Below are positions 1 through 64,000 of a stretch of 64,000 nucleotides of DNA, piece by piece (the stretch's first letter is position 1; each line of letters opens with the position of its first letter). The notes below the pieces were generated by a model. The model was not told the origin of the DNA, did not search any database, and saw only the letters and a program-made list of their open reading frames with translations. A program made the translations under genes and the position numbers. This stretch comes from Octopus sinensis (taxonomy: Eukaryota). Location: the NCBI RefSeq assembly GCF_006345805.1, contig NC_043007.1:20460001-20524000 (forward strand). Direction: 5' to 3'.

Positions 1-1170
1 TGTCTTTGATTTAACACTGTGTCTATGCATCGGTGTATCAGTTTTTCCTTTCAATCTCCATATCTACTGTACCTCTCATTTTTTCTCTTTCACTTTCCCT
101 GTGTCCCTCCTCTCTCCTGCTTTTAGTATAACAATGTGTATATATAACTATGTATCAACTTTTCTTTCAACCTATGTATCTACTTTTCCTGCGACGTGAT
201 AATCATTTAAATACAGAAAATGAACGCTATTACCACCTACTGTCTGTCTCTCTTACTTCCTCTCTGAAACATTTAAAAGCACCAAATGAATGCTGCCTCT
301 TTTACTCTCCCTCTTCCTTTCTGTCCTCCTCTCTGATGCTTTGCCATTCACTTCTTCCTTTAAAGTATATGTGACACACACCACAGGTACATACAAACAG
401 AACAATTTGGCATATTAATATTATTGACTAGCTGGCCACGTGCCTTAAAAAATGACAGCTAATTGTAGTATTTTATATATAAAAAAGGTATATAATAATC
501 ACACATACAAACATTCACATACTGCTCTTGTACATGCACACAGATACACACATGTACACAGACTTGAAACGCTATTTGATTTTTCTTTTTAGCGTTGAAT
601 GTTCACTGTCCCACTTCCATTGCAGCCCCCCCCACACACACACACACGCAGACAAACATTCACATAACTTCCTTTTACATACATACACATATACTCACAC
701 AGAGTTGAAACGCTGTTTGATTTTTTTTCACCACAGATCTTTCATCATCTCACAACCAAGTTTGCCATCACCCCTTCCTTCCTTATTCATCTATCACCCC
801 TTCCTTTCTCATTCATATGTTGTGACGGAGAAAAACACGAGTATTGTTATAGTAGATAAGTAGGATTATTATTAATTAGATCTGTTCCTGTACGGCAGAA
901 AAGAGATCCAATTAGAAATTATTATCATTGCTATTAATTTCATGTTTGAGTTCTGCTAATCATGGACATTGAAGTTGATTTGAATGTGGTTCTGTAAATT
1001 TGTTTGACGATAGGCACAGGAGTGACCATAAGCACAAGTATGGTTGTGTGATAAGAAGTTTGCTTCTGGGCTCAGTCCCACTGCATGACCCCTTGGTGCA
1101 GTGAGACTGGACCCGAAATCACATGGTTACAAAGCAAGCTCCTAAAAAGTACCAGAAGGGGGTGTGAATT

Positions 1171-1620
1171 GGACTTCCTGGAAAGGCCTGAGAGAGGGTG
1201 AGTGGGACTTGCTGGAAAATTCCAAGGAGAGGAGAAAGGACTTCTTTGGAAAAGTCCAGGAGGGGTAGGGGCTTCCTGGAAAAGTCTGAGGAGGGGGTAA
1301 AGACTTCCTGGAAAAGTCCAAGGAGGAGGTGGGCATTTCCTCGAAAAGACTGAAAGGGGTGCACCTCCTAGAAAAGTCTAGGGATGGGACTTCCTGGAAA
1401 AGCCTGCAGAGGGGCTAGGGACTTCCTGGAATAGTCCAAGAAGGGGCTAGGGATTTCCTGGAAGTCTGAGGAGGGAGTGGGTACTTCCTGGAAAAGTCCG
1501 AGTAGAGGTGGAACTTCCTAGAAAAGACCGAGGAGGGGCAGGAAGGACTTCCTGGGAAAGTCCAAGGAGCGGTGGGATTTCCTGGAAAAGCTAGAGGATG
1601 AGGTGGGCCTTCCTGAAAAA
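1171..1620 (+). repeat. Minisatellite, about 15 units of ~30 bp, core GGACTTCCTGGAAAAGTCC
   Basis: Units counted by eye at about 1171, 1205, 1238, 1269, 1301, 1333, 1361, 1387, 1419, 1451, 1481, 1510, 1545, 1575 and 1605, separated by purine-rich linkers. Confidence 0.9.
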
Positions 1621-2192
1621 TGTTTTAAAAAATAACTTACCAGCATTCCCTTCATATACACAGTGATCACATTCAGTTAAAATGGTTTGCTGATGTCCCT
1701 CTTTTTTTCCTTGGTGAGAAGATCGCATTGTTTTACATCATTTTATTCCCTCTGGAATAACACCACTGTTTTCTTTGAATCATATGTCGGAAGTATAAAG
1801 ATTTGAATAACACCTGCGTGTAACTCCACTTCTTTATTTATGTTAATCAAACACATTTCACTAAACCCTGGAATGTCTACCTTTTAAGTAGGCTGTTACA
1901 TCCTTGGTACTTATGCCAATTTTTTGCTACCCTGGCAAATATTTATTTATTTTTTTCCGTGTTATTTGTACACATTGACAAAAATACACATACATTTATA
2001 TATATAGTGAATAAAAAAAAAACATATATCAGAAAGAAGCACACTCTAAAAAATAGAGCAGTAATTATTACAACAAAATTTTATATAGAGTTACCCAAGG
2101 TTTCGCACCCTCAAAACCAAGCCTTGTGGACAGCTCATCAGACTCTTTGTGGGTGTGAAATCTTGGGTAACTCTATATAAAATTTTGTTGTA

Positions 2193-2229
<37 letters not shown>

Positions 2230-2780
2230 TAGTGAAGGCTCTGAATTCGAAATCGAACCAAATTCGTCGACTGGCATCCATGCCAACCTCCCTTCACTGG
2301 ACACTAGACTCTGTTCGCGAAGACCTGTTGGGGCAAGTGAAATCGAAATTGAACCAAATTTGATGACTGGCACCTGTGTCAGTGGAGTGCTAACAGCTCC
2401 ATCCAAGCGGGATCACTGCCAGAGCAGCTGTCTGGCATGTAAAGAATACCATTTGAGCATGATCGTTGTCAGCGTCGCCTCACTGGCACATGAACAAAAC
2501 ATTCGAGCGAGGTCATTCCCAGTGCTGGTGGCACGTAAAAAACAGCATTTTCGAGCGTGGCCGTTGCCAGTACCGCCAGACTGACCCTCGTGCTGGTGGC
2601 ACTTTAAAAGCACCCACTACACTCTCGGAGTGGTTGGCGTTAGGAAGGGCATCCAGCTGTAGAAACTCTGCCAGATCAGATTGGGGCCTGGCGCAGCCAT
2701 CTCATTCGCCAGCCCTCAGTCAAAATCATCCAACCCATGCTAGCATGGAAAGCGGACGTTAAACAATGATGATGATAATG
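2230..2780 (+). mobile_element. SINE-like repeat family with RTE-type (GAT)n tail (GGATGCCCTTCCTAACGCCAACC family)
   Basis: Same sequence recurs at about 4665-4970, 17700-17960, 24450-24835, 32610-32980, 44650-44910, 45300-45730, 47700-48960, 50655-50875, 55145-55620, 57830-58050, 58545-59000, 61145-61410, 62800-63285 and 63715-64000. It ends in GGACGTTAAACGATGATGATG. Boundaries are approximate. Confidence 0.8.
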
Positions 2781-3365
2781 ATACACACATACACATAGTG
2801 AAGGCTCATGCCTTAGTGGTTAGGGTATTTGACACACGATTGTAAGGTCACGAGTTCAAATCCCGGCAGTATATTGTATCCTTGAGCAAGGCCCTTTATT
2901 TCACATTCCACTCAACTGGCAAAAATGAATAGTGTCTGTATGTCAAAGGGTGAGATTTTCCAAATTCTGTATCATGATGAGTCTCCCTCAGAACTAAGTT
3001 AATGGCGTGTATGTCTGTGGAGTACTCAGCCACTTGCACATTAATTTTATAAGTAAGCTGTTCCATTGATTGGATCAACTGGGACCCTTGTCATCATGAC
3101 TGATAGAGTGCCCTATACACACACCCATTGTGCTTCCCAAATCCCATTTTTGCTGATACAGGTAGGTCCCCTTGAGAACCACATGTGATCTGTCATCCAG
3201 GTTTTTTGTCATCTCTCCTCAGTGAGATTTGAGATCATGAGATCAAACTTCACTATTTTTCCCATGCCTTCTTGGAACTCCCACTTTTGCGGCTTCATCC
3301 ACATTAAGTGGTTGGCACTTCTCTATAAATGTCCACATCCATAGGCATCATGTGTCCATACCATA

Positions 3366-3730
3366 AAGGTGGCGAGCTGGCAGAAACGTTAGCACACCGG
3401 GTGAAATGCTCAACGGTATTTCGTCTGCCGAGGTCGACTTTGCCTTTCATCCTTTCGGGGGTCAATAAATTAAGTACCAGTTACGCACTGGGGTTGATGT
3501 AATCGACCTAATCCGTTTGTCCCCTCTATGTTTAGCCCCTTGTGGGTAGTAAAGAAATAGGTATTTCGTCTGCCGCTACATTCTGAGTTCAAATTCCGCC
3601 GAGGTCGACTTTGCCTTTCATCCTTTTGGGGTCAATAAATTAAGTACCAGTTATGCACTGGAGTTGATGTAATCAACTTAATCCATTTGCCCCCTCTGTG
3701 TTTAGCCCCTTGTGGGTAGTAAAAAAATAA
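3366..3730 (+). mobile_element. tRNA-derived SINE with MetaSINE-like core (dimer)
   Basis: Head GGCGAGCTGGCAGAAACGTTAG, B-box-like GAGTTCAAATTC and core GCCTTTCATCCTTTCGGGGTC. Further copies at about 15010-15550, 21455-21990, 27262-27790, 44170-44402, 52155-52400, 55970-56385 and 56872-57103. The Meta-domain assignment is from memory. Confidence 0.75.
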
Positions 3731-4989
3731 AATAAGATACCAGAGTTTTTCTCTCAACACATTTGTGTTGGTTACCCGGAACCATGTGGTTGGTAAGCAA
3801 GCTACTTACCACACAGCCACTCCTTCATTTTTTTCCTATCATACTGATCTTAATTTTGTGACTATTCCATGGCAGAGAAGTATTTTTGACTTCTATTTTT
3901 AGTGATGCAGGTGCTCATGTAGTACCCTTGTATGTGTGTGTGTGTGTGTATATATATATATACTCTTTTACTTGTTTCAGTCATTTGACTGTGGCCATGC
4001 TGGAGCACTGCCTTTAATCGAGCAAATCGACCCCGGGACTTATTCTTTGTAAGCCCAGTACTTATTCTATTGGTCTCTTTTTTGGCAAACCGCTAAGTGA
4101 CGGGGATGTAAACACACCAGCATCGGTTGTCAAGCAATGCTAGGGGGACAAACACAGACACCTGTATATATATATATATATATACGACAGGCTTCTTTCA
4201 GTTTCCGTCTACCAAATCCACTCACAAGACTTTGGTCGGCCCGGGGCTATAGTAGAAGACACTTGCCCAAGGTGCCACGCAGTGGGACTGAACCCGGAAC
4301 CATGTGGTTGGTTAGCAAGCTACTTACCACACAGCCACTCCTGCACCTATATACATACACAATAGTACCTTGGCTTTTGAACTCTGATCTCGAATAAATC
4401 ACGCTTCATATATATATATGAAGCATGATTCATTCATAAACTGAGGTACTACTGTATGAAATGAATATGAGAAAGACAGGAGATAAAGTACGATTTATTC
4501 GTGATCAGAGATGTTCAATAACCGAGGTTCTACTGTGTATACATATTATATATATTTTATTAATCTGCCTGTACAGCTTGTATTCGCTGCCACTAGCAGT
4601 GATATTTCTAATAGTGCTATCGCTCTCATATTCATTTATTTTATATATATATATATATATATGCCGGTGGCATGTAAAAAGCACCATCCGATTGTGGCTG
4701 TTGCCAGCCTCGTCTGGCCCCCGTGCCGGTGACACGTAAAAAGCATCAACTGATCGTGGCCGTTTGCCAGCCTCGTCTGGCACCTGTGCAGGTGGCACAT
4801 AAAAAGCACCCACTGCACTCACGGAGTGGTTGGCGTTAGGAAGGGCATCCAGCTGTAGAAACACTGCCAGATCAGACTGGGCTTGGCGCAGCCTTCTGGT
4901 TTCCCAGACCCCATTGAACCGTCCAACCCATGCTAGCATGGAAAACGGACGTTAAACGATGATGATGATGATATATATATATATATGCT

Positions 4990-5372
4990 CAGGAGTGGCT
5001 GTGTGGTAAGTAGCTTGCTTACCAACTACATGGTTCTGGGTTCTGTCCCACTGCGTGGCACCTTGAGCAAGTGTCTTCTACTATAGCTTTGAGCTGACCA
5101 AAGCTGTGAGTGGATTTTGTACACGGAAACTGAAAGAAGCCTGTCGTATATATATATATATATAATGTGTGTGTTTGTGTCTATCTGTCCCCACCTCCCA
5201 TTGCTTGACAACTGATGTTAGTGTGCTTACGTCCCCGTAACTTAGTGGTTCAACAAAAGAAACCAATAAAATAAGTACTAGGCTTACAAAGAGTAAGTCC
5301 TTGGGTCAATTTGTTCGACTAAAGGCAGTGCTCCAGCATGGCCGCAGTCAAATGACTGAAACAAATAAAAGA
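4990..5372 (+). mobile_element. tRNA-derived SINE (GGAGTGGCTGTGTGGTAAG family)
   Basis: A-box-like TGTGTGGTAAG and B-box-like GGTTC(T/A)GTCCC, internal (TA)n, tail ATGACTGAAACAAGTAAAAGA. Copies at about 3962-4345 (-), 6655-7040, 16241-16612, 26375-26715, 30122-30480, 30930-31325, 41075-41545, 45770-46155 and 51403-51750 (-). Confidence 0.85.
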
Positions 5373-5599
5373 ATCTATATATACATATTAAAGATTGTTT
5401 CGATGTTAAGTTACATATAAAACCAATAGACCATCAAATTGAAGGAGCACTCAATATGTTTTGAGTGTGGTTTTTATTAATTTTTGTAAGGACATGGTTG
5501 ACAGCATCTTCATAGTTACTGATGACAGCTCATGAGCTGAAACTTCAAATCACTGTCAACTTTTTCCCTGTAAATATTTATTTATATATATATATGTGT

Positions 5600-5830
5600 G
5601 TGGAGGCACGTGGCCTTAGTGGTTAGCATCATGATTGTAAGATTGTGGTTTCGATTCCTGGACCGAGCGACGCGTTGTGTTCTTGAGCAAAACACTTCAT
5701 TTCATATTGCTCCAGTGCACTCAGCTAGCAAAAATGAATAACGCTACGATGGACTGGCTTCCCATCCAGCTGGGTAACACATACGCCATTGAAACCGGGC
5801 CCATGAGCCTGGCTAGGCTTTAAATGGGCG
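5600..5830 (+). mobile_element. tRNA-derived SINE with V-domain-like core
   Basis: tRNA-like head (TAGTGGTTAG ... GGTTTCGATTCC) and GATGGACTGGC(G/T)TCCC.TCCAG core. Related copies at about 8310-8540, 22290-22570 (-), 23205-23445, 46810-47125 (-) and 60635-60937 (-). Confidence 0.7.
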
Positions 5831-6299
5831 CATTTGTTATTTTATTAAATATATACACACACACGAGGAAGTGCAGAAAGTTTCTGGCTTTGAGTAAAAG
5901 AAAATACAAGCGGATCAGTTGATCATGAGCTTACCCAACATATTCCCCTCTCAGATTGACACACTTATTGCAGCAATCCTTCAGTCTTTCTAATCCCTGT
6001 AAAAGAACTCAGAAGGTTGGGTCTCCAACCAGGCCTTTCATGACACCCTTAAAGCCAGGAACTTTTTATCACTCCCTCATATGTATGTGTCAGAATGAAG
6101 AGTTATGAAATTAGAAATCCAAGCAAAATACTTCTTAAGATCTCTGCTGATATAGATCCACCTGGTTAATAATAGGTTTTGTAATTGGCAATGAACTCCA
6201 GGTATTCCAAAGGAAAGATCAAAGGTTGAAGTCCATCACCAGTTTACTTTGTAAATTCATGATTGCACTACCAAGAGAACATGGTGTTTTCAGAGTGAT

Positions 6300-6650
6300 A
6301 TATAAAAAAAAAGGCTTAAATAATGGGTTCTATACCTTTATATGTGCACTATAGACTTACAGCTGTTTCTGGTATGCATCTTCAGTGCATTCATGGTTAA
6401 GTTTATCTAATTGATTGATCTATTGAAAATATAGTGAATGACTATCAGAATGCTATCATCTTTAGTGTTCAACATATCAATAGTTGATGTGTTAAACTCC
6501 CAAGACTATAGCATTCCAGGTATATTTTTCAACAGATCAAGTTGACTGAACCATGAATGCACCGAAAATGTATATCAGAAACAACTGTAAGTCTGTAATG
6601 CACGAATAAAGGTATAAAACCCATTATTTGTGCCTTTTTTTTTTTAAACA
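6300..6650. repeat. Degenerate inverted repeat (arms about 6300-6420 and 6530-6650)
   Basis: ATAATGGGTTCTATACCTTTAT...GACTTACAGCTGTTTCTGGTATGCAT...GTGCATTCATGGTT pairs with AACCATGAATGCAC...ATATCAGAAACAACTGTAAGTC...ATAAAGGTATAAAACCCATTAT. Confidence 0.75.
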
Positions 6651-7123
6651 TATATAAGGCGTGGCTGTGTAGTAAAGAAGCTTGCTTTGCAATCACAGTA
6701 TCGGGCTCAGTCCCACTGCATGGCACCTTGGGCAAGTGTTCCTCTTCTATAGCCTCTGGCCTAACAAAGCCTTCTGAATGGATTTGCTACATGGAAACAA
6801 ACAAGAAGCATACACACACATATATATATACGTATTTATGTGTGTGTGTCTTTGTTTGGCCTCCTACCATTGTTTGACAACTGATGTTGGTGTGCATAAC
6901 TTAGCAGTTCGGCAAAAGAGACTGATACAATAAGTGCTAGGCTTTACAAAGAATAAGTCCTGGGGTTGATTTCGACTAAAACTCTTTAAGGTGGTGCTCC
7001 AGCATGGCCAGTCAAAATGACTGAAACAAGTAAAAGAATATATATATATATATATATTGGTTAAAACGGTAAGATAACAAAAGAAAGAAAGAGACCTCAA
7101 TATTATGTAAATAGAGGAAATTT

Positions 7124-7315
7124 ATCTGTAAAATATGTGACTTTTATTCAATAGCCAAGATAAAACTGAGTTTCGGACGCCGAGGTGGAAATCCACAACA
7201 CCATCTCTTTGGTTATCTGTCTGAAGAGATGGTGTTGTAGATTTCCACCTTGGCATCCGAAACTCAGAGTTTTATCTTGGTTATTGAATAATTGTCACAT
7301 ATTATATTTACAGAT
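7124..7315. repeat. Foldback made of two inverted Penelope-type terminal repeats with hammerhead-like motifs
   Basis: Arms of about 85-90 nt (7124-7209 and 7223-7315) are near-perfect reverse complements. CTGAAGA at 7221 and GAAACTCAGAGTT at 7259. Confidence 0.8.
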
Positions 7316-9732
7316 ATATATATATATATATATATAAAACATAAGCACGGCAGTCTTCTTTCAGTTTCTTTCTATCAAATCCACTCACAAAGCTTTTGTT
7401 AACTTGAGGCTACAACAGATGACATTTGCCCAAACTGCCACGCAGTGGGACTGAACCTGAAACCATGCAGTTAGGAAGCAAACTTCTTAACCACACACCC
7501 ACACCTGAAGGTAACTTGAAGAATACAATACTAGAAAGTTGCAAGTAGACAGCTTCGTGTTAGAGAAACAGAAATAAAATCCAACATGTTCAAAATGATA
7601 TTAACAAATTTTTATCTTTTCCATTTGTTATTGTAATTGGGAGAAAGATGGAACATAAAATAAATGAAAACAATATTGTTATTTTTTGATAATTCATTGA
7701 AGGATGTTGAATGATTTCATTTACTCCTGAGATATATAAAGTTGTATGAAATGAAAAAAAAGGAAAGCTTTTCTTGAAATATCTATGATTATTTAAATTA
7801 ATTAAAAAAAACATATTGGCAGGAAGTAACATTATATAAACAAAAAAAAAATCAGTCAAGATCAACAATGACATTAGCACACACACACAAACGGAACTGT
7901 TTCCAGTTTAGGCACAAAGCCCGAAGCCTGGGTTTAAAAAAAAAAAAAAAAAAAATGTGGTGTAGATACCATGAATCCCAGTATATAACTGGTACTTTAT
8001 TTTATTAACCCCAAAAGAAATGAAAAGCACAGTTGATCTCGGTGGTATTTGAACTCGGAACATAAAGAGCTAAAATAAATACCTCAAGGCATTGTTTGAT
8101 GTGGAAACACTACCAATCCATAATAATGACGATCTCTCTGACGAAGTTTTTTGCAAGGGGAAACCATTCCATACTGTTTGTCGTTGAACTTGTTTACAAC
8201 TGGTTGTTTCCCTGCTCTAAGAAATGATTCATTGTAAACGAAAAATACTCAAAGGAACCAGTGAAGAAATATCTGTCAATTAAGATTCCTAATTTGATAT
8301 AGATATATATCAGGCGCGTGGCTTAGTGGTTAAGGTGTCAGCACCATGATCGTAAGATTGTGGTTTCCATTCCTGGACTGGGCGATGCGTTGTGTTCTTG
8401 ATCAAAACACTTCATTTCACGTTGCTTCAGTCCACTCAGCTGGCAAAAATAAGTAACGCTGCAATGGACTGGCGTCCCGTCCAGCTGGGGAACACATACG
8501 CCATAGAAACCGGGCCCATGAGCCTGGCTAGGCTTTAAAAGGGCTCTACTAATGGCGGTGCCCCAGCATGGCCACAGCTTGTGAGCTGAAACTAGATAAA
8601 TAAATAAAAAAAGATATATGAATAAGTAAACCTAAACAAAATATTTATTGAAATTCACTCTAGACGAACCAGTAATATCATATTTCACATGAGCAGAAAT
8701 ATAGGGTGTCTAAAGCAAAATTGCTTTTTCATCATCAACCCTTGGACATCACTGTCTTGAACCCTAAGCCTCATAAGACACATTACCTGGTTTCCATAGC
8801 ATATAAGTGACTGAGATCACAACATTCCCCCTGGATAGGATGCCAGTCCATTGTAGTGTTATTCATCTACAGTTGAGTGGACTGGAGTAATGTGAAATGA
8901 AGTGTTTTGATCAAAAACACAACACACTGCCCAATCTAGATATTGAAACCATGATCTTGTGATACTCAGTGCAACGCCCTAACCACCAGGCCATACACTT
9001 TCATGTTATTTTTTTTGTTTTTAACAGCATATCCTATAATGATTTGATTCCATTAAAAAAATTTTTTTTTTTTTAAGTGCCAAATTATACAATCCAGTGA
9101 TGAAATGTAGAGAGGAAAACTAAATTGTTTCATCAAAAGTGCTTGAAACATTTGTAAATTTGCAGACCTAAATCCTCAATTTTTGCTCTGAGTTAGGATT
9201 TGTCTTTTAATACAGTAAGTACAGTACACAGAAAGAGAAGGGATTTTGTTCATTAGAAAATAAAACTTTTGCAGGAACATTTTTTTTTTAATGTTTGTAA
9301 AGAATTATAAACAAACAGTAATTTTAGAATTTTAATAATAGAAAAGATAGTGATGACAAGATGATATGAAAACAAGTCTTTGATAAAGCTATTCAACTAA
9401 GAGAAACAATACATGGTATAGCAGCAATTGTTAATATTGCTTGACAAATTCCACAGCATAGAATGTCAACTCAGAAATATGGTTCTCCCTATGTGAGAAA
9501 TTCAAAGGAATTTATCAAACTTTTACCAAGAGAATAACTATGAGTGTCTCTAAACAGAGAGATGGGGGTGGGGCAAAGAAAAAAATAAAATAAAATCAAC
9601 AAAATGATAAATAATTAGATTGAGACCTCTAAGATAGGAGCCAATATGAAATGTCATTATTATTATTATTTGCTCTTTTTTTTTTTTTTCATTTTTTTTT
9701 GTCTTTTTGTTAGTAATTATTTTGACAAGATA

Positions 9733-12720
9733 TTAATCTTCAGTCCATTCAAACGGCTCAGGAGGTTCTGGTTCTGATTCCTCTTCGACTTTTGGACCGC
9801 CTGCAGCGATAGGTTCTACGAGGTCTTCGAGATCGTCCGGTTTGCGATTGTGTAACATAATGAGTCCTCCGCTCGTTACATCTTTCACCGACGTGTATCT
9901 CGAGGCATCTGGCATGGTGATCATTCGGAGCTGGGCCCGCATAACCCGAGCCGGGTTGTCTAATAACTCAAAGTTTGCCTCTGGCTTCTTTTCTTTCTCC
10001 TCCTCTTTCTTCTCTTCTTTTCCTTCCTCTTTCTTATCTTTAACCACTTCTTTTTTCTCTTCCTTTTTCTCTGTTTTAGCAGTCTTCTTTTCTGGTTCAT
10101 CCGAAGCTTCTTCATCCACATCCATCTTCTCTTCTTTCTCTTTCTTTTCGGCTTCCTTTTTCTTTTGTTTCGCCGTAATACTGAGGACAGCAGTTTTAAC
10201 CTTTTCTTTAGTTTTGTCTTTTTTTTCTTCTAAATGAGGTGGGTATGCAAACGTGGAAGGTTTTGCGTTGGAACGAAACTGTACTTTTGGCATTAGTAAA
10301 TTGCTGTTCAGTCCGATTATACAAGTAGGCTTAAATGCCAAGGATAAAAAGTGAGTAAGGGGGTACCAAAACCAGTACTGACAAAATACCAACATTCCTA
10401 CGACAGCTTCCATATTGGTATGACCTGTGCGAGACTGAAGAGAAATAGTAACATTTCGACCACCAGCATCTAGTATTCCTTGGGCTAAGATAGCGCCAAA
10501 CTTTGCCATAACATCATCATGTTTGTCAGTAATTACTTTAGTATATAATTGACGGAAGTGTGTGACTTTAGGACAAGTGATTTCATTTTGTTGAATGAGA
10601 ACGAGAGCTGAGGCGATGAGAGCTCCTTGTCGTACGTAGTTAACAGGATCGTTAGTCATGGGTTCCAACAGGGTCAGGGCTTCTTTTAGGCCGGTTCCAG
10701 CACAAGCAATGCCCAAAGCCATCGCAGCACCAAATCTAACATGAGGATTATAACTTTCTGATAGTAAAGAGACAACTTGTGGACATTTTTCAGGAGTCCG
10801 GAACAGAAGGAATCCAAGCGAGGTGACAGCGACACGTCTCACATCGTCATTGACATCACTGACGGCAATGTGGAGCAATTTTCTGATAGCTTGGTTGTTA
10901 CCAGAACCACAGTAGGCCATAGCAAGGGTGTACATGCCAGACCAACGAAGAATGGGGTCCTTATCTTGAGACAAAGTTTTGACTAGTTCATCAGCTTCTT
11001 CCATACGACCATACATGGTAAGAGCGATACCAACGGACAAGCCACGAAGAATCTTCTCGTGCTGGGTATCCTGTGCATACACAAGCATATCGTGGATAGC
11101 AGCATCGTTCTTAGTTCCAAGCATTACTAACCCCATAGCAAGTCCTGCTGCTTCACCAGTCACTGCATCATCTTGGTACAGGTTTATGCGAAGTTGTTCA
11201 AAGATATCTTGCTGGGCAGTACCCATCGCTGCGAGACCCAAGCCAAGACAACCTCCGTGTCTCACCATTTCATTTGTGGCCTCTTTGAGTTGACCAAGTA
11301 AATAATTTGTAATCTCACCTCCATGGTTAGCATGAATTAATCCAAGAGCATAAAGACCCCCGCCTTCTGAGTAGGTAGATCCAGGACTCGAGTCTTTGGG
11401 TAGATATGTAGACATGAAATTCAAGACATCCTTTTCATGGCCTTTATGAATAACACCAAGACTTGCAGTAGCAGTGAATTTAGCCCAGTTAGTGGCACGA
11501 GCCAACCATTCTAAATTGTCACGAAGAAACTGATCGCATGTAGTGCCACAATGCATGAAAGAATTGGCAATAACAGTGGCTGAGTGGCACAAGGAGTTAC
11601 GAACAGCATCTTTGGTATTCTTCAGAATCAATGAATCAGTTTTATTGTTCCTAATAAGGAAATCCAAGTGCAATTTTATAGTGTTTTCTCCTCCAAGGAT
11701 AGTATAAAGTTTGACAATTTTCTCCTGGAGATCTTTCTGGTCCTCAGTTAGCGATGGACTTGCAGGTGCCGGTGCAGCCGCTTCTGCGGTTTTTTCCTCA
11801 TCGACTTCCATCTTCTCTTCCTTGTTTTCTACAGTGGGAGCAACTTGTTTTTCTTCTTCCGTTTTCATGGACGGTAATGGTGCTGGGGCCACCTGCCGAA
11901 GCCAGTTTTGCACTTCCTGTAGAAATTGTTGGGTCGCACTCTCATACAAATCAAATGCAATTTGAAGGGCTTTCAGTTGCGATTCTTCGTTTCCCTTAAT
12001 TAATTTCTCTAGGATATTTGCAACAGATTGGTGGTCATCCAAGAAAATATAACACTGACACACACTGATATAATCTGGGGACTTAAGACGCATGTAAAGC
12101 TCAGTAAGAACACGTAGTACATCATTTCTAAAATGTCTACTCATTATGTGAGATAAACAAACTTTTAAACTATATGCCAACATTGCCGAAGGGTCATCCG
12201 ATTCCAAAATTGCTTTTTCAAACATATCAATTCTTCTTGTTTCCAAAGCAATACCCACAACTTGTTTATATTGTTTATCCTCAAAACACCTCTGAAACAT
12301 TCGATTAACTATCGCTTCAAGTCGAGTATCCATCATTTTGGCATCTTCTTGTGTTTCGGCGTTAATAACCTGCGTTTTGGTGTATTGGTCCATACATTTT
12401 GCTTTGATTGTGGAAACATATTCAGAAGTATCAGTAACATCAAACAAATTGAGAGCTCCCAATGCATACTTAAGTGAATCTTCATAAGCCCCGAGATGAT
12501 AATAAACTTTAGAAGCAACCAAAGCAGCCAGATCACGGCAACGGAAATCATGACTTTCGTACAATACCTCGATTTTCACGACCGCTTCTGCAATCTCAGC
12601 CCAAAATACATCAACGATCTTGTTTAGCTTTTCCAAGGCGAATACCTTCAGTTGTTCGTCCGGTTCGTCCAGCAGAGATATAACTCCTGAAGCCGAAGTC
12701 ATATGAGTTTTCATCTTCAT
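9733..12720 (-). CDS. PSMD1: 26S proteasome non-ATPase regulatory subunit 1 (Rpn2), single-exon ORF, 995 aa
   Basis: Colinear with human PSMD1 as recalled: N-terminal [14 protein letters not shown] repeats ([43 protein letters not shown]) and C-terminal [10 protein letters not shown]. The first ATG is at 12720; the track start at 12798 is a TTG. Confidence 0.97.
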
Positions 12721-12799
12721 GGTTCTCTTTTTTGACAACGGAAACTTTAAATACCCAGCAAAGTTGTCAGACACAAACAACAACGTGACACAGCACAAG

Positions 12800-12990
12800 T
12801 TCGGGATGGAAAATGGCGCCGGTCTGCTGACACCTTTACTGGGGAGAGTTACACTTCCACAGAAACTACTGCCTCCCGGTAAAAAAGAGCTTCTCTCGGC
12901 GGTTATCCCCCCCTTACAAATCGAGTGTCACTCTCTGTTGCGGAGGGCATCTGGTGGGAAACGAAGGTCAGCATGAAGCTAACGGGTCGG
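12800..12990. promoter_or_regulatory. Probable promoter region of PSMD1, possibly bidirectional, with a YY1-like motif
   Basis: GC/CpG-enriched island in AT-rich surroundings just upstream of the PSMD1 ATG. AAAATGGCGCC at about 12810-12820 matches the YY1 consensus AAAATGGCG. Confidence 0.5.
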
Positions 12991-13020
12991 TATCTTTAAT
13001 CTCTTTATTTTATCTTATTA

Positions 13021-13400
13021 ATTAATTAATTGCAATATCAATTTAGCGTCAATGTTCAACTAACAACCATGTTAACCAAATATATGAGTAATTATCAATA
13101 TTTATTTGTCAATTACAAAATATTTGGATTTTTCATCCCATAAGTATCATTATTAATATTAAAATATTTAACTTTAAACTTTTTATTATTAATATTAACT
13201 AATTGCAATATCAATTTAGCGTTAATGTTTATTTAACAACCATGTTAACCAAATATATAAGTAATTATCAATTTTTATTAGTTAATTAAAAAATATTTGG
13301 TAAGTAATTAGAACGATTGTAATTGTATAAGTACTGTGAGCAGTGATTTTGTGGGATTTTTCATCCCATAAGTATCATTATTAATATTAAAATATTTTTC
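13021..13400 (+). repeat. Local direct duplication of AT-rich sequence
   Basis: TAATTGCAATATCAATTTAGCG...AAAATATTTGG occurs at about 13028-13128 and again at 13198-13299. TTTTTCATCCCATAAGTATCATTATTAATATTAAAATATTT occurs at about 13130 and 13358. Confidence 0.8.
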
Positions 13401-15878
13401 ATCTCTAAAGGTAAGCTTAATAGTACGAAAAATATTAATTGTATTAGTTAATTTATCGAACGTTCCCCAGTAATTTTAAAGTATATAATTCATATCAGCT
13501 GAAGATTTTTCACTGGAAATATTACAATCACATTATTTCATTACCCTTGAAAAGTTATATCTTTGAAATTACTGGGATATTTATGAGTGGAAGCTAAGAT
13601 GTTCGCATTTAATGTTTTAACCCCGTGAAACGTTCTGGTGGTTGATTTGTAATATCCTCTTGAAGTAACCTCCATTTACGATCAAAGTGAGAGCCTCTAT
13701 GTGGCCCCTTCGACTTGCTAGAAAAAGCAGCCAAATTCGCAAAATGCACCCTACTATCTTAATGAAAAAAAAAAAAGGAAAGATACAATTTTGATGATAA
13801 TCTGGATGCAATGTCTGAAAATACCATGGTCATGGCTAGAACGCTTTATGTTTACTCAGGTTTGACCTGGAGTTAGCAAACGAAAGGACCTCTCAGCGGT
13901 CACGAAATTTCAAAATTTCGACCAACTCTTACTTATGTAACGAAGATTACGCTGGATTACATGGTCTGGCTGACACACCTTTGATTTAAGTCTAGCCTGT
14001 CATGGTTCGCTTGTTAAATTGCTATTTTTACGACGTTTTACTAATGAAGAAACTTCAATTCGGTCACTTGACTGTTAGTAATAGAACAGTGGAAGGGCAC
14101 ATTGGAAACTGGGCGATCTTTCGTTACAAATCGCCGGAAACTGTACTCTAATATAGGAATCTGAATATATAAGAAATGATCGCAAGTAGAACACCTTTGA
14201 TCGAGGTTGACCTTGAAGCTTTTACCAAAATTATTTTTATTATGTGAAAGTCGTTACTAGTTCCCTATTTTCAGGACCAAAAATTTTATCGAGCCAGGGC
14301 AGGCTCACGGTTGCTCCACCTGCTAGAAATAGCTGCCAAATTTCCCTCATATCATACTCTCCTGTTTTGAATAAGGAAAAGATACCTTGGAATTCTAGAT
14401 ATTCACGGAAAGATGCGATTTGAGCATAAATCTGGCTCATTTTAAGTTGACCTTGGTCTAAACGACACCTTTTTTTTGTCAAATTTAAGTGTTGTTTTCT
14501 CTTTCAATAAGCTTATGTTTAATTGTAAATTAATTTTTTGATAGATCATTGAGATATTTTGTGGCTGTGGTTCCTGCATAAATATGGCCAAACCACTTGG
14601 TTAACAGTTGAATTATGAACAAGGGCAACGTAGGAACCATCCTAATGTTTCTTAGAATGTCTGAGCTCTGTGTTTCTTTTGCCAAAAGAATTTGCTACAT
14701 TTATATTCTGTTGTTAATATGTAAACTTGTCTGATCAACGTCTCTGCGCTCTTTCTATCTTATATATACAGTATGTGACTTCGTTGTTATATGTGCTGTG
14801 GTGTTAGATGCACTTAGCATGCTTGCATCTGGTTATGACTGCTGAAGGTGACTATCACTTCCATGTAGAAACAGTTTTCTGATGTTCCGTTTGAATAAAG
14901 TTGGTGAACCACGTGTGACGTTTTGAAGTAATGTTATTATCGTTTTAACATCCATTTTTCCATGCCACAAGCTCCAACATTAATTTGGTCTTCTTTATAA
15001 TGGAAACCTATAGGCGTCGAGCTGGTAGAAACGTTAGCACGCCAGGCGAAATGCTTAGCAGTATTTCGTCTGCCGTTACGTTCTGAGTTCAAATTCCGCT
15101 GAGGCTGACTTTGCCTTTCATCCTTTCGGGGTCGTTGTAATCGACTTAATCCCTTTGTCTGCCCTTGTTTGTCCTCTCTGTGTTTAGCCCCTTGTGGATA
15201 GTAAAGAAATAGGTATTTCGTCTGTCGCTACGTTCCGAGGTCGACTTTGCCTTTCATCCTTTCGGGGTCGATTAAATAAGTACCAGTTACGCACTGCGGT
15301 CGATATAATCGACTTAATCTGTTTATCTGTCCTTGTTTGCCCTCTCTGTTTAGCCACTTGTGGGTAGTAAAGAAATAGAAATAGGTATTTCTTCTGTCTT
15401 TACGTTCTGAGTTAAAATTCTGCCGAGGTCAATTTTGCCTTTCGTCCTTTCGGGGGTCAATAAATTTTGTACCTGTTGCGTACTAGGGTCGGTCTAATCG
15501 ACTGGTCCCCTCCCCAGAAATTTCAGGCCTTGTGCCTAGAGCAGAAGAATATAATCGAAACCTATATTTTGCAAGCCATCTAAAGTCCTAGTTAACCCTT
15601 AATATGTCAGAAATCCTTCTATCCATTTATATATTCATTGCTCCCTACATAATGATGGCACTGAGATTCAGCCTGTTATAAGTTAACCGTGACCATCTAT
15701 TAGAGTTAACCCTTTAGTGTTCGCATTATTCTGCCAAAATTAATGCTTCTTTATCCACATTGTTTTGAATTAATCATGCATTATCTTGTAGCTATGAGAT
15801 TTTGATGAGGTAGCTGTTAATTTTTAAAGCGATATTGTAGGGTTGGTGTGAAACTTGTCCCAATTTACCTGTTACACC

Positions 15879-15911
<33 letters not shown>

Positions 15912-16018
15912 GATAAATGACTCCATTTATTTGTTGCATCTGTTATGTTACTAATTCATGAACATTTTTCTATCCCATTTCCATGTGTAATTTATTTCTT
16001 TTCTTTTCAGACACGAAA

Positions 16019-16169
16019 ATGGCAGAACAAATGAGGTACCCATATACCATGAGTGCCAAGCTGTTGCGCTTCCCATGGAAGTACCATTGGGCTAATGCTA
16101 GATTTTTGAGATATTTGACATATGCTATCATCATAGCATCCCCTGTGTACGTCAAGATCCATAAATTTG
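16019..16169 (+). CDS. roh: roh-like single-pass mitochondrial microprotein, coding exon 1 (MAEQMRYPYTMSAKLLRFPWKYHW...VYVKIHKF)
   Basis: Acceptor TTTTCAG ends at 16010, ATG at 16019 in AAAATGG context, donor G|GTAAG at 16169/16170. The MRYPYT.SAK...FP motif recalls Drosophila roh/CG30415. Confidence 0.8.
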
Positions 16170-17139
16170 GTAAGAATTTTTCTGAATTTATTTTCCTTCT
16201 TAAATTGCAAAAATACTCTTCAAAAATACTCCTGCAAGGTGCAGGAGTGGCTGTGTGGTAAGTAGCTTGCTAACCAGCCACATGGTTCCGGGTTCAGTCC
16301 CACTGTGTGGCACCTTAGGCAAGTGTCTTCTGCTATAGCCCCGGGCCGACCAATGCCTTGTGAGTGAATTTGGTAGATGGAAACTGAAAGAAGCCTGTCG
16401 ATATATGTATGTGTTTGTGTGTCTCTGTCACCCTAGCATTGCTTGAAAACCAATGCTGGTTTGTTTACGTCCCCATCACTTAGCGGTTCGGCAAAAGAGA
16501 CCGATAGAATAGGTACTGGGCTTACAAAGAATAAGTCCCGGGGTTGATTTGCTCGACTAAAGGCGGTGCTCCAGCATGGCCACAGTCAAATGACTGAAAC
16601 AAGTAAAAAGAGAGTAATTATTTTATTGGTTCATCATACTATGTGAGGCTAAATTTCTTTTTGGTGCTATTATAAAATGCATTTGCTACTGCCCTCAATA
16701 CCCCTACCCCCAAGCCTCTCCTATCGTTCCACCATTTACTTCTGTATCATCCCACCTATTTTCACCACCCCCAATGTCCCTTCACCACCATCTCTCTCAC
16801 TATTGCTCTTCTTCGCTTACTCTCTGGCACACCCACTCTCTTTATCTTGCTCTCCAATTCACCCTCCTTTCTTTCTCAGCTGGAGTATTCTGTGTATCTA
16901 CCCTACAGCAGGATACCCACCCCAGTCCCTCTACACTTAATCTCTCATCAGCTGGCACAAAGCTTCCACCACACCTCATTACTACTCCCTCCTCCCAGTT
17001 GAGGCTATTTTTGGTGGTGGGCAGGTGTTGCAAGTCACTTGGTGACCCTGTTGATTCTGGTACCACATACAATACATGAGTGACGGTACCACATAGTAAG
17101 CACAAGTACTAGTGCCACATAGTACAAATATATGGGAAA

Positions 17140-17412
17140 TTACCACCTGTATCATCTCTTGTGAAAGGTAGGAGAGTCCAGTTTGCTGGACATTGTTGTA
17201 GAGCTGAAAACGAGGTAATCTCTACTCTTCTCTGGAAGCCATCTACTCGTGATACCAGAGAGTGCACACTCTCCTACCCTGATGTAATCTCCAGGGATAC
17301 AGCCATCCAGCAACAGGACCTCCGTAATGCTATGATGGACCGTGAAGTCTGGTGTAACTTAGTAAATTCCATTGTCTCGACCATGGTTGAACAATGATGA
17401 TGATGATGATGC
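17140..17412 (+). mobile_element. RTE-clade LINE 3' fragment
   Basis: Translates as KGRRVQFAGHCCRAE...AMMDREVW, the typical RTE ORF C-terminus, followed by a (TGA)n tail. Confidence 0.7.
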
Positions 17413-17642
17413 CACATAGAAAGGCACCCTGTGCACTTTGTGGTGTTGTTGGTGTTAGGAAGGGCCTCCAGCCATTGAAACCATGCCAAAACAGACAATG
17501 GAGCTGGTGCGGCTCCTGTCAAACTCTGGAACCTATGCCAGCATGAAGAGTGGATATTTGATGATGATGATGATCTGAAGCAGCCAATGATGGCATAGTT
17601 TGTGGTCTTTTTCTCTTTTCTGTTCTTCAGATTTATGGCTGC

Positions 17643-17688
<46 letters not shown>

Positions 17689-18963
17689 CTGGACTGAATC
17701 CTGTGCAGGTGGCATGTAAAAAACACCATTTCAACGTGGCCATTGCCAGTACCGCCTGACTGGTCCTCATGCCAGTGGCATGTAAAAGCACCCACTACAC
17801 TCTCAGAATGGTTGGCGTTAGGAAGGGCATCCAGCTGTATAAACTCTGCCAGATCAGATTGGAGCCTGGTGCAGCCATCTGGTTTGCCAGTCCTCAGTCA
17901 AATCGTCCAACCCATGCTAGCTAGCATTGAAAGCGGATGTTAAATGATGATGATGATAAATATGTGTTTGTGTGCACCCTTGTATTGCCATCACATGATG
18001 GTAGTAAATGAACATCACCATCGTATAAGCAATGTCGTTTGTTTCTAGTCTTTGCTGAAATACTAAAACTCTGTCTGGCTAAGAGGAATTGTTACCTTAT
18101 TTGGAAATAGGTCAAGGTTGGCGGAAAGAATGACATCTGGCTGTAGAAAACACACCCCAACAAATTCTGTCTGTCCCATGGAAAACATGTGCTGTACCAT
18201 TGTTGTCATCAACATGCTTGCATGATGATGATGATGATACTTGTACAGTACAAAAGGTGTATGTAAACCGGCCATAAAAGGCCAATAGTCACTTAAGGCA
18301 GTTAGGTTTTAGTGACTGATAGAGACACTAGTAACAAAATATTCTACATGGCATTTGATTGGTATAAGTGCTGTCGCAAGCCCTAGGACTTATGGGGTCT
18401 CTCAGCCAGTTTCCAACGGATATAAGTGACCAAGATCACATTTCCCCTGAACAGGACACCAAGTCCATTGCAAAGTTACTCAATGAAGTGTTTTGCTCAA
18501 AAACACAATGCACTGCCTGGTCCAGGGATTGAAACCACAATCTTGTGATCATTAGTGTAACACTTTAACCCCTAAGCAGTGTGCCTTCTCTTTGATTGGG
18601 ATACTCCATGAAATAACGGTTAGGGATTTCTAGTTAGCTAAATTCTTGAAATTGTCATAACAAGGTGAAATATTTTTATTAATGATTTGTTCTGAGTATA
18701 ATTGAGGTTTGGGTTAAACTTAAGGAACCAATGTTGGAAGTTGGCATTTGTAGATCAGAAAGAGTAAGGCTGCTTTTGTTTAATCAAGAAATTGAGGAAA
18801 AATTCATGTACAAATTAGTTAAATACATGAATCCTATAAATTCTAAAGATAGTTTGTTGCTGTAGGCAACCGTGCTAGCACGGAAAACGGACGTTAAATG
18901 ATGATGATGAGCTAAGAGTTGAAGATTTTCAGAGCTGGTGGTTTTCTTCCAAAAGTTGTTTAA

Positions 18964-19183
18964 CCCTTTAGTATTCAGATTATTCTACCAAATGTGATTA
19001 TTGTTTATTCACATTGCATTGAATTAATCATGCATTATCTCATAGCTGTGAGATTTCTGTGCTGTGACTCTTTACTTTGGGAATAATATTGTAGGATAGG
19101 GTAAGAGGCTGGATCTGACTGGTTTTGAACAAAAAGGAGGTAAATTATTTTGGCCGGATATGGCCGGTTTGAATGCTAAAGGG
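18964..19183. mobile_element. piggyBac-like MITE (CCCTTTAG...CTAAAGGG)
   Basis: TTAA on both sides and CCC/GGG termini. Related copies at 36156-36377 and 62004-62223. Confidence 0.75.
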
Positions 19184-20427
19184 TTAAAATAAGTGTTTGA
19201 TGTGTATGTTCCATCCTAGATTCAAAAGTGCTGTGTGTACAACACTTTTGAATCTATAATTTTGGCTCAAATTAAAAAAAATTTTTTTTTTATGTAATTA
19301 GTTGTAGCACTGCTGTAGGAATTATAGATAATGTCTTAGCATAATAAATAATTTGGATTTTTAAGTTAGGAGTTGTTTGTGGTAAGTGTGGGTGAGTCCT
19401 CATCATCATCATTCGTTGACATGAACTTTCTATGGTCAGATGCCCTGCCTGTCACCAATCCTCACTAGTTTCATCATCATTAACGTGTTTTCTGTGCTGG
19501 CATGGGTTAGACAGCTTGACAGAAACTACCTAGTCTGTTTTAGTTTGGGTTCTGCAGCTGGATGCCCTTCCTAATGCCAACCACTTTAGAGGGTGTACTG
19601 GGTGCTTTTTACATGGCACCAGAACCTTCATCAATGCTTTTTTATATGGTACCTTGGTTTCTGGATATCAATCTGTTGTGGGAAGGTCTTCTTGTGTACA
19701 GCAATGTGCTACATATCTCGGTCCTCTGTCATCTTCTTTATAAGGCTCAGCATTTTGAGATTGGTGGTGGGGTTACAAGTCACTTGGTGACCCTGATGAT
19801 GCTGGTACCACATAGAATAAATGAGTAACGGTACTACATAGAAAGCACCGGTACTAGTGCCACATAGAAAAGCACCCTGTACACTTTGTAATGTTGTTGG
19901 TGTTAGGAAGGGCCTCCAGCCATTGAAACCATGCCAAAACAGACAATGGAGCTGGTTTTCCCTCTTCCTGGGTTTCCCTCTCCCACAACTTCCCTCCACC
20001 TTAAGTGATCACCTCCCATAAAGTGACATGGCTTTTTTTATGGGAAACTGGAAACAAATAATGTCACTTGTATAGGAGTAATGATTGTTTACAACCTTCA
20101 TGGGATACATAGAGAAAGAGATAAACACACACATGTATGTATGACGGGGGTTCTTTCCGTTTCTGTCAACCCGGTCTACTCGCAAGACTTTGGTTGACTC
20201 AGGGCTATAGTAGAAGACATCTCAAGATGCTGCAGCACAGTGTGACTGAACCCCAAGACCAAATGTTCGGGAAGCAAACTTCACAGCCATACCAATTCTT
20301 TGAGACAAAACTAGCATTTTAGTGTTGCTGAGCAATTCCAAATTGTTGTATCTCCCTTAGAAACTGTACTGAAGATCTTCATTGCAGAAAAGATATCTGG
20401 TAGAATTTGTTGAGAGGCAAATTGTGA

Positions 20428-20690
20428 AACCAGGAGAATTCATCTACGAAGCAATTGCCCCAGCTCCCCTTCAGGGTTGGCGAAAGCAATGTGGTGGACA
20501 ATGAAAAACCTGGCTGATATGGAACCCAACATAGGCGCCCATGTCTGTGGCATTCGCCGCTGGAATAAGGAGTGGTTAAAGATCACGCGGTCGTTAGCCT
20601 CAAATCGCCAGGCCTGGTCAGCGTTTGTGAGAGATGCAGCATTGAGGATGAATGAAGCCAGCTCAACCCACCCCGGGTGAATGCCGTCTT
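20428..20690 (+). mobile_element. RTE-clade LINE, 5'-truncated copy
   Basis: Nearly identical to the 3' part of 23730-24220 (QGWRK...RRWNKEW...MNEASSTHPG*). Confidence 0.8.
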
Positions 20691-20990
20691 TGATTTTGAT
20701 TGATTGAAATTGTGAAATGCATCATCATCATCATATATCTGTTTTCCATGCTGGCATGAGTTGGACAGTTTGACATGGGCTGGCCAAGCAGAAGACTGCA
20801 CCAGGCTTCACTGTCTGTTTTGGCAGGGTTTTTATGTTGGATATCCCTCCTAACACCAACTGCCTTGCATGTGTGTGTGTTGGAAAAGAAATTACTTGAC
20901 AAATAGCTTTTGGGACTGTAGCTTAGACATTGCAAGTCCAGTAAAGAAACATGTAGTGCTGAAATGAAAATATATAAAGCACCAAATTAA

Positions 20991-21210
20991 CCCTTTCGTT
21001 ACAAACCTGGCTGAAACCAGCTTTGGCTCTGAGTACAAATGTCTTGTTTTCATAAGTTTTGAATTAGAATCTTCCACCAAACTTTAGTCACAATTTATGT
21101 TCCTAATACTAGCTTAATGATACATAAGTTATTTTACTAAATTCTTTGTTATATTTTAAATAATTGAAAGAAACACAGAGCATCTCAAAATAAACACGGT
21201 AACGAAAGGG
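20991..21210. mobile_element. piggyBac-like MITE (CCCTTTCGTTAC...GTAACGAAAGGG)
   Basis: 12-bp TIRs with TTAA duplications at 20987-20990 and 21211-21214. Related copies at about 40636-40858, 43310-43500 and 58370-59050 (interrupted). Confidence 0.8.
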
Positions 21211-21309
21211 TTAAGGTGGGATAAAAGTGGGCAAATATATTTACATTATAATAACCTTTGTATGCAATTAACTGAAAGTACCATATATATTTTTATTTAT
21301 TTTTAACAG

Positions 21310-21363
21310 CAAACCAACCTGGCAACTGGGCGAAATGGAATACCATCAGAGCTAAGAGAGAAC
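21310..21363 (+). CDS. roh: roh-like microprotein, coding exon 2 (ANQPGNWAKWNTIRAKRE)
   Basis: TTTTAACAG acceptor and C|GTAAGT donor. Phase 1 matches the previous exon. The peptide parallels the AN.P.N...W segment of insect roh proteins as recalled. Confidence 0.8.
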
Positions 21364-22608
21364 GTAAGTGTCTTCATTGTCTTATTCTAAAATATATTCT
21401 CTTTCTCTCACTATATCTGTGTGTGTGTGTGTAATATGGGTGGCAGCTGGCAGAATCGTTAGCATGCTGGGCGAAATGCTTAGCGGTATTTCGTCTGCCG
21501 CTACATTCTGAGTTCAAATTGCACTGAGGTCGACTTTGCCTTTCATCCTTTCAGGGTCGATTAAATAAGCACCAGTTATGCACTGGGGTCAATATAATTG
21601 ACTTAATCCGTTTGTTGTCCCCACTGTGTTTAGCCCCTTGTGGGTAGTAAAGAAATAGGTATTTCGTCTGTCTTTACGTTCTGAGTTCAGATACCACCAA
21701 GGTCGACTTTGCCTTTCATCCTTTCGGGGTCGATTAATTAAGTACCAGTTGCGCACTGGGGTCAATATAATCGACTTAATCCCTTTGTCTGTCCTTGTTT
21801 GTCCCCTCTGTGTTTAGCCCCTTGTGGGTAGTAAAGAAATAGGTATTTCGTCTGTCTTTACGTTCTGAGTTCAGATACCACTAAGGTCGACTTTCCTTTT
21901 CATCCTTTCGGGATCAATAAATTCAGTACCAGTTGCATACTGGGGTCGATCTAATCAACTCCCTCCCTCCCTCAAAATTTCAGGCCTGGTGCCTAGAGTT
22001 GAAAAGAATATGGGCGGTTAATTTGTAATTTTGCAACCTAAAGGCAAAAATATGTCACTAAAGTGAACAAGGACATTAATCAGCTCCAGTACTGCTAGAA
22101 ACAAGAGTCAAAGCAACTCAAAAGCCAGTTCAGATATAAAAACGGAAAAGAAGAACATGAGGTTGTGCACAAGAAATGTATTAATTTGACGCTCGGTGAA
22201 AGGAGAGTTTGATGTTTCGAGCATAGCTCTTCCTCAGAAACAAGAATGGGAAAATTCCAAAGATGGAAAAGAAATCGCCAACGGCCCGCATGTGGCTACA
22301 TTATGTTATTTCTTTTTTATTTATGCGCTCTTTTCAAACCTAGCCAGGCTCATGGGCCCGGTTTCCCAGTTTCTATGGCATATGTGTTCGCCACAGAAAG
22401 AGTGAGAGAAAGATGGGGCGAAAAAGTACAACAGGGGTTGCCACCACCCCCTCGTGGAGCTTCAGGTGTTTTTGCTCAATAAACGCACACAACGCCTGGT
22501 CTAGGAATCAAAACCGCGATCCTCTGACTGCGAGTCTGCCACCCTAACCACTAGGCCATAGCGCCTCCACAAGCTACATTATGTACATTTATTAAAGCTG
22601 CAAAAAAA

Positions 22609-22700
22609 AACTGTTACTCAGAGTTTCATATTCCTGTTCATCGGACAGTTGTATTCATCAACTGTCCAACAGACAGGAATACGAAACTCTGAGTAAGTTT
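22609..22700. ncRNA. Minimal type I hammerhead-like motif (minus strand, 22650-22609) in an inverted pair
   Basis: Minus strand reads AACTGT-CCGATGA-ACAGGAATAT-GAAAC-TCTGA-GTA-ACAGTT. Stem I is a 6-bp perfect match and stem III is ACTC/GAGT. A decayed mirror copy lies on the plus strand at 22660-22700. Confidence 0.55.
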
Positions 22701-22857
22701 TTTTTATAAAGATTTTGGAGCTTTAATAAAAGCGTATTACTCTACCTTAGGTATTTGAATACTATTTTTGTCCACCTTGTTTTGCATTTATGTGTCTAGT
22801 GTGTGTGTATATAAATTTTAATACTTCTGGAATGATAATTGTTTCGTTTCTTTTCAG

Positions 22858-22886
22858 ATACCCACTTCGATCCTGTCAAGCCTTGA
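22858..22886 (+). CDS. roh: roh-like microprotein, last coding exon (HTHFDPVKP*)
   Basis: TTTCTTTTCAG acceptor in compatible phase, TGA at 22884-22886 and AATAAA at 22960-22965. Total 77 aa. Confidence 0.7.
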
Positions 22887-23729
22887 GAAAAATGGAGTTT
22901 TTCTTAGAACATAACTTTAGACAATTTTTCAACAGTATCGTTGGGTTAAAAACATCTAAAATAAAGTAAAACTGTTAAAAAAACTTTTCTTTTGTTGTTG
23001 CTGAGTCCACTTATTTCTGCAAAGAAAAAAAATAGTAACAATACTGTTATCATTATCATCACTCAATGTCTGTTTTCCATGTTTGCATGGGTTGGACAGG
23101 TTAACAATAACAATGATTTAAGGCTCATCTTTTAAATGAAAATAAATTCTTTATTAGCCATGGAATGTGGAGGTGCAATGGCCCAGTGGTTAGGGCAGCA
23201 GACTCGCGGTTTCGATTCCCAGACCGGGCGTTGTGTGTGTTTATTGAGCAAAAACACCTAAAGCTCCTGCAGTGGGTGGTGGCGACCCCTGCTGTAATCT
23301 TTCGCCCCAACTTTCTCTCACTCTTTCTTCCTGTTTCTTGAGTAACGCTGCAATGGACTGGCATCCCGTCCAGCTGGGAGGAACACATACGCCACAGAAA
23401 CCAGGAAACCAGGCCCATGAGCCTGGCTAGGCTTTAAAAGGGTGCACAAATAAATAATTAGCCATGAAATAAATTACAAATTATTTTGATGTAATTTACA
23501 TTGAAATATAACATGGAAAGGGTGATAACGAAATTGAATCCCACTAAAATTTGTTTAATCTTTGTCTTGACATAGTATGGTGGTTTTGAGTACCAGGTGC
23601 CGCTGTCATACAAGGTGTTTCCAATCTGTGAAAATACATCTGACAATGGGGAATATTATCTTGCTTAAAAACAGATGAGAGGAAGGGCATCCTCTTATAT
23701 TGTCCAAACCCATGCCAGTACGGAAAACG

Positions 23730-24220
23730 GCAGCGAGTCATGGCCAATGAGGGGGGAAGATATTAAGCGACTAGAATCCTTTGATCACCTCTGTCTACGC
23801 CGCATCCTTCGTGTCCGATGGCATCACTTTGTCTCCAACAATTCGGTGCGACACCAGTGCAGAATCACCACCCTCTGACAAGTCATCCTAACGTGACAAC
23901 ATCTGTGTTGGCTGGGTCATGCCCTCCGTCATCAACCAGGAGAATTCATCTACGAAGTAATTGCCCCAGCTCCCCTTCAGGGTTGGCGAAAGCGATGTGG
24001 TGGACAACGAAAAACCTGGCTGATGACGGTCAAGGCTGATCTGGAACCCATCCTAGGCCCCCATATCTATGGCGTTCGCCGCTGGAATAAGGAGTGGTTG
24101 GAAATCACGTGATCGTTAGCATCAAATCGCCAGGTTTGGTCTGCGTTTGTGAGAGATGCAGCATTGAGGATGAATGAAGCCAGCTCAACCCACCCCGGGT
24201 GAATGCTGTCAAGTCAGTAT
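23730..24220 (+). mobile_element. RTE-clade LINE 3' fragment with in-frame stops
   Basis: ESWPMRGEDIKRLESFDHLCLRRILRVRWHHFVSN...WLGHALR...GGQRKTW matches the post-RT C-terminal region of RTE elements. Confidence 0.85.
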
Positions 24221-25825
24221 GGAAAACAGGCATTAAATTATAATGGTTCCATGTTTACCTAAAAGTTGTTCATGTGATTCTGTCATGCATATTTTTTTTA
24301 TTCCTTTACAATATTTCATCAAGTGTGAAAATAAGGTAAGACTTCTGAACAAAAAACAACTGAAACCGATTATTTCTTCACATGTTATATACCATATTTG
24401 ATGGCATAAAAATGCACAGGCGTATAAGAGACATCCCTATTTCAGCAGCGCTTCATCATCATCATCATCGTTTAACGTCCGTTCTCCATGCTAGCATGGG
24501 TTGGATGGTTCGACCGGGGAGCTGGTAGAAGCGTTAACTCGCCGGACGAAATTCCACCGAGGTCGGCTTTACCTTTCATGGTCAATAAATTACGCACTGG
24601 AGTCGACGTAATTGACTTAATCCATTTGTCTGTCCCCTCAGTGTTTAGCCCCTTGTGGGTAGTAAAGAAATAGGTTCGACTGGGGATCTGGGAAGCCAGA
24701 AGGCTGCACCAGGCTCCAGTCTGATCTGCCAGAGTTTCTACAGCTGGATGCCCTTCCTAACGCCAACCACTCCGTGAGTGTAGTGGGTGCTTTTTACATG
24801 CCAGGCGAGGCTGGCAACGGCCACGATCGGATTGGTGCTTCAGGAAAAAAAAATTTCAGTGCATTAAAGCATGTAATACTATCCAAAGTAGTATTTTTTT
24901 CTCTTTTTTTTTTTTCCTGAGAAATTTTCGGGAAAATGTGTGTCTTATATGCTATCAAATTTATTGCATGGCTTCAAGGAATTTGTCATACGAATGGAAT
25001 TTTTATAAAGACTTAAACTCACAGCCCTACCTGTAGACACTTCAACAATCCAAACGCTCTGGGTGTGATTTGCTACTATTTTTTTTCGCAGCCAATACAA
25101 CACTGTTTCAGACACTTGTTTGCATAGTGGCACAAAAGCCAGTACACTGTAAAATAGGTGTCAGGAAGGGTATTTAGCTGCGTTAATCATGCCAAGGGAG
25201 ACAATAGAACCTGGTACGGCTCCTTGTCTTGCTAGCTCCTTTCAAATAGTCCAACCCATGCCAACAAGGAAAATGGATGTTAAATAATTAGGAGAATATC
25301 TTCTCATTATGTCTTTTGTTGTGGGATTGTCATGCAATTTCAATTATTACGCAATGGCCCAGTGGTTAGGGCAGCGAAAACACCTAAAAGCTCCATGAGG
25401 CTCCGGCAGGGGATGGTGGTGATCCCTGCTGTACTCTTTCTCTCTTCTGTTGGCCTGCTCGCTTAGCCAGTGGGGTGGCGTCATTTGAAGGCTAAAACAG
25501 TGTGAATGCATCTGATGGTCTGGTCGGTCACGTGATCACTAATTAAATATTATTTATCTGGAAATTTTCCTTCCCACTCATCATTGCTATTGGTCATGTT
25601 TGTCATTACAAAGGCATTACCATTGTGACAGGTTTGGGAAATAACTTGAACATACGGATCCAAATCCAGAAAATTCTTTGCAAATAATGATTCCGTCACA
25701 CTGGTATTCTTATTCATGCTTACAGAGCCATATTTAATGTAATGTTTTACTGCCAGAGACAAGTTACACTTTCTGAAGGTGATTCCTGATTTATAATAAT
25801 TTTGAATTTTGGCACAAGTTGATTA

Positions 25826-26120
25826 TCTATCTATCTATCCACTCAGTCGAAGTCGACTCTCGGTTACTCAATGGATCAGTGTCCTCCAGTCAGTTCTATC
25901 CTGGGCCGCTTCTTTCAGATTGGCTATGTCCATTCTGGTATCACTCTTGATGGTGTCAAGCCAGTGGGTTCTTGGTCTGCCACTGACCATTCCGAGCATG
26001 ATGTCCTTCTCCAGGGATTTTCTCCGCATAATATGACCGAAATATGCCAATCTATGCTTGGTGATCCTAGCTTCTAGCAACATTTTCGGCCTGATCTGCT
26101 TAAGAACTTCTCCATTGGTG
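25826..26120 (-). mobile_element. RTE (BovB-like) LINE 3' end
   Basis: ORF 25868-26083 contains RLAYFGHIMRRKSLEKDIMLG...WLDTIK...AQDRTDWR, followed by a (GATA)n tail. Confidence 0.85.
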
Positions 26121-26961
26121 AGCCTCGCTGTCCAAGTTGATTACATTGTCCAAAATGCTCAACTGGTACTTATTTTATTGACCTCAAAAGGATGAAAAGC
26201 AAAGTCGACCTCAGTGGAATTTGAACTTAGAACATAAAGACTGATGAAATGCTGCTAAGCCTTTTGCCTGGCATGCTAATGATTCTGCCAGCTCACCACT
26301 ATATTCCTGATTCATATTACAAAGCTTTTTTGATGTGGGACTAAGAAAAAAAAAGAATTCATCAAGAAAAATGGTAGGCACAGGAGTGGCTGTGTGGTAA
26401 GTAGCTTGCTAACCAACCACACGGTTCCGGGTTCAGTCCCACTGCGTGGCATCTTGGGCAAGTGTCTTCTGCTATAGCCTTGGGCCGACCAAAGCCTTGT
26501 GAGTGGATTTGGTAGACGGAAACTGAAAGAAGCCTGTTGTATATATGTATGTGTATGTCTGTGTTTACGTCCCCGTAAGTTAGCGGTTCGGCAAAAGAAA
26601 CCGATAGAATAAGTACTGGGCTTACAAAGAATAAGTCCCGGGGTCGATTTGCTTGACCAAAGGCGGTGCTCCAGCATGGCCGCAGTCAAATGACTGAAAC
26701 AAGTAAAAGGATAAAAGAGTAAAGACCATATTTTAAAGTCAAAATCTGAAAAATAAAACTCATTTTATTAACAAATATAGTTGAATTAATTTTATTTCAT
26801 TTTTTTTTTTAGGTAGTATATGTAGTTTGTTTGAATTTATAAAAAGATTATCTTAGCACACGAAACATGTCCCTTGTGAATTAGCTGACAACTCTAGGGA
26901 CAAAATGTAGATGATAAAATATGTTACTGCGAAATATTTGTTACAAAATATTCATGGGTTT

Positions 26962-27170
26962 TCAAACAATCGAAACTTCCGTGAAGTGTTCTGTTGGATT
27001 CAATCCAAAATGTAGAGCAAGTTCATTTTGCCAGGCCCAAGCCATTCGTTCAGTACTAAAATTGACAGCAGCTTGTCCCATTTTATTTAAAACTATGGCT
27101 CCACCACAACCATTGACTCTGTTCAACATAAAATTAATGGCTTCTTTAGCTGCTGCATCCGGATCAAATC
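26962..27170 (-). CDS. ASRGL1: Isoaspartyl peptidase/L-asparaginase, exon 6 (GFDPDAAAKEA...GGAIVL...FSTERMAWA...EVSIV*)
   Basis: TTCTTTTTAG acceptor, phase 1, TGA at 26964-26962, AATAAA on the minus strand at about 26764 and 26791. Confidence 0.92.
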
Positions 27171-27987
27171 CTAAAAAGAAAAATGATAAGAAAGAATTAT
27201 ATCAATTTACAAGATATGGTTCCAGGCTAGAAACGCAAACTGTAAGTGTGGACATATCATAGCCACATATACATTTCTTTACTACCCACAAGGGGCTAAA
27301 CATAGAGGGGGCAGGCAAAGGGATTAAATCGATTACATCGGCCCCAGTGTGAAACTGGTACTTTATTTATCGACCCCGAAAGGATGAAAGGCAAAGTCGA
27401 CCTCGGCGGAATTTGAACTCAGAACATAACGACAGACGAAATACCTATTTCTTTACTACCCACAAGGGGCTAAACACAGAGAGGACAGACAGATGGATTA
27501 TATCGACCCCAGTGCGTAATTGGTACTTATTTAATCGACCCTGAAAGGATGAAAGGCAAAGTCGACCTCGGCGGAATTTGAACTCAGAACATAGAGGCAG
27601 ACGAAATACCTATTTCTTTACTATCCACAAAAGGCTAAACACAGAGAGGACAAACAAGGACAGACAGACAGATTAAGTCGATTATATCGATCCCAGTGTG
27701 TAACTGGTACTTATTTAATCGACCCCGAAAGGATGAAAGGCAAAGTCGACCTCAGCGGAATTTGAACTCAGAACATAGCGACAGACGCTAAATTATTGAT
27801 CCCTATTTGAATGCTAATTGAAGGAATATTCTGCAAAAATATCTAAATATAAATATATCACAAACAAGGAAACTTTTGCAGAGTTTCTTTCACCAGTTAA
27901 AAGTATTATAATTTCTATTACCCAGACACATGGAAAAGAAGGTTTATAACTATCAAAGAATTTAGTAATATGAGATTATTCAATTAC

Positions 27988-28098
27988 CTTGTTCCAAAAG
28001 ATGGATGATATGTTTAGCAAGACATACTTTTGATATGGCTTCTCCATGACCAGTTGTTGAAACAGCACCTATGTTATTATCAGCATATCCACCAGAAC
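27988..28098 (-). CDS. ASRGL1: Isoaspartyl peptidase/L-asparaginase, exon 5 (GSGGYADNNIGAVSTTGHGEAISKVCLA...)
   Basis: TTCCCCAG acceptor and G|GTAATT donor; conserved STTGHGE motif. Confidence 0.93.
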
Positions 28099-28169
28099 CT
28101 GGGGAAATAAATGTTAAATGTGATTGCTTTTTGGACAGAGAGCAGACAAGAATTGTAGATCATTGCATA

Positions 28170-28680
28170 CCGTAAATCTTCGAGTATAATACGCAGAGGA
28201 TTTTTAGGTGGGGGCGTACCTCTGAAATACCTAAATCTTGTGTATAATACGCACCCCTTCTCTAATTTGAGTCGTGTGTACTTAAGCCAGCAGCACCTAG
28301 TCGAACAAACACTTCCGTGCATGCGTAATACAATAATGGCGATGTTCTTAACTGTTATATGGGAATGTAAATATGTTTGCAAATTGTTTTTGTTACATGT
28401 TCTGAATACTGTGTTCTGAATACTTTTATTTTAATAAATATTGCTTACAGCAAGTTATGGATGATTCTTTTATGACTTCATTGCTTTCAGGCTTAGCTTA
28501 AGGTATTTTCATGCCCGACATCCCAAAATGTGCTGGAATAAACATTGCTGGACAACAAATAGAGACTTGGATGTTGCTTAGAAAATAATTTTCATTTTTA
28601 ACCGCGTATATAGTACGCACTAGGGATTTTGACCATTAAACTTTTGGAAAAAAGTGCAGATTATACTCGAGGATTTACGG
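28170..28680. mobile_element. Tc1/mariner-superfamily (pogo/Tc2-like) MITE
   Basis: TIRs CCGTAAATCTTCGAGTATAAT and ATTATACTCGAGGATTTACGG, flanked by TA on both sides. Confidence 0.8.
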
Positions 28681-30553
28681 TATGCAGTTCAGTTTGACAA
28701 ATTAACTTTGTAAGCAATGGTAACAGGTCTGCTAGAAATAGAAGTCAAATTTCAGCCAATTACTAATAAACAGGAAAGGATACATTGGATAATATTGTCT
28801 TGGATATACAAAAAGACATGATGGTCAAGGCCAGAATGTCTTTGATGAGAGCTGAAAAATAACAAAAACAACATCTACCTGTTCAAGATGCACAACATAC
28901 ACTATGCCATATAGAAGAACATAAATAAATATTGGTTTCAAATTTTGGCACAAGGCCAGTAATTTCGAGGAGGGCATAAATTGATTAGATCAACCCCAGT
29001 GCTCAGCTGGTACTTATTTTATTGACCCCCAAAAGAATAAAAGGCAAAGTCAACCTCAACAGAATTTGAACTCAGAACATAAAGACAGATAAAATGTCGC
29101 TGAGTATTTTGCCCAGTACAGTAACCATTCTGCCAGCTCACCACTTCAGCATCATCATCATCATCATTTAACATCCTTTGTCCATGCTGGCATGGGTTGG
29201 ACAGTTTGACCAGGGCTGGAAGGCTGTACCAGACACCAGTCTGATTTGGCATGGTTTTCTATGACTGGATGCCCTTCCTAACGCCAACCACCCAGCAATA
29301 TGTGTGTGTGTGTGTATACATATATAAATATATATACACACACACATGTATGTATATCATCATCATCATCATTTAACGTCCATTGTCCATGCTGGCATGG
29401 GTTGGATGGTTTGACTGGGCTGGCACACTGGAAGGCTGCACTAAGATTAAGTTTGATTTAGCAGGTTTTCTACAGCTGGATGCTCTTCCTAACACCAACC
29501 ATTCCAAGAGTGTAATGGGTGCTCTCACATGCCACCAGCACAGGTGCCACTTGTGAGTCATCGGTATCTGCCACGACTGCAATTTTGCTTGGCTTGATGG
29601 GTGTTCTCAAGAACAGCATAATGCCAAAGGTCTTGGTAATGGTCTCCGTGAGGCCCAACACTTGACAGGAGCTCGGCCATAAATAAATATCGAAACATTA
29701 CATAATTATTAATACAGCTCAGTCTAATGCAATTTTAACATCAGAAACCAAAACTATTAGCATTAATCAACATCACCCTAAATTTTCAGAGGCCTACAAC
29801 TGCTCCATCTGTTCTCAATCAACCCACAGCCCATTTTCTTTATAACGATGAAGTTATGTATTTTTTGCCAAACATCAAGTGTAGGTGTGGCTGTATGGTA
29901 AAAAGCTTGCTTCCCAACCACGTGGTTCTAGGTTCAATCCCACTGCACGGCAGAGAGATCATCTGGGCATGGGATGTGAATGAATATTGTGGGCTGGGTT
30001 GGGAAAAGTAGCGTGTTGTCACCGGAAGGTACTTGCGGACAAGGCAGACATGTGAAGGAGTAGTGAGGTCTGATGAAAGATCAAGACTACATACTGACAA
30101 CAGGCCCGTCCAATTCATGTTAGGATGGCTGTGTGGTAAGTAGCTTGTTTACCAACCACATGGTTCCGGGTTCACTCCCACTGTGTGGCACCTTGGGCAA
30201 GTGTCTTCTACTATAGCCTTGGTAGACGGAAACTGAAAGAAGCCCGTCGTATATATGTATGTGCGTGTATGTTTGTGTGTCTGTGTTTGTCCCCCTAGCA
30301 TTGCTTGTGTGTTTATGTGTAGATGCTGGTGTGTTTATGTCCCCGTCACTTAGCGGTTCGGCAAAAGAGACCGATAGAATAAGTACTGGGCTTACAAAGA
30401 ATAAGTCCCGGGGTCGAGTTGCTCGATTAAAGGCGGAGCTCCAGCATGGCCGCAGTCAAAATGACTGAAACAAGTAAAAAAAAAAAAGAGAAAAATATTA
30501 ACAGAACTTCATGTTAAAATTAATAGAAAAAAATTGAAATTAAGGGACTTTAC

Positions 30554-30675
30554 CTATTATGGGACTGTCGCCAACTCTTCCAAGTCTTTTGGCCGTGATA
30601 CCACCAGTGGATGTACCACATGCGAGATTACCAAACTTATCTAGTGCCACGGCACCGACAGTATTGTGGCCTTCA
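30554..30675 (-). CDS. ASRGL1: Isoaspartyl peptidase/L-asparaginase, exon 4 ([40 protein letters not shown])
   Basis: Contains the Ntn-hydrolase nucleophile Thr (TVGAVA), TSTGG and GRVGDSP motifs. TTTCTTAG acceptor, G|GTAAAG donor. Confidence 0.95.
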
Positions 30676-31396
30676 CTAAGAAACGTAAATTAAACATAAA
30701 TTCAGTGTCAATTCTCATAAATACTAAAAATCATTAATTCTCATTAATTTCTCAAAATCAAAACTAATCATATACTACATAATTTTTCTATACAAAAGAT
30801 ATGAAGGACTTGAACAATTTCATCAGTTCTTCCTTCACACTTTTATTTTTATTTAATCACTTAATGTAATAAAAGGTTATGTTTAATGGGCCAATAAAGA
30901 TGAACAATACAAGCATATAATAACACGTATGAGTGGCTGTGTGGTAAGTAGCTTGCTAACCAACCATATGGTTCCGGGTTCAGTCCCACTGCGTGGCATC
31001 TTGGGCAAGTGTCTTCTGCTATAGCCCTGGGCCGACCAATGCCTTGTGAGTGGATTTGGTAGACGGAAACTGAGAGAAGCCTGTCGTATATATGTATATA
31101 TATATGTATGCGTGTGTTTGTGTGTCTGTGTTTGTCCCCCTGGCATTGCTTGACAACCAATGCTGGTTTGTTTACGTCCCCGTCACTTAGCGGTTCGGCA
31201 AAAGAGACCAATAGAATAGGTACTGGGCTTACAAAGAATAAGTCCCGGGGTCGATTTGCTCGACTAAAGGCGGTGCTCCAGCATGGCCGCAGTCAAATGA
31301 CTGAAACAAGTAAAAGAATAAAAGAAGATATATATATATATATAGCAATAATAAATCTCTGAACGGGATGTAAACAGTAACCGCTCGACAACGTAA

Positions 31397-31525
31397 AGTA
31401 TACTAGCCATCTCAATATGGCACACTTTCTGTGCTCTAAAGCCAGCTGGAGACAATCTCCTGGGGCCAAAAGCTACAGTAACACCCACCCTTAGTGGTTA
31501 GCCATATTGAGATGGCTAGTATACT
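31397..31525. mobile_element. Short MITE with perfect 25-bp TIRs
   Basis: AGTATACTAGCCATCTCAATATGGC (31397-31421) is the exact reverse complement of 31501-31525. Confidence 0.8.
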
Positions 31526-31559
31526 ATATATATATATATAAATATATAAAACATCTTTT

Positions 31560-31678
31560 ATCAATTCAATAATGAAAAATTAAATTATACCATCTAGAAA
31601 ATTACATATATATTTAATCTTTCTATAATATGTAATTTTCTAGAAAGTATAATTTAATTTTTCATTATTGAATTGATA
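31560..31678. repeat. AT-rich foldback palindrome
   Basis: TCAATTCAATAATGAAAAATTAAATTATAC..TCTAGAAAATTACATAT pairs with ATATGTAATTTTCTAGA..GTATAATTTAATTTTTCATTATTGAATTGA. Confidence 0.85.
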
Positions 31679-33067
31679 TATTATATTTTGTGAAATTTGA
31701 TTTAGTATTTCTAAATTGAATTTTTCCCTGTAAGTTTAGAATAATATTCCCTCATATTGTGTATACATATATATATATACACAAAATAAGAAAATGGAGG
31801 AATATATTTAAATCAATCATCAACTACTAGATAATACCAATTCATATAATTTATTAAGTAATTATATAGGAACATCAAGATCAAACATAATAATACAGAA
31901 TAAAACAGTACACTCACACACACATATGTGTGTATAAGGTAGAATGTGGATTTGTCCTTCAACTGGAATATTTCTGACATTGATTACTTCGCTGAGAATT
32001 TACTGGTGTAATTTGGTTTAGATATGAAAAGTTGTATTAGTATATTAAGTGTATGATTAAGTGATAGAATGAAGTTCTACAAATCTAATCGTATTTGTCA
32101 AAAATGGAGGAGATAAGATGTTAAATAGCTGTACGAAGTTTATTCATGCATACGATCGTTTCATACATAGATATAAATTCAGTTTCAGAATTTGTAAATA
32201 TCAAAGTACTCATCAGTGCAGAAAAAAATAAAAACTTTAAAAAAGAGAAAAGTTGGACCTATGTGTTTCATGTCTATTTGTTCCTATCACTATTTGTGTA
32301 ATAGTGATAGGAATTATGTCAATTATTAAACCACAACTAACAGATGAATGGTTAGGGGATGATATAAATACAGAAATATCGATAACTTTCACTACACTCT
32401 CAGAGTGGTTGGCATAAGGAAGGGCATCCAGCTGTAGAAACACTGCCAGATCAGACTGGAGCTTGGTGCAGCCTCCTGGTTTCCCAGACCCCAGTCGAAC
32501 TGTCCAACCCATGTTAGCATGGAAAAATTATAGGGATTTAAGCTCATTGTTACGCATTATTTAGCTTGGACAGTAGATATAACTTCTACGTATACCATCC
32601 CAAATACAGTCATGTACATAGAATTGGAAAAAGAGTAATGTTTAGTTTATATGTATAATACCCGTGCTGGTGACACGTAAAAAGCACCGTCGGAACGTGG
32701 CCGATGCCAGCGCTGCCTGACTGGCGTCCGTGTCGGTGACACGTAAAAGCACCAACCAATCGTGGCCGTTTGCCAGAATGCTCTGGCCCTTGTGCCGGTG
32801 GCACATAAAAAACACCCACTACACTCACGGAGTGGTTGGTGTTAGGAAAGGCGTCCAGCTGTAAAAACATTATCAAATCAGGCTAGAGCCTGGTGCAGCC
32901 TCCATGGCTTACCAGACCCCAGTCGAACCATGCTAGCATGGAAAACGAACGTTAAACGATGATGATGATGATGATGATGAATACATAATACAAATGTTAG
33001 GTTTAAAAATCTGGAGGAAAGTGCATATTAAATGTGAATAAATATGATAACTTAAAAACCAACTTAC

Positions 33068-33237
33068 ACTTGTTTTGATGATTGAAATAGATTTTTGATA
33101 GTGCTCTTAAATTCCATATAGGTTTGCCATTCCTTTTTAGCACTTTCTGTAACTAAAACCTCAGTTGGGACAGTAGATACACCATGCTCTTCAGCAAAAG
33201 CATTAGCTCCTTTACCCACTAACAACACATGATCTGT
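33068..33237 (-). CDS. ASRGL1: Isoaspartyl peptidase/L-asparaginase, exon 3 (TDHVLLVGKGANAFAEEHG...)
   Basis: TTTCACAG acceptor, GT|GTAAGT donor; phase 0 in and phase 2 out, compatible with neighbouring exons. Confidence 0.93.
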
Positions 33238-34434
33238 CTGTGAAATTACGAAGGAAAACAAGACATTACATTAGAACCAGTAATCAACAATAAATTATTG
33301 TGGCTAAAAAACAAACGTGGATGAGATGTAGTGAGAGATGCATGACAAAGTGAAGAGGGAAGAGGAAGAAGTAACAAAACTGAACAGATTAATATTGAAT
33401 ATGACAAGAAAAGGGGATGGTCAAAGATAGGAGAAACCAACTGTAAGAGTATTTGAGAATAAGGAAATAATGTAAGGAGCAAAAGAATAGAATTTTTGAA
33501 AAAGGGACTACATTTTGCAGTGTGGAAGGTGTTTATAAGCCATTTAAAAATTAGATTTGTTTAAATTTAATTTGTCAAAATATTTTTGTCATTTTGAGAC
33601 CGCGACCTGTTCATTGACAAAATTCCATGGTTGTGGTCCCAAAGCGACGAAACTATTTTGACAAATTAAATTTAAATGTTGAAGTGTATCTAACGGTTTT
33701 TGTGTGTTTTTAAATGGCTTATAAACCCCTTCCACACAGCAATTGTTTTTGTTTCAGCACATGATCTCAGATCAGGTCGCTTGCTATGCAAGTACATCTC
33801 CATAATACTACTTTTTGTCTGTGAGCATGACATAGGAAAAAGCTACTAAACACAGCCCTCCCAAGTTTAGATACGGGGAAAAATAATGTAAGGAGCAGAA
33901 GAATAATAGAATATTTTTAAAAGTTACTACTTCTTGTCTGTGGACATGACATAGTAAATGAACTGGAAGAATCTGAGAGGCATCAAATATAATGCCTTCT
34001 AAGGTGGCATGTTGGCAGAATCGTTAGCACACCAGGCAAAATGCTTAGCAACATTTCGTCCACCTTTATGTTTTGAGTTCAAATTCAGCTGAGGTTCACT
34101 TAGTCTTTCATCCTTTCTGGGTCAATAAAATAAGTACCAGTTGCATACTGGAGGAATCGATCTAATTGACTGCCCCCCCCCCACATCTTCCCCCAAAATT
34201 TTGGGCCTTGTGCCTAGAGTAGAAACGAATAAAATAAGTACCAGTTGAGCACTGGGGGTGTTGATGTAATCAATTTATGACCTCCCCCAAAATTGCTGGC
34301 GTTGTGCCAAAATTTCCTTATACCAAGGCAGCAAGTTGGCAGAATCGTTAGCACACCAAGCAAAACACTTAGCAGCATTTCATCCATCTTTACATTCTGA
34401 GTTCAAATTCTGCCAAGGTTGACTTTGCCTTTCA

Positions 34435-34810
34435 TCTCTATATATATAAACAGCAAAATGTCTGTTTGTATGTGTGTGTGTGTGTCCTTTATACAAATCC
34501 ACAATTTTTCAGTTAGAGGGCTCACACTTTCTATGGTCATTCAAAACCGTCCAAGGGTGGTCGTGCACATCTTTACATTTCCACAGTCACCCTGCAAAGC
34601 CATTCAAAAATCAATAGAAGGGACTTTTTTGTGGATTTTCTATCCAAAACCCAATCAAAATGCCCGAAACTTGATACACCAATTGAATGCCAGCTAGCTG
34701 TATGTGATTGGTCGGAGATTTGGACAGTACTCGCGTGTATGTGCACATGCACGCAGCTGTATATGCATGCACTAGCACTATGACCCAGCATTGCTGGGTC
34801 ATAGTGCTAG
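34435..34810 (+). mobile_element. Non-autonomous Helitron nested in a SINE
   Basis: 5' TC(TCTATATATATAAA), 3' CTAG, inserted at A|T within the SINE core GCCTTTCA|T. Terminal palindrome at 34771-34811. Confidence 0.75.
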
Positions 34811-35197
34811 TACTTCATAAAATAGGTACCAGTTAAAAACTAGGGTTGATGTAATCGACTCAAACCCTCCCCTGAAATTGATGGCTTTGTGCTAAAATTT
34901 GAAACCAACATTTCATTACGCTACTGGGTTTTTTTTATATATATTTTAAGCTCAAATCCTTTCAGAGTTGAAAAAGTAAAGTCTCTGTCAAACATTGCAG
35001 TTAACAAAATCAATTATATTCATTTCTAAAAATTTGTAGCCTTGTGTCTATGTCAGGAAAACCAATATATTTAGAATTTTTATAGAACTCAAAAAACAGG
35101 TTTAAATGTTTTTCTAAGACAACCCAATGCTTGTAGAGGGAATTGAATGTACAAACTAAAACATTGCAGATTAGTCTAATATTTAAAAGAATATTAC

Positions 35198-35340
35198 CCT
35201 TTCCATAACAATTTGAGCTAGTTGTATAGGGTTAGCAATGTTCTGCACACAAGCAACGGCACCACTGTTTAGTGCAGAACCTTCCATAATCATAGCATCC
35301 ATTTCAACTTCACCAATGCTGTTAAGCACAGATCCGGTGC
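35198..35340 (-). CDS. ASRGL1: Isoaspartyl peptidase/L-asparaginase, exon 2 ([21 protein letters not shown]...[22 protein letters not shown])
   Basis: TTCATTAG acceptor, AGG|GTAAT donor; conserved G.GSVLN..G.VEMDA.IM motif. Confidence 0.95.
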
Positions 35341-35535
35341 CTAATGAATGAAAGTTAGTAAAAGAACGTGTAAATATGAGAAAATAGCTCAATCTTCTAC
35401 AACACACATGAGTATATAACACTAACTGTAGTCAGTTAATTTAGAGAATTTGATAATGCAGACTATGAAATATTGTAATCAACAGTGAATGTTAAATGTT
35501 CTCTGACTCATGTCTTTATGAAAAATATTTTATCA

Positions 35536-35930
35536 CAAGCAGTATCGCCCGGTGTTGCTTGGGTTTGTTTCGACCCTTTAGAATTGGAATTTTTGAAAAG
35601 TAAAAATTTTGCATTATGTAGCTTGTTATTCTTTTTAAGCGAACATTTTTCTGGTTTGAAATACACCGAAAAATGGCGACACAGCAGTAAAAAAATCGTA
35701 GAAAATAGGGATTTTCATAGAAAAAAAGCACCTTTTTGATGTAAATAATTTTTGGTGCTAACATGGTCTTATTTGAATTTTATCTTCTACAGAATGAAGA
35801 GCAAGCCTTCTTCTATCATACTTTTAATTTTGGTCAACTTGCGCTGCAGGGTCTCGGAGGAGATAGTGTTAGTTGAAGGCTACCAAACCTGCCATACACA
35901 GACAAAACTTCAGCTTTATATATAGAGAGA
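35536..35930 (-). mobile_element. Non-autonomous Helitron (second family, decayed 3' end)
   Basis: The minus strand begins A|TCTCTCTATATATAAAG and ends with hairpin CCCAAGCAACACCGGG followed by CTTG|T (CTAG variant). Confidence 0.6.
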
Positions 35931-36624
35931 TTAAACTATCAAAATTAATTTGCTTGATACTTTAATTCAAGGATGGCAAAGCTTTTTGGTACCAGGAGTG
36001 AATTGTAAATTCGTAAGAAACTGTTGGTGTACATCTGTGGTGATAAAATTGATGTCAAATTTTACCAATTCATAGGAAATACTGCTAATGAGCAAGAAGT
36101 TCTCCAAAATTAGTTTAAATTGAGAATGTATTTTCACCCATCAACTATTGTTTAACCCTTTAGTATTCAGATTATTCTGTGAAATGTAATGCTTATTTAT
36201 TCACATTGCTTCGAGTTAATCATGCAAAGACATTGTAGTATAGAAATTTTGAGGATGTAATTGCTTATTCTTAGAATGACATTGTAGGATAAGTGTGCAA
36301 AGCCAGATCCTGCCAGTTTGAACATAGAACAAGTAGAATATTTGGGCCGGATATGGTCGGTATAAATTACTAAAGGGTTAAATAGATTAAGACAACCTGT
36401 GGCTAAAACAGACTAACAGCAGTGCAGATGAATGCAATATAAATGGAGTTTATAGTGTCTATGAGAAATAGAAATAAAATACATATCTATCCATAAATGG
36501 TGCATTTTGTTGCAACAAATTCTTAACTACAAAAAAACTTATCAACAAAAAGATTTCTGATAGTAACAAATTTAAACAGAGACCGACGTGTTTATGGAGG
36601 AATGGGTTTTAAAAAGTTACATAC

Positions 36625-36820
36625 CAGCATCAAAGACCGGATCATTCTCAAGACTTGTCACAGCAGTCACGACAGCATCTATTGCACTTCCATTTTGCTT
36701 TAGTTTCATAAATCCCAAATTAGCAGCAAGTTTTACTCCTTCTACACTTCTTTCAGACATATCATCAGGTATAGCCCAAGCTCCACCATGGATGGCTATA
36801 ATGGGCTTTATATCATTCAT
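36625..36820 (-). CDS. ASRGL1: Isoaspartyl peptidase/L-asparaginase, first coding exon (MNDIKPIIAIHGGAWAIPD...LENDPVFDA)
   Basis: Family-defining IAIHGGA and LE.DP.F.AG motifs; G|GTATGT donor. The six exons join in frame to 316 aa. Confidence 0.95.
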
Positions 36821-37512
36821 ATTTCAGCCGGTCTCTTCTTGTTTTCTATTTTGCCGGTTTCTTTATTAAAATATTTAAACATGTGTGCTTTAAAAACAAT
36901 ATGTATATATGTGTGTGTATATAAGTAAAGAAATATATTTTCTAAAGTGCATGAAAGGGCCATGGTGCAAGATTGTGTGCAAGTTGCACACAATCTTACA
37001 TAGATAATAAGCCCCAAATACTGGTGAAAAATTTAAGGAGCACTGAAACAAAGACTTCAAAAAACTCCTCTCAGCATGCACTAGTCATATATATGGTAGT
37101 ATTCTTTTCTACTCTAGACACAAAATTTCAAACTTTAGGGGTGGGGGGCAGTCAATTAGTTGACCCCAGTATGCAACTGGTACTTGATTTATTGACCCCT
37201 ACAAAAGGAGGAAAGGCAAAGTTGACCTTGGCAGAATTTGAACTCAAAACATAAAGACAAACGAAATACCGCAAAACATTTCACCCGGTGTGCTAATGTT
37301 TCTTTTTTCTTTACTACCCACAAGGGGCTAAACATAGAACGGACAAACAAGGACAGACAAAGGGATTAAGTTGATTTACATCGACCCCAGTGCGTAACTG
37401 GTACTTAATTTATACACACACACGACAGAGATAAAGAATATGCACACCACCCATTTTCAGTGTAACCCTAACCCTAAACTTAAACACCGGGTGTGCATAT
37501 TCTTTACCTTTT

Positions 37513-37561
<49 letters not shown>

Positions 37562-37961
37562 AATAATTTGAACAAATACGTATAATTCGATTAGTATGTT
37601 TAAATGTTGAGTAGAGCACCGGTATAGTTTAGACTACGCGAGTGCGCGCACCGGGACCACTGTTCTCAAGTAGTAAACCCCTTTCTACCTGTTTTACGTA
37701 AAAGGCTGGGGATGCAAAATTATACAAGGTAAAATAAAATTAAAAAAGCCCGAAATGATTAACGACCCAAAAACTTGCGATCAGAGGCCTTCTCGACTTG
37801 GTGCCAACGTGACCTTTCCGTCCTTTTTTAAATAAAGAAATAACAAAATATATTTACTTACCTGAGTACTTGATGATATTGAATAAAAATAGATTTCTAA
37901 ATATATATGATTATTTGTAAAAACGGACAGTTTTTCTTTTATATTTTAGATATATTTTAAA

Positions 37962-38201
37962 CTAGACGGGGATCTGTGCTGCTTTTGAATGAGTCGAAGG
38001 GTCGTCAAAACAGGTCGAACCAGTTTCTTCTTCGATTTTCTTCTGTATTTTAGCAGCCTTTTTAGCATAAAAGCTTTTCACTCTCTTCAGATAGCTTACA
38101 CGTAAAGTTTTTAATTTGTATCCGACTACAACACCCAAGACAAATGCAACTGAAGCCGCCACAACAATTTCCCTGCCCGTGGCGTGCATTTTGACGAGCA
38201 T
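37962..38201 (-). CDS. MTLN: Mitoregulin-like single-pass mitochondrial microprotein (79 aa from ATG 38201, or 75 aa from ATG 38189)
   Basis: REIVVAASVAFVLGVVVGYKLKTLRVSYLKRVKSFYAKKAAKIQKKIE aligns without gaps to human MTLN as recalled (RTLQLSVLVAFASGVLLGWQANRLRRRYLDWRKRRLQDKLAATQKKLD), 17/48 identical. One hydrophobic helix followed by a basic amphipathic helix. Confidence 0.75.
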   Translation of the reverse strand: MLVKMHATGREIVVAASVAFVLGVVVGYKLKTLRVSYLKRVKSFYAKKAAKIQKKIEEETGSTCFDDPSTHSKAAQIPV

Positions 38202-38376
38202 TTTAAAACTCAATCATGCTTGACTAGCGAGAAAACTATGGAATACTATATGCGTCATCTAAGCCTAATTTGTGTTAACTTGTTTTAGTTAAACTAGTAT
38301 ATCCAAATGTGTGTGCGCGAGCGAGCGAGCGCACATATATGTATGTCGAAGATACCTTAGGAATGAGATCCCAGGT

Positions 38377-38665
38377 GGATCTTTTCCTTTTGAACGGCAG
38401 TTTTCAACACAATTTCTAGTTAACTAAACACTTTTAAACTTCGTATACTGGTAGAATGTATCAAAATAAATGATTTTAGCTCAATAGAGGGCATAGGATT
38501 GGTTAAAATTCGAAAAATTAAACTACGTTAAACAAACGAATTACAATTTTCTCAAGAAAGCCAAGAGAAAAAAATGTTTTATTTTGACACATTCTACCAG
38601 TATACGAAGTTTAAAAGTGTTTAGTTAACTAGAAATTGTGTTGAAAACTGCCGTTCAAAAGATTC
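38377..38665. mobile_element. MITE with GGATCTTTT...GAACGGCAG TIRs and 8-bp TSD (Merlin-like)
   Basis: Long TIRs, TSD TCCCAGGT/ACCCAGGT. It interrupts the repeat seen intact at 63351-63480. A second copy lies at 54132-54554. Confidence 0.8.
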
Positions 38666-40155
38666 ACCCAGGTTCAAAATTTCCCCAAGACACCCGATGA
38701 AGGCTGGCGGGTATATCAGTTGAAACGTTTGTTAACGGGGGGGGGGGGAGTTAAGGAGGTGATATACTAAATGTCGTGTAGCTTTATTTTACTGGTCTAA
38801 TTCCTATCAGAGAAACCGAGTAATCAAGATATTGTAGCACGTCTGTTCAGCCGTACTTCTTTCTTCACTCGTTCCATATGAATGGTGATGTTTATGAAAC
38901 TAGCACATATTTTTGTTGCATGTTTCGTTATTTTTCCGTTCCATTTTAAGTTCAAAGTCCTATTGGATGATCGATTTCGTTATTCCAACCCTAGAGGATT
39001 GATAAAATAAGTAGTAGCAGCAGCAATATACCGAGAATCAATTCAATGCAATAAACGTCTTATCTTAATAAAAAAAAGAAGAAAAACCCATTCAGAAAAA
39101 AATCGTTATTTTATTATTTTTCCTGTAATAAAATTCGTTTGAAAATATTTTCAGCTGCAATTAATTTTTACAAATAAAATATTTTAAACTGAAGCTGTAC
39201 ATTTTTTTAAATATATCATAATAAACGATTTCTACGAACATAACGGAGCTACTTTCACATTTAGATGGTTTAATTGATTCTAAAGGGCGCTTTTTAAAAC
39301 CTCAATTATCTTGGGTTCCACTATAAACAGTAAGTTATTTAATAACCAACTCGCATTCTATCAGACGGATTCTGTTTTTTGGATCAGGTTTTAATTCATA
39401 AATGTGTCTGTAAACAAATTCATTACATGATGAATTTTGCAACAAATTATTTATAATTGCAAATTTAATGTATGTGCTGCCGGAGCAAGCACCAAAAGTG
39501 TCAGTAATTAATTGATCAACAGCATTTGTTTACATTAGAAAAGCTCTTGCTTACATCTGGATCGATAATCAATCGTTATACACTTTTAATTTGGTTAATG
39601 CATTTGGAAAGTGCATTTATACAGGTAGTTTCGTGAAGTGTTAAAAATATTGTTATTTCAAATATAGTTCATCTTTTTTAGTTTACATTGAGAAAATGTT
39701 GTGTAACATTGGAAAATATAAAAATGAAACCAGATAATATCGATTTATCGCTGTTAACTATCGCAGGCAAGACTTGAATTATGAAAGCTATTTTCATATT
39801 GATACCTGAACTTTAGCAGTTCAACCTGACCTCGTACCTGATATAACGATTATTATTTTATTTTCAACACATCATCCTTTTACAATTATCTAAATTCATG
39901 CCCATTCACGCTCACTTGAGTTATTCTTCTTAGCTGAATTTATTTCTTTAATTATATAAATTATTACCGACTTCAAAATCGTCGCATCTATTTTTCTATA
40001 TGTAAGCTTTTGTCAACTTATTTAAGCGAGCTTCAGTAAGCTATGTTGATGAGGTCCAATAAGATCAAAACATGCTCATAGTTGTTCCTTTGTCTGCAAA
40101 CAAAGATCAAATTTTCCCTAAGCATGTATTTTAATTTTGGAAAAATTAATTCTTC

Positions 40156-40453
40156 GGCGATGTTACGGTATAAGTACCGGTGTACCTCCGGAAGAACCGG
40201 ATACATTTAAAAAAAGTGGGTTTTTTTTATATATGGGGGGTTAGGGGTGGGAGAAAAGGGTTTCTGTTATCTTCAGAAATGTAAACAAAGTCACGTGTGT
40301 ACATATACCAAAGCATCGGCACATACCCTAACCCTAACACAAACCCCAACCCTAACAGAAACCCTAACCCCCCATATATATAAAAAAAAACACTTTTTTG
40401 AAATGTATCTGGTACTTCTGGAAGTACACCGGTACTTAGACCGTAATATCGCC
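40156..40453. mobile_element. MITE with ~80-bp imperfect TIRs starting GGCGAT
   Basis: GGCGATGTTACGGTATAAGTACCGGTGTAC... pairs with ...GTACACCGGTACTTAGACCGTAATATCGCC; internal AACCCT repeats. Confidence 0.75.
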
Positions 40454-42319
40454 AATTTCTGATTTCTTGAAGGCCAAATAATCTTTGATTGCTAGCTTCG
40501 AGCATTTTTTTTGTTTTTTTGTCTACATTATTGACTAACTACTCAAATTCAGACCATTAGCTCATCTGAGTTGTTTTCTTTAGCTCATTTTTGTAAAATT
40601 AACAATTATTAACGTTTTCCAATTAGATGATATAACCCTTTCGTTACCAACCTGGCTGAAACCGGCTCTAACTCTGAATACAAATATCTTGTTTTCACAA
40701 GTTTTGAGTTAAAATCTTCCACCAAACCTTAGTCACAATTTATGTTCCTAACACTAGCTTAATGATAACTAAGTTATTTTACTAAATTCTTTGATATATT
40801 TAAAGTAATTGAAAGAAACACAGAGCATCTCAAAATAATTACAGTAACAAAAGGGGTCACCTTAGTTCAAACTGATTTAGATTCACAAATTCTTTTACTC
40901 CTGGTGAAATAGTCTTACCACTGTGTGTTTTTTCCCCTATAAATAATAATTTCAAGTAGAGTATTTCAAATGCAATGGAAGCTGGATTGATATGATGTAA
41001 TACACAGCAGCATATGTACCTGATATAGCAAGTCTAGTAACATGATCAAGGAAATATTTTGATATTGCACAGCCGCAGGAGGGGCTGTGTGGTAATTAGC
41101 TTGTCTACCAACCACATGGTTCCGGGTTCAGTCCCACTGCGTGGCACCTTGGGCAAGCGTCTTCTACTATAGCCTTGGGCTGACCAAGTCCTTGTAAGTG
41201 GATTTGGTAGACGGAAACTGAAAAGAAGCCCGTCATATATATATATGTAAAATTACAAATTGAGATAGGGGTATTTCTCCCTTTTCTTATTTTGCATTAT
41301 ATATATATGTATATATATATATATGTGTGCGTGTGTTTGTGTGTCTGTGTTTGTCCCCCCAACATTGCTTGACAACCGATGTTGGTATGTTTACGTTCCC
41401 CGTAACTTAGCAGTTTGGCAAAAAGAGACTGATAGAATAAGTACTAAGCTTACAAAGAATAAGTCCTGGGGTCGATTTGCTTGGCTAAAGGCGGTGCTCC
41501 ATCATGGCCGCAGTCAAATGACTAAAACAAGTAACAGAGTAAAGGAGTATTGAACAAGAGGCAAATATATTCCACTGTAATGTCTTCTGTATCATTTAGA
41601 TTTCTTGTTTAGAAAATATTGCCCATACATCCAATTCTTCTTCAGATTGTTATACCCCTGAAAGTTCTTTTTGCTCCACCTTTTCCCATACTGACATCAG
41701 CCTACAGAAGTTTGAACTGAACAACAATGCCATTGATCTGAGAGGGCCTGGTAATCACCATAAAAATGCCCCTTTTTCTTGGACATATAAGTTCTAAGAA
41801 GCTGGTGGTCCTTTGTGTTGGCAAAAATTATAGAGTGAAGTACATAAGTTAGGATATGTTCATATGTCAGAAGGAGAAAAGGAATCTGATGTTCCCAGAC
41901 CAACCCTTCGTTTGAGAAAAGAGATTTTCTAAACTATAGATTTAGATAGGGTAAGGAGAGAGGGTCAATGGATGAAGTGTGTGTAGGTAAAGTATTGGAA
42001 GGAAGAAAAAGTAATGAAATTCAAAATATTCATTTTTGTGTAGTGTTGTTTAACTAGAGGTCAGTGGACACAAGTGGTAGTTTAAAGAAGTGAAAAAATA
42101 TGAGTAGTGACAAAGTTTAGTTTGTGTGCCTATGAGAATAATTTTATGGATATTTAGGTAGAAGTTGATAAACAGTGATTAAAAAGTTTGTAGATATATG
42201 TGTGGGAGGAGATGGTGTCTATCATGGTGAAATTATACATGGAAGGAAGATTAGCTGGAATGAAAAGGAGGTGGGGATGAATACTTAAAATATATACAAA
42301 AAGATTTTTACTTGTTATG

Positions 42320-42850
42320 TAAAGGAAAATCATTCATTAAGGCCTGTGAGTGAAGTAGTGCCAAGTGTGAAGATAAGTTACTTTTCATTATGAATATAGT
42401 TCCCCATATTCTGAGAATATGGTCAAATGTTGAGGTGTACTCTGAGTGCAGTAGATAATGTAATAAAATTTTTTGAAAAACAGTCATTTAAACAGTGTCC
42501 TCCTTCACCTTTGCATGTAATGCAGCAGATGAGGCTGGTAGAAGTGCAGCTAGAGTTTTTAGTGATTATACCCTGGGATTTGGGTCTAGTTATCATATTG
42601 GTGTTTGAGTTGAAGATACAAGTGAGGCTTTTGGCATGAGAGCATTTGAAGGTGTCAGGTTGGCCGTGTTTCAATGGGGTTGGCTAACTTCTAATTAGTA
42701 TTACATGGAAATTTCTATTTCTTTTACCTTAGACAAGAGATAGTGTAGAAAATATTGGTGAAGTTATGTGGTCAGGGAATAGAGGCAGAAATTACAGAAG
42801 AATATGCATTTTTATAAGGTGGAAGGCTTCTCTCACACCCTGCTATTTCT
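42320..42850 (-). mobile_element. Degenerate Penelope-like retroelement, GIY-YIG endonuclease C-terminus
   Basis: ORF 42423-42674 contains SSCTSTSLICCITC and GEGGHCLNDCF. Downstream the minus strand reads LIFTLGTTSLTGLNE*FSF, matching the typical PLE terminus ..IF.LGTL.P.G.NE.FSF. Confidence 0.7.
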
Positions 42851-45800
42851 TGGTGGGAATATTGATATGGTTTGATATGATATGGTTTACATTATACTAG
42901 AATCATTTTCCCAGAATTGTATTTTAGAATGAACTGTTTTTTTTTCTATTTTAAAGGTTATTAATGACTACTGACGCCTATTCTTCAAAATTGCCAAAAA
43001 TTCTCAAAATGTAAGTTACACAGTATATTTCTAAATTTCATCAATCCCCTTTATTTTATTATTCAGTGCTTTTCCATAATTAAATGTTTTTACAGGATAT
43101 TTTTTTTTAATATTTTACTGCTATTAGTGGGGAATCCTTTGTATTAACCTAATGTATTATTGAGAGAAATTTATTGTTCGGATTTCTCCTGTGGAACTTT
43201 AAATCCTATTGTCTACCTACTGGAATTATAGGCGATCTTTTTCGTAGAAAATAGTTGTTTTAGAGAGCATGATTTCTTTGACTTCTCAGCAACATATACA
43301 AAACCGCCCCTGGCTCTGGAGTACAAATGTCTTGTTTTCATAAGTTCTGAATTAAAATCTTCCACCAAACCTTAGTCACAATTTATGTTCCTAACACTAG
43401 CTGAATGATAACTAAGTTCTTTTACTAAATTCTTTCTTATATTTAAAATTAATTGAATGAAAAACAGAGCATCTCAAAATAAATACGGTAACGAAAGGGT
43501 TAAGCTAATAGTATGTGAGTTGAGTGAGAGTTGGCTACTATTTCTAGCGGGTCAAAGTAACTGCATAGAGCCTTTTTCTATGGCTTGTCAGTAACAAATG
43601 TTTTAATGATTCATCAGGTAGTCTTCTGGTATCAGTAATACTGGTTGTTGTTGTGTCCAAGCTCAGCTCTGACTGAGCAGACCAATATTGAAACTGATTA
43701 TCACATTCCAGTCCTTCCTTTTTTTAAGACTAGTATCAGATTTGAGGGAAATTTAGCTGTTGTTTCTAGTAGGTTGAGCAACTACATAGAGATCTCCTTT
43801 AAGACATGCACCCAATACCAGAGCTGAAGACACCTCCGAAAGTGAGGGCCCCGCCACATCAAAACAGTAGAGGAGTAGGGGCCGAAACCGGACGTGGTTC
43901 CTCCTGATGATGTCTTGAGCTAACTGGATCCTATAAAGGAGCTGTTGTGGTAGCAGACCACGAAATACGGTTATAATTCCTCCTGGTGACTGAATAAGAT
44001 CCATTCCTTCAAGCTGTTGAAGCCCTGTCTCAAAATTTTGCTTTTCTACAAGGGGGTGCTGAAAGTTCCTGGCTTTAAGGGTATTGTGAAGGGCCTGTTA
44101 GAAGGCTCAACCTTCTGAGTTCTCTTGCAGGGCTTAAAAAGCTCAAGGATCACTGCAATAAGTGTGTAACTCTAAGAAGGATATATATTTCTTTACTACC
44201 CACATGGGGACAAACAAGGACAGACAAAGGGATTAAGTACATTTGAATCGACCACAGTGCATAACTGGTACTTAATTTATTGACCCCGAAAGGATGAAAG
44301 GCAAAGTCGACCTCGGCGTAATTTGAACTCGGAACATAACGACAGACGAAATACGGCTACGCATTTCACCTGGCATGCTAACGTTTCTGCCAGCTCACCA
44401 CCTAAGAAGGATATATATTGATTAAATCTTAACTGATCCGCCTGTATTTTATTTTACCCAAAGCCTGTAACTTTTCAATTGCCCCTTGTAGAAAGTTAGT
44501 AATTATTAAGGTTCAAATGACTTTTTGGCTTGGAAAATATACCCAAGGTTTTCATAAGTTATAACAATTATTATAAGTTGATAACAACTGTAGATTATAA
44601 GTCACTCTATTTGTACTTCAGGAGTGCTCCAGCTTGGGAAACGCCGCCCCGAGTGGCCTCCGTGCCGGTGGCACGTAAAAAGCACCATCCGATCGTGGCT
44701 GTTTGCCAGCCTCATCTGGCACCTGTGCTGGTGGCACGTAAAAAGCACCCACTACACTCACGGAGTGGTTGGCGTTAGGAAGGGCATCCAGCCGTAGAAA
44801 CATTGCCAGATCTGACTGGGCCTGGTGCAGCCTTCTGGCTTCCCAGACCCCAGTTGAACTGTCCAACCCATGCTCGCATGGAAAGCGGACGCTAAATGAT
44901 GATGATGATGATTGAGGATATAGAAAAGTTCTGTTTTTTTTTTATATATATTTCTTTAGTCATGAATTCTTACTTGAACAGTAAATATTCACTAAACTGT
45001 TAACTTGACCTTCTGTGTTTTTATTTATGCAAAATATAAGGTTGATAAGCTCTTTTCTGGAGATTAGCTACATACAAAGGGGTGTTGAAAAGTTCCTGGT
45101 TTTGGGTAAGAGAAAATTCCTGGCTTTGGGTAAAAGAAAACACAGTTACTTATGATTTTATTTAACATATTTCCCTCTCAGATTCACACATTTATTGCAG
45201 AGGTCCTTCAGTTTTTCTAAGCCCTGTAAAAGAACTTGGAAGGGTGGGCCCCCAACCAGGCCTTTTACAATACCCTTAAAGTCAGCACCCCTTTGTATCA
45301 TCAACATCATCATCGTTTAGTGTCTGTTTTCCATGCTGGTATGGGTTGGACAGTTTGACTGAGGTCTGGAAAGCCAGCAGCTGCACCAGGCTCCAGTCTG
45401 ATCTGGCAGAGTTTCTACAGCTGGATGCCCTTCCTAATGCCAACCACTCCAAGAGTGTAGTGGGTGCTTTTTATGTGCCACCGGCACGGGAGCCAGTCAG
45501 GGGGTACTGGCATCAACCACGTTCGGATAGTAATTTTTACATGTCACCAGCATGGGAGCCAGTCAGTGGGCTGGCATCAACCATGTTCGGATGGTGCTTT
45601 TTATGTGCCACTGGCATGGGAGCCAGTCAAGAGGGCTTGGCATTGATCACATTCAGATGGTGCTTTTTGTGTGCCATTGGCACAGGAGCCAGTCAAGCAG
45701 ACCTGGCATTGACCACGTTTGGATGGTGCTTTTTACATACCATTTTATTATTTAAATGTTACTCATAGACATAGGAGTGGCTGTGTGGTAAGTAGCTTGC

Positions 45801-46591
45801 TTACCAACCACATGGTTCCAGGTTCAGTCCCACTGCATGGTACCTTGGCCAAATGTCTTCTACTGTAGCCTCAGGCTGACCAAAGCCTTGTGAGTGGATT
45901 TGGTAGACGGAAACTGAAAGAAGCCCATCATATATATGTATATAAATATATATGTATGTGTGTGTGTATATGTTTGTGTGTTTGTGTTTGTCCCCCCAAC
46001 ATCGCTTGACAACCGATGCTGGTGTGTTTACGTCCCCGTAACTTAGCAGTTTGGCAAAAGAGACAGATAGAATAAGTACTGGGCTTACAAAGAATATGTC
46101 CTGGGGTCGATTTGCTCGATTAAAGGTGGTGCTCCAGCATGGCCACAGTCAAATGACTGAAACAAGTAAAAGAGTAATTCCTTACCTCTATTAGAAAGTA
46201 TGAAGCCAGTCACTGATAAATGAGGGTGTGGCTGAGGAGTGGGACTCCTTTTGCCTGGTAGCAACAAAGTGTGTAGTACAAATTAGTGAGAAGTATATAT
46301 ATATATATGGGCACAGTTATGTCTGTGTGGTAAGAAGCTTGCAACCCAACCACATGGTTCTAGGATCAGTCCCACTGTGTGGTACCTTGGGCATGTACCT
46401 TCTACTATAGTCTCGGGCCAACCAGTCTTGTGAGTGGATTTGGTAGATGGAAACTGAATGAAGCCCATTGTATATATATATTTGTATGGACATATATATG
46501 TTTGTACACACACACACACATATATATATTCAAAATGTGACCGCGTGTGTAATGTTGGCGGTTTTTTTTCCTCTGTCTTCCCTTTTTCTAT

Positions 46592-46626
46592 GTTTCTGAC
46601 AAAGAGCTCTGTTCGAAACGTTAAAC
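46592..46626 (+). ncRNA. Minimal type I hammerhead-like motif (decayed core)
   Basis: GTTT-CTGACAA-A-GAGC-TCT-GTTC-GAAAC-GTT-AAAC. Stems I and II are present; the core CTGACGA has one G>A change. Confidence 0.5.
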
Positions 46627-47810
46627 CCTCCTTCTTTCCTGAGCGTCCAATAACATTATGCTTGTTCCACGTCCTCGCGTTGTGTTTTCTCTGTGTTTTC
46701 ATGTTTGGATTAACTATATATGTGTGTGTGTGTGTACATATATATATATAATATAAATAATATATATATATATATGCATATATACATACATATATGTACA
46801 TACTTACATATATATGTATATCACGTGATCACGTGATCGACCAGACCATCAGATGCTGCTACACATCGCTGGTCACAATGCGTTCGCATTGTTTTAGCCT
46901 TCGAACGATGCCAGCCCGCTGGCTAAGCGAGCAGGCCAACAGAAGAAAGAGTGAGAGAAAGAGTGGTGAAAGAGTACAGCAGGGATCACCACCCCCTGCC
47001 GGAGCTTCTTGGAGCTTTTAGGTGTTTTTGCTCAATAAACACACACAATGCCTGGTCTGGGAATCGAAACCGCGATCCTACAAATGCGAGTCCGCTGCCT
47101 TAACCACTGGGCTATTGCGCCTCCACATATATGTATATACATATGCATATATGGGCACAGGACGTCACAGAATGTAACATACCAGGAAGTCATTGGAATT
47201 TTCCAGGAAGTCTAATCCTCGGAACTTTCCACAAAGTCTTTATCCTCGGAATTTTCCAGCAAATCCAGCATGGTTCGAGAAGGAAAATTTTTTTATAAGA
47301 ATCGTTAGCATGTTGGGCAAAATACTTAGCGGTATTTCGTTTGTCTTTATGTTCTGGGTTCAGATTTCGCCGAGGTTGACTTTGCCTTTCATCCTTTCGG
47401 GGGTTGATAAATCAAGTACCAGTTGCATACTGGGGTTGATCTAATCGAGTGGCCGCCTCCCCCAAAGTTTCGGGCTTTGTATGCCTAAAGTAGAAAAAAA
47501 TGGATATGTTGGAAAGGCAAAGGTTATGTGATATTGACAAGAGGCACAATCAGGCAAAGGAGAGAGACCTCACAACTCCCTAAGCACTTGACCCTCATAA
47601 GCTCATGCAACTGTATAGCAAAGTCTGAGAGTAGACTTTCACCCCATATGCATTGATATGGTTAAAAATCAAAATCAAAAGCAAATCAAGATCGAAATCA
47701 TCATCATCATCATCATCGTTTAACGTCCGCTTTCCATGCTAGCATGGGTTGGACGATTTGACTGAGGACTGGTGAACCAGATCAAAATGGAAATTGTAGT
47801 TGTGGCTAAT

Positions 47811-48800
47811 GCCAGTGCCACCTGACTGGGCCCCGTGCTGGTGGCGTGTAATAAGCACCATTCAAGCGTGGGTCGATGCCAGTGCGACCTGACTGGCTCC
47901 CTGTGCCGGTGACACTTAATAAGCACCATCCGAATGTGGTCGATGCCAGTGCCACCTGACTGGCACCCATGCTGGTGGCATGTAGTAAGCACCGTTGAAA
48001 CGTGGGTTGATGCCAGTGTCACCTGACTGGCTCCTTGTGCCGGTGGCACATAAAAAGCACCATCTAAATGTGGTCAGTGCCACTACCGCCTGATTGGCAT
48101 CTTTGCTGGTGGCACGTAATAAGCACCATTCAAGCGTGGGTTGATGCCAGTGCCACTTGACTAGCTCCCTGTGTTGGTGGCACGTAAAAAGCACCATCTG
48201 AATGTGGTCAGTGCCACTACCACCTGACTGGCACCTGTGCTGGTGGCACATAATAAGCACCATTCAAGCGTGGGTTGATGCCAGTGCCGCCTGACTGGCT
48301 CCCTGTGTCAGTGGCACGTAAAAAGCACCATCCAAATGTGGTCGATACCAGTGCCACCTGACTGGCTCCTGTGCTGGTGGAGTTTAATAAGCACCATTCA
48401 AGTGTGGATTGATGCCAGTGTCACCTGACTGGCTCCCTGTGCTGGTGGAAAGTAAAAAGCACCATCCGAATGTGGTCAGTGCCACTTCCACCTGACTGGT
48501 ACCCGTGCTGCTGGCGTGTAATCAGCACCATTCAAGCGTGGGTTGATGCCATGGCTGCCTGGCTGGCTCCCTGTGTCGGTGGCACGTAAAAAGCACCATC
48601 CGAATGTGGTCAATGCCAGTACCGCCTGACTGGTTCCTGTGCCGGTGGTACATAAAACGCACCATCTGAACATGGTTGATGCCAATCCTCCCACTCCCTA
48701 CTGGTTCCTGTGCTGGCGGCACATAAAAAGCACCTCTGAACGTGGTTGATGCCAATGCTGCCTAACTGGCTCCCATGCCACTGGCACATAAAAAGCACTC
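47811..48800. repeat. Tandem array of about 15 x ~66-67 bp units inside a SINE-like element, with alternating A/B subtypes
   Basis: Units start GCCAGTG/GCCACT and alternately end AATAAGCACCATTCAAGCGTGGGTTGAT (A) or AAAAAGCACCATCCGAATGTGGTC (B) for the first 12 units. Confidence 0.85.
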
Positions 48801-49619
48801 ACTACACTCTCGGAGTGGTTGGTGTTAGGAAGGGCATCCAGCTGTAGAAAACCTGCCTGATCAGATTGGAGCCTGGTGCAGCCTCCTGGCTTGCCAGTCC
48901 CCTGTCAAACCGTCCAACCCATGCCAGCATGAAAAGCATATGTTAAACGATGATGATGGTCAAAAGATACATGCTTGCTTACATTTTTATTTGTCCATTC
49001 AGTCTAAACTTCATCAACTGTTGGATAGAGATTGCTATAATTTTCTCCTTTTCCAACAGTGTTACTGCTTCCACTTTCACCAAAGTAGTATTAATGTTGC
49101 CAGGAAATGTCTACTTATCGAGGAATATTATTTTATTTTTGCATTTTTTAACCCTAAAATCCTGTGTGCAGCAACTGTATTAGTTTATAATTAATTGGGG
49201 GAAGGTCCTTCCTTTTATCTCAGTATAGTTTACTAACCCCTCAGAGTAATGTTGACTCACTCTCTTTAGGCACGCTCCAAAGTTTTTTGTATTAAATAAA
49301 ATACTTCCTTTAATAGGTGGTCACCCTATAACTTTCCATGGTTCAGTCAACTTGACAATCAGGACCCTTTCTCTGATGTTATATATGTGTTATAGACAGC
49401 TTTTTCAATCATTGGGAAATCTTTGCCTTTCTTCTCTTGTTTTTCTACATGGTTCCTTTTACCTTTGGCATAATTGACTGCAGAATCTTCTATTTCTGCT
49501 GCTCATAATTTTGCATTCATTGACCTCATCAGATTGTTGGCCTTATTTATATGTTAGGAGTTGAGTTTGGATCTTGTCTGTGTTTAACTGGCCATTCAGC
49601 TTTCAAGTAGCACTGAAAC

Positions 49620-50340
49620 ATGTCTTACAAATAACTTGCACATGCAAGTGCTACCAGTCAAAAAACTCCGCATACCGGAAGCCAGCAAGTGTATGGGGTC
49701 ATCAGGAAAGAATGTGCGCCGGCCCCCCTCACTGATATGAGGCCCCGCTTGCTAGATCAGCTGGTTATGAAGTTAAACTCAATATACTTCTAGCCATCGC
49801 TCATCGTCTCTTTTTAACCAAATCCAGTGCCTTCTCCACTGTAGATTGGATATCAGTCATGGTGGTATTGACTTTACGATGAGTTAGGCCTAATGATAAC
49901 AACAGTTGTCTCACAATGTGTCCAACGAACTCTCTACATCCGACTTCGATTGGAAAATGTTCCGCTTTCCAGCCTGCGTCTTCACATTCCTCAAGGAGGT
50001 TTACATAACGGTCAATCTTTCGAGCCTGAGCGGCGTCCATATTATCTTCATGAGGAGCCGTTAACTCGACTAGATTTACAACTTTCCTTCTTTCACACCA
50101 CATCAAAATATCTGGTTTTTTCGTAATTGGGATGGGAAAGAATCACTGGCACCCTGGTAAATCTGCAGTCACCTCCCAATAGCCGTTCCACTTTTCATCT
50201 CTCACAGGAATCAAGTGTAGCAATATTTATAGACTTCATATGAGACGCCATCACGTTTTTCACATGCCACCAGAGATTGTAGTAACCAATATGACTTAGG
50301 ATAAGATTATCTAAGCCAGACGAGAGCAAAGAATGCCTAT
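49620..50340 (-). mobile_element. HERO-like non-LTR retrotransposon 3' fragment (restriction-like endonuclease)
   Basis: KPDILMWCERRKVVNLVELTAPHEDNM...RKIDRY...GWKAEHFPIEVGCR matches the PD-(D/E)xK-type RLE motif RPD.....ELTVPWE...K..KY...VEVG.RG. Confidence 0.75.
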
Positions 50341-53186
50341 TTAAACATGCAATTTTATTTAACAGTAGTCTGAACAGAATGTAGGAGAACTGGACAAATC
50401 AGTTTGCTGTGAGAAGTGTAGAGTCCAAGTTTCAAGCCTTATCAGGGAAAGAGAGAAAATGACATCATCACATGGGCTTTTCTCTGTTCTGGCGCAGGAG
50501 TGGCTGTGTGGTAAGTAGCTTGCTTACCAACCACATGGCCCTGGGTTCAGTCCCACTGTGTGGCACCTTGGGCAAGTGTCTTCTACTATAGCCTCGGGCC
50601 TTCCAAAGCCTTGTGAATGAATTTGGTAGATGGAAACTGGAAGAAGCCTGTCGTGAGTGAGATTGTTGCCAGTGTCGCTTGACTGGCCCTCGTGCCGGTG
50701 GCACATAAAAGCACCCACTACACTCAGAGTGGTTGGCGTTAGGAAGGGCATCCAGCTGTAGAAACTCTGCCAGATCAGATTGGAGCCTGGTGCAACCTTC
50801 TGGTTCACCAGTCCTCAGTCTTATCGTCCAACCCATGCTAGCATGGAAAGCGGACGTTAAACGATGATGATGATGTCTCTCAGAAGAAGAGCAAGGCCTG
50901 AAATATTAAATTCTATGCATATCACAGCAACTGAACTTATTCAACTTTCCTATCAACTATTCTTATCATCATAATTTAACATCCATTTTCCATGCTGGCA
51001 TGGGTTGTAGGGTTTGACTGGGTCTGGTGGGTCGCAGGGTTGCGTCAAACTCCAGTATCAGCTTTGGCATGGTTTCTATAGTTGGGTGCTTTTCTTGTGC
51101 TACTGACATTTTGACTAAGTGAAGGGAAGTATTTGAGAAGGGGAGGTTGCTAAAGATGTTGAGAGCTTAAAATATGATAGAGGGACACATGCAGCTTTTG
51201 TGCTATAGAGAAGATACATGGCTACTCTGCATTATAAAGGGTAGGTGAGAGTAACTGGGAAAAAGATAAGATGGTAGTGGTAGGGTGTTGCCAGAGTGAA
51301 TGCTCAATTCTGTTGACTAATTGTTGCCAATGCAAGCTGTCATTAGTTTCCTTGAAATATATATATATATATAAATATATATATATGTGTGTGTGTGTGT
51401 ATTCTTTTACTCTTTTACTTGTTTCAGTCATTTGACTGTGGCCATGCTTATTCTCTGTAAGCCTAGTACTTATTCCATCGGTCCCTTTTGCCGAACCACT
51501 AAGTTACGGGCACGTAAACACACCAGCATCGGTTGTCAAGCGATGTTGTGGGGGACAAACATATGCACACATACATATATATATACATATATACGACGGG
51601 CTTCTTTCAGTTTCCGTCTACCAAATCCACTCACAAGGCTTTGGTCGGCCTGGGGCAATAGTAGAAGACACTTGCCCAAGGTGCCACGCAGTGGGACTGA
51701 ACCCGGAACCATGTGGTTGGTAAGCAAGCTACTTATCACACAGCCACTCCTATATATAGATGCAGATTAGATTGTAGTTTATTTCATTTTAACTATTCTC
51801 AGTTAAACTTAAATATACAGTTATGGATTTCTTGACTGAATGTTGTACGTTTTGTGATGTCCAGTGGTATAACTAAATTCTTCATCCAAAATTTATGATC
51901 CCATTTCAGTGGCTTCACTTATTCTAATGTCTTTGAGTATAAAGAATTTAGCTTCTATAGTTATTACTACCCTTAACACAAGGCTGGTTTTTCGTGGGCT
52001 TAACTTTATGCTTAATTAATTTCCAGGATTTTAACAAACAAGAGAAAATCCTCTCTCAGGATAGGTTGTTGTCAATACTGAATGAAATTTAGCATTGTAA
52101 GCCAATAATATTTTCCAGTTCAAGTGAATTTTCCCGCTACATTTAAACTAAGTAGACCATTCGTTAAGAGTACCTATTTCTTTACTACCCACAAGGGGCT
52201 ACACACAGAGGGGACAAACAAGGACAGACATAGGTATTAAGTCGACTATATCAAGCCCAGTGCGTAACTGGTACTTAATTTATCGACCCCGAAAGGATGA
52301 AAGGCAAAGTCGACCTCGGCGGAATTTGAACTCAGAACGTAACTGCAGACGAAATACGGCCAAGCATTTCACCCGGCGTGCTAACGTTTCTGCCAGCTCG
52401 CCAAGAGTACCATACAAGCGTGATCGTTGCCAGAGCAACAAGCTGTCCCCCGTGCCGATGTCTTAGCTGTTAGAATTAAGCAGAGTTTGTTGAAATGTTG
52501 GGAGTTATTAAGCCTTCAGCATACCCTGTCTTGAAATTTATTAATTTAGATCGCTCATAACACCAAGATTTCAAGCTAATTGCTAAATTAGAAAAGTCCA
52601 ATGGCCAAATAAAAACTGAAGCAATATGTTAAATTAAGTAGTTGTGTAAATTCTATATTTATTTCTTTGTTAACGGGAAAAATGCTTTCATAATAAATAA
52701 AAAAAATGAAAATTCAAATTATTCTATGACTTTTTATAATCTCGGGCTGTGAATAAGTTTTCCAGCTCTCCGTTTCCCACGAACAGGGAGCATATATTTA
52801 CCTAAGTATGATGCCAGCTTGAAGACTTCTTTGCAAAGTGGGGCCCAAGAAACCCAAACTAGAAAAACGCGAGGTTCTTTGAAATGTGACCTTTTTTTTT
52901 TTCTCTCATTTCTAGGGGAAGTAATTTCATGTTAAGATTTTTTTTTTTGCAATTTGTATGCATGAATAAAAACACTTACTATAAAAAATAAGTGATTTTC
53001 TTTTTGGCATTATAGTAGATAAGAACAACTCTATTGTATTTAACTTGTAGAAATATTCGCTAACTATGGTGTTCCGTCAGTAAATGTTGGTTTCGACGTC
53101 ACAGCTTTTCTGCATTCAATAAAATGTCTGCAGGTTGTATCAGTTTTAAAGGACATCTACTTCGTCTCAATTTATGAACGAGAAAC

Positions 53187-53245
53187 ATGAGAAAACAAGT
53201 TCTTTCTAACCAGTTGCCTTCAATGCCTCCTTCTACCTCATATGG
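53187..53245 (+). CDS. PPME1: Protein phosphatase methylesterase 1, probable first coding exon (MRKQVLSNQLPSMPPSTSY)
   Basis: ATG at 53187 and donor GG|GTAAG at 53245/53246; phase 2 matches exon 2. The LPxxPP segment resembles PME-1 N-termini. Lies in a CpG-richer region. Confidence 0.6.
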
Positions 53246-54131
53246 GTAAGAAAACCTCTTCTTAAAATTTGATCGTTTTCATGCATCCATCATAATAATT
53301 CTTCGATTGCATCGTTCACCCCCACGAACGACTTGGTTTCGTTTTCGAAACATAAATACCACCCCCCTTCGGTTGTTGAAACAGATTAAATATAATTAGG
53401 TTTATAGTTCGTTAGATTTCTAATTAGAAATTAGATATTTAAAATCAAAACAAGGGAAATAGGAGAAGCAATAGCGAAAAGAAAGCATCGTTTTGGAAGC
53501 GTCTACAGAAACCAATATTTTCTTCATTCTTCATCTGCGACACATTTTCTTTATATTTCAAATCATTTTAACATTTTGTTCCGTTACTGAAATGGTTTTT
53601 GGTTTGTGTTTCCAAAATGTAAAAAGCTTCTTATTTTTAGATTAGATTTTCGCAATCTCTGTGAGAGATGATGCGATCGCCGATTCTTCAATTGTTGTTG
53701 CTGGTTTGCAAAAAACCTAAACAAGGCCAAGCTTAATATCGAAATTTCTTAATATTTCTTGCGAAATATTCGTAACAATAAATGGAATTCTTCAAGTTTG
53801 GTTGTCTGAAATAACGAATACCAAAACAATTAAGGTAAAAAGGTAAATCTAATGTCGAATTTATTTTAGTGTTAGCTTTAAGGATCTTGCAAATGGAAAA
53901 GAGCTGCGCTAAATGATTTCAAAATATAATTAAGAAAACAATAATCAATTAATACAATAAAAACACGCAACTTTTAATAAACGTAGAATTATAGCACGAA
54001 TCATCTTCCATACATATTTTGCAAATTTAAAAATCTTTTATTCTGTTTAAACGCCTTAACTGTAAGATGTAAAAATAAAAAATATTCCCATGTAGATAAT
54101 TAGTAGGTGTGTATAAATAATTAGGGCGAAA

Positions 54132-54554
54132 GGATCTTTTCGGTTTGAACGGCAGTTTTTTTTAAATAATTTCCACGTAACTAAACACTTTTAAACTTCG
54201 TATACTGGTAGAATGTGTTTATAAATCATCTTTTTCTCTTGGCTTTATTGAGAAAATTCTATAGTTTGTAAGATATTTGTTGTTGTTTTTTTTCTTCAAT
54301 TTCTGCAATTTCAACCAATCAATGACGTCTATTGAGGTAAAAAAACATTCTGTGCCGTATGAATATGTCCCTCGTTTAAGAAACAGATTGGGTTTATTTA
54401 CATTTGTGAAGAAAAAAAGATACCCTTCCCCCTAACTCTAACCCTAACCCTAAAACATATTGAAATGCAATAGATCGATACTAGTGTCATAATTATGGGT
54501 GACAATTTCATACGACACCGCTAGAAAAAACTGCCGTTCAAACCGAAAAGATCC
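54132..54554. mobile_element. MITE with GGATCTTTTCGGTTTGAACGGCAG TIRs
   Basis: Perfect terminal inverted repeats; flanks GGGCGAAA/AGACGAAA (6/8) suggest an 8-bp TSD. Confidence 0.8.
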
Positions 54555-54831
54555 AGACGAAAAACCTATTTAGATAATGTTGTTTTTCGTTCCTTGAATA
54601 CATGTTTATCAGTCATTGAGCACACATTATAAAACTACTCTGGAAAATGTGGAGCTCTTAATTGTTGCTGTTATTGGAAGTATTTTGATGGCACAAATGA
54701 TAAGGGGCTGAGCGATATACAGTATTTATACTCAGTTCTGTCCCTCTGCGTTGTGAGTTCAAAACCTGTGGGATTTTTATACACTCGAAAGTGTACTGGG
54801 GTTGAATTGCTTAACAAACCCTTCGAAGTTG

Positions 54832-55095
54832 GGTACTACATGAGAACAGTAGTCCCAGTGCGCGTACTCGCGTAGTCGGGCATCCGCGCTAGCTAGTCGT
54901 GACTAGTCGATCCTACAACGACTACCTAGCAAAGTAAACAAAACACAAAATAAATAATTTTTTTTACACAATGTAAATAATTTTTTAAACAAAGTAAATA
55001 AAACACAAAGTAAGGATCGACTAGTCATGACTAGCTAGTGCGGATGCGCGACTTCGCGAGTGCGTGCACCGGGACCACTGTTCTCATGTAGTACC
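54832..55095. mobile_element. CpG-rich MITE with ~83-bp TIRs starting GGTACTAC and 8-bp TSD
   Basis: TIRs at 54832-54914 and 55013-55095; TSD CGAAGTTG/CAAAGTTG. A partial copy lies at about 37630-37675. Confidence 0.8.
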
Positions 55096-58000
55096 CAAAG
55101 TTGTACCCCAACTTGGCCGCTGTCCAATGACTGAAACAAGTAACATCATCATCATTTAACGTCCGTTGTCCATGCTGGCATGGGTTGGACGGTTTGACTG
55201 GGTTGGCACGCTGGAGGCTGCACCAGGATCCAGTCTGATTTGGCATGGTTTTCTACAGCTGGATGCCCTTCCTAGCGCCAACCACTCCGAGAGTGTAGTG
55301 GGTGCTTTTCATCATCATCATCGTTTAGCGTCCGTTTTCTATGTTAGCATGGGTTGGATGGTTCAACTAGGGTCTGGGAAGCCAGAAGGCTGCACCAGGC
55401 CCAGTCTGATCTGGCAATGTTTCTACGGCTGGATGCCCTTCCTAACGCCAACCACTCCGTGAGAGTAGTGGGTGCTTTTTATGTGTCACCGGCACAGATG
55501 CCAGACGAGGCTGGCAAATGGCCACGATCGGATGGTCCTTTTTACGTGCCACCGGCATAGGGGCCAGGTGAGGCTGGCAACGGCCATGAACGGATGGTGC
55601 TTTTTACGTGCCCTTTTTATGGTAAAAATTTACCCTTTTGCATGTCACTGGCACGGTGGATGCCATTTGGATGACACCAGTATCTGCCACAACTGCGATT
55701 TTACTCGGCTTGATGGGTCTTCGCAAGCACAACATAATGCCAAAGGTCTTGGTCATTCCCTCCCTGCAGCCCAACACTTGAAATGAGCTCGGCCATTTTG
55801 CTCCCATGAGGCCCAATGCTGAAAAGGAACTCAGCCACCTCGCCTCCGTGAGGCCCTTTAGGAGTAAATAAACAACTATTCATTTGTGTTAGTGCAGCTA
55901 TTACTTACATCGCAACCCACAAGCCAGCAAAGGGAGCTTTGTTCTATGTGGTTGTTTTATCTGCTAGAAGTAGGCGAGCTGGCAGAAACGTTAGCACACC
56001 GGGCGAAATGCTTTGCGGTATTTCGTCTGCCGTTACGTTGTGAGTTCAAATTCCGCCGAGGTCGACTTTGCCTTTCATCCTTTCGGGGTCGATAAATTAA
56101 GTACCAGTTAAGCACTGGGGTCGATATAATCGACTTAATACCTATGTCTGTCCATGTTTGTCTCCTCTATGTTTAGCCCCTTGTGGGTAATAAAGAAATA
56201 GGTATTTCGTCTGCCGCTGCGATCTGAGTTCAAATTCTGCCGAGGTCGACTTTGCCTTTCATCCTTTCGGGGTCAATAAATTAAGTACCAGTTACGCACT
56301 GGGGTCGATATAATCGACTTAATCCATTTGTCTGTCCTTGTTTGTCCCCTCTGTGTTTAGCCCCTTGTGGGTAGTAAAGAAATATATCTGCTAGAAGTAT
56401 TAACCAGATTTCCCTCAGGCCACATCTTAAAGAAAGGAAGGACACATTGAATAATGCAGTCCGAGATACACTACTCCTGAAAACAAGATTGGCATGGTTA
56501 TGGCTAGAAAGTCTTTGATCTTAGCTATATTCAATCAAGGCTGACCTAGGGTTAAAGATCAGCGGTTATAGTAGTAGTAGTAGTATCTTTTTATTCTTTT
56601 CTACTATTTTAATGCTATGGTTAATAATCAACACCTAAAAAGAGAAGCATTCCCCCAAACTATCAGAATAATATCTTTTATCTGCCACTTTTGTAGGTTC
56701 TCTGAGATCAGTGAGAGTGATTTAGTTAGTTTTTGTCACGACTTGTTATGAGTTGATAGCTCCAGGAAAACTTTGGGCAGGGAGGGAATTTTAGGCGTCT
56801 GATATTCTACAGAGTAAGGATAGGGCATATTGGTTAGTGTATGACCTGGGTGGAGAGTGGCCACAATATGAAGGCGGCGAGCTGGCAGAAACGTTAGCGC
56901 GCCGGACGAAATGCTTAGCGGTATTTCGTCTGTCGTTACGTTCTGAGTTCAAATTCCGCCAAGGTCGACTTTGCCTTTCATCCTTTCGCGGTCGATAAAT
57001 AAAGTACCAGTTTCGTACTGGGGTCGATGTAATCGACTTAATCCCTTTGTCTGCCCTTGTTTGTCCACTCTATGTTTAGCCCCTTGTGGTTAGTAAATAA
57101 ATAAATATGGGTAAGGAGAGAAGGAGAGACAAGTTAGTTGAGAGTATGTTAGTGACGGTTGCTGTAATAAAGGTAGAAAAAAGCAGAAAAAGAAAATATA
57201 TTTTCTCTTGTTCAGTTCCTTTTTCTATATCATATATTTCCTTCTTTCTATTAAAGTTGTATGAGAATAATTATCTTCAGTATTAATCTTAAATTCCCCC
57301 ATCAGCTACATTTACCAAGTTGTTTTGAAGAAAAGTAATATGGGCAACAAGTCTTGATTCTGTTTAGCCTTTAGTGAGCTAATGGCATTTATAATTACTG
57401 TATTGCTATATACCTAGGTCACACACATGACTTGACACGTGTTCAAGTATTTACTGTTGCTGCAGGTAACTTTGAGAACAATGTGTTATTGTTGGCAGAT
57501 GGTGAACAAATTTTCTAATGCCACTTTATATGGAATGCTTCCAGAACTCTTCCCCAAATTGTAGTAACTAATAATTAATCTGATTCTATGATAATATCTG
57601 TTAGAACATTGAAAGAGGTAGTCATGTTATGCCTTTTGTGTTCTTTTTTCTAACATTTCATTCTCATGTAGCTGAGACTGTCAAGATTAAAAAATTAACT
57701 GAATATTTTGAGTCTCTGTATAAGTTCGAAATGGGGTCTTCCTAGGGCTCTAATTTATGGTCCATATTATTTGTTCTTCATATTGTTTGATCTGCATACT
57801 CCTTGAATTCTGTGTGGTATACAGTATTCATCATCATCATCATATAACGTCTGTTTTCCATGCTAGCATGGGTCGGATGGTTCGACCGGGGTCTGGGAAG
57901 CTAGGAGGCTGCAACCAGGCTCCAGTCTGATCTGGCAGTGTTTCTACAGCTGGATGCCCTTCCTAACGCCAACCACTCCGTGAGTGTAGTGGGTGCTTTT

Positions 58001-60334
58001 TACGTGCCAAGGTGGGCTGGCAACGGCCACAATTGGTTGGTGCTTTTTACGTGCCCAAGTAATAAATAGAATAAATAGTAATGTAAGTTTTTGGAAGCTG
58101 CTACCTTACCAGAAAAGTAGATAAAAGAATAATTTGAAGATGAGCACTTCAGAAGTATTTAATGTAGAGGATTTGACCATTGCAAAAGCAACCAAAAATT
58201 AGAGATATATCTGGATTAAATGCTGTACAATCTGTAAAGTGGTTGATGTTAGGGAGGGCATCTAGCGGTAGAAACCATGCCAAAGTAGACATTAGAGCTT
58301 TGTACAGTCCTTTAGCTCATTCGCTCCTGTCAAACTGTCCAGCCCATGCCAGCATGGAAAATGGACTTTAACCCTTTCGATACCAACCTGGCCGAAACCT
58401 GCTCTGGCTCTGTAGTAAAAATGTCTGGTTTTCATAAGTTTTGAATTAAAATCTTCCACCAAATCTTAGTCACAATTTATGTTCCTAACACTAGCTGAAT
58501 GATAACTAAGTTATTTTACTAAATTCTTTGTTATATCTAAAATTCATCATCATCATTGTTTAACGTCCGCTTTCCATGCTAGCATGGGTTGGACTATTTT
58601 GACTGAGGGCTGGCGAACCAGATGGCTGCACCAGGCTTCAGTCTTGATCTGGTAGAGTTTCTACAGCTGGATGCCCTTCCTAACGCCAACCACTCTGAGA
58701 GTGTAGTGGGTGCTTTTACGTGCCACCAGCACAGGGGCCAGTCAGGCGGTACAGGTAATGACCTCGCTCGAATCTTTTACACATGCCACCAGCACAGGTG
58801 CCTGTAAGGTGATGCACGTAAGGTAACGTAAGGTGATGCTGCCTGTAAGGTGATGCACGGAGGCCAGATAGCCGCTCTGGCAACGATCACGCTCGGATGG
58901 TGCTCTTGATACCCTACTAGCATGGGGCTTGAGTGCCAGTAAGGTGACGCTGGTAACGATCACACTTGAAAGGTGCCTTTTTAGTGCCTTACATCTAAAA
59001 TTAATTTTTAAAAAACCCAGCATCTCTAAAGAAATGCAGTAACGAAAGGGTTAAATAGTGATGATGATTTTTTTTATCATTATAAAAAGACAAAGGTAAT
59101 GCATAGTCGCTGATAATATTCCTGCAGGAATGATTAAAAGAAAATGTGGAAATTTAAACTATGAAAAAGTTAACAGGATTGGAGAAAAAGCAAGAGGTAA
59201 AATGATGGATTGGATAGTGTGGGCCTCATATGTGTTGTTTCAGTTGTACGGTCTCTGAAGTAATACAGCTACCTCTAAGCATGAAACATTTACCAATGAC
59301 CCAAGAGAAGATAGTTTATTAATTTATTCTTACCTTTCTGTGTGCAGAAAGTTAAAAGAAAATCTTTGAAGTGGTGAATATTTTTAGTTGTCACCAAGAT
59401 CTTTCTTTTCGCATAAACTAATGTTATTTGCACTAGAATGTACAAACAATTTACAAAACCTCTGGGTTCACACGGCTCACCAGAACAAGAGATTATAATC
59501 ATGATAATTCAAGACGTTAACCATGGAAATTGAATATGATTACTCAGGAATTTTAACAGTCTTCTGTCAAAATGAACCATAGTGTGTGAAAAGAATAGGA
59601 AGATAATTCAGCTGGCTTGAGACTTTCTAGAAGACCCTTTACCTCTGTGTGGATCTTTTATCTTTTACTTGTTTCAGTCATTGGATTGTGGCCATACTGT
59701 GGCAATGCTTTGAAAGCTTTAGTTGAACACATCAGCCCTAGTACTTATTATTAAATCCATTACTTATTCTATCAATGTCTTTTAGTGAACTACTAAGTTA
59801 TGGGGATGTAAACAAACCAATACTGGTTGTTAAGCAGTAATAGAAATAAAAACACACACATACACACACACACACATGCTATTCACTTCCACTCAGTCTC
59901 CATCTCCCGAATTCACTTACAAGACATTGGTCAGCCCAGGGTTATACTAGAAGACACCCAAAGTACCATGCAGTGGGATTGAACCTGAAACCATGTGGTT
60001 GAAAAGTGAGCTCCTTCCCTCCATGAGAACATAGTTTTAAGGTAACATGGTTCATGTGTAGCTTTGGTAAATTACAAAGAAATGGCCAAACTCCTTTCAA
60101 TTAGTAAATTTTAAACCTCACAATGGAAGTGATTAAGTAAATATTGTGTGTATTGTATATTTTCTTGTAGTCATATGATGATGATAATGTCTTTTTTTTC
60201 TCTCATCTAGATTAAACTTTGATTTTCAGTAGACCCCATTTTATAGATTAAAAGTCTCATGAAATAATTCTTATGTTTTTCTGATGTTTTTAAATTAAGT
60301 TTGTAAGATAATTTTTCTTGGTTGCTTATTTCAG

Positions 60335-60437
60335 GAGTAATAACCGTCGAGGTAACCTGTCAAGACAGCGGGACTACACCCCTTCTACATGGGACAAATA
60401 TTATCATAAAAAGCATGATATAGAAGTTGGAAAAAAT
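60335..60437 (+). CDS. PPME1: Protein phosphatase methylesterase 1, exon 2 (SNNRRGNLSRQRDYTPSTWDKYYHKKHDIEVGKN)
   Basis: TTATTTCAG acceptor. RDY.P..W..Y parallels human RKRDFSPVPWSQYF as recalled. Confidence 0.88.
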
Positions 60438-62291
60438 GTATCCTTTTCATGAATTCATGAACATTTTGAAATTCAGTGTTGCCCCAAGAATTTGTTATTG
60501 CTGTGAACAACCGTCTCACTTGTTCTACAATTGTATATCTTTGGTGAGGTTATTGTAAGAAGAGTAAGAGAGAGTAGATAAGATCTGTATTGACCAGACT
60601 GTAGGATGTTGTTATATGCTGCTGGTTGCAATGTGATCACGTGACCGACAGGGCTATCAGATGTTGTTACACATCGCTGGTCACAATGCGCTTCGCATTG
60701 TTTTAGCCTTCGAATGACGCCACCCCGCTGGCTAAGCGAGCAGGCCAACAGAAGAAAGAGTGAGAGAAAGTTGTGGTGAAAGAGTACAGCAGGGATCGCC
60801 ACCACCCCCTGCCGGAGCCTTGTGGAGCTTTAGGTGTTTTCGCTCAATAAACACTCACAACGCTTGGTCTGGGAATCGAAACCGCGATCCTACAACCACG
60901 AGTCCGCTGCCCTAACCACTGGGCCATTGTGCCTCCATGGTTGCAACGTGCTTCCAATCATTTCTTGATTGCACCTTTTTTTTTCATCTTGGCTCAAGTC
61001 ATTTAACTAAACAATCTTCCCATGGCATTGGAGGCCTTCCATGTGGCCTTTTCCATTCTCTTTGGCTGCCAGTCAGCAACGGCATAAGTTTATCTGCTAT
61101 CTGTGAAGTTATGGCGTGTCTAACCTACTTGAATCTGTGCCTTCATCATCATCATCGTCGTTTAACGTCCGCTTTCCATGCTAGCATGGGTTGGATGATT
61201 TGACTGAGGTCTGGCGAACCAGATGGCTGCACCAGGCTTCAATCTTGATCTGGCAGTATTTCTACAGCTGGATGCCCTTCCTAACGCCAACCACTCCGAG
61301 AGTGTAGTGGGTGCTTTTACGTGCCACCGGCACGGGGGGGGCCAGTCAGGCGGTACTGGCAACAACCTCGCTCAAATCTTTGTACACATGCCACCAGCAC
61401 AGGTGCCAATCACCTTTTTTGTCAGAAACAGTTGCCTAGCATTGTTAAATAAAAACATCCAATCTGCTTCATTCCATTTATCTGATGAGATTTATTGAAC
61501 CTTGATTAATAAACTAAGCCTTATATTGATTATTTGTTTACATACATTCATACCTATACGATTTAAAAACTCCTAAATGATGAAAAGGCATTAGAAATCT
61601 GTGGAAAAAAACTCCTATTAAAGGACGAATATATATATACACACACACACATATATATATATATATCATATATGTACATATATATACATATATACTCCTT
61701 TTTGGAGTAGATTCATCTTGTTCATGTCACTAGTGATTGAGCCAACACTAGTGTTCAAGTGCACTACAACTCAGAAGAAGAAAAAGCAGCCAAAAGAGCT
61801 TGAACAGTACGTAGAATAATGCATAAAAATTGAACACTGGCTGAGTCATTTAAAAAATAAGACGGGGGGCATCAGGTGTACTGTTTGTGAATTTCAGGAA
61901 ACCTGGAAGTTTTGAAGGATGTAGTGTCCTGACAGTTGACAACCGGTGTAGGTAATTTATTCCATGCTTGATCAATTCTGTTGTGTTTAAGTGAAATATT
62001 TAACCCTTTAGCATTTAAACCGGCCATATCCAGCCCAAATTTTCTACTGCTTTTATGTTCAAACCATCCAGATCTGGCTTCTCACACAAGCCCTACCATA
62101 TCATTCTAAAAATGAATAGTTACTTCATCAAATTCTCAGAACTACAAGATAATGCAGGATTAATTCAAAACAATGTGAATGAAAAAGCATTATATTTGAC
62201 AGAGTAATCTGAACACTAAAGGGTTAAAGAATTATGTTTTTCTTTTTTAGCAACTTATTTCAAATGTCAAATTTTCCCTTAACTTGATCAG
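60438..62291 (+). other. U12-type (minor spliceosome) GT-AG intron 2 of PPME1
   Basis: 5' splice site GTATCCTTTT at 60438. Branch site TTCCCTTAAC at 62274-62283 followed 8 nt later by the end of the intron (TTGATCAG), with no polypyrimidine tract. Confidence 0.85.
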
Positions 62292-62384
62292 ACATTCCGG
62301 GTATATGAATGCGGAAAAGAAGGACCAGTTTTGTTTCTTCTTCATGGAGGAGGGTATTCTGGATTATCTTGGGCTCTCTTGTCT
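62292..62384 (+). CDS. PPME1: Protein phosphatase methylesterase 1, exon 3 (TFRVYECGKEGPVLFLLHGGGYSGLSWALLS)
   Basis: Matches human TFRVYKSGSEGPVLLLLHGGGHSALSWA (alpha/beta hydrolase HGGG motif); donor GTAAGT at 62385. The gene continues beyond the window. Confidence 0.95.
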
Positions 62385-63290
62385 GTAAGTACTCAGCACA
62401 ATTATTTCTCTAATTTACAATATTGGTTTCAAAATTTGGCCAGCAACTTCAGGGAAGGGGATAAGTCAATAACATCAACCCCAGTATTCAACTGGTATGT
62501 ATTTCAGTTCTGTATTTAAGAGATGATTAATTATGTGCATTATTTACATTTGACGGATATTTGTCGTCATCTCGTTTGTTGTTAACACAATGTCTCAGCT
62601 GATATACCCGCCAACCTCCACTAACTACTACACCATATGCTCATGGGCATATGGCAAAGTGATTAAGAGCATAGGCTACTAAACCCAAGATTCCAAGTTC
62701 AGTTCCAGGCTGTGACCTGAATACGAGACCTTTGGAAATACGTTGTGCTTATGAAGACCCGGCAAGCCAAGTGAGACCATAACCTCATGGCCTATGTCAG
62801 GGGTGTAACCAACCGACTTATGCATACTTTTCCTTCATTGGACACTAAACTCTGCTTGCGAAGACCTGTTGAGGCAGGTGAAATCAAAATCGAAATCAAA
62901 TTCGATGACTGGCATCCATGCTAGTGAAGAGCACCATCCAAGTGTGATCGTTACCAGCGTTACCTTACTGGCACTTGTGCCGGTGGCACATGAAAAAGCA
63001 TTCGAGCGAGGTCGTTGCCAGTGCCGCTGGACTGGCTCCTGTGCAGGTGGCACGTAAAAAACACCATTTGAGCATGGCCATTACCAGTACTGCCTGACTG
63101 GGCCTTTTGCTGGTGGCGCATAAAAGCACCCACTACACTCTCAGAGTGGTTGGCATTAGAAAGGACATCCAGCTGTAGAAACACTCCTAGATCAGATTGG
63201 AGCCTGGTGCAGCCATCTGGTTCGCCAGTCCTCAGTCAAATCATCCAACCCATGCTAGCATGGAAAGCGGATGTTAAACGATGAATAATG

Positions 63291-63325
<35 letters not shown>

Positions 63326-63385
63326 AACAACAACAAGAATAAAAAATATCTTAGGAATGAGAACCCAGGTTTGAAATTTCCCCAA

Positions 63386-63431
63386 GACACCTGATGAAGG
63401 CTGGAGAGTATATCAGCCGAAACATTGTGTT
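63386..63431 (+). ncRNA. Minimal type I hammerhead-like motif in a Penelope-type terminal repeat (63351-63480)
   Basis: GACAC-CTGATGA-A-GGCTG-(10 nt)-CAGCC-GAAAC-ATT-GTGTT. Siblings at 38689-38736 (with GAAACGTT) and 62520-62617 (minus strand). Confidence 0.6.
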
Positions 63432-64000
63432 AACAACAAACAAGATGAGGACAAATATCCATCAAATGTAAATAATGTAAATATGTATATTATCGATCCT
63501 GAAAAGATGAAAGGTAAAGTCGACCTTGGTAAAATTTGAACTCAGAAAGAAAGATGCAATGCCACTAAGCATTTTGCCCAGCAAGCTTACGAGCCTGCCA
63601 GCTTGCCGCCTTTCTTGCAGTCTTCTATAGGCACAAGGCCTGAAAATGTGTGAGGAGGGAGTAAGTTGATTACATTGACCCCAGTACTTGACTGGTACTT
63701 AAATAATAATAATAATCATCATCATCATCGTTTAACGTCCATTCTCCATGCTAGCATGGGTTGGACGATTTGACCGGGGATCTGGGAAGCCTGAAGACTG
63801 CACCAGGCTCCAGTCTGATCTGGCAGTGTTTCTACAGCTGGATGCCCTTCCTAACGCCAACCACTCCATGAGTGTAGTAGGTGCTTTTTATGTGCCACCT
63901 GCACAGGTGCCAGGCGAGGCTGGCAACGGCCACAATCGGATTGGTGTATTTTACGTGCCACCGGCACGGAAGCCAGTCAAGGCGGCGCTGGCATAGGCCA

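Follow-up and report, generated by a model that had tools for sequence, protein, structure and literature searches.

The window, that is, the whole 64-kb stretch of Octopus sinensis DNA that was analysed, carries on its minus strand a short open reading frame (ORF) related to mitoregulin (MTLN), followed by the gene for ASRGL1, an isoaspartyl peptidase/L-asparaginase. The MTLN ORF (37962..38189, minus strand) encodes 75 residues and ends at a TAG stop codon (37964-37962), as a preliminary description of this DNA had stated. It matches the Pfam family PF22002 with 30.0 bits, above the gathering threshold of 27 (E-value 4.7e-7), and the alignment pairs residues 10-57 of the ORF with profile positions 7-54 of 56. 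The layout, as read from the sequence, is EIVVAASVAFVLGVVVGY, then KLKTLRVSYLKRVKSFYAKKAAKIQKK, and the predicted product fits the pattern of a microprotein of about 50-80 residues in which an N-terminal hydrophobic helix is followed by a helix rich in lysine and arginine.

The first homologue search gave a single match, P0001; phmmer and HMM searches detected MTLN homologues in other invertebrates, which share the precomputed Pfam match and, across phyla, the layout of a transmembrane helix followed by a basic helix. Residues F16, G19, G23, R30 and L34 show no variation among 12 homologues. Judged by its sequence, the octopus ORF is thus a real mitoregulin homologue. Two in-frame ATG codons are available, at 38201 and 38189; the former is ATA in the closest relative (L012, an octopod) and only the latter is conserved there, so the protein most likely has 75 residues (MHATG...). 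An exact look-up of the 75- and 79-residue versions in the protein collection returned no entry, and the octopus MTLN therefore appears to be unannotated. The approximately 100 nt upstream of the MTLN ATG (38190..38290) are 82% identical to L012, a putative core promoter and short 5' UTR; identity falls to 33% farther upstream, where the sequences are not alignable. A foldback element upstream of MTLN gave a sub-threshold, miRNA-like match in Rfam. A scan for sigma-70 promoters and terminators, which is irrelevant to a eukaryote, gave a signal at the level of shuffled sequence.

Exactly 100 nt beyond the MTLN stop lies a consensus 5' splice site, CAG|GTAAGT (37856..37864, minus strand), that would end the putative first exon at 37862 and start the intron at 37861. 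The intervening trailer (37862..37961) contains neither ATG nor AATAAA nor ATTAAA; the position of the donor and the lack of AATAAA before it had both been described earlier and hold on re-inspection, and the check for ATTAAA adds to them. A count over both strands of the window gives a single copy of CAGGTAAGT (0.62 expected for the whole window), and the chance of finding it within about 200 nt after the MTLN stop, on the same strand, is roughly 1e-3. With a single copy in the window and these placement odds, the donor stands where it does by more than chance. The nearest poly(A) signal past the MTLN stop is about 770 nt away and falls within a SINE.

The same CAG|GTAAGT donor is kept in L012, and a more distant, cephalopod-like relative (L014) has TAG|GTAAGT 102 nt past its MTLN stop, with flanks that are not alignable. 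Between octopus and L012, identity is 76-83% in the exon, in the UTR and in the first 100 nt of the intron alike, and the similarity runs about 190 nt beyond the donor at exon-level identity. This comparison therefore cannot single out the splice site and fits an unspliced isoform as well.

The next gene on the minus strand is ASRGL1. Coding exon 1 (36625..36820) begins with the ATG at 36820, approximately 1.1 kb downstream, ends at the donor CTG|GTATGT (36625|36624) and matches Pfam Asparaginase_2 (PF01112) with an E-value of 3.6e-13. Coding exons 2-6 were located by tblastn within 26962..35340 (exon 2, 35340-35198; exon 3, 33237-33068; exon 4, 30675-30554; exon 5, 28098-27988; exon 6, 27170-26962 including the TGA stop; all minus strand). 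Joined through GT-AG introns, the six exons encode a 316-residue protein identical to XP_029642921.1 and XP_036363078.1 of O. sinensis, titled isoaspartyl peptidase/L-asparaginase in RefSeq. The rebuilt protein establishes the gene downstream of MTLN as ASRGL1, with the start codon that the preliminary description had given. Similarity to the family extends over the full length, and the threonine nucleophile motif (TVGAV) at the self-cleavage site is present. Identity is 42% to tick ASRGL1 over the full length and 50% to an approximate human ASRGL1 query; among NCBIfam models, beta-aspartyl-peptidase matches best, with a score under the equivalog cut-off. The identical ASRGL1 sequence stands under two RefSeq protein accessions in O. 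sinensis, and likewise in O. bimaculoides (XP_014778262.1 and XP_014778263.1), which we take to reflect transcript variants with differences confined to untranslated exons.

The 1041-nt interval between the donor and the ASRGL1 ATG had been described as mostly SINE/MITE. Repeats are indeed present, comprising a multi-copy SINE-like element (37100-37413), a small inverted repeat (37429-37509) and a (TA)n repeat (37515-37558), which all lie within the putative intron (36862..37861, minus strand) together with a 35-nt palindrome (36966-37000), but recognisable repeats cover less than half of the interval. Candidate 3' splice sites and the ASRGL1 leader fall within 36821..37043 (minus strand), on the basis of the sequence and of a rough count of pyrimidines, and the intron could end at 37044, 37022, 36943, 36889 or 36862. 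The acceptors proposed earlier, at 36942 (TTTAG), 36888 (AAAG) and 36861 (AAAG), are all real AG sites; the list had missed stronger candidates ending at 37043 (TTTGTTTCAG) and 37021 (TTCACCAG, CACCAG). The two sites nearest the ATG (36888 and 36861) are AAG and weak, and use of 37043 or 37021 would add a leader with several upstream ATGs and the palindrome. A simple count of pyrimidines and of the base at -3 does not separate the five candidates. For comparison, each of the five internal ASRGL1 acceptors is a YAG with a strong pyrimidine tract, and a relative (L003) has a strong acceptor, TTTTCAG, 40 nt before its ASRGL1 ATG. The octopus leader zone further contains an upstream ATG at 36882, TATA-like runs at 36925-36895 and an AATAAA (36867-36862) that precedes the ASRGL1 ATG by 42 nt; a second AATAAA lies at 37193.

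How the two genes can be joined is seen in ticks, where four independently assembled RNA contigs connect the MTLN first exon to the exon with the ASRGL1 ATG. The contig from Amblyomma americanum (L011) has MTLN at 91-273 and, from 387 onwards, an ORF that covers at least 225 residues of ASRGL1. Only nucleotides 1-328 of this contig match the genome beside MTLN (99.7%); the genome continues with the donor ACG|GTGCGT, 54 nt past the MTLN stop, and the remainder of the contig maps at a distance of over 10 kb. Three Rhipicephalus contigs from three sequencing runs (L021, L025 and L022) carry MTLN, 18 nt, and then ASRGL1, with a complete ASRGL1 ORF of 307 residues in L021 and L025, and eight genomic-type Rhipicephalus contigs diverge from the RNA exactly at CAG|GTGAGC, 16 nt past the stop. 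Between the tick acceptor and the ASRGL1 ATG there are 2 nt in Rhipicephalus and 58 nt in Amblyomma, the exon with this ATG is an internal one, and the RNA contigs begin 50-90 nt upstream of the MTLN ATG, collinear with the genome. In ticks, one spliced mRNA certainly carries both MTLN and ASRGL1.

These contigs bear on the reading that the octopus configuration is accidental, with an ORF and a GT site that are not expressed features and a neighbouring ASRGL1 without meaning. The octopus ORF is short and lacks annotation, and its dN/dS relative to L012 is only 0.58 over 58 codons, a value from two species that are too close. Given that the ORF exceeds the Pfam threshold, has homologues of the same layout across phyla and is followed by a perfect donor unique in the window, and that ticks splice this very gene pair together, an accident is scarcely credible.

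They also bear on a fusion, in which a donor within the end of the MTLN ORF would make the MTLN exon an alternative N-terminal coding exon of a membrane-anchored ASRGL1. The GenBank model KAH8028557.1 of R. microplus depicts such a protein, with MTLN residues 1-56 in frame with ASRGL1 exon 1 (...QQKLDG|MLPVVVVHGG...), and GAAG|GTGAAC inside the Rhipicephalus MTLN ORF would be in frame with the observed acceptor. However, all four tick RNA contigs use the post-stop donor instead of an internal one, the Amblyomma exon-2 leader carries stop codons, and gene predictors that produce a single coding sequence generate fusions of this kind as artefacts. An unsystematic look at the octopus MTLN ORF revealed no comparable in-frame donor. 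A fused protein is therefore very unlikely.

In octopus, MTLN and ASRGL1 are separate, conserved, non-overlapping ORFs on one strand, in the order found in ticks, where the single spliced transcript with both ORFs is represented by RNA contigs that break against the genome at GT donors. Because the two genes share a spliced messenger RNA in ticks, the octopus pair probably forms an old mRNA for two proteins too, and we consider with reasonable, though not full, confidence that octopus MTLN and ASRGL1 share one bicistronic mRNA. The preliminary description had proposed this order of cistrons on one mRNA; it is borne out by spliced RNA contigs in two tick genera, and in octopus we infer it from gene order, strand and donor. 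The presence of the arrangement in ticks also suggests that it is probably older than the split between molluscs and arthropods, and by estimate the probability that the same two unrelated genes would be neighbours in this order in a mollusc by chance is about 1 in tens of thousands.

The octopus transcript would start with a first exon of about 38230-37862 (minus strand) that holds the complete 75-residue MTLN ORF and ends at the donor 100 nt past its stop. This donor would be spliced over an intron of about 0.8-1.0 kb to the exon with the ASRGL1 start codon, giving a mature mRNA with MTLN, a predicted single-pass membrane microprotein, as the first cistron and ASRGL1 as the second. For access to the second ORF, ribosomes would most likely scan past the MTLN AUG (leaky scanning) or reinitiate. 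We infer each of these steps for octopus, namely the joining of the donor to the ASRGL1 exon, the choice of acceptor and the route of translation. The earlier concern that an MTLN stop located over 55 nt ahead of the junction would expose the mRNA to nonsense-mediated decay (NMD) is moot, because five further ASRGL1 exon junctions lie downstream of that stop in a bicistronic mRNA.

Alternatively, the locus may hold two genes, a monocistronic MTLN with an intron in its 3' UTR and an ASRGL1 with its own promoter near its ATG. The donor would then be joined to a short non-coding terminal exon within 37860-36870, polyadenylated at the AATAAA at 36867 or 37193, and the adjacency would be a relic of an earlier bicistronic state. 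Human MTLN is spliced and monocistronic with its ORF in the first exon (PMC6091870), so that an ORF and a donor alone imply no second cistron. The TAG and AAG acceptors 20-75 nt upstream of the AATAAA at 36867-36862 could complete a separate MTLN transcript, the TATA-like runs could belong to a promoter of ASRGL1, in the relative L001 a poly(A) signal seems to be present and a donor absent, and A. americanum MTLN is entered at NCBI as a gene of its own. Against this, cleavage after the AATAAA at 36867 would leave ASRGL1 a leader of less than about 25 nt or require overlapping transcription units, ticks demonstrably join the same donor position to ASRGL1, and adjacency in the same order in a mollusc and in ticks would be difficult to account for if no transcript were shared. 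As the sole account of the locus, two separate genes are thus rather unlikely. The same monocistronic form can also hold as an extra isoform beside the bicistronic mRNA, and monocistronic isoforms produced through alternative starts or ends may coexist with it.

Other loci were compared for the same pairing. The two contigs with P0001 (L001 and L002) show neither a clear donor nor an ASRGL1 within 1.8 kb, and carry an AATAAA about 190 nt past the MTLN stop. The preliminary description had asked whether MTLN stays upstream of ASRGL1, with the donor conserved, in other cephalopods and molluscs; the donor is kept in L012 and in similar form in L014, but the 10 kb available downstream of MTLN in L014 hold no convincing ASRGL1 exon, nor do the 10 kb in L008 and L009 or the 1.2-3 kb in L015, L016 and L027. 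These absences are uninformative, because the tick intron exceeds 10 kb. Conversely, a search with ASRGL1 exon 1 gave only exon-sized fragments, and no MTLN was found upstream of ASRGL1 in the approximately 280-1900 nt covered by L003-L007. A metagenome scan with P0037 yielded one locus, without ASRGL1.

Bicistronic mRNAs with a microprotein and a main ORF are known in human, including MIURF-MIEF1, ASDURF-ASNSD1, PYURF-PIGY and the SLC35A4 upstream ORF (STREMI) (PMC13303939). In the way proposed for octopus MTLN-ASRGL1, they combine on one mRNA a conserved, independently functional small ORF with a conserved enzyme or main ORF downstream; several of the upstream products are mitochondrial microproteins, and the second ORF has to be reached by leaky scanning or reinitiation. 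The MTLN-ASRGL1 pair, seen in ticks and proposed here for octopus, differs from these examples in its genes and in that the MTLN cistron has its own exon, spliced to the exon with the ASRGL1 ATG. The literature search found no paper naming both mitoregulin and ASRGL1, in keeping with the earlier remark that the architecture was not known for this pair, and papers with ASRGL1 and 'bicistronic' were unrelated to it. Octopus MTLN-ASRGL1 is a probable new addition to the class. Drosophila Sloth1/Sloth2 (PMC9681215) is an invertebrate bicistronic mRNA for mitochondrial small proteins, but both of its cistrons encode small paralogous peptides that act together, whereas the second cistron proposed for octopus encodes a 316-residue enzyme of an unrelated family.

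The tick and octopus loci agree in gene families, in order and in an MTLN first exon with a donor soon past the stop. They differ in that distance (16 or 54 nt in ticks, 100 nt in octopus) and in the intron (more than 10 kb in Amblyomma, approximately 1 kb in octopus), and the next exon carries the ASRGL1 ATG according to RNA contigs in ticks and according to the proposed junction in octopus. Vertebrate MTLN (LINC00116/1500011K16Rik) belongs to the same family, PF22002, with products of 56-75 residues that share one transmembrane helix followed by a basic helix, and its entire ORF also sits in the first exon, with an intron after it (PMC6091870). In contrast to the RNA proposed for octopus, the vertebrate one, of about 440 nt, has a single cistron, and its downstream exons are non-coding; additionally, octopus MTLN has a non-conserved C-terminal tail of 20 residues. 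Mitoregulin has been reported as conserved in chordates or vertebrates (PMC6421467, PMC6091870), and its localisation to mitochondrial membranes and effects on respiration or lipid metabolism are known for mammals only (PMC6091870, PMC6421467).

The reach of mitoregulin is widened by these data, with clear homologues in cephalopods, ticks, a scorpion and other invertebrates, and its ORF shares an mRNA with ASRGL1 certainly in ticks and probably in octopus. Errors of annotation come to light as well, since the octopus microprotein is missing from protein sets and the two ORFs of R. microplus are fused as one 'hypothetical protein'. Deeply conserved bicistronic mRNAs are rare in animals and useful as models for how ribosomes gain access to a second ORF. 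More tentatively, and with the balance somewhat against it, MTLN-ASRGL1 might represent an ancestral protostome, possibly bilaterian, two-cistron unit, and vertebrate LINC00116/MTLN its detached first exon. The ORF of LINC00116/MTLN still lies in exon 1, with an intron and non-coding exons after it; in human, MTLN and ASRGL1 are located on different chromosomes. The arrangement would then provide a concrete origin story for a well-known gene misannotated as non-coding. If this reading is true, chelicerates and cephalopods have both retained the unit for over 500 million years, which would imply an unsuspected functional or regulatory coupling of mitoregulin with isoaspartyl and asparagine metabolism.

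The octopus mitoregulin (MTLN) ORF ends at TAG 37964–37962 of the minus strand, and its product matches the Pfam family Mitoregulin (PF22002) with 30 bits (gathering threshold 27). ATG 38189 is likely its start codon, since ATG 38201 reads ATA in L012/L013, loci of the closest octopod relative. An exact look-up of the 75- and 79-aa products in the protein collection returned no entry, and the microprotein therefore seems to lack annotation. The ASRGL1 start codon lies 1.1 kb downstream on the same strand, at 36820. Probing the window by tblastn with human and tick sequences revealed six GT-AG coding exons (36820–36625, 35340–35198, 33237–33068, 30675–30554, 28098–27988 and 27170–26962), the first of which matches Asparaginase_2 in Pfam. 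Their spliced translation of 316 aa is identical to XP_029642921.1 and XP_036363078.1 (isoaspartyl peptidase/L-asparaginase, Octopus sinensis), which bears out the start codon and gene identity given in the preliminary description. Two RefSeq accessions for one identical protein are found in both O. sinensis and O. bimaculoides. We read these as transcript variants differing in untranslated exons only, which fits, but does not prove, a spliced, variable 5′ leader.

Re-reading of the sequence upheld the proposed donor: CAG/GTAAGT (37862/37861, minus strand) is located exactly 100 nt past the MTLN stop, with neither AATAAA nor ATTAAA in between. The motif CAGGTAAGT occurs once on both strands of the 64 kb window (0.62 expected), at this donor; the chance of finding it on the right strand within ~200 nt after the stop is about 1e-3. 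CAG/GTAAGT is intact in L012/L013 (protein P0013, 66% identity), which can be aligned with octopus over a stretch that begins ~100 nt before ATG 38189 and ends ~190 nt past the donor. Octopus and L012 agree about as well in the first 100 nt of the intron as in the exon (76–83% identity) and are too closely related for the comparison to pick out a splice site. L014, a more distant cephalopod-like locus (P0014), has TAG/GTAAGT 102 nt past the MTLN stop within flanks that do not align to octopus; judged from sequence, the donor is conserved there by position. In L001/L002, on the other hand, it is seemingly missing, and AATAAA is found ~190 nt after the stop.

Spliced MTLN-ASRGL1 mRNA is made by ticks. 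An Amblyomma americanum RNA contig (L011; SRR12463347, 1062 nt) contains MTLN at 91–273 and an ASRGL1-type ORF from 387 to the contig end, uninterrupted for 225 aa. Its alignment to the Amblyomma genome contig L010 is limited to nt 1–328 (99.7%), where the genome continues as ACG/GTGCGT and so supplies a GT donor 54 nt past the MTLN stop; the remainder has no match in the next 10 kb of L010. In two Rhipicephalus RNA contigs, L021 (SRR19411468) and L025 (SRR30597407), MTLN is separated by 18 nt from a complete 307-aa Asparaginase_2 ORF, and a third, L022 (SRR19426769), has the same junction. Eight genomic-type Rhipicephalus contigs match these RNAs as far as ...CCCCTGCAG and then read GTGAGC, which places the donor 16 nt past the MTLN stop and the acceptor 2 nt before the ASRGL1 ATG. 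Assembly chimeras are an unlikely explanation, since four independent assemblies from two genera all break at a canonical donor. Additionally, a 141-aa R. microplus "hypothetical protein" (KAH8028557.1) joins MTLN residues 1–56 to ASRGL1 exon 1 and is independent evidence of linkage between these exons. The fusion itself is probably artefactual, the result of a gene model restricted to one CDS. An internal GAAG/GTGAAC site would be in frame with the real Rhipicephalus acceptor (compare L021:79-330); a real fusion isoform in R. microplus is possible, with a prediction artefact preferred.

The two families are found in identical order on one strand in octopus and ticks, whose ASRGL1 proteins share 42% identity over the full length. 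Assuming some 20,000–30,000 genes, we estimate a chance of about one in tens of thousands that the octopus gene directly downstream of MTLN would be orthologous to the gene spliced to MTLN in ticks. The single mRNA of the preliminary description thus has its architecture in tick RNA, while its octopus junction and acceptor are inferred; we consider a bicistronic octopus MTLN-ASRGL1 mRNA quite probable. Most of the remaining probability goes to two genes with transcripts of their own, which might be isoforms alongside a bicistronic one: an AATAAA at 36867 could end a monocistronic octopus transcript, L001/L002 seemingly have no donor, and human MTLN, with its ORF in the first exon, is spliced yet monocistronic (PMC6091870), in contrast to the bicistronic arrangement favored here. 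These points, with the inferred junction, limit our confidence.

Contrary to the earlier view that the interval is mostly SINE/MITE, recognisable repeats cover less than half: a SINE-like element (37100–37413), a (TA)n tract (37515–37558) and an inverted repeat with 20-nt arms (37429–37509). AATAAA occurs only twice, once within the SINE (37193) and once at 36867–36862, 42 nt before the ASRGL1 ATG. The three AG sites first proposed as acceptors (36942, 36888 and 36861) exist, but TTTGTTTCAG/ at 37043 and CACCAG/ at 37021 (both minus strand) are stronger candidates that had not been listed. Each of the five internal acceptors of ASRGL1 is a YAG with a good pyrimidine tract, so the two AAG sites nearest the ATG look weak.

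Several other features were observed here. The SINE-like repeat (~150–310 nt, often two adjacent units) has more than 20 copies across the window (e.g. 22010–21733, 15551–15271, 56382–55984, 47501–47297 and 27274–27787), several within ASRGL1 introns. A near-perfect 35-nt palindrome (TGCAAGATTGTGTGCAA / TTGCACACAATCTTACA, 36966–37000), 150–180 nt upstream of the ASRGL1 ATG, would be a leader hairpin if acceptor 37043 or 37021 is used; alternatively, a protein might bind it as part of an ASRGL1 promoter. An upstream ORF of 21 codons begins at ATG 36882 and ends at 36817 with a TGA that shares bases with the ASRGL1 start codon (ATGA); the mRNA would include this ORF only if splicing used 36888 or an acceptor farther upstream. 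Some 200 nt before the MTLN start lies a foldback element (38387–38477 and 38571–38661), its 91-nt inverted arms 97% complementary and separated by a 93-nt spacer; it has related pieces at 54132–54342 and a sub-threshold, miRNA-precursor-like Rfam match (29 bits; gathering score 95).

Translation of the second ORF could occur by leaky scanning past the MTLN AUG, which fits the start codon layout in octopus and ticks. The octopus AUG has A at −3 but C at +4, and a single out-of-frame ATG (38068) lies between it and the donor. Between the two starts, the two tick mRNAs have no ATG out of frame with its own ORF; by our reading, the ATGs present share the frame of MTLN or, in Amblyomma, that of ASRGL1. 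The 18-nt Rhipicephalus gap would also permit termination-reinitiation. The concern about nonsense-mediated decay raised earlier is moot, since the MTLN stop is in any case followed by five more ASRGL1 junctions.

Two papers report mitoregulin to be conserved among chordates or vertebrates (PMC6421467, PMC6091870). Relatives of 50–100 aa from many invertebrate sources came out of a full phmmer scan and a profile search, including LOC144132230 of A. americanum (uncharacterized protein), hypothetical proteins of R. microplus and R. appendiculatus, and a scorpion cDNA product; in all of them a hydrophobic helix precedes ...GYKLK.WR..YL..., and all match Pfam MTLN. ASRGL1 was not found downstream of MTLN within 10 kb in L008, L009 and L014, or within 1.2–3 kb in L015, L016 and L027, which is uninformative, since in a tick this intron is longer than 10 kb. 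L014:6507-6650, ~5.7 kb downstream of MTLN, is a degenerate ORF resembling ASRGL1 exon 1 (SPLPAVDGRVWSIPDNLS ... LEDNPIFN, an internal stop, HGG to DGR; tblastn E 0.002) with no DNA-level similarity; either decay of an exon or coincidence may account for it. In L003, ASRGL1 exon 1 (67% identical to octopus) has a strong acceptor, GTGTATTTTCAG/, 40 nt before the ATG (L003:838-853), so placed that the ATG exon is likely internal there too; no MTLN was found within 850 nt upstream. L008:10687-10884 and L016:728-1021, collinear loci (95%) of an invertebrate lineage whose MTLN proteins end ...VVITA, contain a second, divergent MTLN-like ORF (HMM E ~5e-6) ~440 nt downstream on the same strand, which could be a tandem paralogue or part of a different, two-microprotein transcript.

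The arrangement is alike in working to the MIURF-MIEF1, ASDURF-ASNSD1, PYURF-PIGY and SLC35A4 (STREMI) mRNAs (PMC13303939) and to Drosophila Sloth1/2 (PMC9681215), but the gene pair differs. Among the papers searched, none mentions both mitoregulin and ASRGL1, and the three that combine ASRGL1 with "bicistronic" are unrelated. A mollusc and chelicerates have the MTLN-ASRGL1 linkage in common, and this linkage may account for how the exons of vertebrate LINC00116 are arranged.
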